Shown: one piece after another, positions 1-64,000 of the stretch | Position numbering within the stretch: the stretch's first letter is position 1 | How the letters are laid out: each line of letters opens with the position of its first letter | Source: an uncultured virus (IMG/VR IMGVR_UViG_3300002138_000152) | Lineage: Duplodnaviria; Heunggongvirae; Uroviricota; Caudoviricetes | Length of the DNA stretch: 64,000 nt | Strand: one strand, 5' to 3' | Virus record (IMG/VR): IMGVR_UViG_3300002138_000152 | Position numbers and translations under genes: made by a program | Notes under the pieces: model-generated | What the model was told of the DNA's origin: nothing | Database searches by the model: none | The model's input: the letters and a program-made list of their open reading frames with translations, nothing else

Positions 1-11
1 TGATTGGTAAA

Positions 12-329
12 ATGGATAAGATAATTAAAGCAGCAAAAACCGAATCAGAGTGGTTAAGACATTACTCACATACTGATTCCAAAAGAGACGAGCAGTTCGA
101 AGACTTTCTATTCTACGATCGCATGCTTCCAAACGGTTATGCTAAAGTTTACATGCCGTTACATCAAAGATGTCCAATGGGTTACATACAAGGTTTAGAT
201 GTTACAGACAACAAAGATATTATTTATGGTCCTAGAAATCATGATAAAGGTATTTATACTGTATTAGAGTTTGTAATTTACAACAAGCTTCCTGGATATC
301 AAGAAATGATTGACTATGTGAAATCTTGA
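12..329 (+). CDS. hypothetical protein
   Basis: 105-aa ORF, no recognisable motif. Confidence 0.6.
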   Translation: MDKIIKAAKTESEWLRHYSHTDSKRDEQFEDFLFYDRMLPNGYAKVYMPLHQRCPMGYIQGLDVTDNKDIIYGPRNHDKGIYTVLEFVIYNKLPGYQEMIDYVKS

Positions 330-364
330 GATGAATATATATTACAAACAAAAATATTAATACT

Positions 365-721
365 ATGCCAATTCTATCAGCTACGCACAAACTCGACAAA
401 TATATTGATGTTTCTGTTACAGACAGTCGCTATGATGATATTGAAAATTCATCAATTACATTTATTACAAGTTATATAGTTGATGTTAATGTAGAAGGAT
501 TATCATTTGATATACAAGAAATAACTGATATTAAACTTAATTATACAGGTATTAATTTTACTGATGAAGATGATATAGAACATCCAATATCATTTACAGT
601 TCTTGATTTTAATAAAGAAGTAACTATTGATAATGCTGGGGGTGATCGTCAAATGCTTCAACCTTCTGAAGTTGAAATAAATATCGATGAAAGTAAAATT
701 CGTTTTTATTTTTTGTATTAA
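365..721 (+). CDS. hypothetical acidic protein
   Basis: 118-aa ORF preceded by ATATATA box (335-341). Confidence 0.65.
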   Translation: MPILSATHKLDKYIDVSVTDSRYDDIENSSITFITSYIVDVNVEGLSFDIQEITDIKLNYTGINFTDEDDIEHPISFTVLDFNKEVTIDNAGGDRQMLQPSEVEINIDESKIRFYFLY

Positions 722-738
722 ATTCGTATGTTTACAGG

Positions 739-1098
739 ATGAAAATATCATTTGATTTTGACTCTTGTTTATCTACTAAACGTATACAACGTCTTGCAAA
801 GACATATATCGATCAAGGACATGAAGTATGGGTTACAACATCTCGTTTTCCTATTTCTGATGAAATTGTAAGTAAATGGCCTTGGATTAAGAATCAAAAT
901 CAAATGTTATTTGAGATTTTAACTGAACTTGGAATTCCACACGATCGTGTAAATTTTACAGCAATGGTTGACAAGTGGACAGTTCTAGATGGATTCGATA
1001 TACATTTTGATGATGATCAAACTGAAATAGACTTAATTGATGAGAATCTTTCATCATGTATAGGTATTCTTATTTTAACACCATATATTTACGAATAA
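739..1098 (+). CDS. small HAD-superfamily phosphatase-like protein
   Basis: ISFDFDSCL (DxD motif I), VTTSR motif II, HFDDD motif IV. Confidence 0.65.
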   Translation: MKISFDFDSCLSTKRIQRLAKTYIDQGHEVWVTTSRFPISDEIVSKWPWIKNQNQMLFEILTELGIPHDRVNFTAMVDKWTVLDGFDIHFDDDQTEIDLIDENLSSCIGILILTPYIYE

Positions 1099-2132
1099 TG
1101 AAGAGTAAACTGTTGCAGCAGCTTGAAGAACGCCCAATACTTGCTAAAACATATTGGAAAGATCTTTATAATATTGATATTGAGGAACTTAAAAAAATGT
1201 ATTCACATCCTAGTCGTGGTTATCATAACTGGGAACATGTCGATAATGTACTTTACCATATTGAGCAGAGTATAGGTTACGATGATAATGGAATGGTCCT
1301 CAGAATTGCTGCATTATTTCATGATGCTATTTATGATAGTCGTAGAAATGATAATGAGGTAAAGAGTGCTAAGCTTGTGCATGATATCAAACTAAGTGAT
1401 CCACTTAAGAAACGTATCATGGATATTATTCTGTTCACTACTTATACACGTGAGCCAGAAACGGAAGAAGAATCAATTTTTATGGATGCTGATTTGAGTA
1501 TCTTTAATGGTACACAAGAAGACATGGTAGCTTTTGAACTTGGTATTTTACATGAATATTCTTGGGTACCACTCAATGTTTATATCGAAGAACGGTGCAA
1601 AGTGCTCGAGAAAATTCGAGACAAATTTCATATTGATACATGGTTTAATATTACATGGTTGAGAACAAAAATTTGGAATATTGGTGTCTATGCTGGATCT
1701 TTCTATCCAATGACTATCGGACACATGGACATCTTGAATCAGGCACGAAAGATTTTTGATCGTGTCATTGTTGTAAAAAGTTCAGACGATCGTGTACAAC
1801 GTAAAACAAAATTTGAATGGGATGATTTTACATTTGGTAGATTAAATAAATGTCTTGACAATTTTGAAACGTATCAAGTAAAAGATTTAATCACTGACAA
1901 CTTACGTGATATAAAGGAAATGTACGGTAGTGCAACACTTATTCGCGGGCTCAGAAATGGTTCAGATCTTCAATATGAACAAAATTATTTACAGACACTT
2001 CGAGAAATTGATCCATCTGTGCAGTTTGTAACATTTCTTTCCAGACCTGAATTTGCACACGTATCAAGTTCTATGGTTCGTGAGTTGTTATCAGTAGATC
2101 CTAAACTAGCAAAACGTTATTACGAGTTCTAA
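1098..2132 (+). CDS. coaD: HD-domain hydrolase fused to phosphopantetheine adenylyltransferase
   Basis: N-term RGYHNWEH..AALFHDAIYD..FMDADL (HD); C-term GVYAGSFYPMTIGH, LIRGLR, VSSSMVREL (PPAT). Start placed at ATG overlapping the upstream TAA. Confidence 0.85.
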   Translation: MKSKLLQQLEERPILAKTYWKDLYNIDIEELKKMYSHPSRGYHNWEHVDNVLYHIEQSIGYDDNGMVLRIAALFHDAIYDSRRNDNEVKSAKLVHDIKLSDPLKKRIMDIILFTTYTREPETEEESIFMDADLSIFNGTQEDMVAFELGILHEYSWVPLNVYIEERCKVLEKIRDKFHIDTWFNITWLRTKIWNIGVYAGSFYPMTIGHMDILNQARKIFDRVIVVKSSDDRVQRKTKFEWDDFTFGRLNKCLDNFETYQVKDLITDNLRDIKEMYGSATLIRGLRNGSDLQYEQNYLQTLREIDPSVQFVTFLSRPEFAHVSSSMVRELLSVDPKLAKRYYEF

Positions 2133-2161
2133 TTCAAACTTTCTGAAATGTCTGTAGTATA

Positions 2162-2731
2162 ATGTGCATGAATAACAGCACAGTGACTACAGATCAAAAA
2201 AATCTTCCAAATACACGTATTAAACTCATTATAGCTATTGATAAGAACGGTGTAATGGGAATTGATAATAAACTTCCTTGGCGTCTTTCAGAAGACCTAA
2301 AACAATTCAAGAAAGAAACTGATGGATACCCATTAATTATGGGTTCTGCCACATTCAAATCACTTCCAGGTATTCTTCCTAACAGAGAACATTTAGTGCT
2401 CTCAAAATCACTCTATGGAGACGAGGACAAGTCTGTCTTCACATCTATCAAAGAGTTAATTGATTACCTAAACGATTCAGGATACGAAAGTGCTTATGTT
2501 ATAGGTGGAGCAAATGTTATTTCTCAATTTACTTACATGAATCTTATTGATGAATTGATAATAACACATGTTGATTGTGAGGTAGAAGGAGACACTATTC
2601 TAAATATTGACACAGATCTTAAAATTCATTCTTGGTCACTTTATCGTAGTGAAAAATACACTAAAAACGAAAAGAACCAATACAGCTTTACAATCAATCG
2701 ATACACACGTACAAAAAAAAGATTCTATTAA
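2162..2731 (+). CDS. folA: dihydrofolate reductase
   Basis: IIAIDKNGVMG, LPWRLSEDLKQFK, LIMGSATF, LPNR, VIGG, EGDT. Confidence 0.95.
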   Translation: MCMNNSTVTTDQKNLPNTRIKLIIAIDKNGVMGIDNKLPWRLSEDLKQFKKETDGYPLIMGSATFKSLPGILPNREHLVLSKSLYGDEDKSVFTSIKELIDYLNDSGYESAYVIGGANVISQFTYMNLIDELIITHVDCEVEGDTILNIDTDLKIHSWSLYRSEKYTKNEKNQYSFTINRYTRTKKRFY

Positions 2732-2734
2732 CAT

Positions 2735-3583
2735 ATGACTATTAAAAACAAAATAACTGAAATACACAATCATTTGGTTAAGATATTTACTGAGATAATG
2801 TCATATCCACAATTGTCAACTTATGACTACAATACATTCATAATTGCAACTTTAGATAGTGATCAATATTTACAACAGTTGGAAAAAGAACATTTTGCAC
2901 CAGTTACACAATTTATTGATCAGTACATACAGATGGATCTAGATTGGTTAAATAATGTTCGTAATGATATCTGTTCGATGTCAAAAGCAGCATTTGATAA
3001 ACGATTAAATTCTATCGATACTGCTCGTGATGTGCTAACTAGTAATGAGATTATTTCCAATTTAAAACAGATGTTAAAAGAATCGAATAATTTTAAAGAA
3101 GCTCATATTGAATTTAAAGTCGAAAAAAATCCGACAAACGAATTCAAAGAACAAGAAATTGACAATGAACTGCTGGATAATATTGCTGCTCGTGTTGATG
3201 ATGCTTTTACTGAGAAATGGCCACTTCTAATGAATAAACATATCGTTAATCAAACATTAAAATGTAAAGAATTTGAAAAAATATTCATAACTGAGGCTGA
3301 AACATTAGAAGAACTTTTTGATATTGAAGAAGTAAGTAAACCAAATTACGTGCATGTTGATCTTGAAAATCGAGCAGAGTTAAAACTATTTGCAAACATG
3401 ACAAATCTTGACATTAAACAATTAATTATTGATGACGTCAACGGATTGTTTTATGACACTACGAATGATGTAATTCTCATTCGTTACATAAACGGTAAAT
3501 CAGAATTTCCAAGCCTTACAGAATATATGAATTCACAGGAACCATTTAGTGCTTCATTTTACCAAACCGACGGACAATTGTGA
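2735..3583 (+). CDS. hypothetical protein
   Basis: 282-aa ORF in operon. Confidence 0.7.
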   Translation: MTIKNKITEIHNHLVKIFTEIMSYPQLSTYDYNTFIIATLDSDQYLQQLEKEHFAPVTQFIDQYIQMDLDWLNNVRNDICSMSKAAFDKRLNSIDTARDVLTSNEIISNLKQMLKESNNFKEAHIEFKVEKNPTNEFKEQEIDNELLDNIAARVDDAFTEKWPLLMNKHIVNQTLKCKEFEKIFITEAETLEELFDIEEVSKPNYVHVDLENRAELKLFANMTNLDIKQLIIDDVNGLFYDTTNDVILIRYINGKSEFPSLTEYMNSQEPFSASFYQTDGQL

Positions 3584-3888
3584 TGAGTATAAAAGAAAAA
3601 AAATCAACATCTTGCTGAGAATATTGATGCATTGATTACCGATTTTATAGAATCGTATCAATCTGGTCCAGCAGAAACACTATACTATAATACGTATTCT
3701 ACAACTTGTATAAAATATTTGAGTGAGTGTATTGACCTATTTAATACTTTTTCACCGTTTGACCCAGATAGTGAATTGTTAAAAGATTACGTGTACCTTC
3801 AATACTTACGCGAGATCATGTGTGATACGATGAAAGAAAGAAAGAAAATACTTAAAATGTTATGTTCCAGGTAACGAGCATAAAAAGG

Positions 3889-3917
3889 AAGAGGAGATCA
3901 ATTGATCTCCTCTTTTT
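3889..3917. terminator. bidirectional intrinsic terminator
   Basis: AAGAGGAGATCAATTGATCTCCTCTTTTT between convergent genes. Confidence 0.8.
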
Positions 3918-3920
3918 CAT

Positions 3921-5840
3921 TTATGATATTTTGTAATATCCTTGTTTTGTAATTCTAAAAACTATGGTTCCAGAATTATATTTTGTTAAAAATTTCACAT
4001 AATTTATTAAAGCTGAAATACTACCAGCAGTAGCGCCTGAAACTGGTCCTTGTGGTGGATATACATAATGTATAACATCACCATTTTGGTATTCCGGCCA
4101 GGCATCAGGTGTTTCTGTTTGTGTAAATATTCTAAAAGCTTGACCAGCACTATCAGTAATACGAGCCTGTAAAAATATATTTTTTAAATACTCAGCACCA
4201 CTTACAATTTCAAATTCTAAAAATGGTGAAATTGTGTTGACACCAGAAATTGCAATTGATCCGAAATTAAAAGTTCCAAAATTAGTTACGCCTGTGTTAC
4301 CTGTAAATGTACATAACATACCAGGATTCTTAGCTGTAAAAACAAATGTACCGCCTGTTAATCCTGTAGTAACAGTACCTGTGGCTACAGTACCTGTAGC
4401 TGGTGCTTGTGCTGCAATTGACCCTAATAATGTATAATTAGTAGAAACAATTGGTTTTTTACGCAACCAATTATTAGAGATACGACTAAATGTATCAGCA
4501 TTAATTCTAGCATTTCTTAATGTCCCTTTTACATTGGGGTGAACACTATTATCAGTAAATGGACAATGTGTGAAAGTTACAGTTGTATTTGTTCCTGATG
4601 CTGAAACTGTATAAGTACCAATGTCACCTGTTCCTGTTCCAAATGCTGTAATATAAAATGTTGATGCACCAATAAAAAAATAACTATTGATTTCTAATGG
4701 TACTACTGGTGATGACGTTACTGTAAGTGTTGTTCCACTGCGTGAACCTTGAACTGGGTATGTAATAGGTATTGATAGATCTGTAGGCTCAGAATATGAT
4801 ATCAGATCACTGCAAAATATTGTGTCATTATTATCTAATGATAATATGTAATCACGTATTTCCGCATAATTTGTTTTAAGTGTTGGTGTGGAATATGATA
4901 ATGATGGGTGGGGGGTATTCAATAATATTTTAACACCAACCCATCGTTCCTGAACCATATTAATCCACTTATCAATTGAAATTATCATCTGTGGTACTGT
5001 TTGTCCAGCGACAATATCATTTTCAACAAGTGCATACCCAATCGCAATATCAGGATATGGATTGTAATTTGCTAATCCAATTGGATTGAACCAATGTGTT
5101 TCTATATCACCAAGCATGGTAGCGAGAGTAGCTCCGCCTCTACCATAGATTCCAAATGCATCACAATATGTAGTTATAGTTGTTGGTGTGAACTCCATAC
5201 ATGAATCAGATATAGAATTTGCTATATGAATACCCTTTTGCATTCCTGATGATTGAGTAGATTGTGATAATACTGCAATAGAATTTCCAAATGCTACAGC
5301 TTTCATTAAATTCATTGAATCAGAAATCAAAACATATTTTGTTCCGTTCCATTTGTATGTTGTTCCCGTTTCTAAATTCAAGTACAGTCTATTAGACATA
5401 CCAGTATCTGGAAAATCCGCAACACTTGAATAACCAATTGTTGTAAAGAATGTACCAACTACAGCAGGAGTAATTGCTGATCTTGGATATTCATAACTCA
5501 AAAATGATATAAGATTACGTGGTTGATAGATATCAAGAAATGTTTCACTAACAGATGGAATTGCTGATAAATAATATCTATCAGTCCAATCAGCAGTTGG
5601 GATGTATTGATCAAAATCTGCTGCATCAATTTCATCACGTGTATATACAGCAAGATGACCGTCACGATCCGTATTCATAAATATGAAAAATTGTCTATAA
5701 TCAAATGTTGGATCAGGTGTTGCTGGAAGTGCTGGTATAGATGATTCTTCTGGAAAAAATGTCTTGTATGCAAATAATTGTTCAAGCATTTTACGATCGT
5801 GATCATTTTCTGGTACAATTTTAAATGTTCTGCTAGCCAT
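3921..5840 (-). CDS. virion/tail-associated protein with SGNH/GDSL-like domain
   Basis: AFGNSIA, YGRGGAT and SVHPNVKG blocks; Thr/Gly-rich beta C-terminus; TATATATA box upstream. Confidence 0.55.
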   Translation of the reverse strand: MASRTFKIVPENDHDRKMLEQLFAYKTFFPEESSIPALPATPDPTFDYRQFFIFMNTDRDGHLAVYTRDEIDAADFDQYIPTADWTDRYYLSAIPSVSETFLDIYQPRNLISFLSYEYPRSAITPAVVGTFFTTIGYSSVADFPDTGMSNRLYLNLETGTTYKWNGTKYVLISDSMNLMKAVAFGNSIAVLSQSTQSSGMQKGIHIANSISDSCMEFTPTTITTYCDAFGIYGRGGATLATMLGDIETHWFNPIGLANYNPYPDIAIGYALVENDIVAGQTVPQMIISIDKWINMVQERWVGVKILLNTPHPSLSYSTPTLKTNYAEIRDYILSLDNNDTIFCSDLISYSEPTDLSIPITYPVQGSRSGTTLTVTSSPVVPLEINSYFFIGASTFYITAFGTGTGDIGTYTVSASGTNTTVTFTHCPFTDNSVHPNVKGTLRNARINADTFSRISNNWLRKKPIVSTNYTLLGSIAAQAPATGTVATGTVTTGLTGGTFVFTAKNPGMLCTFTGNTGVTNFGTFNFGSIAISGVNTISPFLEFEIVSGAEYLKNIFLQARITDSAGQAFRIFTQTETPDAWPEYQNGDVIHYVYPPQGPVSGATAGSISALINYVKFLTKYNSGTIVFRITKQGYYKIS

Positions 5841-5890
5841 GTATCAATGATTTTATTTTTATATATAGAATAAAGCTAGTTTTCACTTAC

Positions 5891-6631
5891 ATGATCACAT
5901 CAATAAACGAATTTAAACAATACATCAACGAAACAATAGATGTAAAAGACTCAGCATTTGATAAATTTATTAGGACTAATGCAGATAAATTAGTAAATAG
6001 AACATCTAAATATTTGCCACAAATAAATAAATTATTTGCTGGCTCTGGGTTTATGGTAATAATTGATGATAATAATAGTAAATATAAGTATAAAATTATT
6101 AATGCAGCTGGTGAAACAGTATTATCTTCACGTATGTTTAGAGATTTAATGGAAAAAATTAGAGATCTTGCTCGTCCTTATGCAACATTAAAACAATCAC
6201 ATACTAAAGAAACACCTACAGTATTAAATAATAACGGAACAACAAAAGTATCTGTAACAAAAACACCAGTATTAAATACAGAAATTATGTCTCTTGAAGA
6301 TCTTAGTAATAATTTAGAAAATAAAAGTTATAAGTCTGGTCGTTTTGACATTGATTTTGATATACAAAAAACTGGTGATAATATTAGATTATTAATTGCT
6401 GCACATGGTAAACGCGGTTATCCTAGAGAAGCATATTTAAAAGCACTTAGCACACCATTACCAACATTACCAAATGGCTATGAATATGTCGATCGTAAAC
6501 CAAAAGATTATACAGGTAATATTATGACTCCAACGTCAATAAAATCTGATGATGATAATTATGATGATCGTGGTTATATCGATTCAGAATTTTCTGGTGT
6601 AGTCTATTACAATGTACAAAAAACATCATAA
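5891..6631 (+). CDS. hypothetical protein, possibly virion internal protein
   Basis: MITSINEFKQYINE N-terminus resembling leaders of T4-like internal head proteins; shares TATATATA box (5860-5867). Confidence 0.55.
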   Translation: MITSINEFKQYINETIDVKDSAFDKFIRTNADKLVNRTSKYLPQINKLFAGSGFMVIIDDNNSKYKYKIINAAGETVLSSRMFRDLMEKIRDLARPYATLKQSHTKETPTVLNNNGTTKVSVTKTPVLNTEIMSLEDLSNNLENKSYKSGRFDIDFDIQKTGDNIRLLIAAHGKRGYPREAYLKALSTPLPTLPNGYEYVDRKPKDYTGNIMTPTSIKSDDDNYDDRGYIDSEFSGVVYYNVQKTS

Positions 6632-6678
6632 AGTTTTTTATATCAAATAAAAATATTACATTTGAAAAAATTAAAAAA

Positions 6679-7035
6679 ATGATATTTATTATAATCGCAA
6701 TATTTTTAATAATAATATTTACATGTACTATTAACATATACAAAAAAATCAAAATAGTTGATGATAAAATGTGGAGTTATATTGCTACTCCATGTGAAAC
6801 AATATTCAATGTAACTAATTTTAATAATTGGTTTTGTGATCCAAACAATAATGCTGTTTATGCACATAGTGGTATTTATGGTCGCTGTGATAAATTAAGT
6901 ATTGCGCATATTGAAGATTATATGCTTAAATGTTATGGAATAAATGATAAGGATAAAACTTTATGTCATGGTCATTCAAAACAACAACTGATTGATGATT
7001 TTTATCAAGATATTAGAAAAGATTGGTTAAAATAA
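6679..7035 (+). CDS. hypothetical membrane-anchored protein
   Basis: hydrophobic N-terminus; TACATTTG box upstream. Confidence 0.55.
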   Translation: MIFIIIAIFLIIIFTCTINIYKKIKIVDDKMWSYIATPCETIFNVTNFNNWFCDPNNNAVYAHSGIYGRCDKLSIAHIEDYMLKCYGINDKDKTLCHGHSKQQLIDDFYQDIRKDWLK

Positions 7036-7066
7036 AAAAATATTTTTTTATTTGAAAAAATAGTTG

Positions 7067-7104
7067 TACATTTGTCAAACAAAAGAAGAATTAAAACATA
7101 TATA
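7067..7104 (+). promoter_or_regulatory. promoter region of tRNA operon (TACATTTG box and ATATATA box)
   Basis: TACATTTG 7067-7074 fits Bacteroidota TAnnTTTG; ATATATA 7098-7104. Confidence 0.55.
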
Positions 7105-7111
7105 ACGTATA

Positions 7112-7201
7112 ATGAAAACAATTACAAACATATCATCAAGCTCACGCAGCCGACGCTCGTCATCAAGACGTAGTGGATATGTATTGTCTGAGGTTTTCTA
7201 A
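7112..7201 (+). CDS. Ser/Arg-rich attenuator leader peptide MKTITNISSSSRSRRSSSRRSGYVLSEVF
   Basis: 29 codons; codons 8-21 (7133-7174) are all Ser or Arg; too short for the ORF track. Confidence 0.85.
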   Translation: MKTITNISSSSRSRRSSSRRSGYVLSEVF

Positions 7202-7266
7202 CATTATAGAAAAATATTATCTCTTAGGAGATGTTAAAACCTCAGATATTATCTGAGGCTTTTTTT
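7186..7266 (+). promoter_or_regulatory. attenuator: antiterminator versus intrinsic terminator
   Basis: TCTGAGGTTTT (7187-7197) complements AAAACCTCAGA (7236-7246); competing terminator CCTCAGAT-ATT-ATCTGAGG (7240-7258) followed by C and T7. Confidence 0.85.
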
Positions 7267-7281
7267 ATTTAATAAAATTAT

Positions 7282-7371
7282 GGAAGATGAATCAGTCCGG
7301 CGACTGACCCTGTCTTGAAAACAGTGGGTTCCTCAGAGATGGGGGATTGGGATCGACACCTACTTCTTCCT
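7282..7371 (+). tRNA. tRNA-Ser(TGA)
   Basis: GGAAGA/TCTTCC acceptor, CTGT-CTTGAAA-ACAG anticodon arm, long variable arm; T-loop slightly atypical (ATCGACA). Confidence 0.85.
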
Positions 7372-7403
7372 CATTGACTTTTTAGTGAAACAAATATAAA
7401 AAT

Positions 7404-7488
7404 AGAGAGTAAACTTGAATGGCTCAAGGCTCGCCTGCTAAGCGATGCGTACCCGAAAGGGTATTTGGTTCGACTCCAATTCTCTCTA
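7404..7488 (+). tRNA. tRNA-Ser(GCT)
   Basis: AGAGAG/CTCTCT acceptor, TCGC-CTGCTAA-GCGA, long variable arm, TTCGACT T-loop. Confidence 0.9.
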
Positions 7489-7494
7489 CTTAAT

Positions 7495-7565
7495 GCCTGC
7501 TTAGTGTAATGGAAGCACATGTGGATTCTACCCACAGAGTGAGGGTTCAAGTCCTTCAGCGGGTA
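7495..7565 (+). tRNA. tRNA-Arg(TCT)
   Basis: GCCTGCT/AGCGGGT, TGTGG-ATTCTAC-CCACA, GAGGG-TTCAAGT-CCTTC. Confidence 0.9.
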
Positions 7566-7572
7566 CTAAAAT

Positions 7573-7647
7573 GCGCTTGTAGTTTAATTGGAAAAATACT
7601 CGGCTACGAACCGAGAGACGTGACGGGTTCGACTCCCTCCAGGCGTA
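7573..7647 (+). tRNA. tRNA-Arg(ACG)
   Basis: GCGCTTG/CAGGCGT, CTCGG-CTACGAA-CCGAG, TTCGACT T-loop. Confidence 0.9.
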
Positions 7648-7652
7648 CTTAA

Positions 7653-7724
7653 GTTTCTGTAGTTCAACGGATAGAATGACCGGTTTCGGCCCGGTTGATG
7701 TGGGTTCAAATCCCGCCAGGAACT
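7653..7724 (+). tRNA. tRNA-Arg(TCG)
   Basis: GTTTCTG/CAGGAAC, ACCGG-TTTCGGC-CCGGT, GTGGG-TTCAAAT-CCCGC. Confidence 0.9.
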
Positions 7725-7726
7725 CT

Positions 7727-8272
7727 TTAAATAGTTGTATTCGATTCAGACTGGTCGTTGAGTTCTTGATTCAAATTATAATCCTTGATCTCATCGACCT
7801 TTGCCGGTCTTAAGTCTGTACCTTCTGTATTCACATTAGCAGCGACAATCGTATCAGTTGCTGGTTGTGTGGTTCCTGTATTAACATTCTCAGTTGGATC
7901 CAATTCATTAGTCTGACGAGGTTCAGAGAAGTTCACATTACCAATATCAGAAGGAACTGTGTATGTGTAAACATCCATCGGTACGTAATCAAGTGTTACA
8001 GGTTTTTCAATAGCTGCTGGTGCATTATTAACTTTCTTTAATGATTGTGCAGTAACTATTGGTTTATTATCTGTTTTATCATAAACATTACCACCAAGTA
8101 ATGGTTTAACTACTGGTGTAATATTATTTATATTTCCAAGATGCTTATTATTTTCATTTGGTGTTGTAGGACCATTAATATTTCCCAACGGCTTATTAAA
8201 CGTTGAAAGATTTACTAACTGTAAATCTTCTTTGTATACATTTGTTACTGATTTTACCTGTCGCTTAGCCAT
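7727..8272 (-). CDS. hypothetical low-complexity protein
   Basis: 181-aa Asn/Thr/Pro-rich ORF coupled to upstream gene. Confidence 0.6.
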   Translation of the reverse strand: MAKRQVKSVTNVYKEDLQLVNLSTFNKPLGNINGPTTPNENNKHLGNINNITPVVKPLLGGNVYDKTDNKPIVTAQSLKKVNNAPAAIEKPVTLDYVPMDVYTYTVPSDIGNVNFSEPRQTNELDPTENVNTGTTQPATDTIVAANVNTEGTDLRPAKVDEIKDYNLNQELNDQSESNTTI

Positions 8273-9126
8273 TATACAATCTCTTCATTATTTTCAATAT
8301 CACCTAATACCATGAGTTGATTTTGAAACCATTCAGAACATTCAGATGTAATTCGTGTTTTATTTAACGTATAGAAGTCTTTGATGTAACGTTTGATAAT
8401 CTCACCTGAAACATTCAAACATTTTTTACGTTGACCATTCATTGAATCGATCATGATTATATCTGTTTCATTATCAGTAGGATAATCAAGCATAGCAAAG
8501 AAATTGTTTTTGAATTCTAAATCGTTAACTGTATCATCATCAGTAAGAGCTTCTGAAACTTTTGATTTAGAAAGATCTAAGATAGGATTTTTTACAATTG
8601 GTGTTCCTTTGTGTGTTTTTATTTTCTTACGTTGTTTAATGCGTTCTTTAGGCAGAATTTCAAGTCCAATTGCATTAGCTGGAAGTTTCTTTTGTACTTT
8701 CATTTTTGTAGCTGATATGTCACCAGAACCAAATGACCCCATCATTCCTGGAGTTGAATTGATACCAGGCATAACAACCGCACCCATTCCTGCAGTATTA
8801 GCTGGTCCTGCAAGTGATGCATCTTCAAAAATTGTGGTAACGTCTTGCTCTTTAGCAATACGATCAACAAGTGAACCGATTGCATTTCTGAGGGTACGCT
8901 CATCAATTTTACATTTTTTTACAAATGAATGTGGTGTAATATCTTTAATAAGGTTTTTTTCAATAGCAATAGTTCTATAGATATACTGCTCAACTTTTGG
9001 ATTCTCTTTATAACGAACACGTACAACGATAATACTATCTTGTACTTCAGTCACATCAAAATACCATTTATTATTGAGAAAAAGTTGATCACCGGGAACC
9101 AATACGTTTGTTTCAGTTGAATTCAT
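8272..9126 (-). CDS. hypothetical protein, possibly virion
   Basis: 284-aa ORF, ATATATA box immediately upstream. Confidence 0.65.
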   Translation of the reverse strand: MNSTETNVLVPGDQLFLNNKWYFDVTEVQDSIIVVRVRYKENPKVEQYIYRTIAIEKNLIKDITPHSFVKKCKIDERTLRNAIGSLVDRIAKEQDVTTIFEDASLAGPANTAGMGAVVMPGINSTPGMMGSFGSGDISATKMKVQKKLPANAIGLEILPKERIKQRKKIKTHKGTPIVKNPILDLSKSKVSEALTDDDTVNDLEFKNNFFAMLDYPTDNETDIIMIDSMNGQRKKCLNVSGEIIKRYIKDFYTLNKTRITSECSEWFQNQLMVLGDIENNEEIV

Positions 9127-9398
9127 GAATTATATATTAAAAATACAAAATATTGCAACCAACGTAACATTATTATCACTATATTTGTATTCTAAATAAT
9201 AAAATATGAATGATATCGTTTACAGTTTACTCGTTGAAGAATTGAAATACTATAAAGGACTTAGTTTTCATCATGAGTCTTATTCATATATTAGAAAAAT
9301 TGAAGCAAAAATCGAAATACTTGAAGATTTAATTTCAAAAGCAGATTCACGTTTAAAAGAAAATCTATAAATTTTATTTTTATTACTATATTTATCAT

Positions 9399-9803
9399 AT
9401 GAAAACAGTTTTTATTTTACGTGCTTGTCCAGGAGCTGGAAAGTCTACACTTGCCGAATCACTTACAGACAATAATCGTTCATCAACAATTTGTTGTGCT
9501 GATGATTACTTTATGCATGGTGACGAATACCGTTTTGATCCGGAAAAAATTGGAGCAGCACATCAATGGTGTCAGAAGATGTTTGATGACGCTACAACTG
9601 AAGGTGTTGAAATTGTAGTAGTAGCAAATACTAATACACATGAACGTGATGTGAATCACTACCGCAATCTTGCAATAGAACGTGGATATATGGTTTTTGT
9701 AACTATCGTTGAAAATTGGCACAATGGTAATGATGTTCATAATGTTCCATCTGAAGTAAAAGACAAAATGCGAAATGCTATTAAACAAAATATAAAACTT
9801 TAA
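9399..9803 (+). CDS. P-loop kinase, AAA_33/polynucleotide-kinase-like
   Basis: ILRACPGAGKST, CADDYF, AHQWCQ, VANTN, HNVP. Confidence 0.85.
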   Translation: MKTVFILRACPGAGKSTLAESLTDNNRSSTICCADDYFMHGDEYRFDPEKIGAAHQWCQKMFDDATTEGVEIVVVANTNTHERDVNHYRNLAIERGYMVFVTIVENWHNGNDVHNVPSEVKDKMRNAIKQNIKL

Positions 9804-9804
9804 T

Positions 9805-10122
9805 ATGAATAAAATTCAATACATTAAGCTTCTTGAATTAAGAGGTGTTACAGTACTTAATGGTACAACTCTTGCTGACGCAGTAAAAAAAACAGGTGGT
9901 GATCCTACTATAGCCGAAATGGTTGAAGTGAATAAATTATCAATGTTTTATTTTATGGAACAATATAATGAGCAAAAAGCATTAAATGAACAATTGAATA
10001 CAGAAAACATTAAATTACAGGAAAGATCTGATTGGTTATCATGTCTTGAAGCAGCTGGGGTTGATAACTGGGAAGGATATGACATTGCATACGATATGCA
10101 AGATGAACTCTTTCCAAAATAA
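9805..10122 (+). CDS. phage protein with LEAAGVDNWEGY motif (T7 gp1.7-like C-terminus)
   Basis: C-terminal motif recognised from phage proteins. Confidence 0.5.
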   Translation: MNKIQYIKLLELRGVTVLNGTTLADAVKKTGGDPTIAEMVEVNKLSMFYFMEQYNEQKALNEQLNTENIKLQERSDWLSCLEAAGVDNWEGYDIAYDMQDELFPK

Positions 10123-10129
10123 AAATAAA

Positions 10130-10522
10130 ATGATTAATAGAGGGACATTAGGTAGTGAGAATCGGTATCCAGTTCTTAGCTATATTTATGATAATTACGA
10201 AAACTGCACACCAAGTATTCAGAAACGAATTTTGAAGTTTGGCAAACTTGTTAACACATCTATTTGTGATCTGAACAATGTATCAGATAAATCATTTCGG
10301 ATGCGTGTGATACAATTGTGTAAGAAAGAAGTGATTCAAATTGCACACGAATTATTTACATCTGATGAGAAAGAGATGTGTAATCGTTTATTAAATTTTA
10401 CACATGCACGATTTGCAAACATCATGCATGACACACGGGTATCACATACAATAGATATTAATAGATTCAAAGCTGAGCAACGCAGAATTTCATTAGAGCA
10501 AAATAAAAAAGAGAATATATAA
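10130..10522 (+). CDS. hypothetical protein
   Basis: ORF, start at first ATG after upstream stop. Confidence 0.55.
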   Translation: MINRGTLGSENRYPVLSYIYDNYENCTPSIQKRILKFGKLVNTSICDLNNVSDKSFRMRVIQLCKKEVIQIAHELFTSDEKEMCNRLLNFTHARFANIMHDTRVSHTIDINRFKAEQRRISLEQNKKENI

Positions 10523-10525
10523 CAT

Positions 10526-10873
10526 ATGTTATTAAAAGTACGTGTTAAAGATAAGAAAGTTAAACAGCTTCAAATTAATCTGAAGCGTCTTCTCTTACAT
10601 AATAATACCATTTATATTATTCATAGTTTTCGTTCTGAAACTGAAATCAAACAACGTAATTTTCTTGGTATCAAAAGTGAAATAAGTAAAACATACATTA
10701 GAGAAATTGATTTACGTATTTATAACCGTGCTAAAGATGAATACCAATCAATTGAGGATATTCCGATTATAATTGATTTCATACATGCAAACATTTTAGT
10801 GATGCGTTATAATTTCTTAAATTATATCAAATATCCATTAATGTGTCTTGGTGTTAATTTTTTGAAAGATTGA
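10526..10873 (+). CDS. hypothetical protein
   Basis: 115-aa ORF in operon. Confidence 0.55.
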   Translation: MLLKVRVKDKKVKQLQINLKRLLLHNNTIYIIHSFRSETEIKQRNFLGIKSEISKTYIREIDLRIYNRAKDEYQSIEDIPIIIDFIHANILVMRYNFLNYIKYPLMCLGVNFLKD

Positions 10874-10909
10874 TTTCTTTTTCTCGTTTTTTCTAGTTAT
10901 ATTTGTAAT

Positions 10910-11536
10910 ATGAAAAATTATATTATCTATTATTTGTATACACTAAAGTATACATTCACAATCCTTTTCAACTACCTCTTTGCAAAAGACGATTATCAAC
11001 AAAGCTTACACAGTGCAGAATGGTTTGCTTTTAAAGAACATTTTAAAGCACGTCAACGTTACGATAAAAAATATCCATATTATTATCATCTTTGTATGGT
11101 ATGTGATAATGTAAAGCGTTTTGGTAAAAATCTGAATCGTGAGGAATTTAGAATTGTCTACATCACAGCATTATTACACGATTTCATCGAGGATCTTACA
11201 TTTACATATAACGATATTAAAGATTTGTTTGGTATTGAAATAGCTGATGCTGTATTTGCATGTACTGAACTTCGTGGAAAGAATCGTAGAGAACGTCACG
11301 GCCCATTATATTACAAGGGTTTAGGTGAAAATCGACATGGTGGTTTTGTTAAATTATGTGATGTTCATGCAAATATGACAATGGGTAAACGAACTGGATC
11401 ACGTATGCTTGATATGTATCAAAAAGACTATCCATTCTTCAAGAAAAAACTTACAATGTATACTACAGAATTTAAAGATGTTTTTCAATCTATTGAATTT
11501 GAATTGATGCCAGCATCAACTCGTGGTACTTATTAA
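10910..11536 (+). CDS. HD-domain (p)ppGpp hydrolase-like protein (small alarmone hydrolase/Mesh1-like)
   Basis: QRY..PYYYHL, ALLHDFIED, FGIEIADAV, VKLCDVHAN. Confidence 0.75.
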   Translation: MKNYIIYYLYTLKYTFTILFNYLFAKDDYQQSLHSAEWFAFKEHFKARQRYDKKYPYYYHLCMVCDNVKRFGKNLNREEFRIVYITALLHDFIEDLTFTYNDIKDLFGIEIADAVFACTELRGKNRRERHGPLYYKGLGENRHGGFVKLCDVHANMTMGKRTGSRMLDMYQKDYPFFKKKLTMYTTEFKDVFQSIEFELMPASTRGTY

Positions 11537-11553
11537 CAATTAAACACAAATAT

Positions 11554-12417
11554 ATGACTAAAGCGATCCAAACAAAGATCAATGAACAAAAATTAGACGA
11601 TGCTAAAACATTTTTAACTCGTGTTTATCGTGCCACTCATGAAGGATATACAACAATTGGTTTATCTGATTTAAGTGCAAAATTTAGCCTTGATCGTACA
11701 TTTACATCAAGAGCAATGGTTAATCTAAAAATTCTTGATGTTCAAGGTAAACTTCGTAGTACAAAATACCTGTGGACTAGTAGTGATATGCCAAATTTAA
11801 AAATGGCTGGTGACTTAATCCGTGAAATTACACGTTTAAGTATCAATTATCAAAACAAAGTAAATGAAGACAAGAAAGCTAAACAACTTATTGCTGATCG
11901 TTTGATTGAAAAATCAAAAGAAAAACGTAATCAAGTTGTTGTGCAACCTAAAACTACACGTAGTTCTATTTATGATAAGTATATTGATGTTTGTACGGCT
12001 TTTATCAATAAATATAAAAAAACACCATTTGAAATATCAATGTCACAAGCTTTGATTGATTACAGTTTACCTCCATATTTTGGTGCAGTTTTAAATCAAA
12101 ATGCTTTCATTGAAAACAAAAAAATTGTATCAAGTGTGACAGTTGACAATTTTTTATATTTAGCTACTAAATACAATTCTAATTTAGCTACTAAACGTAC
12201 GTTGAAAACAACAGTAAATACAGATGAACCAAAAACAGAATTTGAAAAAGTTATTGAAAATACTTCTTCAATTGTAACTGGTGTATCTATTCAATCATTA
12301 ATTAATCGTCGTAATGAACTTTACGATACCATCAACAGTGCAACGACTGAGATTGAAAAAGTTGAAAAAGTTATTACAGCATACGAGGTTATTGAACAAT
12401 ACACAAAGAAAATCTAA
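11554..12417 (+). CDS. hypothetical protein, C-terminal coiled coil
   Basis: 287-aa ORF. Confidence 0.7.
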   Translation: MTKAIQTKINEQKLDDAKTFLTRVYRATHEGYTTIGLSDLSAKFSLDRTFTSRAMVNLKILDVQGKLRSTKYLWTSSDMPNLKMAGDLIREITRLSINYQNKVNEDKKAKQLIADRLIEKSKEKRNQVVVQPKTTRSSIYDKYIDVCTAFINKYKKTPFEISMSQALIDYSLPPYFGAVLNQNAFIENKKIVSSVTVDNFLYLATKYNSNLATKRTLKTTVNTDEPKTEFEKVIENTSSIVTGVSIQSLINRRNELYDTINSATTEIEKVEKVITAYEVIEQYTKKI

Positions 12418-13259
12418 TGTATATTGTTGGAATAACGGGATTAATGGGTTCTGGAAAATCTTTTATTTCTCAACATTTAGAAAGCATGGGTGACTGTGCT
12501 TTCTTCAATTCAGATAAGATTGCAAAAGATATTCACAAGAATGAAATGCGTGAATTATTGATTGAAAGACATGGACCACAGTATTTCAAAGAAGACGGTG
12601 AGATTGATGTAGAATACACTCGCCCACTTTACTTTTCTGGTTCCGATCTTGCAAAGGAGAATCTTGTATGGCACAAGGAAGTTATAAGTAAAATATTTGA
12701 TGCTCGTTTAATAAAATTTGCAAAAGAGACAGACAAATCATATGTGCTTCTTGAGTCTGCATTACTTTTTGAATACAATCTTATTACTTATTGTGATGAA
12801 GTAATCTATGTGGAGAATGAAGATGCCAAATTAAATGCAATAAATAGAGACGGAATATCTGAAGTTGAGTACAATAAACGAATGAGTACACAAATACCGC
12901 TTGAACAGAAGCAACGTGAGATTGATTACATCATCACTAATAGGACTTATGATGAACGTGTATTTGATTGTGTCGGTTGGGTAAATGAACAAATCGTTCG
13001 TCATGCAACAGTTGATCAAGCAAGTTTCAAGGTGAAGAAGTTCGCAAGAATGATGGTTCGTGAGCTGTATGCAAATGAACATAAAGGAGACTGGCAAAAT
13101 TTTACAGATACCAACAATATCTTCATGGAAATTGATTGGCATCAACAAAAATTGAATGGCGCATTGGATATGGAAGATGTATCATGTATTAAAGAATACG
13201 CTGCAGATTGCGCAAATAATTACATGTTCCTGCTTAATGCATTGGGACACTTAAACTAA
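12417..13259 (+). CDS. coaE: dephospho-CoA kinase with extra C-terminal MazG-like helical domain
   Basis: VGITGLMGSGKS, DKIAK, LESALLFE, CDEVIYV, RMSTQ; tail KGDW..EYAADCAN. Confidence 0.8.
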   Translation: MYIVGITGLMGSGKSFISQHLESMGDCAFFNSDKIAKDIHKNEMRELLIERHGPQYFKEDGEIDVEYTRPLYFSGSDLAKENLVWHKEVISKIFDARLIKFAKETDKSYVLLESALLFEYNLITYCDEVIYVENEDAKLNAINRDGISEVEYNKRMSTQIPLEQKQREIDYIITNRTYDERVFDCVGWVNEQIVRHATVDQASFKVKKFARMMVRELYANEHKGDWQNFTDTNNIFMEIDWHQQKLNGALDMEDVSCIKEYAADCANNYMFLLNALGHLN

Positions 13260-13266
13260 TAAAATC

Positions 13267-13599
13267 ATGAAGAAAATAATTTTTGGTTTCATACTAGTGC
13301 TTGTTTTTTCATCCTGTAGTGATGGACCATTTACTGGTTATGTTGTAGGTAAGGAACATACAAGAGAACATATGAGCAATGAAAATGTGCAAACAGAATC
13401 TGTTTGCTCTATAACTGCTCCTACACCAACATTAACTTATGCATATATTCCAGTGCATGTTGCGTCGCACCCTAAATCACATAAAGTGAATGAATCATAT
13501 GTACTATATGTTGCAAACAAACATACACTTCGACAGTTTAATGTTTCACAAAAAATATTCAATCAATATCATTGTGGTGATCAAATTACACTCAAATAA
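13267..13599 (+). CDS. putative lipoprotein
   Basis: signal peptide ending FSSC. Confidence 0.6.
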   Translation: MKKIIFGFILVLVFSSCSDGPFTGYVVGKEHTREHMSNENVQTESVCSITAPTPTLTYAYIPVHVASHPKSHKVNESYVLYVANKHTLRQFNVSQKIFNQYHCGDQITLK

Positions 13600-13604
13600 A
13601 TAAA

Positions 13605-14576
13605 ATGAAACAACATTTAATTAACAAAGAAGTAGCTGAAGATAGTGATGGATATTCTATCTATGCTAACCCAAACAAAGAGTTGAAACAAGAGATCATT
13701 GATTTTGTTGCGAACTATGCACCAACTGAAGTGACTATTGGTTGGCCACCAAAAAAGTGGGAAATCATTGAAAAAGATGGTGCAGATTATAAACTTCAAA
13801 GTGGACGTGATACAAAATATGTATCAGTAATTGAGGTTGAGGAAGCTAAAGCTGATGGATTAAAAGCAGCTGTGAATGAAACATTTATCACAGGAAAATA
13901 TTTTCATGAATGCTTCGGCACTTTGTATTATTATAAAGAATGCGATACGTCTCCATCATTACACATCATAAATATTACTGATGTTGTTGATATCACTGAT
14001 ACAACAAAATTTCCTAATTCAATGATGGCTGGTACTAAATTTACAAATAATGATCTCAATTGTTATCAATCAGATGTCGAGTATAAAATGGAAACATACA
14101 ATGAAATAACTATGAAAGTTAGACCTGGTGTATGTGGAATGTTTTTTTCTTTCACTAATGATGGTGATTTTCGTAATCGTAATTACAATAAAAATCTTAA
14201 TTATTTTAACAACACTGTAATTGATCCACAAATCATGCTTGAAAATTTTAAAAACATGATTCGTACAAGTATTGGTAATAAGTTAGTTGTTAAAGGACTC
14301 AAAGGAAATAATTACTTTACCGACAACATGCTTTACATTCCATATTTTGTTGATGATCGTGGTGATTATAAATTTGGTGTTGAAATAATTAAAAGTCGTG
14401 CCGATGGAATTTCCTATCAGGAGTGTTCTGGTTATACTATTTATAAAAAACCATCAAAAACTGTAGATGTAACCGTAGATGAACTTATTAATCATATTTT
14501 GAGTTTAATTCCAGTTGAAGTAATGAATTTTTTTAATTTGGAATTTGTACTTAATTATAAATACGACTTCAATTAA
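13605..14576 (+). CDS. hypothetical protein
   Basis: 323-aa ORF. Confidence 0.7.
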   Translation: MKQHLINKEVAEDSDGYSIYANPNKELKQEIIDFVANYAPTEVTIGWPPKKWEIIEKDGADYKLQSGRDTKYVSVIEVEEAKADGLKAAVNETFITGKYFHECFGTLYYYKECDTSPSLHIINITDVVDITDTTKFPNSMMAGTKFTNNDLNCYQSDVEYKMETYNEITMKVRPGVCGMFFSFTNDGDFRNRNYNKNLNYFNNTVIDPQIMLENFKNMIRTSIGNKLVVKGLKGNNYFTDNMLYIPYFVDDRGDYKFGVEIIKSRADGISYQECSGYTIYKKPSKTVDVTVDELINHILSLIPVEVMNFFNLEFVLNYKYDFN

Positions 14577-14677
14577 TTATACATATTAAAAATAAATTGA
14601 GAACCTGGTACATTGTATCAGGTTTTTTCTTATATTTGTATCACTAACGTTTATTGTTCAATTAATAAAAAGATATT

Positions 14678-15211
14678 ATGTCAACTTGGGTAACAGAAAA
14701 TTGGGAGACTATGTGTCCAAAAGCAGATAATGAAATTGCTGCTATTATTAGTGAATTGTCGAATAAACAAATTACAATATTTGATGCATTTTTAGCTCTT
14801 GATAGAGTGCCATATGAATTTCCTGATGCCGACATTGCCAAAGAGACCATCAACAAATTCATGAACTATGCCGAAGAAGTGACTGATATTTCAGCGGAAG
14901 AAATTGAAATAATTTATCATATTGTTCAATGGGTTACATATGGTGCATCAGTGTCTTCATTAACATTTAATATGGAAACATTACAACCAGGACGTTCAGA
15001 ATTTGTATCATTCTTTGTTGCAAAATTATTGAAAGCTTTCGGATACAATACACTTTGTGCTAATTACTACATGAGTTCTGGAAAATTCTTTGATTTTGAA
15101 CGACCAGCAAATCACAATGCAGAGATGGGTAAAATTAAATACTCTGCACCAAATCCAATCGAAGCTAGAGCTTTTCTTGAAAGCAAAGGTGTAACATTTA
15201 CAGAAGATTAA
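14678..15211 (+). CDS. hypothetical protein
   Basis: 177-aa ORF after hairpin and TATATTTG (14631). Confidence 0.65.
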   Translation: MSTWVTENWETMCPKADNEIAAIISELSNKQITIFDAFLALDRVPYEFPDADIAKETINKFMNYAEEVTDISAEEIEIIYHIVQWVTYGASVSSLTFNMETLQPGRSEFVSFFVAKLLKAFGYNTLCANYYMSSGKFFDFERPANHNAEMGKIKYSAPNPIEARAFLESKGVTFTED

Positions 15212-15236
15212 TTATGAATCAAAAAACAAAGTTTCA

Positions 15237-15548
15237 TTGATTGGTTATATTACAGCTATCAATACAAAAACCGTAACAGTGCAAGTTGGTGAGCGTGAAT
15301 TTACAATGGCACCAAAATATGTTTATCCAAAACTATCTTTTCATAAGACGGATATTGAAATTCCTGAAGAATTGAAAAATGTATCTACTAAACGACTATT
15401 ACAAATGCGTGATAGTTCTTTTAGTGGTTGGAGTCCAACTCACATGGGTACAGAATTTACCATGGATCAAGTGTATGCTGAATTAGCAAATCGACCACAT
15501 GTTCCCAACAAGAAAGAAAAGAAATTTTTTGGAAGTTTTAAAAAATAA
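15237..15548 (+). CDS. hypothetical protein
   Basis: ORF ending AELANRPHVPNKKE; start uncertain. Confidence 0.55.
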   Translation: MIGYITAINTKTVTVQVGEREFTMAPKYVYPKLSFHKTDIEIPEELKNVSTKRLLQMRDSSFSGWSPTHMGTEFTMDQVYAELANRPHVPNKKEKKFFGSFKK

Positions 15549-15550
15549 AA

Positions 15551-15763
15551 ATGAAGTACTGGAAAAGGTTTTTTAAGCGTTTATTTTGTGTTCATGATTA
15601 TGAAATGACACACGAATTTGAAATTCCATCAAAAGCTGATATGATTTCTAGTTTGGGTCTCAAACCAAATACACATACATCATTCAAACGCAAGTACATA
15701 ACTGATATGAAGTGTACTAATTGTAAAAAACATAAACGTTTAACCGAATACACATCATTATGA
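15551..15763 (+). CDS. small Cys/His protein
   Basis: LFCVHDY..CTNCKK. Confidence 0.55.
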   Translation: MKYWKRFFKRLFCVHDYEMTHEFEIPSKADMISSLGLKPNTHTSFKRKYITDMKCTNCKKHKRLTEYTSL

Positions 15764-16560
15764 ATATTCATTTTACTGATAAAGAACTCTTTGAAAAACT
15801 GAAAGCGGCTTCGATCGTTCGTGTATTGGTTGGTTCTCATATGTATGGAACAAACAATGCTGATTCAGATATTGATTATTTGTATATCTATGCTACTTCT
15901 GATAACGAGCTTAATTCGTTCATCCAGACGCATCATCAGCTTCAATATAAAGAAGAAGGTATCGATCATAATTTCGTATCATTACACACGTTCTTAAAGA
16001 ACACAATCAATGGTGATTCACCAATGAATTTTGAAGTGATTCATTCTGGAAGCTTTCAAGGAACTATGCTTGAGTTTTTGTATGACAATCGTAACAGATT
16101 CAATACGTACACTGTCTTAAAAGCATATTTAGGAATGGCTCGTCGTGATGCAAAATTTTATCACAAAGAATCCACAACTAAAGGTAAAGCCAAAAAGCTT
16201 GGTCATGTACAAAGAGCTGATATTTATTGTCATACACTATTAAATCATAATTTTGATTTTACAACATGTAACATTATTCTCAAAGATGTTATTAAAAATA
16301 ATTTGACTTTAGTAGAAAACAATTTTGCGATTCGTTCAGCTGATGAAAATATTTCTCGATTGAGAAATTTAATGAATGATCACCTTAATGCTGGCACACT
16401 TGGTATGGCTCAGAAAATGAATATCATAGATTCAAAAATCTTGACATGTGCATTACAAGAGCTGATGATGAATAATACATATTTATCACATAAAGCAGTA
16501 TTAGAAAACTTTGACATCGGAATGTTCTTGAATGCATTTGAAAATTGGGTTGAATACTAA
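15760..16560 (+). CDS. Pol-beta-family nucleotidyltransferase
   Basis: VGSHMYGTNNADSDIDY. Confidence 0.85.
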   Translation: MNIHFTDKELFEKLKAASIVRVLVGSHMYGTNNADSDIDYLYIYATSDNELNSFIQTHHQLQYKEEGIDHNFVSLHTFLKNTINGDSPMNFEVIHSGSFQGTMLEFLYDNRNRFNTYTVLKAYLGMARRDAKFYHKESTTKGKAKKLGHVQRADIYCHTLLNHNFDFTTCNIILKDVIKNNLTLVENNFAIRSADENISRLRNLMNDHLNAGTLGMAQKMNIIDSKILTCALQELMMNNTYLSHKAVLENFDIGMFLNAFENWVEY

Positions 16561-16571
16561 AATTATTATAC

Positions 16572-17003
16572 ATGTTTGATAAAAATATACGAGTTAACAA
16601 CTCATCGCAACATTTTAATAATCAAGAACTAACTGTTAATAATAATCAAGAAGCTGTAGGTAATATATCTAAAAGCTCCAATCAATCTCGATTTATCATT
16701 ATTAATCAAAACAGTAAATCTTTTGCGTCGTTAAATTCACGTTCACCATACTATATAGAAACCATTACAACTTCATCATTATTTAATGATGCACCACATC
16801 ATCGACGTGATATGACATTTATAAGTAAAAAATATGTAATAGTCACCAATCATGTAAATGTTGATGTTCTTAATATTTTAATTGTTGGTAAACTCATTAC
16901 ATTTGAAGTTGTTGAAAAAGATGTTATTGCAGTTGATAACGATTCAATATATCCATCTAATTCATCATATAAATTTATAAGTGAAGGATCCTCTATTATT
17001 TAA
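16572..17003 (+). CDS. hypothetical protein
   Basis: 143-aa ORF. Confidence 0.5.
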   Translation: MFDKNIRVNNSSQHFNNQELTVNNNQEAVGNISKSSNQSRFIIINQNSKSFASLNSRSPYYIETITTSSLFNDAPHHRRDMTFISKKYVIVTNHVNVDVLNILIVGKLITFEVVEKDVIAVDNDSIYPSNSSYKFISEGSSII

Positions 17004-17052
17004 TTTCTATATGTCAATTTGAATTCGCATATTTGCTTAAAACATATTATAC

Positions 17053-17337
17053 ATGTCAGAATTTAAAACACGAGATGAACTAGCAATCAGCATGCCGATG
17101 GATGCATTACCTGAATTAAAAACTGCCCAAAGCATAGAAATAGCTGCAAAAATTGTTGGTATTGATATTGAAAATTTCAATGAAGATAATGAAGAAGAAG
17201 GTCTTATCATGATGTCAAATTTATCACATCGTTGGCAAGCATATAATCGTTATCTCTATGCTGATGCAATGATTGCAATGCGTGAGGAAACACTTAACAA
17301 TCAATCAGATACAACTGATCGAGAAGGAAAAGCTTAA
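17053..17337 (+). CDS. hypothetical protein
   Basis: RDELA..YLYADAMIAMR phage motif. Confidence 0.6.
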   Translation: MSEFKTRDELAISMPMDALPELKTAQSIEIAAKIVGIDIENFNEDNEEEGLIMMSNLSHRWQAYNRYLYADAMIAMREETLNNQSDTTDREGKA

Positions 17338-17343
17338 TTTTAA

Positions 17344-17379
17344 GGTCCTGTAGCTCAGCTGGTTAGAGCATTCGACTCA
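17344..17379 (+). pseudogene. 5' half of a probable CAT-anticodon (Ile2/Met-like) tRNA truncated in the anticodon loop
   Basis: GGTCCTG-TA-GCTCAGCTGGTTAGAGC-A-TTCGA-CTCA then unrelated sequence; no matching 3' half. Confidence 0.75.
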
Positions 17380-17432
17380 CTTTAACTGAAAATACAAAGG
17401 TTCGAATTAGATATATAAGAATAAAATCTTGT

Positions 17433-18116
17433 ATGTCAAATTTAAAAACTTGTGAAAATTGTGAATGTAGTCACAACGGTGATTATGGAAGTGGTAGATT
17501 TTGTTCAAGCAAATGTGCTAGAGGATTTTCGACCAAAGATAAACGTTCTTTGATAAATGAAAAAGTAAGTAAAACATTAACAGGTACAGGAAACTTACCG
17601 ATTCATAAAATTTGTTTATATTGTAATAATGAATTTATTGTTCAATATAAAAAACGTGACCAGCAATGTTGCTCTAAAGTTTGTGGTTGTAAATTTTATG
17701 CAACAACAGATCTTGGAATTGCACATTATAAAAAAATGGGTATTTTAAGTGCACAATCACAAAATAAGCGTAGTAAAAATGAAATATATTTTCATGATTT
17801 ATGTAAATTGTATTTTAAATATGTTGAAGCAAATATGCCGATATTTAATGGCTGGGATGCTGATGTAATTATTCATGATATAAAAGTTGCTGTTCTTTGG
17901 AACGGTAAATGGCATTATGAGAAAATCACTGAAAAGCATTCTGTAAAACAGGTACAAAATCGCGATAGAATAAAACAGAAAGAAATTATAAATGCTGGAT
18001 ATACACCATATGTTATAAAAGATATGGGAAAATATGATCCAGAATTTGTTGAATTAGAATTTCAAAAATTCATTGGCCCGTTATCGGCTCGCACTCATAA
18101 TGCGTTGAAACCGTAG
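17433..18116 (+). CDS. putative homing endonuclease, Zn-finger N-terminus plus Vsr/EDxHD-like nuclease
   Basis: CENC, FCSSKC, CLYC, CCSKVC; SKNE, WDADV, WNGKWHY, RDRIK. Confidence 0.7.
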   Translation: MSNLKTCENCECSHNGDYGSGRFCSSKCARGFSTKDKRSLINEKVSKTLTGTGNLPIHKICLYCNNEFIVQYKKRDQQCCSKVCGCKFYATTDLGIAHYKKMGILSAQSQNKRSKNEIYFHDLCKLYFKYVEANMPIFNGWDADVIIHDIKVAVLWNGKWHYEKITEKHSVKQVQNRDRIKQKEIINAGYTPYVIKDMGKYDPEFVELEFQKFIGPLSARTHNALKP

Positions 18117-18151
18117 TTGGTGACACGGGGGTTCAAGTCCCTCACGGGCCA
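18075..18151 (+). tRNA. atypical D-armless tRNA-like RNA, anticodon CAT (Ile2/Met-like)
   Basis: perfect GGCCCGT/ACGGGCC acceptor, CGCA-CTCATAA-TGCG, GGGGG-TTCAAGT-CCCTC; no D-arm. Confidence 0.7.
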
Positions 18152-18173
18152 CTTAAAAGTTAAATAAACATCT

Positions 18174-18458
18174 ATGGAAAATGAAATTTTAGAAGTGGAA
18201 ATAGAGCTGGGTGATGGGTCTGTACAAAAATTATCGATTACTGAAGTAGAGTCTGATGATTGGGAAGAAATTGAAAAGGGTAAAAGAGGATTATTAACTC
18301 TTATAAACGGCCAACAAATGTTGATTGAAATTAATTCAGCCGATTACGAGGGCATCTCTTTTAAAACAATCGGAGGAACGCAATCATATTTTTACAACGA
18401 AGAAGTAATTGACAGCTTATTTATAGAAGTAAGTCAATCACTTTCAAATACAAATTAA
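18174..18458 (+). CDS. hypothetical acidic protein
   Basis: 94-aa ORF. Confidence 0.6.
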   Translation: MENEILEVEIELGDGSVQKLSITEVESDDWEEIEKGKRGLLTLINGQQMLIEINSADYEGISFKTIGGTQSYFYNEEVIDSLFIEVSQSLSNTN

Positions 18459-18471
18459 AATTTACTATAAT

Positions 18472-18710
18472 AAACACAGGAAGTGACTACTACGCCTCGC
18501 GAGCGTGTTAGCATGAAAACATTAGCATTGAGCTAGTAGGTTGAGAAATTAACTTCTCAGATCATCTAATCCAGAAATGGAGACAGGGTTGATGATGAAC
18601 GTGTACAGTTCATGGACTTGGTGAAAAACTATGACTATTCAGTTAGGATGTAAGTAATGTGGTGCAAAGTAGTTAATGGTAAATTGACACACATTCAGCT
18701 TCCTGTGTTT
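18472..18710 (+). ncRNA. putative structured ncRNA of about 240 nt
   Basis: 12-bp terminal helix AAACACAGGAAG/CTTCCTGTGTTT plus several internal hairpins; no long ORF; strand inferred from context. Confidence 0.6.
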
Positions 18711-18740
18711 TTATTTTATTATTAACACAAAACTATTAAA

Positions 18741-19031
18741 ATGTCTAAAATAGAACAAAAATATAGATTCAAACCAACCGAAATGAATTTACGTTGGAAA
18801 GAAGGTCTTGCATTATATAATTTCAAAAATAATACAAATCATACATATGATCAGTTTTTGAATGAGCTTGTTGATGAAGATTTCAATTCAGCGTTTGATA
18901 AATGTGTTGATGAAATTCATGCTTTTGATAATCTTTTAATAGAAGATTATCAAAAAGCAATGAAATTGAAAGATTCTAAATATGCATGTCTTGATTCATA
19001 TCTAGAACTTGTTGAAGATAAATACAATTAA
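18741..19031 (+). CDS. hypothetical protein, paralog of 19264-19743
   Basis: shared KYACLDSYLELVEDKYN end. Confidence 0.65.
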   Translation: MSKIEQKYRFKPTEMNLRWKEGLALYNFKNNTNHTYDQFLNELVDEDFNSAFDKCVDEIHAFDNLLIEDYQKAMKLKDSKYACLDSYLELVEDKYN

Positions 19032-19033
19032 TT

Positions 19034-19261
19034 ATGGGAAAAAATACAACATGTGGCAATAAAGTCTACAATGAGGTGCGTTCAAATGGCGGATCTAAAG
19101 AAGATGCTCGTGTAGCATCACAAACAGCAACTGATAATTATCACGCTAAGGTACAAAGTGATCAAATGAGAAGCGCTGGAAATTACAGTGATGACAAACA
19201 TGATTTTGATTCTTCTTTCAATGGTAATGGAACAAACTGGCACACATCAGACGACCTTTAA
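19034..19261 (+). CDS. hypothetical protein
   Basis: 75-aa ORF in operon. Confidence 0.55.
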   Translation: MGKNTTCGNKVYNEVRSNGGSKEDARVASQTATDNYHAKVQSDQMRSAGNYSDDKHDFDSSFNGNGTNWHTSDDL

Positions 19262-19263
19262 TT

Positions 19264-19743
19264 ATGAGTGATGAGATAGAAAGTATGGTGCTATCTTTAG
19301 GATTTGCTTCAAAACAAGAATTTGATCAACTCATTACCAATGTTGATCTGTCTACTAATGCACGTAAAAAAGCATTTAAGAATTGGCAATATTATGATTG
19401 TACAAAAGATGGTTTATTAAAACTTTCTGAAGCTGAATATCCAGAGCCTATACTGAAATATCGAATGAAAACTAAGTATAAAACTCTTCTTTGGACACAA
19501 GCATATGAATTGTATAATTATAGAAATAATACGAATTATACATTTGATGATTTTTTTGATAAAATAGTGGCTGATGAGACATTTTGTACAGAATTTGATG
19601 ATTTAACTGAAGAAGTAAGCAATTATGCAATGCTTTTACGATCAAATTCGGAAGAAAATTATAAAAAAGCTTTAGAAATGAAAAAGACTAAATACGCATG
19701 TCTTGATTCATATTTAGAACTTGTTGAAGATAAATACAATTAA
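19264..19743 (+). CDS. hypothetical protein, paralog of 18741-19031
   Basis: shared domain and C-terminus. Confidence 0.65.
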   Translation: MSDEIESMVLSLGFASKQEFDQLITNVDLSTNARKKAFKNWQYYDCTKDGLLKLSEAEYPEPILKYRMKTKYKTLLWTQAYELYNYRNNTNYTFDDFFDKIVADETFCTEFDDLTEEVSNYAMLLRSNSEENYKKALEMKKTKYACLDSYLELVEDKYN

Positions 19744-19745
19744 TT

Positions 19746-20273
19746 ATGAGAACATCAACAGAATGGTGGGCTGAAACAAAAGCCGATCCAGAAAAAATTA
19801 TAAATTGGTTGAAGAACCAATACCACGGAGAAGCTGTTGCTTCTGAGCGTATTCGTAAATTTATTCTTCCAACAATGGATGGAAAATATCAATTTATGGT
19901 TGAACGTATTGCAGATGATGAGGAAAAACATGCATCATGGGTAGGCGAATTGCTTGCTACACGTGGAATTACACCAGCAATTCTACAGAAAGAAGAACGT
20001 TATTGGAAAGAAGTAATTACAGAGGATTTTACATCTGATGGTAATTATGCTGCGGCTGTTGCTGCACATGCTGAAGAAATGCGATTAGAACGCATCACAG
20101 TTATCATGAATGACGAAGAAGCTCCCGCTGATATAAAAAAATGTTTTACAAACATCTATAAAGATGAATTGTTTCATGCAAAAGGATTCAAATTAATTGC
20201 TGGTGATACATATTACAATCAAGCATCAGCACAACATGCCAAAGGCTTAGAAGCTTTGGGTCTTATAGTATAA
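19746..20273 (+). CDS. ferritin-like di-iron protein
   Basis: GEAVA..DEEKH and AEEMR..DELFH paired E/ExxH motifs. Confidence 0.8.
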   Translation: MRTSTEWWAETKADPEKIINWLKNQYHGEAVASERIRKFILPTMDGKYQFMVERIADDEEKHASWVGELLATRGITPAILQKEERYWKEVITEDFTSDGNYAAAVAAHAEEMRLERITVIMNDEEAPADIKKCFTNIYKDELFHAKGFKLIAGDTYYNQASAQHAKGLEALGLIV

Positions 20274-20276
20274 GTT

Positions 20277-20906
20277 ATGGAAACTATCAAAATTGATTTA
20301 TCGTTACAAGACAATCAAGTTTATCATAAAAAAACAAATAAGTTATTGCATTTTGAAGAATCTTTCATGTCTATAGATGAAACATTAGCAAGATATTTTC
20401 TAGAGAATACAAAGCTTGATTTAAGTCAATTTAAAAATAATGAAGTCATTCGTTTAGAAGGTCGAAGAATTCATAATAATACAGATGATTGGTTTAATAT
20501 TGCAACAAAAAAAATAGAACACTGGCAAGGTAGTTCTAGTAGTAGACCTAAAATATATGGTATGTCTACATATAGCGGTTCTAATGCTGAACACGCTATT
20601 TTGACAAAAGCTATTTTTGAGTTAAAAAAACAAACAGTGAACATTGCTATTGCTGACAAAAAGTTTTTCGTGGGTTTTTTGTCAGCGAAATATTGCAATC
20701 CTGATGAATTAGTATGCAAAGAATTTGAAGAAGGTCTAATTGAACGTCTTGACGAAGAACAAATTGCTAGTCGTAAACCAGGAAGTGGTTATTTTAACGA
20801 TTTAGGTTATGCATTTAAGTATACCGATAACAAAGAAAATTACACTGATATCAATTATTTGATTGATTTAATCAAAGTAAATAATTGTGAAATTAAAATA
20901 TTTTAA
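20277..20906 (+). CDS. hypothetical protein
   Basis: 209-aa ORF. Confidence 0.65.
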   Translation: METIKIDLSLQDNQVYHKKTNKLLHFEESFMSIDETLARYFLENTKLDLSQFKNNEVIRLEGRRIHNNTDDWFNIATKKIEHWQGSSSSRPKIYGMSTYSGSNAEHAILTKAIFELKKQTVNIAIADKKFFVGFLSAKYCNPDELVCKEFEEGLIERLDEEQIASRKPGSGYFNDLGYAFKYTDNKENYTDINYLIDLIKVNNCEIKIF

Positions 20907-20908
20907 CT

Positions 20909-21304
20909 ATGGAAATCAATTTTAGAAAAATAGAAGAATCACGTGCAGGTAAAGTTTATCTGAATGTTGTATACATGGGCGGTGATGCTGATACATCACA
21001 TCCAGAAGAAATCTTGTTAGATGGTATTACATTTGACAATATCGGTGAGAAGACTGAAGAGATTGCTGCGTTAATTAAACCGTATGTAATTCTGCAAGAC
21101 TTACTGGATGTTAATTCTTCAAGTTATACGGAAAATTATGCTGATGTTCTTGAGGAACATGGTGAAGAAATTGCAAAGTTATTTGACAACGTACCAGGTG
21201 ATCCTACAACAGATTTTCAGTATAACTGTAGTATACGTTATATTGAATTAGTAGGATATGATTCAACTGGTGCAAGACACAAAAGCGCAATTGATCTACG
21301 ATAA
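20909..21304 (+). CDS. hypothetical protein
   Basis: 131-aa ORF, YMGGDAD motif. Confidence 0.65.
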   Translation: MEINFRKIEESRAGKVYLNVVYMGGDADTSHPEEILLDGITFDNIGEKTEEIAALIKPYVILQDLLDVNSSSYTENYADVLEEHGEEIAKLFDNVPGDPTTDFQYNCSIRYIELVGYDSTGARHKSAIDLR

Positions 21305-21588
21305 TGAACTGGAAATTACCACAGTTTGAACAGTTCTATGATATCGAAGAGAAGGTACCAAGTATTTGGTCGACTTGGGAAGAAGCTGGAATTGCATGTG
21401 CTCAAGCGATTGCTTTTACTTGGGATATCAAAGATGCTGAACTTATTCATAGTATTGCTATAATTAGTTATCGTGTACCAGGTTTAAAAATTACAAAACA
21501 TGTTGATCCAATGTTATCATTTGCAATGCTATATCCTGCAGTAATGGTGAAATATGATCGATACGGAAATAAATATAACATTCATTAA
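21304..21588 (+). CDS. hypothetical protein
   Basis: 94-aa ORF. Confidence 0.55.
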   Translation: MNWKLPQFEQFYDIEEKVPSIWSTWEEAGIACAQAIAFTWDIKDAELIHSIAIISYRVPGLKITKHVDPMLSFAMLYPAVMVKYDRYGNKYNIH

Positions 21589-21591
21589 AAT

Positions 21592-21863
21592 GATCAGTGT
21601 AGGAATCGTAGTGGTTAGGCTTAGCCGTTGAAAGAGGTCAGTGACACGATGCAGGACTAATAGGGACTCAAGGTTTAAGTAACGTTGGTGCAAACCAGAT
21701 ACACCGAAGAGAAAACAGAATACCTGTGCTACACAATAAGGTCAGTTGACAGAACCGCATACTAGTTTGGTTTGGGTCAGGATGCAACTTTTAAAGGGAA
21801 CACCGATTCAGTAATGATGATCACCCGATTAAGAAGCCGTCGGTTCGAGTCCGGCACTGATCA
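21592..21863 (+). ncRNA. 272-nt RNA with tRNA-like ends (tmRNA-like topology, non-Ala acceptor)
   Basis: GATCAGT/ACTGATC acceptor, GTCGG-TTCGAGT-CCGGC T-arm, long helix AATCG..GTGGTTA/TGATCAC..CGATT. Confidence 0.7.
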
Positions 21864-21876
21864 CTAATTTTTTACA

Positions 21877-22353
21877 ATGACAAAAGAAATTATTGAAGAA
21901 CAAATAACAGTTATTGACGAGCAGCTTGAAAAATATAAAAATGTCTTAAAAGAGATAGATAATCTTAAAAAATAGAAAACACAACTAAAAAATAAACTTG
22001 AGTTATTAAAACCAATACAAATTGAGGATTCACTTATTGTATCATTAACTGATGTTGAAGATAATAAAATTGATGCATTAATTACAACTGCTATTAATGG
22101 TAAAATTAGAGATTGGGTTAATTATTATTTTGATGCTGATGATTTAGATGCTGATGATGTAATATATACAACACATATGCTTATTGGATCTAGATTATTT
22201 GTAGTTGATATTAATTATGAAACTGAATGGCTTTCTGAATGGTATTCAGTTGATAGTTCTACTGGTAAGTTTATAAGTAAAAAAGAAATTTTTAATTTCA
22301 CGGTTAACTGGAATAATGATGATATGTTTAATGCTACTTATCCACGACAGTAA
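21877..22353 (+). pseudogene. 158-codon frame with a single in-frame TAG (21973-21975)
   Basis: MTKEIIEEQ...NLKK*KTQLKNKLE...ATYPRQ, otherwise open. Confidence 0.65.
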
Positions 22354-22476
22354 TTAAATTTAGATATTATTTATTGTGTATTAAGCAGTTTAAAAATAAA
22401 TCAAAAATATTTTCATAAAATAACGTTTGATTTAAAAATAATGTGTATATTTGTATCACAATCAAACGAGATTGTA

Positions 22477-22551
22477 GATAAGGTAGTTTAAGATAAAACA
22501 TCCATAGAAGCTTTAACGCAGGATTTAAAGGTGCAAGTCCTTTTCTTATTA
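22477..22551 (+). ncRNA. degenerate tRNA-like element with expanded anticodon loop
   Basis: GATAAGG/TCTTATT, GTTT..AAAC D-arm, AAAGG-TGCAAGT-CCTTT; TATATTTG box at 22446. Confidence 0.5.
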
Positions 22552-22657
22552 CATATAAGTTCTTTGAAACTTGACTAGAGACGGCAGAGTAGAGTAATTA
22601 TGTTGGTAATAAGACTTCATAATGAAATGAATTGTCGTTTCTCAGTTCTAAAAAAAT

Positions 22658-22832
22658 GCGTAACTAAAAGACAGGTAGTTAGTAAACTAGATAAAAATTT
22701 TCGAAGCGATCGATAGAAGCACAATATATTCTAGTATGAAAGCAAACAATGGTTGTGTATCCTGCGCCGAAACATTGATGGAGAATTCTAAGTCAATGTG
22801 GAATTAAATGGGTTCGAGTCCCTAGTTACGCT
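22658..22832 (+). ncRNA. 175-nt RNA with tRNA-like acceptor stem and T-arm
   Basis: GCGTAACT/AGTTACGC plus GGG-TTCGAGT-CCC. Confidence 0.6.
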
Positions 22833-22927
22833 CAATTTTGCCGCCAAAAGGAGAACCGTGAGTCTGAGGTGTAAAAACTGTACGACGAGCATACGTCATA
22901 CCTTGCGGCGCCAAAACATTAAAAATA

Positions 22928-23008
22928 TTCTTGTGGTGTAATTAGCACGGTCCACTAAGTGGGAGAAGTTTGGGTAGGCGATTAACGCTATTTAAATCCC
23001 AACAAGAG
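22928..23008 (+). ncRNA. degenerate tRNA-like element
   Basis: TTCTTGT/ACAAGAG, GTGT-AATTA-GCAC, TCCAC-TAA-GTGGG, T-arm with inserted hairpin. Confidence 0.45.
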
Positions 23009-23266
23009 CGGTATTCCAGGTTATCAATCTCCTTATGATTGGTTAGTTATGTCGGCACTAAAAGTTCGATCCTTGTTTAAAGTTTTTTATTGGTTAACAA
23101 AAACTACTTTATCTGTTCAATATGCGTGAACAGACGGTTTTATCTTAAACCGTATGCATAGATCGTTTAGTATATTAGCGTCAAAATATACAGACATACT
23201 AAGATATGTAACATCGTTGTCACTATACGCACTATGTAAATGTGTTTAAAAATGATGACGATAAAT

Positions 23267-23352
23267 GCGGAGGTGGCGAAATTGATTAACGTTTACGGAC
23301 AAGTTTTCGTAGATGAAAAAATTCAATGTTGGTTTGAGTCCAACCCTCTGCA
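23267..23352 (+). tRNA. degenerate Leu-like tRNA, anticodon unassignable
   Basis: GCGGAGG/CCTCTGC, GTTGG-TTTGAGT-CCAAC, long variable region, 8-nt anticodon loop. Confidence 0.55.
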
Positions 23353-23359
23353 CTAAAAT

Positions 23360-23430
23360 ACAGGGTTAGTTTAAAGTTAAAACGCGGATCGTTGGGATCC
23401 GAGATGTTGGTTCAATTCCAATACGCTGTA
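23360..23430 (+). tRNA. atypical tRNA, loop CGTTGGG (Gln TTG or Pro-derived)
   Basis: cloverleaf with CGGAT/ATCCG and GTTGG-TTCAATT-CCAAT; G at position 33, one acceptor mismatch. Confidence 0.55.
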
Positions 23431-23493
23431 CAAATATTATTGATTGAACACCAATAAACGCAATGGTGAGACGGTAGTAATACCGTCTCATAC

Positions 23494-23525
23494 AGGACCG
23501 ATAAAGAAATTTATTGGTCCTTTTG
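23494..23525 (+). terminator. intrinsic terminator closing the tRNA-like cluster
   Basis: AGGACCGATAAA-GAAA-TTTATTGGTCCT then T run. Confidence 0.7.
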
Positions 23526-23578
23526 CATTTTATATCAGTATTTTACCTATATTTGTAAAGTTCAATTAATAAAATAGT

Positions 23579-23851
23579 ATGAAAAATTCAATAAAAACTA
23601 GAAAAATTTCAGCGGGATTTTATGAATGTGAATATAATGGTTTTAAGTTTCAAATATGCATCTATAACCCTGATACAAAACACCAATGGTGGGGTGTGAC
23701 ATTCATAAACAACGACTTAACACCACATTATCCAAATGATGAATCACTAACTAAAAGACAGTGTATTGATGATGCTGTATATATGTGTGATAATCACAAG
23801 CTTTACGGAATAACAAATTATTCTAATTTAAAGAAAGATGAGCAAAAATAA
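23579..23851 (+). CDS. hypothetical protein
   Basis: ORF after TATATTTG (23548). Confidence 0.6.
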   Translation: MKNSIKTRKISAGFYECEYNGFKFQICIYNPDTKHQWWGVTFINNDLTPHYPNDESLTKRQCIDDAVYMCDNHKLYGITNYSNLKKDEQK

Positions 23852-24053
23852 ATTAAAAATAGGCGACTCTGTTGTTATAACAACAGAATTGAATTGCTTA
23901 AACAATTACATGGCAGAATTTGCAGGAATGGAAGCCGTTGTTACTGATGTTATTGATGGAAGTAATTACGGACAGATAGCAACTTTAGATATTGATGGTG
24001 GCGAATGGCGTTGGAGTTTTGAAGATAAATTAGACCAAATAAGCAAAATTTAA
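23838..24053 (+). CDS. small SH3/KOW-like protein
   Basis: LKIGDSVVI..FAGMEAVV. Confidence 0.5.
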   Translation: MSKNKLKIGDSVVITTELNCLNNYMAEFAGMEAVVTDVIDGSNYGQIATLDIDGGEWRWSFEDKLDQISKI

Positions 24054-24166
24054 AAACGATTAATTATGAAAACATCAATGACTAACGAGGAAAAGCAAGA
24101 GTTATTTAACTCTTTAGAAATAGAAGGTGAGTTATTTGATGATAGATTTAATAATTACAAATAATC

Positions 24167-24655
24167 ATGGAAGTAAATTTCAAACCTGAAAAATTTATCA
24201 ATGCAGATCCACCAGAATTAACTGATGGAATGATTGATTGGTTTTATTCAAATCTGTGGTCTTGGCAACGTAATCGCTATGAATTTTGCGATATAAAGAA
24301 AATTGATACAATTAATGTACGATTAAACACATCGTACAATGGTTGGACTATTATATATTTTTACATCTCAATCAATGGTGGTCCTGAATTTTGTGCTGAA
24401 TTTGATAAAACATACTACAGTGATTTTCACGATCGTTGGAAGAAAAACTATGGACGAGCATTCAACCGCGATAAAGAACTTTGTACGCTTATTAATGTCA
24501 ATGGTGTTGACATAGGTGATAATGGGCCAGTAGAACGTGAAGAAAGACGCATTGAACTTGCGGAATTAAAACGAAATGCAAAACAGCATGTTAAGCGATT
24601 ACGTTCAACCTGGGAAAGTTACGTGCGTCTAAAAGCATATTTTAATATTGATTAA
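24167..24655 (+). CDS. hypothetical protein
   Basis: 162-aa ORF. Confidence 0.6.
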   Translation: MEVNFKPEKFINADPPELTDGMIDWFYSNLWSWQRNRYEFCDIKKIDTINVRLNTSYNGWTIIYFYISINGGPEFCAEFDKTYYSDFHDRWKKNYGRAFNRDKELCTLINVNGVDIGDNGPVEREERRIELAELKRNAKQHVKRLRSTWESYVRLKAYFNID

Positions 24656-24657
24656 TA

Positions 24658-25041
24658 ATGTCTATTATTTCTATTACATACGACGAACCAAATACTGACA
24701 CGTACCAAAGTGTTAAAGCATCTTTAAGTTTTAAGGATGATAAACGTGAATTTACTTCAGGTAATTTTATTAAAGATTGGTATAATGCTATTAAGTTTCT
24801 TATACATGAATCAGAAGATGGAGAACCGTGGTCACAATCCTCAAGTGTTGATCATTTTATTATGGATGGTGCACAATTTAAAAGTGCTTATTTATGTAAA
24901 GACAACTTGATTGGTGGATGGCATCTTGTTTATGATTACGATGAAGTATCTTATGGATCAGGTATTGAGTTTTTTGTTGAAAAAAATACTCGTCCAACGT
25001 GGGATGAATTTAAAAATGAAATGGAAAAAATTAATGTATGA
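24658..25041 (+). CDS. hypothetical protein
   Basis: 127-aa ORF. Confidence 0.6.
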   Translation: MSIISITYDEPNTDTYQSVKASLSFKDDKREFTSGNFIKDWYNAIKFLIHESEDGEPWSQSSSVDHFIMDGAQFKSAYLCKDNLIGGWHLVYDYDEVSYGSGIEFFVEKNTRPTWDEFKNEMEKINV

Positions 25042-25214
25042 ATGAATACAGAAAAATAGATCTTGACAAACTTATTTCACAAGCAGGAAAAGTTAAAGTT
25101 ACAATTATTAACGATGAGACAGGAGCAATTTCAGAAACTACATTTACTGATTATGAAACAGCAGTACATGAGATTGAAATTCTTGAAAATGAAAATACAA
25201 TTTACTTTTAAAAG

Positions 25215-25925
25215 ATGAATATTCCAATCACTAAAGAGCAACATGAACGATTTGCTGACGTTCATAAATATGATCTTATTTTTGGATCACGATTATTCGG
25301 TGTACATAGAGAAGATTCAGATTTTGATATAATTTCACTCTATAAATACGAAGATGTTTTCGGACCAAAAATATATTATCATAGTCTTCCAAATATTCAT
25401 TCATTTAAATATGAGGATACAGAAAAAAATGAGGATCGTATTTACATGACTTACGAGCAGTTTTGGAAAGCTTTCTATGATGGTGATGGTACAATGTATG
25501 CAGATATTATCTTGTTTGGTGATTATTTTGCTCTGGATGCACTCAAACTATGTAGAGCATATAAAGTTATTAAAGGTTATTGTGGTACAGCCAAACGCGA
25601 TCTTTTAGCTGCTAAACGTTGCACACCAGAAGAACGAAAAAAGATTTTTCATCGTTCCGCAAAAAATCTTTATATTACTGGTTGTCTTATAGATAATGAA
25701 TATCCAGATATTGAACACATCAGAAATGTTATATTTAAACAAGCAGAAGGTGTCACAACATCAATAGATACACTACTCAAAGTAGAAACATATCTGAGGG
25801 AGGAAGCCAATAAGCTCTTCAATTCACATGAGATTGAAAACTACCACATTCCGACAACTGACGATGAGCTGCTGAACATCATGCTCAGTGGTAACAACCT
25901 CAAAGAATACATCTTCAAGAAATAG
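25215..25925 (+). CDS. Pol-beta-family nucleotidyltransferase, paralog of 15760-16560
   Basis: FGSRLFGVHREDSDFD; YKVIKGYCGTAKRD mirrors YTVLKAYLGMARRD. Confidence 0.8.
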   Translation: MNIPITKEQHERFADVHKYDLIFGSRLFGVHREDSDFDIISLYKYEDVFGPKIYYHSLPNIHSFKYEDTEKNEDRIYMTYEQFWKAFYDGDGTMYADIILFGDYFALDALKLCRAYKVIKGYCGTAKRDLLAAKRCTPEERKKIFHRSAKNLYITGCLIDNEYPDIEHIRNVIFKQAEGVTTSIDTLLKVETYLREEANKLFNSHEIENYHIPTTDDELLNIMLSGNNLKEYIFKK

Positions 25926-25951
25926 AAAAGGACCTCAATTGAGGTCCTTTT
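25926..25951. terminator. bidirectional terminator
   Basis: AAAAGGACCTCAATTGAGGTCCTTTT. Confidence 0.75.
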
Positions 25952-26372
25952 CTTTTTGTGATGAGAACCAAATCTCACCAGTTAATTCATCCATTACATG
26001 TATGCGATCATCATTGTGTGGTGATGGAAAACAATATTCCTTTGTAAAGGAAAGGTTTTTAGAACCAGGAATACAAATCTCACCAGTTGTATCATCGAAC
26101 ACAACATAGTCTTTATAATCAGTAATTAATTCTGAAATTTGTTTCTGTGCTTCTTCCACAGACAATCCATTTGTTGGAATAGTGTAGATTCGATGAATTG
26201 TTGATCCTGGATAATTTACCATCAATCTTGGATCAAACATGGGTTTGAATCTGAATGTTCCATCATCATTCATTGGATAGAATGATGATAGATCAGGATT
26301 TAGAAGCCGATAGATTTCCATTCGAATACATTCAAACGTCAATCTCAATTTGAAGATCAAGTTACTGCGCAT
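25935..26372 (-). CDS. small protein containing a T4 gp20 portal-like segment
   Basis: RIYTIPTNGLSVEEAQKQISELITDYKDYVVFDDTTGEI..KEYCFPS resembles the gp20 RIFYIDVGN..YDASTGEI..EDFWLP block. Confidence 0.55.
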   Translation of the reverse strand: MRSNLIFKLRLTFECIRMEIYRLLNPDLSSFYPMNDDGTFRFKPMFDPRLMVNYPGSTIHRIYTIPTNGLSVEEAQKQISELITDYKDYVVFDDTTGEICIPGSKNLSFTKEYCFPSPHNDDRIHVMDELTGEIWFSSQKEKDLN

Positions 26373-27420
26373 TGAACAAGCGTGATCCTTTTTTCTTCTT
26401 CTTCATGTCGTACTCATGCACTTTAACAATTGCACCATCAAGTGTTTGAAGATTTAATTTGTTAATTGGTTTAATATAAATGTCATTTACTAATTCTGGT
26501 GAATGTGAACCAGTAATATCACTTTTCCAAAAATCAAACTTGAATAAGAACCCAATTAAATATGGATCTTTTTTATTGTCAACTACTGCATACATATCAG
26601 TTTCCTGACGATTTTTTGTAATTTTCAAGTTTGTATCAGAAGTAGATTTCACATCAATGTTGTAATGTTTACCATTCTTGTGAACAACAATATCAATACC
26701 TAAATCATCGCCAGCAACCCAATCCATTGTAACATCTTCTCCATCTTTTAAAAGATTTAAATAGATCATGATTTGTGCATAAAGCCCAGTTGCAATGTTT
26801 TTGATTTTAGTTTTTGTTGAACGTTGCGTTGTATCAGCAAAACGTTTGTGAAATTCTTCAGCGTATTTTTGACAAATATCTTTGATTTCTTTTTTACTAT
26901 AGTGTGGTAAACATGTTACAAATACATCGCTTACCAATTGTTTTTTATTTTTACTGTATTTGTTTGGTAAATCTTTATTCCAAAAGTAAGTTGAGTGTCC
27001 GTTACGTCCACGTGACGCATTGTGGACAAAATCGTGTGCGCTGATCATAGCAAGAAATGCTATATCTTTACTAACATCGTCATAAAAATAAAGTGGACAT
27101 TCAATAAGATCTACAATTTGATGATCTTCTAATCCTGTAAGCCATGTATGATCATTTGAATTAAGTGCACTTTTAACAACATTTAAGTAAGCATTGTTCC
27201 ATGTGATTGTATTCATTGATGAAAATATCGGAAGGATGACACGTACAGGTTTATTGTCAATAGTGATAACAAAAAGCGTTTCACATAAACCGTTGCGGTA
27301 TTCGTTGCTGAATGTCAGCTTGTATCCTTTTGTTAGATCATTTTTATAACATTTTAAAATATTTATAAAATTTTGATCCGCTAGGATTTGATCAACAATT
27401 GATAATTTTGTTGTTGTCAT
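26362..27420 (-). CDS. PD-(D/E)xK nuclease-domain protein
   Basis: GLYAQ..GDDLGIDIV..IDVKST. Confidence 0.55.
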   Translation of the reverse strand: MTTTKLSIVDQILADQNFINILKCYKNDLTKGYKLTFSNEYRNGLCETLFVITIDNKPVRVILPIFSSMNTITWNNAYLNVVKSALNSNDHTWLTGLEDHQIVDLIECPLYFYDDVSKDIAFLAMISAHDFVHNASRGRNGHSTYFWNKDLPNKYSKNKKQLVSDVFVTCLPHYSKKEIKDICQKYAEEFHKRFADTTQRSTKTKIKNIATGLYAQIMIYLNLLKDGEDVTMDWVAGDDLGIDIVVHKNGKHYNIDVKSTSDTNLKITKNRQETDMYAVVDNKKDPYLIGFLFKFDFWKSDITGSHSPELVNDIYIKPINKLNLQTLDGAIVKVHEYDMKKKKKGSRLFNAQ

Positions 27421-27447
27421 TACTATTTATCTCCGTCGACGAAGATT

Positions 27448-27693
27448 TTACATCCGTCTGTTTTTTTCTAATTGTACACGAAATTCCTCTATTTGTTTGG
27501 AATATTCTGTTTGTGTTTTTTCCCAAATTAAAGGAAAAAATGATTCTAAACGCTTTGTTACATTTGCAGCAATAAGTTGGTTCACTTGGTTATATACAAA
27601 TGCATAGATTTCAACTGGTATTGTTGATGAGAAAGATGGATCATGAATATTATCATTCATATATTGACAGAACAAATTATTTACAGCATTCAT
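27448..27693 (-). CDS. hypothetical protein
   Basis: 81-aa ORF. Confidence 0.55.
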   Translation of the reverse strand: MNAVNNLFCQYMNDNIHDPSFSSTIPVEIYAFVYNQVNQLIAANVTKRLESFFPLIWEKTQTEYSKQIEEFRVQLEKNRRM

Positions 27694-28001
27694 TCTTCTG
27701 TGTCTTTATGTTTTGTTGGATTACGTTTTGAATTTTCTTCAGTATTTTCCTCTTCTGTTTGACAAAACAATTTAAACACTTTACCAGTATTTGGGCAAGT
27801 GAACTGTATAAAATTATTATCTGGTGAATTAATTAATTCAAAACTGATTGCATCATTGTTGTTGATGTCCTTGTAAAGAAGAACATCCTCATCATTATCA
27901 AAACGCACATAAACATTATATGTGCCTGATTTTGCACGTTCTTCTTCCTTTTTTTGTTCAGGACTTTTATAATTTCCTATTAGATCATCGAAAAGACTCA
28001 T
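27690..28001 (-). CDS. hypothetical protein
   Basis: 103-aa ORF. Confidence 0.6.
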   Translation of the reverse strand: MSLFDDLIGNYKSPEQKKEEERAKSGTYNVYVRFDNDEDVLLYKDINNNDAISFELINSPDNNFIQFTCPNTGKVFKLFCQTEEENTEENSKRNPTKHKDTEE

Positions 28002-28038
28002 ACCAAAACATTTTCAAATTTATAGAGTCTAAAACTCA

Positions 28039-29679
28039 TTAATCTATATATTGAACAGCATCTAATACCCATTTTGGAAAATAATGACTATTCCAACGAA
28101 GAAGATCTGCAAAACAACCATCAAGAACATATGTTGATGCATGATCATCCATACTTCTAATTGATCGTCCATATGATTGAACTACATCCCTTACTGTAGC
28201 TAAAGGATAATATTCTTTCATTGTATCCATACGCTTTTTGATCTTTTTAGATCCAAGGTTTGGATACGGTATTTTTAATATTGTTTGATGTCTGGATAAA
28301 TCATCGGATAAATCTACACCAACCATCATAGATGGTGATACAAGTACTGTTGGTTCATCAATTGTCTGATGTTGTTGAAGTATTTCTGATCTGTTTGATG
28401 AATCGTGTGCAAGCATTCTGTTTGAATCAAATGCTTCGCTTACCCAACGTTGAAGTTCGTAATTTGCAGTATGAATAATGCCTTTCTCTTTTGCATGTCG
28501 CTTCATGATTTTCTTAAGAACCTCAAGCTGCTTGGGCCAGACAATTTCTTTTGTTTTAAATGTTTGTTTACCAACATTTTTAAAAAAATAAATTGGTCTA
28601 TTTGCTACAGGAAAAGGTGAATCAATACAAATATAATCAGCCATACTAGCATCAATACCATTCATTTTTGAAAATGCAATCTTGTCTAAAATTGTACCAG
28701 ACATAAAAATAATATAATCGTATCGACTCCAAACATATTCATCAAGATATGGATATGCCCAAACTGGTTGTGCTGTCATCTCTACATATTCATCACTAAC
28801 ACCACCACCTTTACTAAATTTTTTAATACGTTCAGCTTCTAAGATCCAATTGTCTTTTGTTTTTTCAAATTGTTCAGAAAGTGAATCCCATTTCATCATA
28901 TTGTTTCCAAGTGATTGAATTGTATTTAACGCTTCCATACTACCTTCTTCGGCTTCACGTGATAAACGATTCATTACTGATTTAGCAATATTCAAAAAAG
29001 GCTCTTTAACAATTTCAATGAATTCTTCAATTAAAAGATCTTCAGGATAGTCACCAAATAATGCCATTGCTCGGTGTGTGTCATCATCAGTAAAGCCATT
29101 TCTTTTGAGTAATGGTTTACTTATTTTTGTTGTAATAAAGTCTGCGAATACATTTTCAAAGTCGTGCGCCTCATCAATAATAAGAACACGTGATTGTCTT
29201 TTCCAAGCCATAGGCATGAAGACTTTGTATGTTAAAAATAAATGAAAATTAGTTAATGCAACATCACCATTTTCAAACTTATACTTTGCTTCTTTATACG
29301 GACAATTTTCACATTGAACACCCTGTATTTTACACCAATCCATTCCAGATCCACAGTCTGTATTGAAAGTTTCACAAGAATAAGATCCTTTTCCCCATAA
29401 TGAATTCATGAAGTCAAAATCGTTTGTATATTGTTCTTGAAGAATTTTAGAATTTGTTAAAATATCAAAGTTTGCTGAAATATCATACTCTTTCTTAAAC
29501 CAATCCATAAACATTACAGAATAGTACGACTTACCAATACCAACAGGTGCATCAATAAGAATAAATTTTTTATTATTCATAATTGCTTGTTTGGTAAAAT
29601 TAAGCAATTCTGTTTGCTGTGGTCTTGGGTTTTTACTGAGCTTGATGCGCTCTATATTGTAGATGGAAACGTCTTTCAT
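28039..29679 (-). CDS. DinG/XPD-family SF2 helicase
   Basis: PRPQQ, DAPVGIGKS, Cys cluster, IIDEAH, MSGT, SPF, GVD, QSYGRSIR. Confidence 0.9.
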   Translation of the reverse strand: MKDVSIYNIERIKLSKNPRPQQTELLNFTKQAIMNNKKFILIDAPVGIGKSYYSVMFMDWFKKEYDISANFDILTNSKILQEQYTNDFDFMNSLWGKGSYSCETFNTDCGSGMDWCKIQGVQCENCPYKEAKYKFENGDVALTNFHLFLTYKVFMPMAWKRQSRVLIIDEAHDFENVFADFITTKISKPLLKRNGFTDDDTHRAMALFGDYPEDLLIEEFIEIVKEPFLNIAKSVMNRLSREAEEGSMEALNTIQSLGNNMMKWDSLSEQFEKTKDNWILEAERIKKFSKGGGVSDEYVEMTAQPVWAYPYLDEYVWSRYDYIIFMSGTILDKIAFSKMNGIDASMADYICIDSPFPVANRPIYFFKNVGKQTFKTKEIVWPKQLEVLKKIMKRHAKEKGIIHTANYELQRWVSEAFDSNRMLAHDSSNRSEILQQHQTIDEPTVLVSPSMMVGVDLSDDLSRHQTILKIPYPNLGSKKIKKRMDTMKEYYPLATVRDVVQSYGRSIRSMDDHASTYVLDGCFADLLRWNSHYFPKWVLDAVQYID

Positions 29680-29787
29680 ACAATCTTTTATCTGAAAAAG
29701 ATTAAAGTGTTTAAAAAATAGAGAAAAGAAAAGAATTAAAAAATGTGCCACATATGTATTATATGCATACACATGAGAAATATTAAA

Positions 29788-30015
29788 TTATTTACGACCT
29801 ACTATACTTGTTTTTTTAACTTTAAAAGGTGGTTGACCATAATATGGACTTGATTCCTCCATTTCAACTGTTACACTATCTTTTCCAGAATTCGTAACTA
29901 TTACTGATACAACGTCTTCTGTAATTGGATGATGAACAAATACTATATCACCTGCAGAAAGTTTCATTCCTTCATATAAAGCTAAGAGTCTATCTTTACC
30001 ATAAATGTGTATCAT
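29788..30015 (-). CDS. small SH3-like protein
   Basis: 75-aa ORF, ATATATA box upstream. Confidence 0.55.
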   Translation of the reverse strand: MIHIYGKDRLLALYEGMKLSAGDIVFVHHPITEDVVSVIVTNSGKDSVTVEMEESSPYYGQPPFKVKKTSIVGRK

Positions 30016-30068
30016 ATGCTTCTATATATCAAAAAAACAATGTATCATTGCAACATTCAAAAGATTAT

Positions 30069-30518
30069 ATGAAAGGCGTTATACTAGGAGTTAATCTCCA
30101 TGATTACAAGACAGAATTAAAAACTGGTGAATTAGTTTGTATAGACAACGAGTTTTACAAATTAGAAAAAATTGATCCTACATTTGGAGATGTTAAATAT
30201 TTTGTAAATTCAAAAATTAACAACGAACCAATGAATTTTGAAAGAAGTGAAATATCGAAAGCTACAATACAGATTTTTGATTCATTGATTTATTATGGTG
30301 AAGGCAAACAAGTACGTATTGGATATTTATCGCCATCAGATATTCGAAATATGCGTGCTAAAACAGTTATTGAAATGGATCTTCCATCTTCAGAAATTGA
30401 TAATATACACGATGTAGATCTTATTGGACATGAATTTGATGGTAATGTATTAATCAAACAAGAACAAGATTACGAATTTATTACACATCCCGTTGCTTAT
30501 TTTAAAGTTTTAACATGA
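30069..30518 (+). CDS. hypothetical protein
   Basis: ORF from MKGVILG. Confidence 0.55.
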   Translation: MKGVILGVNLHDYKTELKTGELVCIDNEFYKLEKIDPTFGDVKYFVNSKINNEPMNFERSEISKATIQIFDSLIYYGEGKQVRIGYLSPSDIRNMRAKTVIEMDLPSSEIDNIHDVDLIGHEFDGNVLIKQEQDYEFITHPVAYFKVLT

Positions 30519-30778
30519 TAATAGTAACAATTAGTGCGTGTATATTAATAATCGTTGGAATTATTATAATGATGTCATATCTTCACCGTAAGGAAATTAA
30601 ATTCTTTGAGGATGCAGAACGTATGGAAATTCTTTTAAAGACGAATAACATCACCTATGACGCTGCTATTGAAGATTTGAACAAACTTAGGAAAAATGTT
30701 AAGAACCGCGACGAACGTCACAGGTACTATCAGATTGTGAAACTCATTGAACTCAAATTCAATACTGACATTGTATGA
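30515..30778 (+). CDS. membrane-anchored hypothetical protein
   Basis: N-terminal TM segment. Confidence 0.55.
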   Translation: MIIVTISACILIIVGIIIMMSYLHRKEIKFFEDAERMEILLKTNNITYDAAIEDLNKLRKNVKNRDERHRYYQIVKLIELKFNTDIV

Positions 30779-31629
30779 AAATTAGAACTGATATTAATGC
30801 TAACTATAAAGCGGTATTCTTCAACTATAAAACAGTTAGGATGCGTATCGATAATTCCAAACCAATTACTGCTCCAAAACATCCAGAAATTGAAGATGTT
30901 GCAATCAATTCAAAATGTCTTGCTGCTTGTTCATACTGTTACACATCAGCTCTCAAAACAGGTGTAAATTTTTCAGATATTGTAGGAAAGGCAACAGCTG
31001 TCTGGGGATCATTGAAACCAGAAGACAGACCGTTCCAGATTGCAATTGGTGGTGCAGGTGAATCAACAATGCATCCAGATTGGGTTGATTTTGTAAAACA
31101 TGTAAGTGAGTTGGGTATTGTACCGAATTATACAACAAATGGTATGCACCTCACACCTGAAGTTCTTGAAGCTACAGAAAAGTATTGTGGTGGTGTTGCA
31201 TTAAGTTATCATCCACATATCAAAAAAGTATTCACTGAAGCAATGGATAAATTGAAGCAGATTGATACTAAATTGAATACACATGTAATTATTGGTGATA
31301 AACAATCTTTGCTTGACTTACAAAACATTTTTGATACGTATAAAGACGATATGGATTACTTTGTAGTTCTTCCATATCAAGCTGCAGGTCGAGCTAAAGA
31401 AATTGATACAACAGAAACTTGGAAAGAATTGTTTCTCTGGATTGAAACTTTATCTGACGAACGCAAGAATCAATTTGCATTTGGTGCGCTTTTTTACGAA
31501 TACCTGTTAATAAACAAACCAGGATTTGAAATTAATATCTATGAGCCTGAAATCTATTCTGGTTACAGACTTATGGATAATACATTTAACACATTAAGAA
31601 AATCGAGTTATGACCTCACAGAAAAATAA
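30775..31629 (+). CDS. radical SAM protein
   Basis: CLAACSYCY (CxxxCxxC), IAIGGAGE, NYTTNG. Confidence 0.92.
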   Translation: MKIRTDINANYKAVFFNYKTVRMRIDNSKPITAPKHPEIEDVAINSKCLAACSYCYTSALKTGVNFSDIVGKATAVWGSLKPEDRPFQIAIGGAGESTMHPDWVDFVKHVSELGIVPNYTTNGMHLTPEVLEATEKYCGGVALSYHPHIKKVFTEAMDKLKQIDTKLNTHVIIGDKQSLLDLQNIFDTYKDDMDYFVVLPYQAAGRAKEIDTTETWKELFLWIETLSDERKNQFAFGALFYEYLLINKPGFEINIYEPEIYSGYRLMDNTFNTLRKSSYDLTEK

Positions 31630-32017
31630 AGTACTTGCTTTCATTCGAATTGATTCGATAATTGACATCATTACAAATTCTAGTTCAGAACTTTTTGTTA
31701 TTGAGAACAAAATGGCAATTCCTATTTTAGTTGAAATGACAAACTCAGTGCTTTCAGGTACCGGTTTCTCTATCACTGAATCATGTGTGGAAAAACGCCT
31801 TGTTCAAGATCAACAAGATCACGAAACAGAATGGAAAATTAATGAAGCTCTTGTTTTGTTTCCTGAACATGTTCGTGAAGAACTAAAAGCAAAGTATTTG
31901 ACAGAACCAAACTGGTATGGTATTTCATTTGATCGTGATGATATTTATCGAAACAATGATGATATAAGAGGAAAATTAATAAGTATCGGTTATGAACTTA
32001 TTGATACTGACTATTAA
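31610..32017 (+). CDS. IDIITNSSSELF-motif protein
   Basis: N-terminal motif shared with 32857-33384. Confidence 0.7.
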   Translation: MTSQKNKVLAFIRIDSIIDIITNSSSELFVIENKMAIPILVEMTNSVLSGTGFSITESCVEKRLVQDQQDHETEWKINEALVLFPEHVREELKAKYLTEPNWYGISFDRDDIYRNNDDIRGKLISIGYELIDTDY

Positions 32018-32030
32018 ATAACAAACAAAT

Positions 32031-32462
32031 ATGGGATTTTCATATCACAAAACAAAGGACGACTATTTTATCACAATTAATGATAAACCTTTCACTGATT
32101 ATCATCCAAACGATGTAGCTTCATTGATTAATAGTCTTCCTGAAGATCAAAAAGTCATTGTAAAGGAAATGATTCGTCAAAAACCAGAGCATATGTATGA
32201 AGATATGACTGGTGTTGAACTACCTGATGATTATGCTGTTGCTTATGGACGACCGTCTATATCTGAAGTACCATTCATGGGTTCTGAAAATGATGGTTAT
32301 CCATATCTTCCGGGTCATAATCCTATGTGTAATGGAAAACCATATCATAATGGTATGTGTAAATGTAAGTACACAGAGTGGAATATGCCTGATGGTAAAG
32401 TAGACCGATTTCATACACAAATGTGGCCAGGTGGGCCATGTATCGATGATTTTGATATGTAA
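32031..32462 (+). CDS. hypothetical protein
   Basis: 143-aa ORF. Confidence 0.6.
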   Translation: MGFSYHKTKDDYFITINDKPFTDYHPNDVASLINSLPEDQKVIVKEMIRQKPEHMYEDMTGVELPDDYAVAYGRPSISEVPFMGSENDGYPYLPGHNPMCNGKPYHNGMCKCKYTEWNMPDGKVDRFHTQMWPGGPCIDDFDM

Positions 32463-32465
32463 ATT

Positions 32466-32864
32466 ATGAATGTTCAATACAATAATACTAGAGAACTTGA
32501 ACGATTTCTTCAACCGTTTGCTAAACTAGTATTGCTTAAGCGTGTTGGTAATCAAAAAAATAATTCATATTTTTTAAATACTTTCAATCTAATCATTGAA
32601 TTGAATAAAATAACATTTAAAGAGCATTTATACAGAAAAGATGCTTGGGGTCGTGGATATTTTGGGACATGGTTAAAGGAACAATGTAAAACTGTAGGTT
32701 ATCATTGTCATATAATTGATTTTAAACCATGTGAGGGTAATAAAAATCCCATCACTGGTGATAACTTAATATTTAGTAAATTGATGAGTGATTACGAAAC
32801 ACCTAGTTCAGAATATTATAACAATGTAGAATTTCAAATTTCAAAAATAGAAAACAATGAGTAA
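32466..32864 (+). CDS. hypothetical protein
   Basis: 132-aa ORF. Confidence 0.55.
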   Translation: MNVQYNNTRELERFLQPFAKLVLLKRVGNQKNNSYFLNTFNLIIELNKITFKEHLYRKDAWGRGYFGTWLKEQCKTVGYHCHIIDFKPCEGNKNPITGDNLIFSKLMSDYETPSSEYYNNVEFQISKIENNE

Positions 32865-33384
32865 AACACTTTATATTTTTAATGTCGATAATGCGATTGA
32901 CATCATTACAAATTCAAGCTCTGAACTTTTCATTTTAAATGGTCAAAGCACAGAAATGGTCAATCAAATGATTGAATCAGTGTATCCAGACTATAGATCT
33001 GAATACGAAGAAGTTGTTGCATTAAAAAATGCTTCACCAGATCAAATCAATACATACATTTCATGGATTGAAGATCCATGGCATAGTAATTATAATCGTG
33101 ATCGTAATTTAACAGAAAAAGAAAAACGAGCTAAAGAAATTAAAACTGCTGAGGATAAAGCTTTAAAATTTGGAATGAAACCAGGTCTTTTCTATTCCAA
33201 TTGGAATGAACGTAACAAAGATGGTTGGTGGTTTATTAATATTTCTGATCGAGGTCTTCGTAAAGCGGCTGAAATGTTAGATCCAAATGGAACTATCTTT
33301 ATGTTATTTTCATTTGATGAGAATCCTAACTGGGACTATCAAGAAAAGTTGATGGATATTGGACAACGCCATCACTTAGGATAA
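32857..33384 (+). CDS. IDIITNSSSELF-motif protein
   Basis: N-terminal motif; C-terminal RHHLG. Confidence 0.7.
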   Translation: MSKTLYIFNVDNAIDIITNSSSELFILNGQSTEMVNQMIESVYPDYRSEYEEVVALKNASPDQINTYISWIEDPWHSNYNRDRNLTEKEKRAKEIKTAEDKALKFGMKPGLFYSNWNERNKDGWWFINISDRGLRKAAEMLDPNGTIFMLFSFDENPNWDYQEKLMDIGQRHHLG

Positions 33385-33528
33385 TGGCATATTTACCATG
33401 TGACTGGTGTGGAAAAAAAACTGACACACAAGGAAGTTGGGATACACTAATAACAATTATATGTGGGCCATGCTATGATAAACGTGAAGCAAAAAAACAA
33501 AATAATACTACAGATAAAAAATCTACAA

Positions 33529-33780
33529 ATGAACACATATCCAGTGATCAACGGAATATATCAACATTACAAAGGAGGAATCTATAAGGTACTGTTTCTC
33601 TCAAAACATACAGAGACTGAAGAGGTTATGGTAAATTACAAATCATTGCTCTTTGGTAGTTTTCATTCTCGTCCAATAGATAAATGGTTGGAAGAATTGG
33701 AAAAAGACAAACAGTCGGAGGTTCAAAAATCTCGTTTTTTGCTTATTAATGATCCAAAAGAATACGAGCCATGCGTATAA
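33529..33780 (+). CDS. DUF1653-family protein
   Basis: YQHYKGGIYKV..HTETEE..VNYKSL..SRP. Confidence 0.8.
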   Translation: MNTYPVINGIYQHYKGGIYKVLFLSKHTETEEVMVNYKSLLFGSFHSRPIDKWLEELEKDKQSEVQKSRFLLINDPKEYEPCV

Positions 33781-34367
33781 ACCGTGTGAGTCCGTTGAAT
33801 CCAATGCCGTCAGATATTCCAGGTAAAGGACATCCAGGAGGCTTTGGTACACCAAGAAAGTTTGATATCCATACAGGAATTGATCTTTATTGTGAAAACA
33901 ATGCCGACGTGTTTGCTATTGAACATGGAACAGTTGTTGCCATTGTAGGATTTACTGGACCATCAGCTGACTCTGCTTGGTGGAATGATACTGATGCAAT
34001 CATTGTCAAGTCAAAGAAGGATGGAAAGTATATTGTTTATGGTGAAGTAATTGCATCATGTAATGTAGGTGAAGAAGTAAAAGCGGGTAATTTAATTGGA
34101 CGTGTTGTAACAGTCTTAAAGAAAGACAAGGGACTTCCAATGAATATGCTTCACCTGGAGTATTATGATACAGATTTCGATCTTGATCCGGTTGTGTGGA
34201 AACTTGATGAGTCACAACCGGAAACACTACTTCATCCGGGTCCGTTATTAGGGTTGTATCCACTTATTGCAGAGACACCAAGACCATATCAGGAAATTGT
34301 GTTTGGAAGCACACCAGTTGGTATAGAACCACCATTTTCATCACATTATTATAAAAGAAAAATATGA
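33771..34367 (+). CDS. M23-family metallopeptidase
   Basis: HTGIDL, GTVV, VKAGNLIG, MLHLE. Confidence 0.8.
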   Translation: MRINRVSPLNPMPSDIPGKGHPGGFGTPRKFDIHTGIDLYCENNADVFAIEHGTVVAIVGFTGPSADSAWWNDTDAIIVKSKKDGKYIVYGEVIASCNVGEEVKAGNLIGRVVTVLKKDKGLPMNMLHLEYYDTDFDLDPVVWKLDESQPETLLHPGPLLGLYPLIAETPRPYQEIVFGSTPVGIEPPFSSHYYKRKI

Positions 34368-34618
34368 AAACAATTTACGAAAGAACAGCAGAGAATTGGT
34401 ACATTGAACAATTACCAGAAGGAACCCGTGTTATATTCAAATTTAATCCTGACTGTCAAGGTCAAGGTGTTATTCGTGGAATAGTTAATGATAGTGTTCC
34501 ACTTTTGGGTAAAAAATATATTGTTGAAGTTGAAACTATGCATAATAGTATAAATGAAAAGTTAAAACATAATTATACATGTTATGCCTTTTCTGAAGTT
34601 TTTTTACAAGTTATTTAA
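34364..34618 (+). CDS. hypothetical protein
   Basis: 84-aa ORF. Confidence 0.55.
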   Translation: MKTIYERTAENWYIEQLPEGTRVIFKFNPDCQGQGVIRGIVNDSVPLLGKKYIVEVETMHNSINEKLKHNYTCYAFSEVFLQVI

Positions 34619-34628
34619 TAAATTCAGT

Positions 34629-35084
34629 ATGTCAGTAGCAACAACAATTAAAACAACAATCACTAACATTGACGATCTTCCGCTTGAAGTCAAAAATGAA
34701 CTGGTAGTTATTGCACAATTAACAGAAGATGAAGCAGATCAAATTTTTTCAGACTACGATGAAGTTATAGAATTAATTCGTGAATGTGGTGATAGGAACG
34801 AGACAAAAGATTCTTGTTATATCTACAAAGAATGGACAATCGATACACCATCATTTTCGATAACAGTATTCGGTAGTAATTACCTGAAAGATCGATGCAT
34901 CTGTGATTTAGAAATGAATGATGAAATTCAGATTATAAATCTTCAGTTACAAAAAGAAAGACAACAATCAGATGCTGAACGACGCATTGCTAATAACCGA
35001 TTATTGTGGGCACCAATTATAGAGGGTAAAACAACTGAAGAAATTTTAGATATCTTGCAGAATTTTACACCAAAAAAGAAATAA
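34629..35084 (+). CDS. hypothetical protein
   Basis: ORF from MSVATT. Confidence 0.6.
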   Translation: MSVATTIKTTITNIDDLPLEVKNELVVIAQLTEDEADQIFSDYDEVIELIRECGDRNETKDSCYIYKEWTIDTPSFSITVFGSNYLKDRCICDLEMNDEIQIINLQLQKERQQSDAERRIANNRLLWAPIIEGKTTEEILDILQNFTPKKK

Positions 35085-35165
35085 ATTTAAACTTTTTTGA
35101 GTTTAATTTCTATAATCAATCCGGTGCATGTATAATTGCATCAATCCAAAAAATAAATTTACAAG

Positions 35166-36842
35166 ATGTTTAGCAACAAAAAAACACAATTGTTCCCGAC
35201 GCCTGCGAAAGCCGCGTCCTCGAACAGAGCATCTGCGACAACAAACGCATTTGTTGGGACTGCTATGAAGAAAGCAGCTGAGACACGTTCTGAGAACGGT
35301 GCTCTCAAATACAAAACTACAGGCGATGATTTCGTTGATCAATTCGGGAAACTGGGTGAAATGAAACAACCGCGTTCATTTGCAACCATTGCAAAAGATC
35401 AGGCATTACTATGGTCACAAAACAAACTACTTACTGTAGCATTCACATTATACATCCGTATGATTACTCGTGTAACTAATGTATTTGGAACTGAAACTTC
35501 TGTTTCACAGAAAGGTGCAGAACTTCGTCATGAGGGTATTATGCGAATGATTTGGTTGCATACAACAGCTCCAAAAACATTTTGGAATAACGTACCACTA
35601 ATGGTATCAGTTGGTTCGTGGCAAGACATCTTTACGATGCTTCAATACGATCTTGTCTATAATGGATGGGAAGGACGTAAACTTGACTGGACAAAGTTCG
35701 GTAAATTGATTCTTACTGGTCTTACAGATGAGACTCAAATGAACCTTGTTAAGAAATACCTTCCACAAATCAAAGCAAAATCAGCATGTAAGACTGTTGA
35801 AGCGCAAGCTGACAACATGATCGGAAAATGGTTGTGTTCTTTGATCTTCGGTACAAAAATTGGTCCAGAAGGTGCTACTTACAAAGCTTACCGTAAATTG
35901 AAAACTTCCGGAACAGCGCACGAGTGGCAGAAATTGATCTCGCAAGGTAAACACAAACTGGTTGATTTTAACACGATACACGGACGTGCTTTGAGTAAAC
36001 TGGTACGTTCTAAATACTTAGCGAACCAGAATCTTACTGAGAAGTATGAAAACTGGATCACAAAAGATTCAACAACTGATGTGAAATACACTGGATTTGT
36101 TCATGAACTTTTCGCAGGTCTTCCATCAACTGAAACTTCGTTGGGTGTTGCAAAATCGGAAACGATTAACAAACAATTTGCAACGCTTGTTAAGAAAGGT
36201 GGTAAAGGTGCAACAAACCTTATCGTTGTTCGTGATACATCTGGATCTATGGGTTCTACAGCAACAGGAACAAACATGAGCTGTTATAACATTGCGAAAG
36301 CTTTGGCATTATACTTCTCTGAGTTCTTGACTGGAACATTCCAAGATGCATGGATTGAGTTTAATAATAATGCACAAATGCATACTTGGAAAGGTACAAC
36401 ACCAATTAATCGTTGGTACAACGACCGTTCAAGCTATGTTGGAGGCACAAACTTCCAATCTGTTGTTGACTTGTTCATTAACATGAAACGCCAAGGTGTT
36501 GCTGAATCAGATTTTCCATCAGGAATTCTGTGTATCTCTGATGGTGAGTTCAATGCATCAGATTTAGGTAAAACAAATGTTGAGTCAGCTCGACGTAAGT
36601 TGACTACTGCTGGATTCAGTGCTGAGTATGTTCGTAACTTTGTGATTGTTCTTTGGAACCTTCAATCTGGATACGGATCACGTGGCAATAAATTTGAAAC
36701 CAACGGAGACGTTGAGAATGTATTTTATTTCTCTGGTTACTCAGCTGCAACTGTGTCGTTCTTAACGAATGATATCAAAACTGCTCGTGAGCTTTTCGAA
36801 GCTGCGATGAACCAGGAAGTTCTCTCAATGGTTCAAATCTAA
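35166..36842 (+). CDS. DUF2828-family protein (TROVE/Ro60-like helical domain plus vWA)
   Basis: SENGALKY, GSWQDI, KYLP, VVRDTSGSM (MIDAS), GGTNFQSV, CISDGEFN, VLWNL, FSGYS. Confidence 0.8.
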   Translation: MFSNKKTQLFPTPAKAASSNRASATTNAFVGTAMKKAAETRSENGALKYKTTGDDFVDQFGKLGEMKQPRSFATIAKDQALLWSQNKLLTVAFTLYIRMITRVTNVFGTETSVSQKGAELRHEGIMRMIWLHTTAPKTFWNNVPLMVSVGSWQDIFTMLQYDLVYNGWEGRKLDWTKFGKLILTGLTDETQMNLVKKYLPQIKAKSACKTVEAQADNMIGKWLCSLIFGTKIGPEGATYKAYRKLKTSGTAHEWQKLISQGKHKLVDFNTIHGRALSKLVRSKYLANQNLTEKYENWITKDSTTDVKYTGFVHELFAGLPSTETSLGVAKSETINKQFATLVKKGGKGATNLIVVRDTSGSMGSTATGTNMSCYNIAKALALYFSEFLTGTFQDAWIEFNNNAQMHTWKGTTPINRWYNDRSSYVGGTNFQSVVDLFINMKRQGVAESDFPSGILCISDGEFNASDLGKTNVESARRKLTTAGFSAEYVRNFVIVLWNLQSGYGSRGNKFETNGDVENVFYFSGYSAATVSFLTNDIKTARELFEAAMNQEVLSMVQI

Positions 36843-36897
36843 GAATAAATAAAACACTCAACTGTGAAAATGGTTGAGTGTTTTCAAAAATAATATC

Positions 36898-37344
36898 ATG
36901 TACGGATTAACTATTGATTTTAAAAAAGAAGGTAATTTTTTTACAGTATCAAAAGATGTAAAAATTACTCACGAGCAATTAGAAAAAATTTGCGATTTAT
37001 TAAATTTTGATAAAATAAAATTTCAAGAAATTCCAGATTTTGAAGATATAGGTAATTTAACAATTGAAGCAGAATTTTACAATGAATGCACAATTGATGA
37101 TCTATTTGATGATGATCATCAATTAGTTATGAATGGTTATGGACCTAATTTAGCATCATTTCTGTCTAATTTAGATTTTGGAATAGATTGGGATGAAGAC
37201 ACCAGTGAAGCTGTAACATCATTTAAAGCTACTATTGAAAATAAATATGTTATTACCTTTGATATTGAAGAAGGTGATTGTATTGAAGATGGAATCTATG
37301 AAACAGATGTAGTTAATCTTAAAATAATTAAAGTTTTACAGTAA
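36898..37344 (+). CDS. hypothetical acidic protein
   Basis: ORF from MYGLTI. Confidence 0.55.
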   Translation: MYGLTIDFKKEGNFFTVSKDVKITHEQLEKICDLLNFDKIKFQEIPDFEDIGNLTIEAEFYNECTIDDLFDDDHQLVMNGYGPNLASFLSNLDFGIDWDEDTSEAVTSFKATIENKYVITFDIEEGDCIEDGIYETDVVNLKIIKVLQ

Positions 37345-37387
37345 ACTAAAAGTACTCAATAGTCGAGCATAATTTAACAAAATAAAT

Positions 37388-38101
37388 ATGGCAATTAATT
37401 TAGAAAAGATTGAAGAACGTAAACAATCCGTTATAAATCTTAAAAAAAACAAAGGTATTGAAACACAGAAGGCACAAGTTGTTTTATGTTTGGATTATTC
37501 AGGATCTATGGATGGTCTTTATCGATCTGGTGTCGTACAAGAAACACTTGAACGTGTTTTACCGCTCGGTTTAGCATTTGATGATAATGGTGAAGTTGAT
37601 TTTTATTTGTTTGAATCTGGTATTCGTAAGATGCCATCGAATATCACACTTGGAAATATTGATGGTTACATCAATGAAAAAGTGATGAATAAATATAGTA
37701 TGGGTGGAACAAATTATGCTCCAGCAATCAATGCTATTGTTAATGAATTTGCTGAAACTACTAAAAGTGGATTCTTTGGCAGTTCTAAACCAAAACAATT
37801 AGATCTTCCAGTATATGTAATTTTTATTACAGACGGTGAAAATTATGATGAAAGAGATGCAGAACGTGCAATGATTGAAGCATCTAAACATGGTATTTTC
37901 TTTCAATTTATTGGAATTGGTAATTCATCATTTCCATTTCTTGAAAAATTAGATGACATGCCTGGACGTGTTATTGATAATGCAGACTTTTTCACTGTTC
38001 GTGATTTGAAAAACACATCAGACGATGATCTTTACAAAAAAATGATGACAGAATTTCCTGAATGGATTAGAATGTCACGTCAAGCTGGACAAATTAAATA
38101 A
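37388..38101 (+). CDS. Ter-associated vWA protein (TerF C-terminal-like)
   Basis: LDYSGSM, GGTNYAPAI, FITDGEN, FFQFIGIG, LEKLDD..RVIDNADFF. Confidence 0.85.
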   Translation: MAINLEKIEERKQSVINLKKNKGIETQKAQVVLCLDYSGSMDGLYRSGVVQETLERVLPLGLAFDDNGEVDFYLFESGIRKMPSNITLGNIDGYINEKVMNKYSMGGTNYAPAINAIVNEFAETTKSGFFGSSKPKQLDLPVYVIFITDGENYDERDAERAMIEASKHGIFFQFIGIGNSSFPFLEKLDDMPGRVIDNADFFTVRDLKNTSDDDLYKKMMTEFPEWIRMSRQAGQIK

Positions 38102-38104
38102 CAT

Positions 38105-38347
38105 ATGATTAATCAATTAGCTATCGAGTGTTACATGTTAACACAATCACATGAACCAATTATTCAGATGCTAGAAGCAGCAGGAATTGAAACTGAAGAT
38201 GGAGCAAGAATTGCATTGACTGGTGCAGTTAAATCTAATGTGGTTAGTGCTTTATCTTACGGATCTTCTTCAGCAGGAATTTCAACATCAAGAACAGCTG
38301 GACGTGTTTTAGAGCACTTCAGAAAAAAAGAAGAAAAAAAAGCATAA
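38105..38347 (+). CDS. hypothetical protein
   Basis: 80-aa ORF. Confidence 0.55.
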   Translation: MINQLAIECYMLTQSHEPIIQMLEAAGIETEDGARIALTGAVKSNVVSALSYGSSSAGISTSRTAGRVLEHFRKKEEKKA

Positions 38348-38442
38348 AAAAATTCAAACAAATTTCTGTTATGCGAATATAAAACGTATAATTGCATAAC
38401 AGAACAAATGCGTTCATTGACATATTGGTACAAAAAAATAAA

Positions 38443-39247
38443 AAATAACATACAGCAATGTTTAATAACGGTTATGTCCGAAAGGACCTGTGTGTGAGCT
38501 GTCATCTGAAAAGACACGTATTGTAAATGGGATTGAGTAGATAACTCATTAAACGCTTGGAACCGTCCTGAATTACTTTACGTTATAAGAACTTAGTAAG
38601 TAGCATATCATGCAGTGATTGAATTAGCAAGCAGACAGATTGACTTATCATTAGTCTGAAATTCTTGCATGTTATTTGAACAAAAGATTTCTTACAGCAA
38701 ATATTCGTTTAAGCATCCTTATAGCTCGTGGTCGTAGGTTCGATTCCTGCTCTCGCAACAAATTAAAAAATAAATTGCGAGATAGCTCAGTGGTAGAGCA
38801 CGTAATAACAAAAACAGAAATCTGATAAGATTAGTTACAGCAAACAAAACAAACATCAAACTTTTACTTTGAACACGTTTAAAAACTCTAATCTGATAAG
38901 AAGTGTAACAGCAAAATCCTTTATGGTAAAAAATTTGACTCAAACTCAAAAATAGATGGTTCAAATCCGTCAGCTCGCCGGAGCATAAACGTCAACACTT
39001 CTGTACAAAGTCACTTACAGCAATTTTATAACACTGATTTTCTAACTCAATATGTTTAAAATGTGACTTGAAAAAAGAGCACTTACAGCAAACTTAAAAC
39101 TTTACTTTTTTTGGATAAAAGACGGGCAGGTTCGATTCCTGCGGTGCGCGAACACTCTCGGTGCGGATAAACTACACTGTGCTCTGATAAGGATACTTTC
39201 AGCAAATTAAAAAAATTTCATTTGGAGAAAAAACAATATGTATCCTG
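38443..39247 (+). ncRNA. array of seven stem-closed CAGCAA-motif RNAs with tRNA-derived payloads (Y-RNA-like)
   Basis: units 38443-38678, 38685-38824, 38828-38895, 38899-39003, 39008-39070, 39076-39186, 39190-39247; each is a 7-9 bp arm, CAGCAA, payload, complementary arm, G. Confidence 0.85.
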
Positions 39248-39320
39248 AATTATTTGTACCAATTATGCTTACTGCATAGTCAAAGAAAAACGACTAAATC
39301 CTGAGACGGAAATAGTTAAT

Positions 39321-39352
39321 AAAAAAGGCCAGTCAAATTGACTGGCCTTTTT
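39321..39352. terminator. bidirectional terminator after RNA array
   Basis: AAAAAGGCCAGTCA-AAT-TGACTGGCCTTTTT. Confidence 0.85.
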
Positions 39353-39501
39353 CTATTTCTTTAATTTTGCAATACTAAAATTAGAATCAAGTCTGACTCG
39401 ATTAGTACTTGGCTTCCATTTTATGGTTGGCGTAAATTCTATTCTTTTAGGTAATTCTGGTTTACCTGAAGAATCTTTATAAGAAATAAAAACTTGTGCC
39501 A

Positions 39502-40086
39502 TTATTTAATATACTCTTCTTTAATAAGAGTATAAGTAAATGAATTCCCCCACTTGTCTCTAGCTTTTCTACAGATCGTCATGAATTCATTAAAATCCTT
39601 GATTCGTTTGAAAACAGAACAACCAGCTGACCAATTTTCAACTACTGATGAATCAACCCCACCTTTGTGAATGTTAATTCCAAAGAGACCTTTCTCTATA
39701 GAATTCTCATCATAGATATTGTCTTTGTTACCATCACGGTATACAGCAACTTCTTTTTGTTGACACAATGCTTCATATTTACCTTGGTGTAAACCAATAC
39801 GGTGTGAACCTCTGTATTGTCCTGGTACCAATCTTGCACACCCTTTTGAGCTTAACAATTTCTTAAACATGTAAAATGATCCTGGATCGGTTGTGTTATT
39901 CCAGATATAAAATTGCCATACACCATCAACTTTGAATGATACAGTAATGTAATCATCAAATAGATTTGTAACTTTATTTCCTTTTGTTCTAACTGCTACG
40001 ATGTTAATATCGTAATCCCCACCTTCAAACCATTTATAACCTTTAGCTTTAACAGCTGTTTCAATTTGTTCTCTTGTATACTTCAT
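39502..40086 (-). CDS. L,D-transpeptidase-like cell-wall enzyme, candidate lysin
   Basis: TTDPG, GINIH..NWSAGC (H..SxGC); ATATATA box upstream. Confidence 0.55.
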   Translation of the reverse strand: MKYTREQIETAVKAKGYKWFEGGDYDINIVAVRTKGNKVTNLFDDYITVSFKVDGVWQFYIWNNTTDPGSFYMFKKLLSSKGCARLVPGQYRGSHRIGLHQGKYEALCQQKEVAVYRDGNKDNIYDENSIEKGLFGINIHKGGVDSSVVENWSAGCSVFKRIKDFNEFMTICRKARDKWGNSFTYTLIKEEYIK

Positions 40087-40135
40087 TTCTGTCGTTACTT
40101 TTATTTTTATATATTTATATTCGTATATTTGTAGA

Positions 40136-40882
40136 ATGAGAGCACCAAAAGCGTTTTTAGAAAAATGTGGCAAGGAATGGTTTGACGATTACGTCTACCT
40201 TGCACGTCAACCACTTGAAGATCGTGGATTCGAGATCGTACCCTTTGATGGGACGTTCCTGGATGACTTTATTGAACGAACTGTATTTGGACCTGACGAT
40301 GTGCTTGTGGGCTCCGTAGAAGCAACGATTGCCTTCTGGAAAGCGTTAGGTTTTAAAGTTCCACGTTATATTGGATATCCAGTTGAATTTGAGAATGCTC
40401 TTTCACGTGCAATTACGATTTGCACATTTGAAGATATGGATTTAGAATTTCCATGTTTTATCAAACCTGCAAAAGATGTAAAGTTGTTTACAGGGTTTGT
40501 GATAGAAGACAAAAAATCATACAAACAGTTACACCTCACTTGTCCTGAATTAAAACCCGAAACAGTAGTTTATATTTCAGAAGTCATTGATTTTAAAAGT
40601 GAATACAGATGTTTTGTTCATAAAGGTAAATTAGTTGGTATCAAGCATTATGCAGGTAACTATCGTTTGTTTCCAGATATGGATTGGTTAGAAGAAGTTC
40701 TTGCTATAACATGGAAGCAAATGCCTGTTTCCTATACATTAGATATTGGTATAGATGATGGTCTGATGTACTTGGTTGAAATTAATGATTTCTGGGCTAT
40801 TGGTGGATATGGATTAGATGGTAAGACTTATGTCAGAATGCTTGTCGATCGTTTTCAGGAAATTAAATACAATAACATATAG
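40136..40882 (+). CDS. ATP-grasp protein (DUF4343/R2K-like)
   Basis: FIKPAKDVKLFTG, SEYRCFV, YTLDIG, LVEIND. Confidence 0.8.
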   Translation: MRAPKAFLEKCGKEWFDDYVYLARQPLEDRGFEIVPFDGTFLDDFIERTVFGPDDVLVGSVEATIAFWKALGFKVPRYIGYPVEFENALSRAITICTFEDMDLEFPCFIKPAKDVKLFTGFVIEDKKSYKQLHLTCPELKPETVVYISEVIDFKSEYRCFVHKGKLVGIKHYAGNYRLFPDMDWLEEVLAITWKQMPVSYTLDIGIDDGLMYLVEINDFWAIGGYGLDGKTYVRMLVDRFQEIKYNNI

Positions 40883-41459
40883 TTTTTATCATTATTTTTC
40901 TGTATATTTGTAAAAAATTATTTAAACAACATGAAAAAATTAATTCTATTTATTTTTGGCGTTTTTTTGTATATTCGTAAAAACAAATTATGAAACAGTC
41001 AGTTAAACTAGATGAATTTTCTGTTATGCTTACATATAAATGGACATGTCCAAATTGTCAACATCAAAATAATAGTCAATGTAATGTAAGTCCATATAGA
41101 ATTATTGCAGAAAATGGAACGTATGATTGCTGTAAAAAATGCGACGAAGGACATGATTTAACTTTTTACAATGAAGATTGATTGGAATTTTAATACCGAA
41201 GATTGGTGTTTTGAGTGTTCATCTGGATTTGCTGGATATCGCAATACAATAACAGACGAGTGGATCTATTCAAAAGATTATAATGATCGTATTAATATTT
41301 TAAATGAATTTAAAGCATTTAAAAAGATGCTTGAAGAAATGAATTACTATGAGGCATTCTCTAGTATGTTTATATCTTTATTTCAACCTCAAGATGAGGT
41401 TGCTGAAATAGAATTTATGAAATTCAAAGAATTTGGATTTTCAATTTATAAAGAAGGTA

Positions 41460-42194
41460 ATGATTAACTACACATATCAGGTATTTGGTTCACCATCATC
41501 ACAAGACATTGATGTTATGGTTTTTGTTGATGAACTTCGGTCTATTGACGACAACCATACACTTATCAAAGAACTCAATGTATATTTTGAAAACTTTGTA
41601 TCTGATGCATGTTTTGATGGTCGTAAAGTGAATGCAAACCTTGCTGTGTTGAAAGATGGTAAAATTATAGAGGTGTTTAAAGGTACTGCGGATGAGTGTA
41701 ACAACTCTTTGATGGATACGTACCAATTTCATCACCAAGCACATCCAAACCATGTTACAGCACGTTATGATCGATTTGATGAGTACTATCACATCAAATT
41801 AAAAAGAGTTGCTCGATTCATTATGTCATTCTTTTCACGTGAACCTGAATTGCGGCCATTGATCAAATCTGCACTACGTGGTGACATATTAGAACGTCTT
41901 GAGACGTTACGTCATATTGATTTTACAAAGTACAACACATTTCCTGGAAAGAAAGAGAAGCATGAAGATATCTACAAGGTATTAGCATTTCAATTTGCAC
42001 AGGTTTTTGGCCTTGCTAATCACCAGGAGATTTATACAAAAGAAGATGCAGCAATTCAATTTCCTGTATTGTATGGAGTGCTTGCACGTAAACCAATAAC
42101 AGTAGAGGATATTGAATACCTTAACATCTATTTACAGAAATTTATCATCATTGCTGCACTTGAAATGAACAGCATGGAATCACGTTACGAATAA
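41460..42194 (+). CDS. nucleotidyltransferase-like protein
   Basis: VFGSPSSQDIDVMVFV. Confidence 0.65.
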   Translation: MINYTYQVFGSPSSQDIDVMVFVDELRSIDDNHTLIKELNVYFENFVSDACFDGRKVNANLAVLKDGKIIEVFKGTADECNNSLMDTYQFHHQAHPNHVTARYDRFDEYYHIKLKRVARFIMSFFSREPELRPLIKSALRGDILERLETLRHIDFTKYNTFPGKKEKHEDIYKVLAFQFAQVFGLANHQEIYTKEDAAIQFPVLYGVLARKPITVEDIEYLNIYLQKFIIIAALEMNSMESRYE

Positions 42195-42202
42195 ACTAAA
42201 AT

Positions 42203-43273
42203 ATGAAAATACAAACACATAAAAGATTTGTTCTTCCTGGAGACAAATTCAAATCAACACGTGAAACAAAACATTTTCATCGTGATTCAACTTATGAAGT
42301 AAGTGCATGTTACAGCGGTGCTGACGCCATTGTTATAATGATCCGTGATAAGAATGGATATGATGTACCAATTCAATCTTTCGATTATGATTTTGAACCA
42401 ACAGCTGCAACAGCAAAAGCAATGGATTTACGTCAATCACGAGCATTGTTGGACTTTTATTGGGAAAACCCAAATACATCATTCATGTTGATACCAGGTC
42501 ATTTTTATGATTGGACCAGCAACACACAATTTGATTTATCAAGAGCACATTTTATTGGTGATGATAAATGTCTTGCACAGATTCGTCCATTTAAGCGTGA
42601 TCCAGAAGTCAATCGTTATGAGTACGATGATGCAAATTCAAAACGCATTTATAACAAAGATGAGTTCTATGCATACTTTGAAAAATTACCGCGTTATGAT
42701 TACGATTTTAAAATTATTGGAATGCATGGTGAGGCAATGCGCTCTCTTGCATTCTTAGTGTTTAAGAACGCGCAGAATTTTCCAAACTATGATTTCAATT
42801 TAATAAACGTTCCACCAAATGGAATCATAGATTATGAAGATTTGCATCGACTACCACACCGTGATACAGATATGACATTTGATGATTTGTTGAAACTTGC
42901 TGCTGAAACGTTTGATACACCAGTTGATCAGAATGTCAAAGATATTGTTTACGACATCATGGAAGCGTTTGAACTTCTTCCTAAATCGTTTGGATGTACA
43001 GCTGTTACAAAGTTGCTTAAAAGCGGCGGAAAAGCTAAAAACAAAACTGTAGAGCATCTTGCTGCAAAATATCCTAACGCTTTGAAACAAGGGTCAATGT
43101 TTGAACTTGTCAATACTGTTGATTCGTTCTTACATGCAAAAGATGTGTTCAAAACAAAAGAAGAATACGGGTCAGGAAAAGATGATGAATGGCGTGGTGC
43201 TTTTGAATTCATCGGAAATAAGTACATCGATCATGCATTACTACTTACATACAAGAATGCATGTAAAGCATAA
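42203..43273 (+). CDS. hypothetical protein
   Basis: 356-aa ORF. Confidence 0.7.
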   Translation: MKIQTHKRFVLPGDKFKSTRETKHFHRDSTYEVSACYSGADAIVIMIRDKNGYDVPIQSFDYDFEPTAATAKAMDLRQSRALLDFYWENPNTSFMLIPGHFYDWTSNTQFDLSRAHFIGDDKCLAQIRPFKRDPEVNRYEYDDANSKRIYNKDEFYAYFEKLPRYDYDFKIIGMHGEAMRSLAFLVFKNAQNFPNYDFNLINVPPNGIIDYEDLHRLPHRDTDMTFDDLLKLAAETFDTPVDQNVKDIVYDIMEAFELLPKSFGCTAVTKLLKSGGKAKNKTVEHLAAKYPNALKQGSMFELVNTVDSFLHAKDVFKTKEEYGSGKDDEWRGAFEFIGNKYIDHALLLTYKNACKA

Positions 43274-43360
43274 ATAATAAAATACCAAAATATTTTTGAA
43301 CCGGTGCATTTTGTACCGGTTTTTTTATTATATTCGTATCGTTCAATTAATAATTAGAAT

Positions 43361-43633
43361 ATGAAAGATCTCACAACATTATACGACAAACTAGTTATTC
43401 AACTCGAAAAGAAAAACGTTCCAGCTCGTATTAAACTGACGGATTGTGAAATTGTTGTTGAATGTGGTTTTGATTATCCTGATCGTCTTGCTGATAAAAT
43501 TTTTACAGTTATTGAAAAATTGACAGGTAATCCAAATTCAAATATCATTTCTGTATGCGCTGAACAAAGCGGTAGTACAGTAATCAAAAAACAAAATATC
43601 TGTGGTGGTCCAAAAAGATATTCACGTTATTAA
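43361..43633 (+). CDS. hypothetical protein
   Basis: 90-aa ORF after TATATTCG box. Confidence 0.6.
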   Translation: MKDLTTLYDKLVIQLEKKNVPARIKLTDCEIVVECGFDYPDRLADKIFTVIEKLTGNPNSNIISVCAEQSGSTVIKKQNICGGPKRYSRY

Positions 43634-43644
43634 ATTAAGAAATT

Positions 43645-44805
43645 ATGCCATTAGAAATACAAACATTACTTCGTCTACATGGATTACAACATGTTAAAGA
43701 TTATCTTAAACTTGATGTTAAAGAGAAAGACAATCTTGTTCTTTTGAAATACCGTCAATTAGATGCAGACTGGACTAAAACAGCATTGTATGATTGTCGA
43801 GGTATTATTCTTGATCGCACTAATGCAGACTGGAATATAGTTTCTTTTCCATATAATAAGTTCTTCAACATTGGTGAAGGATATTGTGCTAAGATTGATT
43901 GGGACACTGCAAAATTCTATGAAAAAGCTGATGGATCTTTGATCAATATTTATTTCTACAATGGTATTTGGAATGTACAGACATCCGGAACAATTGATGG
44001 TTTATTTCGAACAAGTGGCGGTGAAATGACTTTTGCTGAACTCTTTTGGTTTTCCGTAAAAGAAATGTATTCATCTGTTGAAAACTTCATTGCTCGTCTT
44101 GACGTAAATAACAATTACATGTTTGAGCTTTGTACTCCTTACAATATTGTTGTTACACAACATAATGATTTTACTGTCAAATTACATGGTGTTCGTAATA
44201 TGCAAACACTTAAGTATGTCGATATCGAAACAATTGATCTTGTACGAGTAAAGACTTACGATTTGAAACATGTGGACGATATGATTGCACAATTCGAAGA
44301 TATGTCTTGGCAAGAAGAAGGTTTCGTTGTATGTGATGCAAACTTCAACCGTGCAAAATGTAAGAACCCAAAATATGTTGCAGTTCATCACGTTGCGACC
44401 GGTGTGAGTCCTTATGCAATCATGAACGTTATCAAGACAAACGAGATTGATGAGTACCTTGTGTATTTCACTGCTCGTGAAGAAGAACTTCGTGAATTGA
44501 TGCGCAAATGGAAAGCAGAAGAAGCTATGCTTACTGAGTTGTATAACAAAGTGTATATTGAGAATCTTAACGTGTATGAAGAAAAATCACGTATTCCACG
44601 TGAAGGTGTTACTGAAACAGATGTTCTACGAAGTGCAGAGCTCAACAAAGAGTTTGCAATGCGTGTTCGTGAACATGTTCCAAAAGTATACCATGGTGTA
44701 ATGTTTGCACTTCGAAACAAATCTATTGCATCTATTCACGAAGGGATGTGTACATTCTCCGATGGATATTGGTTTACCAAATTTAACGGTCCATTGAAAA
44801 AATAA
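43645..44805 (+). CDS. RNA ligase, T4 Rnl1-like
   Basis: CRGIIL, PYNKFFNIGE, EKADGSL (motif I), FEL..NIVV, EEGFVV, KCKNPKY. Confidence 0.9.
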   Translation: MPLEIQTLLRLHGLQHVKDYLKLDVKEKDNLVLLKYRQLDADWTKTALYDCRGIILDRTNADWNIVSFPYNKFFNIGEGYCAKIDWDTAKFYEKADGSLINIYFYNGIWNVQTSGTIDGLFRTSGGEMTFAELFWFSVKEMYSSVENFIARLDVNNNYMFELCTPYNIVVTQHNDFTVKLHGVRNMQTLKYVDIETIDLVRVKTYDLKHVDDMIAQFEDMSWQEEGFVVCDANFNRAKCKNPKYVAVHHVATGVSPYAIMNVIKTNEIDEYLVYFTAREEELRELMRKWKAEEAMLTELYNKVYIENLNVYEEKSRIPREGVTETDVLRSAELNKEFAMRVREHVPKVYHGVMFALRNKSIASIHEGMCTFSDGYWFTKFNGPLKK

Positions 44806-44904
44806 CTAGAAAGCGGTACTCTGTATCGCTTTTTTTATTATATTCGTATCGATCAATTAATAAACAAACAAGTATGTTAAAAAAAATATGATTGGAATGA
44901 AATA

Positions 44905-45294
44905 ATGAAAAATGTTGCATCAATTAATGCAACACACAACGATAACATATTATATCGTGATTATTCATACACAATTAAATATTTATTAAATGGTGGTTAT
45001 TTTGGTAACAATGATTTTAAATTATCAAGATTAACAATGACCGCTGAAAATTTAAGTTTGCGTATTAATGAATATTTAAAAGCTATCAAAAAAATGACAC
45101 GATTAAATTGGATAGATGCTCGAACTAAATTTAGATTAGGCAAGAATGTTTTTATATTGGTGAATAATGAATATTTACAATTAACAGAAGCTGAATACTG
45201 GAATCGACATACTCACGGGTTTCTTTTTGCCACCCGAGAATTTAGAAAAAAAAATAAAATTAAAAAATGTTTTTTTTATGAAAAAAGTAATTAA
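44905..45294 (+). CDS. hypothetical protein
   Basis: 129-aa ORF. Confidence 0.5.
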   Translation: MKNVASINATHNDNILYRDYSYTIKYLLNGGYFGNNDFKLSRLTMTAENLSLRINEYLKAIKKMTRLNWIDARTKFRLGKNVFILVNNEYLQLTEAEYWNRHTHGFLFATREFRKKNKIKKCFFYEKSN

Positions 45295-45721
45295 CAAAGG
45301 ATATACGTTGACAGTTGATTCATATGAAAATGATGGTGATAATTCTAGAACCATGTCTATGACTGTTGATACAAAAGAAGAAGCACAAGCTATTCATTTG
45401 ATGTGTACAACATTGTTCCAATCAAAAAATTCCAACTATAACGGAAATGAAATTGGCATTGGAAACATGATGAAAGAAGATTATGATGAAGCTTTAGAAT
45501 TTATTATACCATTCATGAAAGAACATCCAATCTTACTTGAAAAGTACAAAGATGATTTAGATATCCTCGATTATGAGAATGATGATAAATTAGTTGAAAT
45601 TTGTCGAGAATACAATTACGACTTGATGGGTGGTTCTGAATGGTACTTTTCACGAGTATGTGAGTCGTGTACTGTAACTTACTCAGCAGAAGATGTCTTT
45701 TTAGAAGAAATCAATTTTTAA
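45278..45721 (+). CDS. hypothetical phage protein
   Basis: SYENDGDN..RVCES motif. Confidence 0.65.
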   Translation: MKKVINKGYTLTVDSYENDGDNSRTMSMTVDTKEEAQAIHLMCTTLFQSKNSNYNGNEIGIGNMMKEDYDEALEFIIPFMKEHPILLEKYKDDLDILDYENDDKLVEICREYNYDLMGGSEWYFSRVCESCTVTYSAEDVFLEEINF

Positions 45722-45724
45722 GAT

Positions 45725-46144
45725 ATGAATCAGTACAATCGATTGCTGTTGTATACAGCAAATGAGATCTTTTTAATCTCATCTTACATGAGAAATTATG
45801 TAATTGATAATCAAGAAACACTTAGTGCTGTTGATGGTTACAATATCGGATTTGCTCAATGTCATTTGAATGTTGTTGTTGACATGTTAAATGCTCGTCG
45901 TTTGAATGAAGAAGCAACAGATCCTCGACTCTTGGTTCAGTTTGTTTCTTCAATGAAACAATATCCAAACCTATTAACCGCATGTATGGATAACTATGAT
46001 GCTGGTATGCAAATGATTGATGACGAAATTCGTGACAAACTTGCTAAAACATTTTATTCAGAGAGCGGAAGACTTCCAAGTTTTAAATTGACACAAGAAT
46101 ATAAAGATTCACTTATGGAGATTGATCTGCAATTAAATGATTAA
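45725..46144 (+). CDS. hypothetical protein
   Basis: 139-aa ORF. Confidence 0.6.
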   Translation: MNQYNRLLLYTANEIFLISSYMRNYVIDNQETLSAVDGYNIGFAQCHLNVVVDMLNARRLNEEATDPRLLVQFVSSMKQYPNLLTACMDNYDAGMQMIDDEIRDKLAKTFYSESGRLPSFKLTQEYKDSLMEIDLQLND

Positions 46145-46146
46145 TT

Positions 46147-46344
46147 ATGGAAGGTTTTAAAGATCCACAACTAGAAGGCATTTATGTAAAAAGATGCAAA
46201 TGTGGCAGTCGTCCATATCTTGATCGTATCTTTGGTCATGGTATTTATTGGTTGAAATGTAGTAACTGTGATAAAACATCTGAAAGCGGTAATAACATAA
46301 ATACTGCTGTAGATAATTGGAATAACAACAAATTGACATATTAA
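46147..46344 (+). CDS. Lar-like zinc-ribbon protein
   Basis: CKCG..CSNC..AVDNWN. Confidence 0.55.
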   Translation: MEGFKDPQLEGIYVKRCKCGSRPYLDRIFGHGIYWLKCSNCDKTSESGNNINTAVDNWNNNKLTY

Positions 46345-46347
46345 ATT

Positions 46348-46800
46348 ATGAGTATCTACCACAATTTAGAAGCAATGACTCAACTTGCTTTACACGAAGC
46401 AAGAGAACACAACTGTAATTACAATGTGATCCTATTCAATCCTGATGAGAATGGTGAATTTTCTGCAGAACGAGGTTCTACATACGAAATGGTTGCAGAC
46501 TCTTATTTTGAGAAGCCGCGACCAAATGTGAAGCTTATCACTACAACAGGTGAAATAATGCTTCAGGAAGCGCGTGAGGCTATTGAAAATGGAATTGTAT
46601 CTATTGAAACTGACGGATTTCCTATTCATGAACTACTTGATTCAAAATACATGGATTTCAAAGAATCTGCACACATCAGTAAACTAATGGAAGAAATGCC
46701 TCCACGAATTCCACAGTATGTTCGTTCAGAACGTAAGGTTGGAAACAACGAAACCTGTCCGTGTGGAAGTGGTGCAAAGTACAAAAGATGCTGTAAATAA
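46348..46800 (+). CDS. SEC-C motif protein
   Basis: KVGNNETCPCGSGAKYKRCC. Confidence 0.85.
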   Translation: MSIYHNLEAMTQLALHEAREHNCNYNVILFNPDENGEFSAERGSTYEMVADSYFEKPRPNVKLITTTGEIMLQEAREAIENGIVSIETDGFPIHELLDSKYMDFKESAHISKLMEEMPPRIPQYVRSERKVGNNETCPCGSGAKYKRCCK

Positions 46801-47330
46801 TGGGATGTCAATTGGAAGAGAAAGATTTAATCCTTGCTGATCTGCAACAAGAGAAACCATTTGTTATTTATCTTGATATTGATGGTGTGCTTGTCTCTTA
46901 TATGGAGTTACATTCCTGGCATGAAGATGGACATCACAACTTCAAAGCAACAGCAGTAGACGCATTAAATCAACTCATTGCGATGTTTGATGCTGAGATC
47001 TGTATTGTATCTTCTTGGGTGTCATTTTTTAAAAGTGACGAAGATTGGCTTGCATTCTTGCAATCACGTGGAGTAATTGTAAATCGTGTTACACGTGGCC
47101 AATCACATAATAGACCTGAGTTTGTTATTGAAAGAAGAAAAGAAGGTTATAAAAGATTTCTTATTATTGATGATGAAGCACTTTTCTATATTACAAGGTA
47201 TAAAGAGATTGGATATAACAGAATTATAGCAACAAATCCTGTACGTTGTTTAGATGAATCTGATGTACTTTGGACAGCTAGACAGTTTAGTCGTATATCC
47301 AATCCAGATTATCCAAAATATCAATCCTGA
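46800..47330 (+). CDS. HAD domain protein (RNA-repair-associated HAD_SAK-like)
   Basis: YLDIDGVL, IVSSW, FLIIDDE. Confidence 0.75.
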   Translation: MGCQLEEKDLILADLQQEKPFVIYLDIDGVLVSYMELHSWHEDGHHNFKATAVDALNQLIAMFDAEICIVSSWVSFFKSDEDWLAFLQSRGVIVNRVTRGQSHNRPEFVIERRKEGYKRFLIIDDEALFYITRYKEIGYNRIIATNPVRCLDESDVLWTARQFSRISNPDYPKYQS

Positions 47331-47475
47331 AATGTAACGTAGTAAATTTTCTTCCATTCATCTATTGGAAGTTGTTTGCGTCCAGCAAAATATTCAACAG
47401 CCTCAGCTTCATGTGAAGCTGAGCACTGATCAATCTTTTCGTTTGAGGTCTTCTGTCTACAAGTGAAAATCATAA

Positions 47476-48162
47476 TTACATGAAATCTATTTTATCAATA
47501 TCCGACAAACCGTATTTTGATTTGAGTTCTCGGATTATTGTATTTGAGTACGTGTTGTCTAGCCACAAAAACATGTTCCAATAATTATCACTGAAGTATG
47601 CTGAGAGTTCAATAAATATCTCGGTATAAGTGTATCCGTATTCGCTCAAATCTCTAAGCAGCATTGCATAATAAGCATTGAAATCTGTTCTTGAAGGACG
47701 ACGACGAGGAGCATTAAAATCAATATCAGTATGTTTGATAAGTAAATTTCTAATTTCTCCTTTTAATCGATTTTCACGATAATAGTCAATGTTTGTTTTT
47801 GATTCACCAAACTCAGAGAATTCTTCAGAAATTTCAAAACTACCACGTACATTATTGATGATGTACTCTGATTCATATTCATCTTCAAGTTTAGAAAGTG
47901 TTTTCTTTCCTTTAAAAATACTATCATAAGCAAGTGAGTGTTTTCCAATTAGTTTTGGTTTTGGCCCACGTTTACTCTTTATTGGTTCAATAGTATTCTC
48001 ATTTTTAGGAGCAACAACAAGTAAAATTTCTAATTCGTCGTCGTCATCATCTAGTAACTCACCATCATCACAATCTTCATCTGTATCTGTGGTTTCGTCT
48101 GTCCAAGATGTAAGTTCGTCTTCATTATCTTCGTGTATTGACGATGTGTTGTTTGTACTCAT
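47476..48162 (-). CDS. hypothetical protein, acidic N-terminus
   Basis: 228-aa ORF. Confidence 0.65.
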   Translation of the reverse strand: MSTNNTSSIHEDNEDELTSWTDETTDTDEDCDDGELLDDDDDELEILLVVAPKNENTIEPIKSKRGPKPKLIGKHSLAYDSIFKGKKTLSKLEDEYESEYIINNVRGSFEISEEFSEFGESKTNIDYYRENRLKGEIRNLLIKHTDIDFNAPRRRPSRTDFNAYYAMLLRDLSEYGYTYTEIFIELSAYFSDNYWNMFLWLDNTYSNTIIRELKSKYGLSDIDKIDFM

Positions 48163-48178
48163 AAGTTATATATCAAGT

Positions 48179-49507
48179 TTAAATGACGTCTGACGCCATG
48201 TATTCATCAGAATGTAGTTTTAAAAACTGTTTATTAAATTGGAATCTGATTCGTGCGTAATCCGATGAACAATCACGCAGTTTTAACCATTTCCAATGGT
48301 AGACACTATCCAATTTCATTTGTGGAGTAAGAATAATTCCCCATACACTATCAGCTGTATCAGCAATTGCTTTACTTTCTGGCATATCGTTGAGAGACAT
48401 ATCGTTAGCACCGTATTTATCTTTTGCAATCTGTGTAGCAGTAATGCAAGCTAGATTATGTCTTTGAGCAATTGCACGAAGACCAACAGCTAAATGCTCA
48501 CCTTTAAGGTAAAGCATATTTCTATCAACACCCTTTTCACAACCCATGATTTGAATGTAATCGATAATTAACATATCAATATCAACACCTGCTTCTTCTC
48601 GAACTTGTTTAACATACATTTCAATATCTGAAATTGTTGCTGAACCTGACGGATATTCTTTTACAAATAATTTACCAGGTCGAGCATCAAATAATGAATC
48701 ACTATTTCTTTTATTAATAAATTCAATTCGTTCTTTCATGTATGCACGATCTTTTGCAAGTTCAGTATATTCACTAATTGGAATCTCTAATCGCATTGAA
48801 CCAATACGTTTCATACATTTCTTTTCAGAAAGTTCAAGCGATATATATGCAACATTATATCCAGCATTTACAGCATTTACTGCAATGTTTTGCAGTGTCA
48901 ATGATTTACCAGCTCCTGGTGCGCCCATCCATACATTGAATGTTTTTCTATCAAATCCACCTTCCGTAATTGTGTCAAAACATGCAAATCCTGATGTAAT
49001 TTTATTATGTTCTGTATCTTGGTCGTGTGCGTCTGGATCATCAAAATCAAGACCTAAAGAGCTCTTATTTACTTGAACATTCAGACCTTCATCCATATTT
49101 TCACGAATACGACTGATTGCAGCTTTTACCGCATTAATATCAGTCTTGTCAATATTCTTGACATCCTCATAAGATTCCATTAATCCATTGGTAGCAGAAT
49201 AATAAAGAACCCAAGCATTGAAACGTGTCGTGATGTATTCTTCACGGTAATCATCAGGATTAAATTTCAAAAGAGCTTTGATAAATTCATCAGGTATTCG
49301 TCCTGCTTTATCTTTCAATTGAACAAGTGATATAATTTCTTTTGATGATGGTACTTGTTTGTCTTCACTTGACATGTACTCATTACGAATCACGTCATAA
49401 ACAAAACGAATATCTTCATTTTCGAAATAAAAACCCATTACAATTCTGAAATGATTCGGATTGCGTAATATCCAATTGAAAAATTGTTTTTCTAAATTTG
49501 CTGTCAT
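48179..49507 (-). CDS. replicative DNA helicase, T4 gp41/DnaB-like
   Basis: MGAPGAGKS, YISLELSE, VKEYP, IIDYIQIM, LRAIA, TATQ, ESKAIADTAD, KLRD. Confidence 0.93.
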   Translation of the reverse strand: MTANLEKQFFNWILRNPNHFRIVMGFYFENEDIRFVYDVIRNEYMSSEDKQVPSSKEIISLVQLKDKAGRIPDEFIKALLKFNPDDYREEYITTRFNAWVLYYSATNGLMESYEDVKNIDKTDINAVKAAISRIRENMDEGLNVQVNKSSLGLDFDDPDAHDQDTEHNKITSGFACFDTITEGGFDRKTFNVWMGAPGAGKSLTLQNIAVNAVNAGYNVAYISLELSEKKCMKRIGSMRLEIPISEYTELAKDRAYMKERIEFINKRNSDSLFDARPGKLFVKEYPSGSATISDIEMYVKQVREEAGVDIDMLIIDYIQIMGCEKGVDRNMLYLKGEHLAVGLRAIAQRHNLACITATQIAKDKYGANDMSLNDMPESKAIADTADSVWGIILTPQMKLDSVYHWKWLKLRDCSSDYARIRFQFNKQFLKLHSDEYMASDVI

Positions 49508-49629
49508 TGCCTTTTATGCCTCTATATTTTATTGTTCATATTATACTATGTAGAACCGTGTTTGTTTATGAATCATCTAAATATTTCTATTATTGATTGG
49601 TAATCTGTATAATTGCTAAAAAGTTAATT

Positions 49630-50262
49630 ATGGGAAGTACAGGAAGTTTTAGTGCACGTATGTCATTAATCAAAAAGCAAAAGATCACCATCGATACAGA
49701 AAATAGTATCGATGACATAAAAAAATTCGTCACGAAACATCCAGAGTTATTGGATCTAACTATTGAGTATGATGAAGACGATAAAGCTTTTAAAAAAGCA
49801 CGTAATGCTAAACTTGTCACTGTAGTTGTTAATGACGAAGATGATAATCATGTGAGAGATGTTGTGCTAGCTGACTTGGGTTTTGATATGACACTCGGTG
49901 AATTCTTGGATGGTGAAATTTATGAAGATGAAAAGTACGAAGAGCTTTTTACATCCGATTACTGTGATGCTGATCCGTCTTATTGGCAATTCAAAGTCGT
50001 TGCTGATGAGAAATACAAGGTGTCTGTCATCAAAAAGCTGAAAAATGTAGATCTTAATGCTATTGAAAAAAATATTAATAGTTGGTCGATAAAAGAACCA
50101 AATGTTCTTTCATCTGAAACTCATTTAGGTGATTGTAGTAATGATATTTACTACAAAAACGACAACAGTACCGGTTCTTCTTTCACAATCACACAAAAAT
50201 TTATTGATGGTTTGAGTCCAGGAGATATGTTAATTTTGGAAGCTGATGGTGTCTGCTATTAA
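49630..50262 (+). CDS. hypothetical protein
   Basis: ORF from MGSTGSF after GTATAATTGC box. Confidence 0.6.
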   Translation: MGSTGSFSARMSLIKKQKITIDTENSIDDIKKFVTKHPELLDLTIEYDEDDKAFKKARNAKLVTVVVNDEDDNHVRDVVLADLGFDMTLGEFLDGEIYEDEKYEELFTSDYCDADPSYWQFKVVADEKYKVSVIKKLKNVDLNAIEKNINSWSIKEPNVLSSETHLGDCSNDIYYKNDNSTGSSFTITQKFIDGLSPGDMLILEADGVCY

Positions 50263-50342
50263 CTAAAAATTTTTGTAATTCATTTCATCTTGGTATGTTT
50301 GTACTTTAGCGTACAACAAACAAATAACTTAAAACAAGAAAC

Positions 50343-51170
50343 ATGTTAGACAAATTTTATGAACTTATACAACAAATTGGTGAAAACCCTATGCAGGCAC
50401 TTTTTCTTATCTTGAGTGTGATACTTTTGGAAGTCATTCTCTCGGTTGATAACGCTGCAGTCCTTGCAACAATGGTTAAGAATCTGCCACCTGAAACACA
50501 AAAGAAAGCTCTCAGTTATGGTATACTTGGTGCATATGTATTCCGAGGTGTTGCATTACTTTTTGCATCTGTTATTATTGATATTTGGTGGTTGAAACCA
50601 ATTGGTGGATTATACCTTATGTGGATGGCATTTACATACTTTAGAGGAAAAGCAACAGAAGATCCAAGCGACGACTTACATAATGAAGCAAATCAAAGTA
50701 CACTATACAGATACACTGTTGGAATTCTTGGAACATTCTGGTCAACTGTACTTGCAGTTGAATTTATGGACATTGTGTTCTCTATTGATAACATCTTTGC
50801 AGCTGTTGCAATGTCAGACAATATTATTCTTATTATCTTTGGTGTATTTATTGGTATCCTTGCCATGCGATTTGTTGCACAACGTTTTGTAAAGCTTATG
50901 GAAAAATACCCAATCATGGAAACCTCAGCATTTATTGTTATTGGTTTACTTGGTATCAAATTATTCTTAGCACTTGTTGTTCACTACGTACCGAGTATGA
51001 AATGGATTGAATCTGAAGCATTTGATATGACAATCTCTGGACTCACACTTGCAATCTTTTTCCTTCCTATTCTGTGGATTCGATTAACACTTGGAAAAGC
51101 TGTAATTATAGAAGATGTTGATGACAGTTCAAATGTTTCAATAACAATTGATGATAAAAAAAATAATTAA
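50343..51170 (+). CDS. terC: TerC-family membrane protein
   Basis: LEVILSVDNAAVLA, YGILGAYVFR, DIVFSIDNIFAAVA, GILAMRF. Confidence 0.92.
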   Translation: MLDKFYELIQQIGENPMQALFLILSVILLEVILSVDNAAVLATMVKNLPPETQKKALSYGILGAYVFRGVALLFASVIIDIWWLKPIGGLYLMWMAFTYFRGKATEDPSDDLHNEANQSTLYRYTVGILGTFWSTVLAVEFMDIVFSIDNIFAAVAMSDNIILIIFGVFIGILAMRFVAQRFVKLMEKYPIMETSAFIVIGLLGIKLFLALVVHYVPSMKWIESEAFDMTISGLTLAIFFLPILWIRLTLGKAVIIEDVDDSSNVSITIDDKKNN

Positions 51171-51172
51171 TA

Positions 51173-51445
51173 ATGTCTGTAAGTATTTTCAAAAACAATA
51201 TCCAATCATTTCCATTTATACTTCATGGAAATGATACAGATGTAACATGTATGACAATTGTAAAGATTGCATCAGATGTATTTGTTACCACTGAATATTT
51301 TATAGATGATGAAGTGTTTACATCTAAGCATGTAGCAACACGAGTTCAAACCAGATCAGAATTATGTGCATTGTTTACATTACAATATGGTGCACCAATG
51401 CAATTTGTATCGGAAGAAGATTTTAGCAAATTCATTAATCAATAA
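51173..51445 (+). CDS. hypothetical protein
   Basis: 90-aa ORF. Confidence 0.5.
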   Translation: MSVSIFKNNIQSFPFILHGNDTDVTCMTIVKIASDVFVTTEYFIDDEVFTSKHVATRVQTRSELCALFTLQYGAPMQFVSEEDFSKFINQ

Positions 51446-51481
51446 ATAAACATTCTGCTGATTAAAATCAGTATATAATGT

Positions 51482-51718
51482 ATGTTTAAGAGAAAGACTA
51501 TAAAGAAGCCCGTGAAATCATTTACGGGCTTCTTTGATGATAATGATAAGGAGATCCATATTGGACACATTATGGAGCATGAATGGAATTTTAATGTAGA
51601 AGTTATTATTTTAAATAATGGTGAATATACTGGTCGTGTTCTTGATTTTACACAACGAAACATTTACGTACCTTTGCATTCATTAAATAATGGTAAAGGT
51701 TATACAATAATTAAATAA
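51482..51718 (+). CDS. YopX-like fragment protein
   Basis: FTGFFDDNDKEIHIGHI. Confidence 0.5.
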   Translation: MFKRKTIKKPVKSFTGFFDDNDKEIHIGHIMEHEWNFNVEVIILNNGEYTGRVLDFTQRNIYVPLHSLNNGKGYTIIK

Positions 51719-51751
51719 TTATTGTGTATATTTGTAATAAACAAAAATAAA

Positions 51752-52420
51752 ATGGCAATAAGAACTATTTCATTTGATTTCTGGGGCACACTAGCTGATG
51801 GAAATGATGAATATAAAAAACAACGTAATCAATATTTAGCAGATATATCAGGTAAAGATATCGAAGAAATTAAATTATTTCTTGATAGAATGAAGTATGA
51901 TTATGATAATGTTGTAGAAGCTACTGGAATAAGTTTTGATATTTTTCTGATCTATTCTAAAATCTGTCGTAGATTTGGTATTGATGATATAGATATCAAT
52001 ATTGTTCAAAAAAATATTGAAAGAATTTTTCTAAACAATTTACCTGTGTTAAAGGAAGACACCATTAATGTACTTGATAAATTGCTAGCGGATGGTTATG
52101 AAATATTTATTGCATCAAATACACTTTTTATATCTGGTGATATTATGAATCGAGTTTTGATAGCTATGAATCTTAATAAGTATTTCACATCGTGTTTTTA
52201 TTCTGATAGAATAGGTGTTTCTAAGCCACACACTACATTTTTTAGCACAATGCATGAAACAAGTAACAGTTTACGTTCGGAGTTCATACATGTAGGCGAT
52301 AATACATGTACGGATATATGTGGAGCACATAACTATGGTATGCGCGCTTACGAATTGTCTAAAGTATATAACACAACACTAACTTATTTTTATAATGATT
52401 TAAAATCCGGTCAATTATAA
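51752..52420 (+). CDS. HAD-superfamily hydrolase
   Basis: SFDFWGTL, IASNT, SKP, HVGDN..DI.GA. Confidence 0.88.
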   Translation: MAIRTISFDFWGTLADGNDEYKKQRNQYLADISGKDIEEIKLFLDRMKYDYDNVVEATGISFDIFLIYSKICRRFGIDDIDINIVQKNIERIFLNNLPVLKEDTINVLDKLLADGYEIFIASNTLFISGDIMNRVLIAMNLNKYFTSCFYSDRIGVSKPHTTFFSTMHETSNSLRSEFIHVGDNTCTDICGAHNYGMRAYELSKVYNTTLTYFYNDLKSGQL

Positions 52421-52437
52421 AAATATAAATAAAAAAG

Positions 52438-52463
52438 AAAGGGACCTTAAGGTCCCTTTTTTT
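52438..52463. terminator. bidirectional terminator
   Basis: AAAGGGACCTTAAGGTCCCTTTTTTT. Confidence 0.75.
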
Positions 52464-52471
52464 ATTTCATA

Positions 52472-52535
52472 TTTTTTGCTATTATGCTACGTTTTTTTTG
52501 CTATTATGCTACGTTTTTTTTGCTATTATGCTACG
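52472..52535. repeat. three tandem copies of a 22-bp unit
   Basis: T6-8 plus GCTATTATGCTACG, three times. Confidence 0.9.
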
Positions 52536-53104
52536 TTGTATGTAACAGTAAATGGTGTTGCAGTTACTGAATCAGCTTTATCAGCTACTGTATAATTAAA
52601 AGCATAAGCATCAGCAATAACTGTATCAGCTACAGTCATTGTACCAGCACCAGCATTAAATGTAAATCCAGCTGGTAAAGCTGTTAAATTAGCAAAAACA
52701 ACTTTAGCTACAGTAGTAACAATACCATTACGTAATATATGTGTTGCAAGATCATCAACTAATTCAACACCAAGTGTTACAGGAACAATTGCATCCATTG
52801 CTGTTACAATTGGATATCTATCATCGTCTGTTCCAACATTGTTATAAATATAAAGATTAATATCATTTGATGGAGCAATGTTAGTACTAATTACAGAAGC
52901 GCCAGGTTGTGTTGATGGATCTCCGGTTGGATTAATTGTTTGATTAACAATTGTTTTAGCGTCCAAATCAATTACATATTGTGTACGACGATTTGTAACA
53001 GGATTAACTTTACTTGTGTAAAATATTTTTCCAATAGTAAGACCAGTAGCTGGTACAATTATTCTATCGTAGTAGGCTACTAGATATTTCAATTTTGTTA
53101 TCAT
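52526..53104 (-). CDS. putative virion structural protein
   Basis: Thr/Val/Ala-rich beta C-terminus; ATATATA box upstream. Confidence 0.55.
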   Translation of the reverse strand: MITKLKYLVAYYDRIIVPATGLTIGKIFYTSKVNPVTNRRTQYVIDLDAKTIVNQTINPTGDPSTQPGASVISTNIAPSNDINLYIYNNVGTDDDRYPIVTAMDAIVPVTLGVELVDDLATHILRNGIVTTVAKVVFANLTALPAGFTFNAGAGTMTVADTVIADAYAFNYTVADKADSVTATPFTVTYNVA

Positions 53105-53354
53105 ATTGTGCAGATAGTGCTTTTTTTTATATATTGTTTATTATGTTTAAAATAATGTTTAAAATGAAAATGCCTTGGATTAATCCAAGGCATTTTCTAC
53201 AAAACAAATAATCCGAATAAAAACAACTCGAATGTTTTTTAAATTAACAATTGTTAATTCAATTATTTTTTTTGTGAGTAATGGTAAATACCTATTCCAA
53301 TTACTGCTCCGATAATTAATGTAATCATGTTTATATTTTATTTATTGTTAATAA

Positions 53355-54557
53355 TTAAACGCCAATCGTTAGGCGTTCTTGTTCAAAGTAAAATTTCTTT
53401 GCAATTTCCGAAATATATTTTGCAACATCTTTAAGTTCAAATCCAGCATCTGAAATTACATCAGATTCTTCTTTTACAACATCATTGATAACTGCTTTAA
53501 GATAATCACCAAGACGTTTGCGATCAAGTAATCCACCGTTAATAATATCAAATGTTTCAGTTAGCATTTGCTCAAGTCTCCAAAATGGTGTCAATTTGTC
53601 AGCAAGATCTATAAGTGTGCGAACTTTTTCATCATCAACTGTATTAAGTGTTTTCGGTTTAGAACCACTTGCGTGTTTCTCACCTTTTGATTTGAAAATG
53701 TAACGTTCACCACGAAACATTCCAGTAAATACAAGACCCTCACCCACAGTACCATCAAGTCCAAAAGTTTTTGATACTGGACATTCATCTTCAACAGCAA
53801 TAGTTTTTTCAATAATTATATTCTGCATGAGTTCTGGATGTGCCATATCAATAAACATTGTAATGGTTGGATAATCAAGAATGTTATAGATTCTACCTTC
53901 ATGTTTTCTTACATTTTCATAATTTAACCATGTAGCAGATTCTTTTGGATCGTCTTCATTTACAACTTTTACACCGAAAATAAAAAAAGCTTTGTTAGAA
54001 ATCTGTGATATACCAACATTTTTTTGAATCCCTGGACCAACCCATTCACCATACATAGCAATTGAATGAGTTGTAAGATCAATATCATTATTTTTTGCAA
54101 GTTGTGTAAGTGATGTAGTAAACCATTCACGTTCACTATTTGCAAAAAATGCAAATCCTGCATTATCTGAAATACCTATTCTTTTTACTGATGATATAAT
54201 ACGGTTTAAAAAAGTATCATCATTTTTTAATTTATCAACACCAAGTCTGATACCATCTTCAATTGTAAATGATCTTTTTGTATCGTTTGTAAATTTTACT
54301 TCAAAGATTTCACTTGATCCTGGTGTAATAATATTTTTTCGTGCTTGAAACCATAATCCATCATTTTCATTGAAACATACACCAGCATTTGTTCCATGTA
54401 ATTTTACAGTTCCAGTAAATTCAATTACTGGCATCTGAATAGATGGATCGTAAGTTGGATCACCATTTACATCAGGCCCAGTATAAGATGCTCTTGATTT
54501 TATTGTGTGAACAATAGATCTAAATTGTTCAATTGATGTAAATGCTATATGTTTCAT
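53355..54557 (-). CDS. RNA ligase, Rnl2-like
   Basis: TVKLHGTNA, DNAGF, YGEWVGPGIQK, GEGLV, FKSKG. Confidence 0.85.
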   Translation of the reverse strand: MKHIAFTSIEQFRSIVHTIKSRASYTGPDVNGDPTYDPSIQMPVIEFTGTVKLHGTNAGVCFNENDGLWFQARKNIITPGSSEIFEVKFTNDTKRSFTIEDGIRLGVDKLKNDDTFLNRIISSVKRIGISDNAGFAFFANSEREWFTTSLTQLAKNNDIDLTTHSIAMYGEWVGPGIQKNVGISQISNKAFFIFGVKVVNEDDPKESATWLNYENVRKHEGRIYNILDYPTITMFIDMAHPELMQNIIIEKTIAVEDECPVSKTFGLDGTVGEGLVFTGMFRGERYIFKSKGEKHASGSKPKTLNTVDDEKVRTLIDLADKLTPFWRLEQMLTETFDIINGGLLDRKRLGDYLKAVINDVVKEESDVISDAGFELKDVAKYISEIAKKFYFEQERLTIGV

Positions 54558-54595
54558 TGTTTAATTTTTTTGTTGTATTATTTTTTTAGAAATAG

Positions 54596-55078
54596 TTATT
54601 CACCACCACCGCCGTCGCCACCAGAATCGCCACCGCCATCAAAGTCTCCACCATCTGTATCACCATTGTCATAATCACCGCCATCGTAATCACCCGCATC
54701 AACATCAAAATTATCTATGTCCGCTGAAATATCATTTTGCATATCAATTGATAGATTATCAATATCTACTGACGATGCATCTAAAGATTCAACACCGGCA
54801 CCAGATAATTCCACTGGCATTGTTTCACTTGTCGACCATGATACAGATGAAAAATCTGATACAGGTGTTGGAGAAGAATAATAGTAATAATTACCATTTG
54901 ATTGTGTAATCATGTACCAATAAATAAAATCATCTACCGCTGCTGTAGAGTCATTTGATGTTCTATATGATTCAACTCTAATGGTCTGATCATTATTCTT
55001 GTTTGTTCCTAAGTTTGTACAAGAATTTAATGTGATTACAAATAATGTAATCGTAAGTAATTGAAATATTTTTTTCAT
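54596..55078 (-). CDS. lipoprotein with Gly/Asp-rich tail
   Basis: LNSC lipobox, GGDSGGDGGGGE end. Confidence 0.65.
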   Translation of the reverse strand: MKKIFQLLTITLFVITLNSCTNLGTNKNNDQTIRVESYRTSNDSTAAVDDFIYWYMITQSNGNYYYYSSPTPVSDFSSVSWSTSETMPVELSGAGVESLDASSVDIDNLSIDMQNDISADIDNFDVDAGDYDGGDYDNGDTDGGDFDGGGDSGGDGGGGE

Positions 55079-55090
55079 AATTTAATGTGT

Positions 55091-55666
55091 TTAGTGTTTG
55101 TTAATAACTTCTGCTTGTTCTTGTGTTGATGGATGTGTATGTACGTGTGCCTGTTCAATATTATGTTCTAATACTTCACATTTAACATGAATGTGTTCTA
55201 TAACCATAAGTACTAATGCACCAAGTAAAAACATTCCATGTATCCACATCTGTTTTGATAAATCTTCCCATGTGATTTTTTCAGCATTGATAAAAGATTG
55301 TAATAAATGAATAGAGCTTACACCAACAAGAGAAGTAGCCATTTTTACTTTTAATAATCCAGAGCTTGATTTTTCAGCTGTTTCTTGATGGTCTTTAGTA
55401 ATAAATGATGTATATGAACCAGAAATAATCATTTTGATAAGGTTTGCTATCATAACAATATCAACTAGTTCCAAAATTATGAGCATTCCATCTTCTTTTG
55501 TAAATGTCATAGCATGTGAAACCATGTGAACAACATCTTTTGAGAACCAAAATAGATAAATACATTGTGCTATAATAAGCCCAAAGTAGAATGGAACAAG
55601 TAACCATTTACTTCCAAAAAGTGTTTTTTCAACACTTGTTTTTAATCGTTTTGTAAATTTAAACAT
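55091..55666 (-). CDS. YqhA/UPF0114 membrane protein
   Basis: SKWLLVPFYFGL, LELVDIVMIANL, SGYTSF, LKVKM..SSIHLL. Confidence 0.85.
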   Translation of the reverse strand: MFKFTKRLKTSVEKTLFGSKWLLVPFYFGLIIAQCIYLFWFSKDVVHMVSHAMTFTKEDGMLIILELVDIVMIANLIKMIISGSYTSFITKDHQETAEKSSSGLLKVKMATSLVGVSSIHLLQSFINAEKITWEDLSKQMWIHGMFLLGALVLMVIEHIHVKCEVLEHNIEQAHVHTHPSTQEQAEVINKH

Positions 55667-55674
55667 TTTTGATT

Positions 55675-56238
55675 TTATTTATGAATTATTCCTGTGAAAT
55701 ACATTGATAAGTAATCTGCAAGGCTTACGCGATCAGCTATACCCATAGCCTCAAAAGACCAATTATTGTTGATTTTTATTAAACGCCCAAAGAGTACACC
55801 TGTCTCAATTGCGAAGTTTTCGTCTAAATTATAATTAGTATCAACTTGTCCTGCGGTATTTATTATACGAATATAAGCGTCTTTAATCATACCAAAATTT
55901 TGACTACGCTCAACACCTTCATGAATAGTTACAACTATGATCATTTCAACAATGTCTGGTGTAACTTTTGCAAGATCTATTGTAAGTGTTTCATCATCAC
56001 AGTCTTCAGATTTATCACCATCTTGACAATCTCCACTATGTAATACGGTATTACATGGTGATTTAGTATTACCATAAAATACAAAATGTTCTTCTGTTGG
56101 AATAACTTTGTTTGTATTTAACATGAAAATGCTTACATCAAGATCAAATTTAGAACCGACTGGGCTTTTCCAACCTAATCCAATAGTAAATTGTTGATCT
56201 TTTACTGGTGTAGTGTCTCCTTTTTTTATATTAATCAT
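55675..56238 (-). CDS. terD: TerD-family protein
   Basis: IGLGW, FDLDVS, FVFYGN, HSGD, DDE, VVTIHE, QNFG. Confidence 0.92.
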   Translation of the reverse strand: MINIKKGDTTPVKDQQFTIGLGWKSPVGSKFDLDVSIFMLNTNKVIPTEEHFVFYGNTKSPCNTVLHSGDCQDGDKSEDCDDETLTIDLAKVTPDIVEMIIVVTIHEGVERSQNFGMIKDAYIRIINTAGQVDTNYNLDENFAIETGVLFGRLIKINNNWSFEAMGIADRVSLADYLSMYFTGIIHK

Positions 56239-56290
56239 TTGTTTTGTATTTTGTTATGCAATTATACAATTTAATTTCTATCGATAGAAA

Positions 56291-57412
56291 TTAGCGTACC
56301 AATGTTTCTAATTTAAGAACAGCATCCATCATAGATCGTTCAAGATCAGTACTTTGTGGAATATTTAAAATATCAATATTTTCAATTTTATGAATAAATT
56401 GATTTAAACTTTCTGTAGTCTCTTCATCAAAAACTTTACAGTAATTATCTTTGGTATCCAATTCTAGTAGTTTATTTTTTATTGTAAACTTTTCTTTTAT
56501 TTTTTGATCTAATTCAGTAAATTCGTTTTTAATATAACTAATAAGTTTACTTTCATGTACAATTTTGAATGCATTAATATTTGGTATAAACACAAAGAAT
56601 TTATTAGTGTTCTTAATACAAAAAAGTTCACAATATGCAGAAGCCGAAACAAATGATGCTTGATAATTGACATTAAAAAGATTCTGTATTAATGGCGCCA
56701 TTAATTTACGTTCTACATGATAATCTTCATATGAATAATATTGTGATTTATCGTCTACATCAGCATTACATGCTTCCATAAATATTTCAGACGGAATATT
56801 ATAACATAGTTCACGTTTAATTTGTGATTGAAAATTATTAAATGAACCAGTTTTTTTGAAACGAAAATCATTAAAATTATCAATCAAGCAATTATAAATT
56901 GAATTTAATTGAATTGATACACCCATATTATAAAACGATTTTATTTGATCAAATTTCTTCGGGTCATTAATCGTGATAGAATCAATTATAAGTGATATAC
57001 GTGATAATTCATCTGTATAGTGTTTACGATGCCCTATCATCACATTCATATACGATTCACTAGTCTTTTTCTTAGCACGAAGCAAATTAAGTAAGTAATC
57101 AGTATAATACATATGAAATTGATCAAGCTTAGTAATTAATAATTCATTATTATTCTCAAAAGCATCGTGTATAAGTTGTATTTGTGAATAAATACGATCA
57201 ATAATAGATGAATTATAGTACTGTTTAAAAATAAATAGTTTTGATACTTTTTGTTTTGAATCGGTTAAGTATTTACTACGTTGTATCTTTTCACGTTCGA
57301 TTGGAGTAATTTCAGGCACTTTTTGTTGTGCTTCAGGTAATGCGCGTGTACGTGTATTGTGTTCCCAACGCATAAAGTATTTTCTGAAAAATTCCATAAA
57401 TTTTTTGGACAT
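56291..57412 (-). CDS. hypothetical protein next to telA, possibly XpaC-like
   Basis: 373-aa helical ORF; context only. Confidence 0.5.
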   Translation of the reverse strand: MSKKFMEFFRKYFMRWEHNTRTRALPEAQQKVPEITPIEREKIQRSKYLTDSKQKVSKLFIFKQYYNSSIIDRIYSQIQLIHDAFENNNELLITKLDQFHMYYTDYLLNLLRAKKKTSESYMNVMIGHRKHYTDELSRISLIIDSITINDPKKFDQIKSFYNMGVSIQLNSIYNCLIDNFNDFRFKKTGSFNNFQSQIKRELCYNIPSEIFMEACNADVDDKSQYYSYEDYHVERKLMAPLIQNLFNVNYQASFVSASAYCELFCIKNTNKFFVFIPNINAFKIVHESKLISYIKNEFTELDQKIKEKFTIKNKLLELDTKDNYCKVFDEETTESLNQFIHKIENIDILNIPQSTDLERSMMDAVLKLETLVR

Positions 57413-57519
57413 TGTTTAACAGATTATTTGTTTATTTTGTATTACAAATATACAAAACAAATATGAAAAAAAGAAAGGCTAAACAATTTGTTTAGCCTTT
57501 CTTTTTTTTCATGTATTTA

Positions 57520-58683
57520 TTATTTACTTACAGACTCGATTTGAAGAACTGTTTTCTCCATGTTTGTTTCAAGTTGTTGCAATTCTTTATCAGCATTACG
57601 ACGTGCTTGTTCACCTTCTGACTTGATTTGTTTAATATCATTCAATGTAGCAACAAGATTGTTGTGTACTGTACGAAGTGTTTCAATTTCAACAATACCC
57701 TTTTCATTTTGACGAGCAATTTCAACACTGTTAGTTTTTAACAATTCTGAGTTATTAACCAACATTTTATTAGTTGATTCATTGACATATTGTTGAATAA
57801 GAACCATTTTGTTTTGGCGAATGAGTGCTACAGCAATTGCTACCGATTGTTTCCAAATTGGCATTGTTGTCAATACTGTTTGTTGAATCTTCTCAGCCAT
57901 CATTGTGTTATTATTCATAACCAACTTGATTTGTGGAAGAGACTGCAATGTAATGAAACGTGTAGTTGCCATATCATGTAATCGACGATCAAGACCTGTT
58001 ACAAAATCACGTTTTTCAGCAATTTCATAATCTTCATAATTATCAGCATTTGAAACCATTTCGTTAAGTTCATCGTCATGTTGTTCTTTTGAAAGATGAC
58101 CAATAATTAACAACTCATCAAGAGCGTGTACTTGTTTCACATTATCTTCAAAAAGCTTAGATAATTTCACATTATCATCAGTAATAGAAAGACGACCGAG
58201 TTCAAGTTTACGAATAATAGTATCAACATTTCCTGAAACATCATCAAATTGATTCATGATTTTTTTAGCATTGAAAACTAAGCTACTAACTCCAGGAATT
58301 TTCATTAACATACGACGAAGTGGAGAAACTTTTGATGGATCAATATCAATTCGTTCCATTTTTCCAATAAGATCTGTAATAGTCCCACCAATTTCACCAG
58401 CATCAAATGCTTTAACATTCTGTAAAAATGCAGTAGATGAAGCTGAAAGATTTTTCTGAACTTCAATACCATAATTCATAATTGCTGCTGGATCTTTTGT
58501 TGAAAGAGCTGTTGCTTTTTCAAGATACATTTCACGTTGTTCAGGTGTAAGTGCAGCAATTTTAATATTCCCTGTTGTCTTATCCTGTTGAAGAATGGAC
58601 ACATTCGCTTTTTTAGTTGTTGATTTAGATGTTTCAACTACTTCAGCATATGGTGTTACTTCTGTTTTTTTTTTGGTTCCCAT
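57520..58683 (-). CDS. telA: toxic anion resistance protein TelA
   Basis: IMNYG..Q, RRLHDM, QSLPQIKLV..NN, TTMPIWK, TNKML..NSELLK. Confidence 0.9.
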   Translation of the reverse strand: MGTKKKTEVTPYAEVVETSKSTTKKANVSILQQDKTTGNIKIAALTPEQREMYLEKATALSTKDPAAIMNYGIEVQKNLSASSTAFLQNVKAFDAGEIGGTITDLIGKMERIDIDPSKVSPLRRMLMKIPGVSSLVFNAKKIMNQFDDVSGNVDTIIRKLELGRLSITDDNVKLSKLFEDNVKQVHALDELLIIGHLSKEQHDDELNEMVSNADNYEDYEIAEKRDFVTGLDRRLHDMATTRFITLQSLPQIKLVMNNNTMMAEKIQQTVLTTMPIWKQSVAIAVALIRQNKMVLIQQYVNESTNKMLVNNSELLKTNSVEIARQNEKGIVEIETLRTVHNNLVATLNDIKQIKSEGEQARRNADKELQQLETNMEKTVLQIESVSK

Positions 58684-58699
58684 GTTTTTTGGATATTTG

Positions 58700-59563
58700 T
58701 TATGTTGTTTGTAATTCTAAAATTAAAGCATTTTTTTTCGCAGCATCACGCATGATACTGAAATTTTTACTATAAGCTGGATTTTTGTAATAACCTTCAC
58801 CAAGCGACATGCGGTAAATAGTTTTTACTAAATTAAGATTAATTGATTGCATCAAATATTCGACATCAGATGCTGATTTCCATCCAAGAATCATTTTTGC
58901 TGTGCGAACGATAACTTGATAATCACTATCATTTTCAATCAATGTTTTAAGGTCAGACAATTTTTCAATGAATGCTGAATTTAAATATGATTCAATAGTT
59001 GGATCTTCTTCTGGATTTAAAAGTTCTGCATAATAAACACACATACAGTTTGATTTGTCAACACCGTATGATGTTACCATTTCTTCAATTTTTTTCTGAT
59101 GTGTACCAGTGATGAAGATGTCATCAATAAAGATAATGAACTTGTCTTTACAGTATTCAGCATCAAATGTAAAACAGTCTTGCTCAAGAAGTTTTACACG
59201 TTTTTTTAATGACACTTTACCGTAATCTGCAATGTATGGTAAATGACGATTGATTTTAGTGCGATGAATAAAATTACCATTCATCTCTGAAATTAATTCA
59301 TTAAGACGACTAATAAACTCATCAGTAATTAGTGATGCTGCATTACGCATATATTGATATGCTGATTCAGTTACAACAAGTTGTTTACTGTACAATAATT
59401 CGTAATATTTATTGTAGAATGCTTCAGCTAGTTCTCGTCCGAACTGTTTACCAACAGTTCCACTTCCGTATTTTAAACGTGAATAATCTTCAATTGAAAA
59501 TCGAATAGATTCTCTATTAGAAAATTGATGCAAAGAAAAGCGGTCTATTGAAAGATCGTGCAT
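58700..59563 (-). CDS. Ter-associated phosphoribosyltransferase-like protein
   Basis: YSRLKYGS, IIFIDDIFITGTH PRPP loop. Confidence 0.8.
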   Translation of the reverse strand: MHDLSIDRFSLHQFSNRESIRFSIEDYSRLKYGSGTVGKQFGRELAEAFYNKYYELLYSKQLVVTESAYQYMRNAASLITDEFISRLNELISEMNGNFIHRTKINRHLPYIADYGKVSLKKRVKLLEQDCFTFDAEYCKDKFIIFIDDIFITGTHQKKIEEMVTSYGVDKSNCMCVYYAELLNPEEDPTIESYLNSAFIEKLSDLKTLIENDSDYQVIVRTAKMILGWKSASDVEYLMQSINLNLVKTIYRMSLGEGYYKNPAYSKNFSIMRDAAKKNALILELQTT

Positions 59564-59637
59564 TTTTATGTTTTAATTAATTGTTTTGTATAGCAATTAT
59601 ACAAGCATAAAAATAAATACAAAAATTTGTATAAAAA

Positions 59638-60321
59638 TTAAAATTTAATGCGACTGTAAAATTTTAATGCTTTTTCTTGATCCATAGGAGAATCGATTAA
59701 TACATATGTTTCATTTGTTGATTGTTTTGTATATTGAAATCCAATGAAATTAGAATATTCAGTACTTTTATAATCCATTGTAATAAAAATCTCATCAAGA
59801 GGTAAATATTCATTATACAGAACATTTACATTATGAAATTTTCTAATCATTCCAATTAAATTTTGATGATTTTCTTCAGTGGTTGGTGAGATATAAATAA
59901 TTGGATCCATTGATTGATTTATTTTATGAAATAATTTATAAATCTCTCTACGTACAGTATTAACAACTTCAAGGTCGGCTGATGATACCAATAAACGATC
60001 AGTCGTATATGGTGATGGATAATTGTGCTGCTGCATCGTATATGTTGGAAAAGTACTTACACCTTGAATGCGTATAAATTCTTTGATGTTATTTGTTAGA
60101 AAAGAAGCAATAAAATTATTCCAATTAAAATTTGTATCTATTTTTATACCATTATTAATAATGTCAAATTCTTTTTCAATAAATTTTATTTCTAATGAAC
60201 CCATTCCATTAATAAATTTTTGATCTATTGTTTGATTAATTGTTAATTCGGGTTCTTTCATATAAACCATCTTCATTCTATCGTATTCAGATACAAGTAT
60301 TTTTATAAATTGCTTTTCCAT
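59638..60321 (-). CDS. hypothetical protein
   Basis: 227-aa ORF. Confidence 0.6.
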   Translation of the reverse strand: MEKQFIKILVSEYDRMKMVYMKEPELTINQTIDQKFINGMGSLEIKFIEKEFDIINNGIKIDTNFNWNNFIASFLTNNIKEFIRIQGVSTFPTYTMQQHNYPSPYTTDRLLVSSADLEVVNTVRREIYKLFHKINQSMDPIIYISPTTEENHQNLIGMIRKFHNVNVLYNEYLPLDEIFITMDYKSTEYSNFIGFQYTKQSTNETYVLIDSPMDQEKALKFYSRIKF

Positions 60322-60391
60322 TATAAAGTAAATTTTGAACGGGTTACTCCATTTCTGATAGTAACCCGTTGTTTATTATGTGGTTAGTAAT

Positions 60392-61642
60392 TTATTCGTC
60401 ATCATCTTCAAAATCAGAACCAGCTCCGAAGAATAAAGCATTTGCATCCGTTGAATCCATATCATTGACAAAGATTTCATCATCATCTAATGCATCAATG
60501 TCACCTTTAGCTTCTTCTAAACGTCGTTCAATTTCTTCCATTTCTGTGATTGACTGATAACGGAAGTATTCGTTGATAATTGGTTGAAGTGCATCAAGAA
60601 CATCTTTTGTGAATACTTTTGGTGTAAACAATTCAGCTCCTGCAATATGTTTTCCAAGGTGACGAATAAACCAACGATTTCCACCAGCTACAAAACGATC
60701 ACCAACCATTTTACCTTTACATATACCGACTTTTTCGAAGTTTTCTGCAATACACCAAGTATCAAGTCCAATGTATGGATTACATCCTGATTTGAATGAG
60801 ATTTCAAATTTGACTTTCTTCGGTTTTGCCATACGGTTTTTCATCATCTTGGCTGTTACAACAAGACCTGATTGTCCAAGATCAAGGTCATCAAGTTCTC
60901 CAGTTTTCAATTTCGCTTTCGTAAGGAATGCGATAGAAGATGCTGAATAGAATAGACCTTCTCCACCTTTCATTTTGTCTTGTGGATACATATCCATTGT
61001 TTGATATGTGTGGTTTGTACAAACCATTGGAATACCTAAGTAACCAAGATCTGAGTTAATGATACGGAAAAGTGAAGCTAAAGCTTTAGCTTTCGTAAAG
61101 TCAGCTTTTTCTTTTCCTGATTTAGCATCTTCAACTTCTTTACGTGAACCAAGTTGTCCAACTGAATCTAAGAAGATGATAAATTTTTGAACTTCTTTAC
61201 CATTTGCTTTCTCTTCTTTCAAACCGTCAAGCATTTGTGTCAACCAAACTTTAACATCCTCAATAATGTTTGTTCGCATTAACATGAATTTATCTTCACT
61301 AATATCAATTCCATATCCTGGAAGTTGATCAAGTTCAATAGCATATTCTGTATCGATGTAAATTACACCGTAACCTTTTGCTTGTGCTTGTTTTGCAATT
61401 GAGTAACACAAGAATGATTTACCAGTTCCTGATGGAGCTGCAAATACTGATATTCTATTGTCTGGTACACCGCCGTAAATATCTGCTGAAAATGCTGCAT
61501 TTAATACATAGATACCTGTTCCAATTGTACCGCGCTGTTTTGATGTTTTTTCTGTCTCACGAATAACTGGCATCTTCTTAGTGATGCTGTCTGTAAGACC
61601 TGCAATGTCTTTAAAACTGAATTTTGCTTTTTCCTTTGCCAT
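60392..61642 (-). CDS. uvsX: UvsX/RecA-like recombinase
   Basis: APSGTGKSF, YIDTE, FLDSVGQL, NHTY, MKGGEGLFYSAS, KNR. Confidence 0.92.
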   Translation of the reverse strand: MAKEKAKFSFKDIAGLTDSITKKMPVIRETEKTSKQRGTIGTGIYVLNAAFSADIYGGVPDNRISVFAAPSGTGKSFLCYSIAKQAQAKGYGVIYIDTEYAIELDQLPGYGIDISEDKFMLMRTNIIEDVKVWLTQMLDGLKEEKANGKEVQKFIIFLDSVGQLGSRKEVEDAKSGKEKADFTKAKALASLFRIINSDLGYLGIPMVCTNHTYQTMDMYPQDKMKGGEGLFYSASSIAFLTKAKLKTGELDDLDLGQSGLVVTAKMMKNRMAKPKKVKFEISFKSGCNPYIGLDTWCIAENFEKVGICKGKMVGDRFVAGGNRWFIRHLGKHIAGAELFTPKVFTKDVLDALQPIINEYFRYQSITEMEEIERRLEEAKGDIDALDDDEIFVNDMDSTDANALFFGAGSDFEDDDE

Positions 61643-61911
61643 TGAATTCCTTTAATTTTTATAACATTTATACTCAGTTTATTTTTTTTTGTTTGAAACT
61701 TCCACTGTATATTTGTGAAAACAATTGCAAATGGACATAGCCAAGTACCTCAAGAAGGGCGGTGTAATAGTTAAATCTGTTACCCAGGACAAGATAACGG
61801 TGGAATACGAGGGATCAGCTGAACACACATTTGATGTGAATGATATTGAAAAATATTTGTTCATCTGTTTATTGGATTACATTAAGGAAGAAATCGTAGA
61901 AAAGGAGACAC

Positions 61912-62469
61912 ATGAATAAGCAGGTCAACCAAACACTAGAAAGACCTTTACAACAAACTACTCACGAAATACACAAAAATAAATACACATACAACGATCT
62001 ACTTACATATGTTCCAGATCTGAAACGATTTGTAAAGTCTAAGATTAAAACTGATTGGTGGCAAGATGTGGTTCAAGATACGCTCACGTATCTGTTTATC
62101 AAGTTTAAATCAATTCTAATAGACAATATAAAAGGATTGGTGATAAACACCGCCACAATGTTTATACGCAAACACAATGAGCGTATGATTAAAGATAGAT
62201 TAACCGAAGAATTGGTGCCTGAGAAGTCATATTCACAGAAGCCAACTGTTCAATACCATAAGTTTGAAGTATTTGGTTACAATACAGCAATCATCACAGA
62301 TCGCTTGTTAGAAAATTTACGGACGGTATCGTCCAACTTCATGGAACCATTCAACATGCAATTGAATGACATGAGTATAAAAGAGATAGCCACTGAACTA
62401 TCGATACCAGAAAACACAGTGAAAACACGAATAAACAGGTGCAAGAAATACCTGAAAGAAGGATTATAA
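61912..62469 (+). CDS. ECF-like RNA polymerase sigma factor
   Basis: QDVVQDT region 2; MSIKEIATELSIPENTVKTRINRCK region 4. Confidence 0.8.
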   Translation: MNKQVNQTLERPLQQTTHEIHKNKYTYNDLLTYVPDLKRFVKSKIKTDWWQDVVQDTLTYLFIKFKSILIDNIKGLVINTATMFIRKHNERMIKDRLTEELVPEKSYSQKPTVQYHKFEVFGYNTAIITDRLLENLRTVSSNFMEPFNMQLNDMSIKEIATELSIPENTVKTRINRCKKYLKEGL

Positions 62470-62470
62470 T

Positions 62471-63337
62471 ATGAGTAAGAAACAAGAATTAAAAGATGCG
62501 TTAGGGCAGCGCATGAAGGCTTACGAGGAAGAAACTAGAACTTTCCTTGAACCAAAGAAACCAACAATCATGCGATTAGATGGAAAAGCTTTTCATACTT
62601 ATACCCAACAGTTTAAAAAACCATTTGATCCAGTACTGATCAATACAATGGATCAAACAGCGATTTATCTTTGTAGTAAAATTCAAGGTGCACAATTTGC
62701 TTTTGTTCAAAGTGATGAAATTACAATTTTTCTTTCTGATGAAATGAGTGATGAAGCACAACTATGGTATGATGGAAATGTTCAAAAAATGACTTCTATA
62801 TCAGCATCAATGGCTGCGGCAAAATTTAATCATTTACGTTTTTTAGATACACTTCTTTCTATAACTGGAGTTGATGAAAGAACAATGGGTGCAAGATATA
62901 ATCATATTGAGCGTGAAGATATTTTAGTTCCTATGGCACTTGCTGAATTTGATTCACGTGTATTTCAGGTTCCTGATTATCAAGAAGTTGTAAATAATTT
63001 TCTTTGGAGACAAGAGGATTGTCGCAAAAATAGCATCTCATCGGTCGCTCAAAACATTTTTTCACCAAAACAATTGGACAAGAAAAACAGTGATGTTAAA
63101 CTAGTAATGTGTGCTGAAGCTGGTGATCCATGGGAAGCGTATGATCCTAAATTAAAATGGGGTAGATTTATTCAAAAAGAAACATATATCACGGACATAC
63201 CATACATGCGTGATGGTGTTCAACACATTGCTGAGAATGTAACACGAACACGTTGGGTGTCAACAGAATGTCCACTTTTCCGTGAAGATAAAGAATTTAT
63301 TCTTTCACGTCTTAATTCAATTAAACAAAAGAAATAA
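62471..63337 (+). CDS. Thg1-like 3'-5' RNA polymerase / tRNA-His guanylyltransferase
   Basis: RMKAYE, MRLDGKAFHTYT, QSDEI, FDSRVF, WRQEDCRKNSI. Confidence 0.92.
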   Translation: MSKKQELKDALGQRMKAYEEETRTFLEPKKPTIMRLDGKAFHTYTQQFKKPFDPVLINTMDQTAIYLCSKIQGAQFAFVQSDEITIFLSDEMSDEAQLWYDGNVQKMTSISASMAAAKFNHLRFLDTLLSITGVDERTMGARYNHIEREDILVPMALAEFDSRVFQVPDYQEVVNNFLWRQEDCRKNSISSVAQNIFSPKQLDKKNSDVKLVMCAEAGDPWEAYDPKLKWGRFIQKETYITDIPYMRDGVQHIAENVTRTRWVSTECPLFREDKEFILSRLNSIKQKK

Positions 63338-63339
63338 TC

Positions 63340-63552
63340 ATGGCAAAACCTGTAGGAGATAGAATTGGTATTAAGCTTGGAGACAGCATTGTTTATGATG
63401 TAAGTGACATCCGTGCAATGTGGTATAACAATGCAACTGGTGAATTAAATGCACGAATGAAATCTGACTTCATTACAAAAAAAATAATGTCAAAAGAAGT
63501 GTATGATCAAATTTACGAAAAGTACCTAACAACGTTCAAAATTATATTATAA
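63340..63552 (+). CDS. hypothetical protein
   Basis: 70-aa ORF. Confidence 0.55.
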   Translation: MAKPVGDRIGIKLGDSIVYDVSDIRAMWYNNATGELNARMKSDFITKKIMSKEVYDQIYEKYLTTFKIIL

Positions 63553-64000
63553 TGAAATACGACTTTATATCACATACAGATGAGCATATTAAAGGATTCA
63601 AAGAAGATTACGCTTTTTTGAGTAATATGCAATCATGTGTTATTCAGTGGCAAGGATTACTTTTCACTTCTACTGAAGCTGCTTACCAGGCAAGTAAATC
63701 AAAACAACTTAGTGTAGCAAAACAGTTTCAGACATTAAACGGATTAGAAGCAAAAAAACATTCGAAAACAATTTATGTTCGAAAGGATTGGAATGAAATA
63801 CGTGTATCGATTATGGCACAATTAGTATTTCAAAAATTCTTTAATGATTTGGAACTCAGACAACAATTGTTAGATACTGGAGATCGTTATATTGAAGAAA
63901 CAAACAATTGGAAGGACATTTTTTGGGGAGTTTGTAATGGAGTAGGAGAAAATCAACTTGGTAAAATACTAATGGCTACACGTGAATATTTTAAAGTATA
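63552..64000 (+). CDS. NADAR (YbiA-like) protein, runs off window end
   Basis: FLSN, STEAAYQASK, RKDW, QKF, LLDTG, FWGV..GENQLGKILM (translated by hand). Confidence 0.88.
   Translation, partial: MKYDFISHTDEHIKGFKEDYAFLSNMQSCVIQWQGLLFTSTEAAYQASKSKQLSVAKQFQTLNGLEAKKHSKTIYVRKDWNEIRVSIMAQLVFQKFFNDLELRQQLLDTGDRYIEETNNWKDIFWGVCNGVGENQLGKILMATREYFKV

Follow-up and report, generated by a model that had tools for sequence, protein, structure and literature searches.

Leader peptides of the enterobacterial amino-acid operons include, besides trpL, hisL, pheL and leuL, multivalent examples such as thrL (Thr and Ile) and ilvL (Ile, Leu and Val), and in the trp and his attenuators the ribosome is stalled by scarce and by uncharged tRNA alike. 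Phage tRNA genes are commonly viewed as supplements that are expressed constitutively. Here we analyzed 64,000 nucleotides of DNA from an uncultured virus (IMG/VR record IMGVR_UViG_3300002138_000152; hereafter the window), whose source is a jumbo phage of ~314 kb with Bacteroidota-type expression signals, and describe a locus that is likely a ribosome-mediated (leader-peptide) transcription attenuator gating an operon of five Ser/Arg tRNA genes. The phage has at least five units of this kind.

Whole-genome counts were made on a 313.7-kb IMG/VR contig (G002) that is 99.9% identical to the window and differs from it at the attenuator locus by a single substitution, A7239G. The distant relatives compared (G003, G004, LR756501.1, LR756502.1 and LR756504.1) are IMG/VR contigs of 391 and 67 kb and uncultured huge phages of 735, 642 and 636 kb, with neighbour-protein and helicase identities of 37-40% to the phage of the window. 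Among GenBank phages, a blastn search with 6600-7800 returned only two short matches, one to annotated tRNA genes and the other to an unannotated stretch. A metagenome scan with neighbour-protein alignment yielded nothing beyond two contigs already in the set, and contigs from four small-share runs gave, at the locus, only fragments and several variants of low depth (7134 C>T, 7239 A>G and loop changes). The locus was found in no RNA run.

The 5' part of the locus comprises a small open reading frame (ORF) and the putative signals that precede it:

Candidate promoter, 7067-7074, + strand: TACATTTG, a match to the motif TAnnTTTG
Upstream motif, 7098-7105, + strand: ATATATAA, common to protein-coding genes of the phage
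Leader ORF, 7112-7201, + strand: 29 codons and a stop codon, translation MKTITNISSSSRSRRSSSRRSGYVLSEVF
Regulatory run, 7133-7174, + strand: 14 Ser/Arg codons, read from the sequence

The preliminary description had claimed a 29-codon leader at 7112-7201 with 14 successive Ser/Arg codons, and both are present: the ORF has start and stop codons, and the run reads TCA TCA AGC TCA CGC AGC CGA CGC TCG TCA TCA AGA CGT AGT. Serine and arginine make up 9.4% of residues in long ORFs, which puts the chance of 14 in a row at ~4e-15 per position. Across all six frames of the 313.7-kb contig only three Ser/Arg runs reach eight residues or more; the leader run is the longest, and it adjoins the sole Ser/Arg tRNA cluster of that genome. 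Five of its 14 codons are rare, with less than 8% relative use in their own family (P=0.012).

The triplets of the run can pair with the anticodons of the tRNAs encoded downstream, which is also what a translation-independent, T-box-like RNA sensor would display if tRNAs paired directly with codon-like triplets. Such a sensor seems to us highly improbable, however, given that a start ATG, an uninterrupted frame and a stop codon occur in each unit, that most units share an MK(T/N) spacer, and that no T-box (Rfam, E<=1, 6500-8500) or other riboswitch family matches the region. Moreover, serine and arginine each use two unrelated codon boxes, so that only in-frame amino-acid reading unifies the run. 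At gathering score, no Rfam leader family matches the locus. The best such match, Phe_leader (RF01859; 23.7 bits, E = 0.46, where the gathering score is 55), covers the terminator hairpin only and was set aside.

The leader is presumably translated, and its N-terminal MK(T/N)..N(I) spacer is common to the leaders of other units. A Shine-Dalgarno sequence is absent before it, as before all 87 longer ORFs of the window, and its absence is therefore normal for this phage. The octamer at 7067-7074 matches TAnnTTTG, the Bacteroidota -7 promoter consensus, and the same motif, as TATATTTG, also lies 35-55 nt upstream of the other leaders of the contig. TAnnTTTG is not enriched in the window (108 found, 106 expected), and the assignment of 7067-7074 as the promoter of the unit is therefore tentative. 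Similarly, ATATATAM is not enriched by count in the window (11 found, 15 expected). Most of the 11 window matches to ATATATAA, though, precede an ORF start by 3-22 nt and are correctly oriented, and ATATATA(A/C/G)-type motifs occur upstream of 16 of the 25 leaders listed. What speaks for both motifs is solely their position relative to starts, which is suggestive. ATATATAA may act as a promoter or as a signal for translation; were it itself a promoter, the transcript might start at or 3' of the leader ATG.

Directly downstream lie the tRNA genes of the unit:

tRNA-Ser (tga), 7282-7372, + strand: ARAGORN at -ps90 and cloverleaf drawing; long variable arm, 8-bp acceptor stem, 4-bp T stem
tRNA-Ser (gct), 7404-7489, + strand: ARAGORN at -ps90 and cloverleaf drawing only; non-canonical, low-scoring
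tRNA-Arg (tct), 7495-7566, + strand: default ARAGORN; RF00005, 55.6 bits
tRNA-Arg (acg), 7573-7648, + strand: default ARAGORN; RF00005, 49.0 bits
tRNA-Arg (tcg), 7653-7725, + strand: default ARAGORN; RF00005, 60.8 bits; last gene of the unit

Five tRNAs had been proposed here, and the three Arg genes stand at default ARAGORN and Rfam thresholds, the two Ser genes only at relaxed ones. The best Rfam model for Ser(tga) is tRNA-Sec, at 44.7 bits and thus under the gathering score of 47; this gene is conserved in the relatives, where five homologues carry compensatory changes at 9 of 17 consensus pairs. Ser(gct), which is absent from the Rfam matches at E<=1 and from default ARAGORN, is a weak tRNA call. 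A supposed tRNA-Ser(aga) at 7175-7266 (ARAGORN -ps80) is spurious; its T arm is the terminator, and the setting yields other implausible calls. By standard wobble the five anticodons read all 14 codons of the run, where none of the tRNAs lacks a cognate codon, as first noted. The T-tract of the terminator is separated from the first tRNA gene by 15 nt, a gap that leaves no room for a promoter and holds no promoter-like match; an independent promoter 3' of 7266, which had been named as an observation that would speak against attenuation, is thus not found ahead of the first tRNA. A single sigma-70-like match falls between the two Ser genes (7374-7403), in a window that has 15 such matches against 16.8 expected by chance. 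The next gene 3' of the block, at 7727-8272, lies on the opposite strand.

Between the leader start and the tRNA genes, the transcript has the following predicted elements:

Region 1, 7108-7134 (7108-7119 and 7124-7134), + strand: 5' strand of the anti-antiterminator helix in MFE structures
Region 2, 7176-7208, + strand: predicted partner of region 1 when the ribosome is absent; includes 7187-7197
Antiterminator 5' strand, 7187-7197, + strand: TCTGAGGTTTT, within the last leader codons
Spacer hairpin, 7218-7233, + strand: 6 bp and a 4-nt loop between leader stop and terminator, in MFE and centroid structures
Terminator, 7236-7266, + strand: 8-bp stem 7240-7258 with 4 G-C pairs, tail CTTTTTTT

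Over all 11 nt, TCTGAGGTTTT at 7187-7197 is the exact reverse complement of AAAACCTCAGA at 7236-7246, which bears out the perfect complementarity proposed for these segments, and the hairpin and T-tract of the proposed U-tailed terminator (7240-7266) are likewise in place. The terminator consists of a 5' arm (7236/7240-7247), a 3-nt loop (7248-7250), a 3' arm (7251-7258) and the T-tract (7260-7266), and its 5' arm doubles as the antiterminator partner (7236-7246). On the G002 copy, which carries A7239G, the antiterminator duplex has z = -5.9 relative to 200 shuffles. The 176-nt fold has z = -4.04, with region 1 paired to 7176-7208 in the MFE structure. Helices 1:2, 2:3 and 3:4 are all predicted at the locus.

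To relate these helices to ribosome position, the window copy was folded with a ribosome mask. P(terminator) is 0.90 in the ribosome-free fold. A ribosome whose A site is at 7133-7148 gives a P(antiterminator) of 0.54-0.80 and lowers P(terminator) to 0.01-0.32; with the A site at 7151-7163, P(terminator) is still ~0.9, and at 7166-7172 it is 0.29-0.51. At 7175 the values are 0.09 for the antiterminator and 0.85 for the terminator, and from 7178 to the stop codon they are 0.00 and 0.97. Masking the 3' end of the leader, a check suggested at the outset, thus favours the terminator and abolishes the antiterminator, and a stall early in the run reverses the balance. In this model, the window copy reproduces trp-type logic. 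In full-length equilibrium folding with masks, most units, the G002 copy included, favour the terminator wherever the ribosome is placed, so that the switch would depend on the antiterminator forming ahead of the terminator, the customary kinetic argument. Full-length folds were hence replaced by folds ending at the terminator loop, before the 3' arm is transcribed. In these, the terminator 5' arm is paired upstream when the ribosome is in the run and is freed as the stop codon nears; most units still keep the arm paired upstream when no ribosome is present.

Five terminator-like sites of G002 have a tRNA gene no more than 600 nt downstream, and at all five there is a small ORF rich in the amino acids that the tRNAs of the site carry. 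Besides the Ser/Arg unit, these are:

Val/Ala/Gly unit: leader beginning MKTIFNIVVAQAVQGQAG, followed by Val, Val, Gly and Ala tRNAs
Gln unit: leader ending STYQQLQQQQFSD, followed by a Gln tRNA
Phe/Asn/Lys/His/Trp unit: leader beginning MKTFNKHNNNNFKFW, followed by Trp, Phe, Asn, Pro, His and Lys tRNAs
Leu/Ile/Thr/Cys/Met unit: leader beginning MKNLITLTIITLCTLMC, followed by tRNAs of these five

A possible sixth unit (MKTHWYHLKNSYVII, near 111968) was discarded, since it runs into the end of a coding region and its terminator precedes an opposite-strand ORF and no tRNA. Ten of the 37 ARAGORN tRNA calls in G002, including the Gln gene that lies at 23360 in the window, have no detected leader ahead of them.

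A scan of other phage tRNA clusters for codon-matched leaders, which the preliminary description had put forward as a check, located the same leader-terminator-tRNA design in all five related records, for a total of 32 scored units together with G002. The huge-phage group with such units includes a 735-kb genome. In the relatives the tRNA blocks are composed otherwise, and the leaders follow the blocks:

Leader beginning MKAMILSLCLSLSLSL, followed by Leu, Ser and Cys tRNAs
Leader beginning MKTIAMIIRMRIIR, followed by Arg, Ile and Met tRNAs
Leader beginning MKTKKQQYKQYQPQYK, followed by Tyr, Gln and Lys tRNAs
Leader containing KHSKHFSSSSKWF, followed by Trp, His, Phe, Lys and Ser tRNAs

Some leaders look hydrophobic or signal-like, for example the one beginning MKNLITLTIITLCTLMC, and small ORFs of this kind might be functional micropeptides with an incidental tRNA neighbourhood. 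We find this scarcely credible, because apart from the N-terminus the peptides are unrelated between units, and what is conserved instead is the match to the tRNAs.

The strength of that match was measured by permutation, retaining two units that resemble non-leaders. Five records have four or more units, and in each of them no other permutation scores as well as the true leader-block pairing (rank 1 of 120 in G002, 1 of 5,040 in G003, 1 of 24 in LR756501, 1 of 40,320 in LR756502 and 1 of 5,040 in LR756504). Pooled over 25 units, the mean match is 0.391 as observed and 0.163 when shuffled (maximum 0.321), and none of 100,000 shuffles reaches the observed value. At the level of codons, 219 of 247 are readable, where codon usage would give 206.5; the match holds at the amino-acid level, and matching by codon adds little. 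Leader amino-acid content thus tracks the identity of the downstream tRNAs even where blocks have been shuffled between phages, and leader and tRNA content covary over the 32 units.

The antiterminator is more complementary than its dinucleotide shuffles (p<=0.05) in 14 of the 25 units (mean z = -2.4), and in the other 11 it is no better than shuffles at that level. Among homologous Ser/Arg units the complementary cores differ (CTGAGG/CCTCAG, GCCTGG/CCAGGC and CCTGGA/TCCAGG), and when four Ser/Arg units are aligned their terminators are not in register. In the pre-3'-arm folds, block-cognate codons are concentrated in the paired zone, with 212 of 258 located there compared with 225 of 413 for the remaining codons (odds ratio 3.85, p = 7e-14). 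The 11 units lacking a significant antiterminator, like the equilibrium preference for the terminator at all ribosome positions in most units, would suit a fixed, leaky insulator, in which the terminator ends upstream transcription, the tRNAs arise by constitutive read-through or processing, and the ORF is translated and controls nothing. We nonetheless regard a simple insulator as improbable: it leaves unexplained the agreement of leader composition with tRNA content in all the genomes, the placement of block-cognate codons at points where stalling would keep the antiterminator intact, and the 11-nt perfect complement of the Ser/Arg locus, with z = -5.9.

At 15 of 26 sites no more than 25 nt separate the terminator from the tRNA, and the hairpin lies 8-25 nt upstream of the first tRNA, a location of 5' processing. 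Ribosome position could on this ground act not on termination but on the processing or stability of the precursor, by controlling how nucleases reach the 5' flank of the first tRNA. Every hairpin, however, has a T-tract of the intrinsic-terminator type, for which a processing signal has no need, and we consider this explanation very improbable. Taken together, the ORF, the run, the predicted 1:2, 2:3 and 3:4 helices and the promoter-free gap agree with the trp/his-type geometry first ascribed to the locus, and the decisive support comes from the comparison of units. On these sequence comparisons, interpretation as an attenuator is strongly supported.

In the mechanism that we propose, transcription would start upstream of 7112, at a presumed site, and a ribosome would translate the 29-codon leader as RNA polymerase nears the terminator. 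With fast decoding of the Ser/Arg codons, the ribosome would reach the last codons or the stop codon and cover 7187-7197, the hairpin 7240-7258 would form, and transcription would end at the T-tract, 5' of the tRNAs. When cognate charged tRNA is scarce, the ribosome would instead stall within 7133-7174, occupying region 1 and leaving 7187-7197 free to pair with 7236-7246, which would block the terminator and let polymerase read into the tRNA genes. In the absence of translation, region 1 would pair with region 2 and termination would again result. Translation would have to be coupled to transcription for this to operate, and the direction and size of the response, like the dependence of read-through on tRNA supply, are predictions of this scheme. 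The tRNA products of the operon would relieve the stall, which implies a closed negative-feedback loop holding decoding capacity for its own codon set. The phage thus probably reserves production of each tRNA set for times of slow decoding at the matching codons.

As to what slows them, the natural trigger may be tRNA loss, for example to host anticodon nucleases, rather than another shortage. The same mechanism could report a different signal, amino-acid starvation or a general slowing of translation through uncharged tRNA instead of tRNA lost to host defence or shut-off, and the architecture cannot separate scarce from uncharged tRNA. We think a starvation signal unlikely, since the regulated products are tRNAs and extra tRNA would presumably be no cure for an amino-acid shortage. 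In addition, the phage encodes a polynucleotide-kinase-like ATPase and two RNA ligases, an apparent tRNA repair kit that may point to tRNA damage as a selective pressure.

More broadly, we lean slightly towards a reading in which these huge phages possess a modular tRNA homeostat that spans the genome: almost all blocks would each be gated by a leader of its own amino acids, all derived from one ancestral attenuator and re-coded as blocks were reshuffled, and each block would be made when its codons are slow (e.g., after cuts by defence nucleases or host shut-off) and shut off by its own products. The common ancestry of the leaders is suggested by the shared MK(T/N)..N spacer. If this reading holds, these phages gauge decoding speed per codon family and answer tRNA-targeting immunity on demand.

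Several implications follow for phage biology and annotation. From sequence, phage tRNAs here read as regulated block by block by the ribosome, with the product relieving the signal. Why giant phages carry dozens of tRNAs, and when these are used, becomes testable, as the leaders predict the shortage that each block answers. The design ties in with tRNA-targeting defences and phage counter-measures, with RNA ligases and a kinase-like ATPase in the same phage, and implies transcription-translation coupling during infection of Bacteroidota-type hosts without Shine-Dalgarno initiation. The annotation of the small ORFs would be corrected from hypothetical proteins to probable regulatory leaders, which could also serve as ready-made codon-specific sensors for engineering. 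Moreover, the covariation of leaders and tRNAs over differently composed blocks is a natural mutagenesis series of a kind that few regulatory elements offer.

The preliminary description was aware of no such circuit described for a phage tRNA operon, and the literature searched, whose coverage left out most subscription-journal papers, likewise held no account of leader-peptide attenuation of tRNA genes. Among known systems, the T-box riboswitches resemble the phage units in that a specific tRNA state is sensed and a terminator/antiterminator switch precedes translation-related genes, but a T-box binds tRNA directly and needs neither ribosome nor ORF. The pheST attenuator of E. coli, with its pheM leader, is similar in attenuating a component of the translation apparatus and sensing the cognate charged tRNA; unlike the phage unit, it controls a synthetase, responds to one amino acid and is cellular. 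With the attenuators of enterobacterial amino-acid operons the phage units share a short ORF that contains a run of regulatory codons, a terminator before the genes and, as predicted for the phage, mutually exclusive 1:2, 2:3 and 3:4 helices; in the proposed scheme, as in those operons, the position of the ribosome decides and one leader can sense several amino acids. They differ in that the phage units regulate tRNAs rather than biosynthetic enzymes, so that the product acts directly on the sensor, in that phage leaders encode up to seven amino acids each, in belonging to a phage with Bacteroidota-type signals and without Shine-Dalgarno sequences, and in forming a paralogous set, with four to eight scored units per record, that covers most of the tRNA repertoire.

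The preliminary description of the Ser/Arg unit is confirmed as an observation. The 14 consecutive Ser/Arg codons ascribed to its leader are present, the perfect complement between the leader's end and the terminator is an exact reverse complement, and a consensus scan recovered the U-tailed terminator, the only terminator-like site on the leader strand at this unit, with just 15 nt between its T-tract and the first tRNA gene.

Features of the Ser/Arg leader and terminator
7112-7201, + strand: leader ORF, product MKTITNISSSSRSRRSSSRRSGYVLSEVF
7133-7174: run of 14 Ser/Arg codons
7187-7197 (TCTGAGGTTTT): exact reverse complement of 7236-7246
7240-7258: terminator stem, 8 pairs, tail CTTTTTTT

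A near-identical 313,708 bp IMG/VR contig, G002, which stands for the whole phage genome, was found via a 26-nt tRNA pattern and shares 99.9% identity with the window over the locus; within 7000-7800 the sole difference is A7239G. Position 7239 is A in the window and G in this contig and two others. With G, the terminator stem grows to 12 bp and one antiterminator pair becomes G-U, so natural variants here tilt the balance between the two structures.

Five tRNAs had been claimed downstream. The three Arg genes (tct, acg, tcg; 7495-7725) are called by default ARAGORN and by Rfam, whereas the two Ser genes are non-canonical and appear in ARAGORN only with -ps90. In both (7282-7372, 7404-7489) the cloverleaf has an acceptor stem of 8 bp and a T stem of 4 bp; despite its TGA anticodon, the first scores best in Rfam as tRNA-Sec (44.7 bits vs a gathering score of 47), and the second is absent from the Rfam matches. 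On the evidence of five homologues sharing one consensus fold (8-bp acceptor stem, 4-bp T stem, compensatory changes at 9 of 17 pairs), the Ser(tga) gene is real. Homologues lie at L062 1664-1744, L063 1576-1666 and L077 3510-3686. Cloverleaves of the 8/4 "allo-tRNA" type have been described.

The minimum-free-energy structure of 7100-7275 (-41 kcal/mol, z = -4.0) includes the terminator and a predicted anti-antiterminator helix (region 1:region 2) in which 7114-7134 pairs with 7176-7198, sequestering the antiterminator strand. In folds with a masked ribosome, the antiterminator predominates with the A site in the first codons of the run, and the terminator returns at 7151-7163. With the ribosome at the leader end, these folds give the termination that had been claimed.

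P(terminator) in folds of the window copy, by position of a 28-nt ribosome mask about the A site
No ribosome: 0.90
A site 7133-7148: 0.01-0.32 (antiterminator 0.54-0.80)
A site 7151-7163: ~0.9
A site 7166-7172: 0.29-0.51
A site 7175: 0.85
A site 7178 to stop: 0.97

Both strands of the whole 313.7-kb contig were scanned for terminator-like sites. A tRNA follows within 600 nt at 5 of 132 such sites, and in front of each of the five lies a small ORF enriched in the residues that the downstream tRNAs carry; matching leaders also occur in relatives. Two contigs identified through a neighbour protein at 38-40% identity, one complete at 391 kb and one of 67 kb, carry orthologous leaders plus a Tyr unit, with MKTTVNTYYWYYYKLFK before Tyr, Tyr. 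The uncultured huge phages LR756501.1, LR756502.1 and LR756504.1 share the unit design, with differently composed blocks.

Leaders and the tRNA blocks that follow them
G002, the Ser/Arg leader: Ser, Ser, Arg, Arg, Arg
G002, MKTIFNIVVAQAVQGQAGRLPSQIILC: Val, Val, Gly, Ala
G002, ..STYQQLQQQQFSD: Gln
G002, MKTFNKHNNNNFKFWSNDSGSEELI: Trp, Phe, Asn, Pro, His, Lys
G002, MKNLITLTIITLCTLMCNGLVVS: Leu/Ile/Thr/Cys/Met cluster
Huge phages, MKAMILSLCLSLSLSL..: Leu, Leu, Ser, Cys, Ser, Ser, Leu, Leu
Huge phages, MKTIAMIIRMRIIRPKMLG: Arg, Ile, Met
Huge phages, MKTKKQQYKQYQPQYK..: Tyr, Tyr, Gln, Lys x4
Huge phages, ..KHSKHFSSSSKWF..: Trp, His, His, Phe, Lys, Ser
Huge phages, ..TPAPAVAFRRGTGTGTGTCVPAG..: Arg/Ala/Thr/Val/Gly/Pro block

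The Leu/Ile/Thr/Cys/Met unit has a TATATTTG motif (a putative promoter) and a 76-codon ORF placed between its terminator and first tRNA (G002 149806-150216; L034 2807-3217), an insertion that may uncouple the block from its own attenuator. Other clusters hold serial attenuators, with a second leader and terminator inside the tRNA cluster (L059, reverse complement, 1442-2475; L080 659-2071; L086, reverse complement, 1608-2056). In one such series Val/Ala/Gly comes first, then a Gln leader with Gln tRNAs. In these clusters the upstream leader also holds codons for tRNAs past the second gate. ARAGORN labels as "Pyl" two adjacent CTA-anticodon tRNAs, which read amber codons, of the 735-kb phage LR756501.1 (L076 886-1039), a hint that TAG may be sense-decoded at some stage.

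We scored the match between leader and block as the share of the leader's residues that are cognate to at least one downstream tRNA. Of 26 terminator-to-tRNA sites found automatically, one without an ORF was removed, the ORF of the Gln unit on the 391-kb contig was entered by hand and two units resembling non-leaders were retained, giving 25 scored units, to which seven from LR756504.1 were added. The true pairing was the unique best permutation in each record with at least four units (G002 1/120; G003, the 391-kb contig, 1/5,040; LR756501 1/24; LR756502 1/40,320; LR756504 1/5,040). The pooled mean match was 0.391 against 0.163 in shuffles (maximum 0.321), with none of 100,000 shuffles as high; orthologous units across phages are not independent origins, and the informative comparisons are those between different units inside one genome and between differently composed blocks of different genomes. 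Strong comparative evidence supports the attenuator interpretation.

For 14 of 25 units the best duplex between leader end and terminator 5' arm is better than shuffles at p<=0.05 (mean z = -2.4; Ser/Arg unit -5.9); in most units it falls within the final ~35 nt of the leader ORF. In full-length equilibrium folds the terminator dominates in most units under any mask, which requires a kinetic switch of the sort known from classical attenuators. With the transcript folded only as far as the terminator loop, a ribosome in the run leaves the 5' arm paired upstream, and one nearing the stop codon frees it. Of the block-cognate codons, 212/258 fall in this paired zone, vs 225/413 of the other codons (p = 7e-14, odds ratio 3.85).

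As had been claimed, the five anticodons can read all 14 run codons. The cluster holds no G34 tRNA for TCT and TCC, and neither codon occurs in the run (P = 0.045 under phage codon usage); five of the 14 codons have <8% use inside their own family (P = 0.012). Over all units the excess of readable codons is barely there (219/247 vs 206.5 expected); leaders therefore follow the identity of the tRNAs more than their exact anticodons, and tend toward sampling several synonymous codons.

The window has a G+C content of 32%, and no Shine-Dalgarno sequence precedes any of its 87 longer ORFs, so that a leader lacking one is normal for this phage. TAnnTTTG, which we take to be the Bacteroidota -7 promoter motif, precedes several of these ORFs. 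The leader bears a ATATATAA motif also found 3-22 nt 5' of real gene starts in the window. ATATATA(A/C) lies in correct orientation at this distance upstream of ORF starts at 7098-7105 and 10 further sites, including 5859-5866 (-), 9130-9137 (-), 10515-10522 and 48166-48173 (-); its count in the window is not above chance. Among the related phages, 16 of 25 leaders have a similar motif, ATATATA(A/C/G), in front of them. It may be either a promoter or a translation signal; as a -10-type promoter at 3-nt spacing, it would yield leaderless mRNAs. The window helicase is 36-40% identical to those of four uncultured 635-735 kb phages. Al-Shayeb et al. (2020; PMC7162821) place their four largest genomes in a Mahaphage clade, with Bacteroidetes as predicted hosts.

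The Ser/Arg unit is best read as a trp/his-type attenuator that would report the decoding speed of Ser and Arg codons, slow decoding admitting polymerase into the tRNA genes. Because the tRNA products would relieve the stall, each unit would form a negative-feedback loop. The trigger could be host tRNA loss to defence nucleases or host shut-off, phage codon-usage demand or amino-acid starvation. PHROGs matches identify a polynucleotide-kinase-like ATPase (9399-9803), an Rnl1-type RNA ligase (43645-44805) and a second RNA ligase (53355-54557), which make tRNA damage a plausible pressure; they resemble a T4-type tRNA repair kit, here in the same genome as tRNA attenuators.

Gating does not extend to every tRNA: no leader was detected for 10 of 37 ARAGORN tRNA calls in G002, among them the window Gln gene at 23360 and two weak tRNA matches immediately 3' of a TATATTTG motif. 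Upstream of tRNA-Gln (23360-23431), 21600-23360 comprises ~1.7 kb of mostly non-coding, more G+C-rich sequence with a 32-codon and a 58-codon ORF, tRNA-like 3' halves and weak tRNA matches at 22477-22551 (34.9 bits) and 23267-23352 (34 bits); it holds no leader, terminator or further Rfam family match.

The preliminary description gave no precedent for a phage tRNA operon, and leader-peptide attenuation of tRNA genes was not found in the full-text literature, where subscription journals are thinly covered; neither "attenuat" nor "leader" occurs in the huge-phage paper (PMC7162821). In Rfam, the element matches neither leader families nor the T-box. In the jumbo and huge phages compared here, it probably gates most tRNA blocks, working in the manner of the pheST attenuator and of the multivalent leader attenuators that control enterobacterial amino-acid operons.

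What the first reader, a model, noticed from the sequence alone, without database searches (positions are those of the whole stretch)
38856..39230. Array payloads look like a panel of anticodon stem-loop decoys
Seen: 7-nt loops with U at position 33. Unit 3 has TCAAA-CTTTTAC-TTTGA (Lys UUU). Unit 4 has TTTGA-CTCAAAC-TCAAA (Leu CAA) plus a T-arm. Unit 6 has CTTTT-TTTGGAT-AAAAG (Pro UGG) plus a T-arm. Unit 7 has TTTC-ATTTGGA-GAAA (Gln UUG). Unit 5 weakly shows TTTCTAA (Arg UCU). None has an acceptor end. Known: tRNA-Lys(UUU) is the target of PrrC and PARIS AriB. Inference: non-chargeable baits that titrate anticodon nucleases or report their activity. The stems are AT-rich, so some may be chance.
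Basis: partly seen in the sequence, partly recalled or inferred. Interest (0 to 1): 0.75.

Follow-up and report, generated by a model that had tools for sequence, protein, structure and literature searches.

The report
Phage RNAs mimicking tRNA anticodon arms
A large bacteriophage carries, beside a gene for a Ro60-like RNA-binding ring protein, a row of small RNA genes that each hang one piece of a tRNA on a shared handle, some being just the anticodon arm of lysine or arginine tRNA; they cannot decode, and may act as bait for bacterial defence enzymes that cut tRNA.

Summary
Observation largely confirmed, refined. Seven units (7-bp stem + ACAGCAA handle + payload) lie downstream of a DUF7788 gene whose model has the Ro60 fold (Z 17.5). 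In homologous arrays, 50 of 187 short payloads carry a hairpin whose 7-nt loop is letter-identical to a real tRNA anticodon loop (shuffles 1.2). These are mostly Lys-UUU, Thr-UGU and Arg-UCU, and anticodons switch on otherwise identical scaffolds. Units 3 (Lys) and 5 (Arg) have this form; unit 4 (Leu) is plausible. Unit 6 'Pro' is unsupported as an identity, and unit 7 'Gln' may be a D-loop-like GG hairpin. A per-genome 'panel' is weak (14 of 78 arrays have ≥2). Free stems point to a loop-reading partner (PrrC-like), not AriB's stem site (2 of 49). Decoy function is inferred (about 0.45) and untested; no expression data. No paper found in nine searches; this scan noted the same class earlier on other DNA (e1-7989412, e1-6473664, e1-5747852).

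The parts
35166..36842 (+). DUF7788/DUF2828-family gene, 558 aa, Ro60/TROVE-vWA ring fold; inferred binder of the handle
   Evidence: Pfam DUF7788 E 3.6e-12; PHROG 850 RNA-binding protein E 1.9e-36; model pLDDT 86; Foldseek top hits Ro60/Rsr/phage Ro60, E 4e-8 to 2e-5; VIA Z 17.5, rmsd 4.5, 437 aligned to 1yvp
38417..38446 (+). sigma-70-like promoter candidate just before unit 1
   Evidence: 10 of 12 consensus matches; 3 such sites found vs 3.7 expected in shuffles, so not significant
38443..38677 (+). Unit 1: handle with a 212-nt payload of unknown kind
38685..38823 (+). Unit 2: handle with permuted tRNA elbow (T arm 38734-38750, sealed acceptor helix, D arm 38785-38799); YrlA-like layout
   Evidence: Rfam YrlA 35.6 bits, E 7.6e-6, below cut-off 69; fold; coordinates
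38828..38894 (+). Unit 3: anticodon-arm mimic, Lys-UUU; D-stem strands 38851-38854 and 38877-38880, A26 38855, ASL 38856-38872 (5 of 5 pairs; C38 instead of the usual A38)
   Evidence: the identical copy in L001 stands for it in the tables
38899..39002 (+). Unit 4: D-loop remnant 38919-38930, ASL 38934-38950 (Leu-CAA-like), T arm 38955-38971, short sealed helix 38973-38984; no CCA
   Evidence: Rfam tRNA positions 10-63, 26.8 bits; folds
39008..39069 (+). Unit 5: anticodon-arm mimic, Arg-UCU; D-stem strands 39030-39032 and 39054-39056, ASL 39034-39050 (3 of 5 pairs), loop identical to real Arg-UCU loops
   Evidence: same loop and same 31-39 mismatch on another stem in L069
39076..39185 (+). Unit 6: U/A hairpin 39105-39121 at tRNA spacing before T arm 39126-39142, with a GG-bearing tail; anticodon identity not established
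   Evidence: 9 like units, loops differ
39190..39246 (+). Unit 7: short GG-loop hairpin 39216-39230; Gln-UUG loop or D-loop mimic
   Evidence: best Rfam Class I RNA match, 33.7 bits, cut-off 41.5; the L001 copy changes one G to A
39322..39352 (+). Intrinsic terminator closing the array
   Evidence: 14-pair stem with T tail

Best explanation
The array encodes small Y-RNA-like molecules of a DUF7788/DUF2828 Ro60-fold system. A constant handle (7-bp stem closing the ends plus single-stranded ACAGCAA) is clamped by the ring protein (inferred), and each unit displays one module of the tRNA L-shape: the elbow (unit 2), an ASL plus T arm (units 4, 6), or a circularly permuted D-stem/anticodon arm (units 3, 5). 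The anticodon-arm class keeps a true C/U32-U33-N-N-U36-A37-A38 loop on stems of free sequence (shown by comparison). Most likely these are stabilised, non-chargeable baits that occupy or are cut by loop-reading anticodon nucleases or modifying toxins aimed at Lys-UUU, Thr-UGU and Arg-UCU tRNAs, and so spare the tRNA pool the phage needs (inferred). The D stem may be kept so that the mimic has tRNA shape and can receive t6A37/U34 modifications (inferred). Shown: anatomy, selection on loop, pairing and D stem, anticodon bias and switching, Ro fold, linkage. Inferred: transcription, processing, protein binding, bait function.
For: Loops identical to real tRNA loops in 50 of 187 short payloads vs 1.2+-1.1. 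Chosen on loop alone (CTNNTAA), 42 of 47 have >=4 of 5 stem pairs vs 7.4%. D-stem mimic in 35 of 93 vs 0.3, linker always 3 or 4 of 1-6 allowed; five complementary D-stem types among the U33 loops, and chosen on geometry alone U33 42, U36 42, A37 41 of 49. Pattern scan without the protein: 44 of 46 handle-closed matches have the stem vs 1 of 9 without handle. 0 of 104 cores copy a real tRNA stem of the same anticodon; 24 different stems carry the Lys loop; six scaffolds occur with different anticodons. [quoted passage not shown] A Ro60-like gene of phage Bas63 upstream of its tRNA stretch counters the Ppl defence (PMC11482910); FelixO1 has a homolog of this protein in that position with two handle units.
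Against: No binding, cleavage, protection or expression data. A catalytic nuclease is hard to titrate with a cleavable bait (general knowledge). For P2-OLD, rescue by phage tRNA was replacement and not competition; for AriB competition is only raised as possible. Unmodified tRNA-Lys is a poorer PrrC substrate. AriB site in 2 of 49, OLD paired CNG in 2 of 49. Only 14 of 78 arrays hold two or more short anticodon units. Roughly half of short payloads are not anticodon-like, and most long ones are elbows, which a nuclease-bait idea does not explain. The U36-A37-A38 bias fits t6A enzymes or synthetases as well. Unit 3 has C38. One complete phage with a Lys unit shows no detectable gene of this family (G011). 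Ppl was proposed to cut DNA, not tRNA.
Confidence: 0.45

Rival explanations
1. Tethers, as Y RNAs are: each payload docks a different tRNA-recognising host or phage enzyme (t6A or U34 modification enzymes, Lys/Thr/Arg synthetases, PNPase, ligases) onto the Ro ring to mature, repair or clear phage RNAs.
For: Ro60 fold; phage phiLo Ro60 with its Y-like RNAs recruits host PNPase (PMC12135203); the array presents several tRNA modules, not only anticodons; U36-A37-A38 in 40 of 72 loops vs 1.0 is the t6A signal (recalled); RNA ligase and HAD repair genes lie within 8 kb in this window.
Against: Other U36 tRNAs that are common as real genes here (Met-CAU 68, Asn 29, Ile 19 of 201) are rare in the units (0, 2, 1 of 49); no repair gene is a conserved neighbour in 79 loci; anticodon switching on fixed scaffolds looks more like conflict.
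Confidence: 0.25
2. Sensors: a cut in the displayed loop frees or activates the Ro ring (or leaves a cyclic-phosphate end) and so starts a counter-response; a few molecules suffice.
For: Canonical, probably cleavable loops on weak A/U stems (GC 22% vs 53% in real tRNAs); one or two anticodon units per array is enough for a sensor; avoids the stoichiometry problem.
Against: No conserved regulator or effector beside the arrays; no output is apparent.
Confidence: 0.13
3. Offensive mimics: they titrate host synthetases or modification enzymes, or enter the ribosome decoding site, to bias or shut down host translation.
For: Real anticodons only (A34 in 1 of 76); the phage's near twin has about 26 tRNA-like genes of its own.
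Against: Lys-UUU decoding is what an AT-rich phage needs most; it encodes its own canonical tRNA-Lys(UUU) that would suffer too.
Confidence: 0.1
4. Neutral debris: handles inserted into tRNA gene arrays, payloads are decaying tRNA pieces or chance A/U hairpins.
For: Many units sit in tRNA clusters, and a handle inserted inside a tRNA-like gene is seen in L245 and L251; single hairpins fold no better than shuffles.
Against: Stems have turned over completely yet still pair, loops stay canonical, and the D stem is rebuilt in permuted order; all 374 payloads are on the gene's strand.
Confidence: 0.04

Closest known systems
YrlA-type Y RNAs with Rsr/Ro60 (Rfam RF02553; Chen et al. 2014, PMC4201824; phage phiLo Ro60-Yrl1/2, PMC12135203)
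   Same: Small RNA with a stem joining its ends, encoded on the same strand within 4 kb of a Ro-fold gene, carrying a tRNA-like domain; unit 2 has the T arm-sealed acceptor-D arm order.
   Different: Protein is DUF7788/DUF2828, about 10% identical to Ro60; handle motif is ACAGCAA, not GNCGAAN0-1G; units come in tandem arrays; payloads include an anticodon-arm module, which YrlA lacks in the passages read.
Dictyostelid Class I RNAs (Rfam RF01414; Kjellin et al. 2021, PMC7919456)
   Same: Short terminal stem, CUUACAGCAA-type motif next to the 5' strand, AAG start and CUG end, variable interior, many copies; five units match the model.
   Different: Scores 17.7-33.7 bits, below the 41.5 cut-off; phage tandem array rather than separate eukaryotic genes; tRNA-like payloads; the paper found none outside Dictyostelia.
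Phage tRNAs that neutralise anticodon nucleases (T5 tRNA-Lys/Thr/Asn vs PARIS, PMC11464382 and PMC12409363; tRNA-Thr vs P2-OLD, PMC12445682)
   Same: [quoted passage not shown]
   Different: Those are whole, chargeable, cleavage-resistant tRNAs that replace the lost host tRNA; these have no acceptor end and keep the loop canonical, so they can only compete, sense or tether.
Bas63 gp130, Ro60-like counter of Ppl (PMC11482910)
   Same: Ro-fold phage protein upstream of a tRNA stretch with an anti-defence phenotype; FelixO1 ORF86 (25% identical to this protein over 63% of it) has two handle units downstream.
   Different: No RNA partner was identified in the passages read; that gp130 is the ORF86 orthologue is my inference, not tested by sequence.

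Membership tests
YrlA Y RNA / Rsr system | Ro60-fold protein encoded nearby on the same strand | tested here: met
   (Z 17.5, rmsd 4.5, 437 aligned); gene ends 1.6 kb before the array; Pfam names it DUF7788, TROVE not listed
YrlA Y RNA / Rsr system | GNCGAAN0-1G motif near the 5' end | tested here: not met
   all seven units have nnWCAGCAA there; motif definition from PMC4201824
YrlA Y RNA / Rsr system | T arm, sealed acceptor helix, D arm | tested here: met
   unit 2 only; units 3-7 do not have this layout
YrlA Y RNA / Rsr system | Rfam RF02553 gathering score 69 | tested here: not met
   35.6 bits for unit 2, none for units 3-7
YrlA Y RNA / Rsr system | RNA is bound by the ring protein | not testable with these tools
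   linkage only
Dictyostelid Class I RNA | Terminal stem with the 11-nt motif beside its 5' strand; AAG start, CUGU end | tested here: met
   in 374 homologous units the stem starts AG in 264 and ends CTGA in 186, CTGT in 69
Dictyostelid Class I RNA | Rfam RF01414 gathering score 41.5 | tested here: not met
   best 33.7 bits
Dictyostelid Class I RNA | DUSE promoter about 60 nt upstream of each gene | not tested
   units are 4-7 nt apart, which leaves no separate upstream element; motif not searched
tRNA gene | Complete cloverleaf with open acceptor stem | tested here: not met
   no ARAGORN call; Rfam partial match under cut-off; no CCA
Anticodon-nuclease decoy | 7-nt U33/R37 loops of real anticodons conserved across homologs | tested here: met
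Anticodon-nuclease decoy | Carries the AriB cleavage context U36AAUC|A41 | tested here: not met
   2 of 49 (9 of 49 for the first five bases), absent from units 3 and 5
Anticodon-nuclease decoy | Binds or is cut by a nuclease and protects the phage | not testable with these tools
   needs bench work

The most novel reading that the evidence does not exclude
Large phages run an RNA-based, retargetable counter-defence: a Ro-fold clamp stabilises an array of minimal tRNA modules, among them a circularly permuted D-stem/anticodon arm whose anticodon is switched by single changes to follow whichever tRNA the host's nucleases attack. The same handle is the Class I RNA motif of social amoebae, which would make those orphan RNAs Y-like partners of a Ro-fold protein.
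Probability: 0.35. Interest if true: 0.9.

Novelty: new variant of a known kind. Interest (0 to 1): 0.74.

Why it matters
tRNA cutting is a main effector route of bacterial immunity, and the known phage answers are replacement tRNAs and repair enzymes. A non-chargeable anticodon-arm mimic would be a third, RNA-sponge route, and the anticodon spectrum of these units would map which tRNAs are attacked in uncultured hosts. It also gives a testable RNA partner to a widespread unnamed Ro-fold family (DUF2828/DUF7788), one likely member of which already has an anti-defence phenotype, and a lead on the function of Dictyostelium Class I RNAs. Cultured phages carry Lys-UUU units (Leptolyngbya phage Lbo-JY46, Bacillus subtilis phage PJN02), so it can be tested directly.

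Tried and rejected
No whole genome is held for the window; the 99%-identical record behind L001 served instead. Sequence search of PDB found nothing; the Ro link rests on structure. Folding energy of single units is uninformative. The G37-with-NNG correlation (12 of 15) was dropped as evidence because it is confounded with the GG-loop class. The anticodon counts were not used for frequencies, since the pattern fixed the loop and excluded A35. A non-redundant 'panel' per array was tested and is not significant. No conserved neighbour besides the gene used for selection; Pfam on 61 of 68 long ORFs near units without that gene gave no TROVE-like hit. Promoter scan not above chance. T loops, which are also 7 nt with U second, were excluded from the counts. 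The geometry-only selection has no shuffle control of its own. Paper searches listed no paper on this handle or on anticodon-arm mimics beside Ro-fold genes; the library lacks most subscription journals, and I opened no supplements (those of PMC4201824 and PMC11482910 could bear on novelty). Whether Dictyostelia encode a DUF2828/7788 protein was not tested.

Full report
Setting. The window is an AT-rich large phage: the 558-aa gene at 35166-36842 is 99% identical to one on a 314-kb viral contig (L001). Between 38443 and 39246 lie seven head-to-tail units, each a 7-bp stem strand, nnWCAGCAA, a payload of 34-212 nt, the partner strand and GA, closed by a terminator at 39322-39352. Rfam gives three telling matches under cut-off: YrlA for unit 2 (35.6 bits), Dictyostelium Class I RNA for five units (17.7-33.7 bits) and tRNA positions 10-63 for unit 4 (26.8 bits). 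The upstream protein is DUF7788; its model (pLDDT 86) matches Ro60, Rsr and phage phiLo Ro60 over the whole ring (Z 17.5 against about 10.5 for vWA-only rows).

All five are present and there is no CCA. Alone they fold no better than shuffled sequence, so I tested them across homologs. Arrays were parsed in 111 of 181 sequences (the window and 180 loci chosen by the protein, duplicates included): 510 units, 374 distinct payloads, all on the gene's strand. After clustering at 80% identity, 348 remained, 187 of them short and without a T arm (the window's own short units included). A >=4-bp stem with a Y-U-N-N-N-R-N loop occurs in 72 against 10.8+-3.2 in 200 shuffles; at >=5 bp, 44 against 3.9. 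In 50 the loop is letter-identical to one of 63 loops seen at least twice among 497 ARAGORN tRNAs of the same loci that lie away from handles (shuffles 1.2+-1.1). To avoid selecting on the stem I chose on the loop alone: 42 of 47 CTNNTAA words sit on >=4 of 5 pairs, against 7.4%.

What the mimic is. The flanks of the hairpin are ordered too. In tRNA numbering (recalled), a C at 25 and A at 26 precede the stem-loop, and 3-4 nt after it comes a G-led triplet that pairs with positions 25-24-23. That is the D stem in permuted order, with the D loop opened onto the handle and the acceptor and T arms left out. It is found in 35 of 93 relaxed hairpins against 0.3+-0.5, always at linker 3 or 4 of the 1-6 allowed, in complementary types AAC/GTT 27, AGC/GCT 11, TGC/GCA 4, ATC/GAT 3, others 4. 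Selecting on this geometry alone (49 units, loop free) returns U33 in 42, U36 in 42, A37 in 41, A38 in 40, and anticodons Lys-UUU 16, Thr-UGU 9, Arg-UCU 6, Lys-CUU 3, Thr-CGU 2, Gln-UUG 2, Asn-GUU 2, nine others. Stems are not inherited from tRNA genes: 0 of 104 cores match a real stem of the same anticodon, their GC is 22% against 53%, 24 different stems carry the Lys loop, and six scaffolds occur with two or three different real anticodons, mostly by a change at position 35. Long payloads are other tRNA modules: of 161, 55 are T-then-D elbows like unit 2, and 29 have an anticodon-like hairpin before a T arm. In 49 non-permuted T-arm payloads such hairpins fall at tRNA spacing (13-15 nt: 9 against 1.6) or long-variable-arm spacing (30-37 nt: 17 against about 2.5, two payloads counted in two registers).

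Unit 6 has the right spacing, but among 9 like units the loops differ and U33 holds in 4; real Pro loops here have G37. Unit 7 belongs with 66 short payloads whose hairpin loop holds GG and varies from 4 to 11 nt (25 are 7 nt); many read like D loops. In its favour as Gln, the same loop is in one real tRNA-Gln (L190), and the L001 copy changes a G to A, which keeps a purine at 37 but loses GG. I leave it open. Of 78 distinct arrays, 56 have a short anticodon unit and 14 have two or more; one repeats an anticodon against 2.2 expected (P = 0.29). The panel is mainly a property of the family.

Linkage. Among the 55 pattern matches, 16 have a family gene within the 4-kb flanks, all on the same strand. 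Of 10 records without one nearby, 7 have DUF2828 or DUF7788 elsewhere (4 of 5; 3 of 5); the other three, among them one complete 171-kb phage, show none with alignment A1 either. No other neighbour recurs in 79 loci. The family reaches 359 GenBank phage records; handle units were found in 5 of 6 named phages fetched, with Lys-UUU units in Lbo-JY46 and PJN02 and two non-anticodon units in FelixO1.

Mechanism. Selection keeps loop letters, pairing and the D stem, but not stem letters, so the partner reads the loop and the arm's shape. PrrC cuts tRNA-Lys in the loop and prefers modified substrate (PMC13191261, passages). [quoted passage not shown] The anticodon spectrum matches these targets and differs from the phages' real tRNAs (U36 42 of 49 vs 201 of 499; Lys-UUU + Thr-UGU 25 of 42 vs 49 of 201, no correction for kinship). 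A Ro60-like gene of Bas63 counters the Ppl defence (PMC11482910, passages). I therefore favour protected bait for loop-reading anticodon nucleases or modifiers (0.45), ahead of tether (0.25; phiLo Ro60 and its RNAs bind PNPase, PMC12135203, one of six parts and passages), sensor (0.13), attack on host translation (0.10) and debris (0.04). Against the bait idea: phage tRNA rescue of OLD was not competitive, catalytic enzymes are hard to titrate, and elbow and GG payloads need another reading.

Known systems and novelty. It works like a Y RNA/Ro60 system but fails YrlA's motif and score (PMC4201824, passages). The handle has the build of Class I RNAs, reported only from Dictyostelia (PMC7919456, passages), below the Rfam cut-off. 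A jumbo-phage survey notes ROT/TROVE proteins with a tRNA-like partner in general terms (PMC7824862, passages). Nine searches listed no paper on these units. This scan's earlier AI notes describe the same class in other genomes; they are unchecked, arrived after my own tests in the case, and are not counted as evidence. A word search for the permuted D stem in those notes returned nothing, which does not show that it was not seen. Verdict: a real, selected RNA feature; new variant of the Y RNA/Ro kind; decoy function plausible and directly testable. Interest 0.74.

Noticed in passing
L245 and L251, just upstream of the pattern match: A whole tRNA-like gene with a circularly permuted handle (3' strand, short loop, 5' strand, ACAGCAA) inserted between D arm and anticodon arm; a possible route by which handles captured tRNA parts.
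   Followed up: no
L243 (giant-virus MAG contig), match at 4001-4039 minus strand: An Arg-UCU anticodon-arm unit with D-stem mimic in a giant virus of eukaryotes.
   Followed up: no
window 38459-38670: Unit 1 carries a 212-nt payload with no tRNA feature or meaningful Rfam match; L003 has payloads of 223 and 268 nt.
   Followed up: no
window 7495-7566 and near-twin record G002: The phage's own tRNA-Arg(UCU) has a non-canonical loop (A32, C38) while unit 5 displays a canonical Arg-UCU loop; some Gln, Pro and Lys calls in G002 also have odd loops, others are canonical.
   Followed up: partly
L005, L016, L026, L063, L109, L123, L171, L175 and others: A further payload class: anticodon-like hairpin, mostly ending in A36-A37, then a long GC-rich variable arm and a T arm with no acceptor strand.
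   Followed up: partly
window 40136-40882, 41433-42194, 43645-44805, 46800-47330: R2K ATP-grasp, an unannotated ORF with a nucleotidyltransferase-like D-x-D motif (recalled, no Pfam or PHROG hit), T4-type RNA ligase and HAD 'Swiss Army Knife' phosphatase: an RNA-repair neighbourhood, not conserved beside other arrays.
   Followed up: partly
window 37388-38101: vWA-TerF-like gene between the Ro-fold gene and the array; seen in only 2 of 79 loci; L242 has TerC and TerD beside a 10-handle array.
   Followed up: no
G011 (record behind L257): Complete 171-kb phage with a Lys-UUU handle unit but no detectable DUF7788-family gene; may use a host or more distant protein.
   Followed up: partly
L347:6661-7010, L348:8538 and 9079, L350, L351, L352: Unannotated handle units in cultured phages Lbo-JY46, FelixO1, EFDG1, PJN02 and J2-1.
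   Followed up: partly
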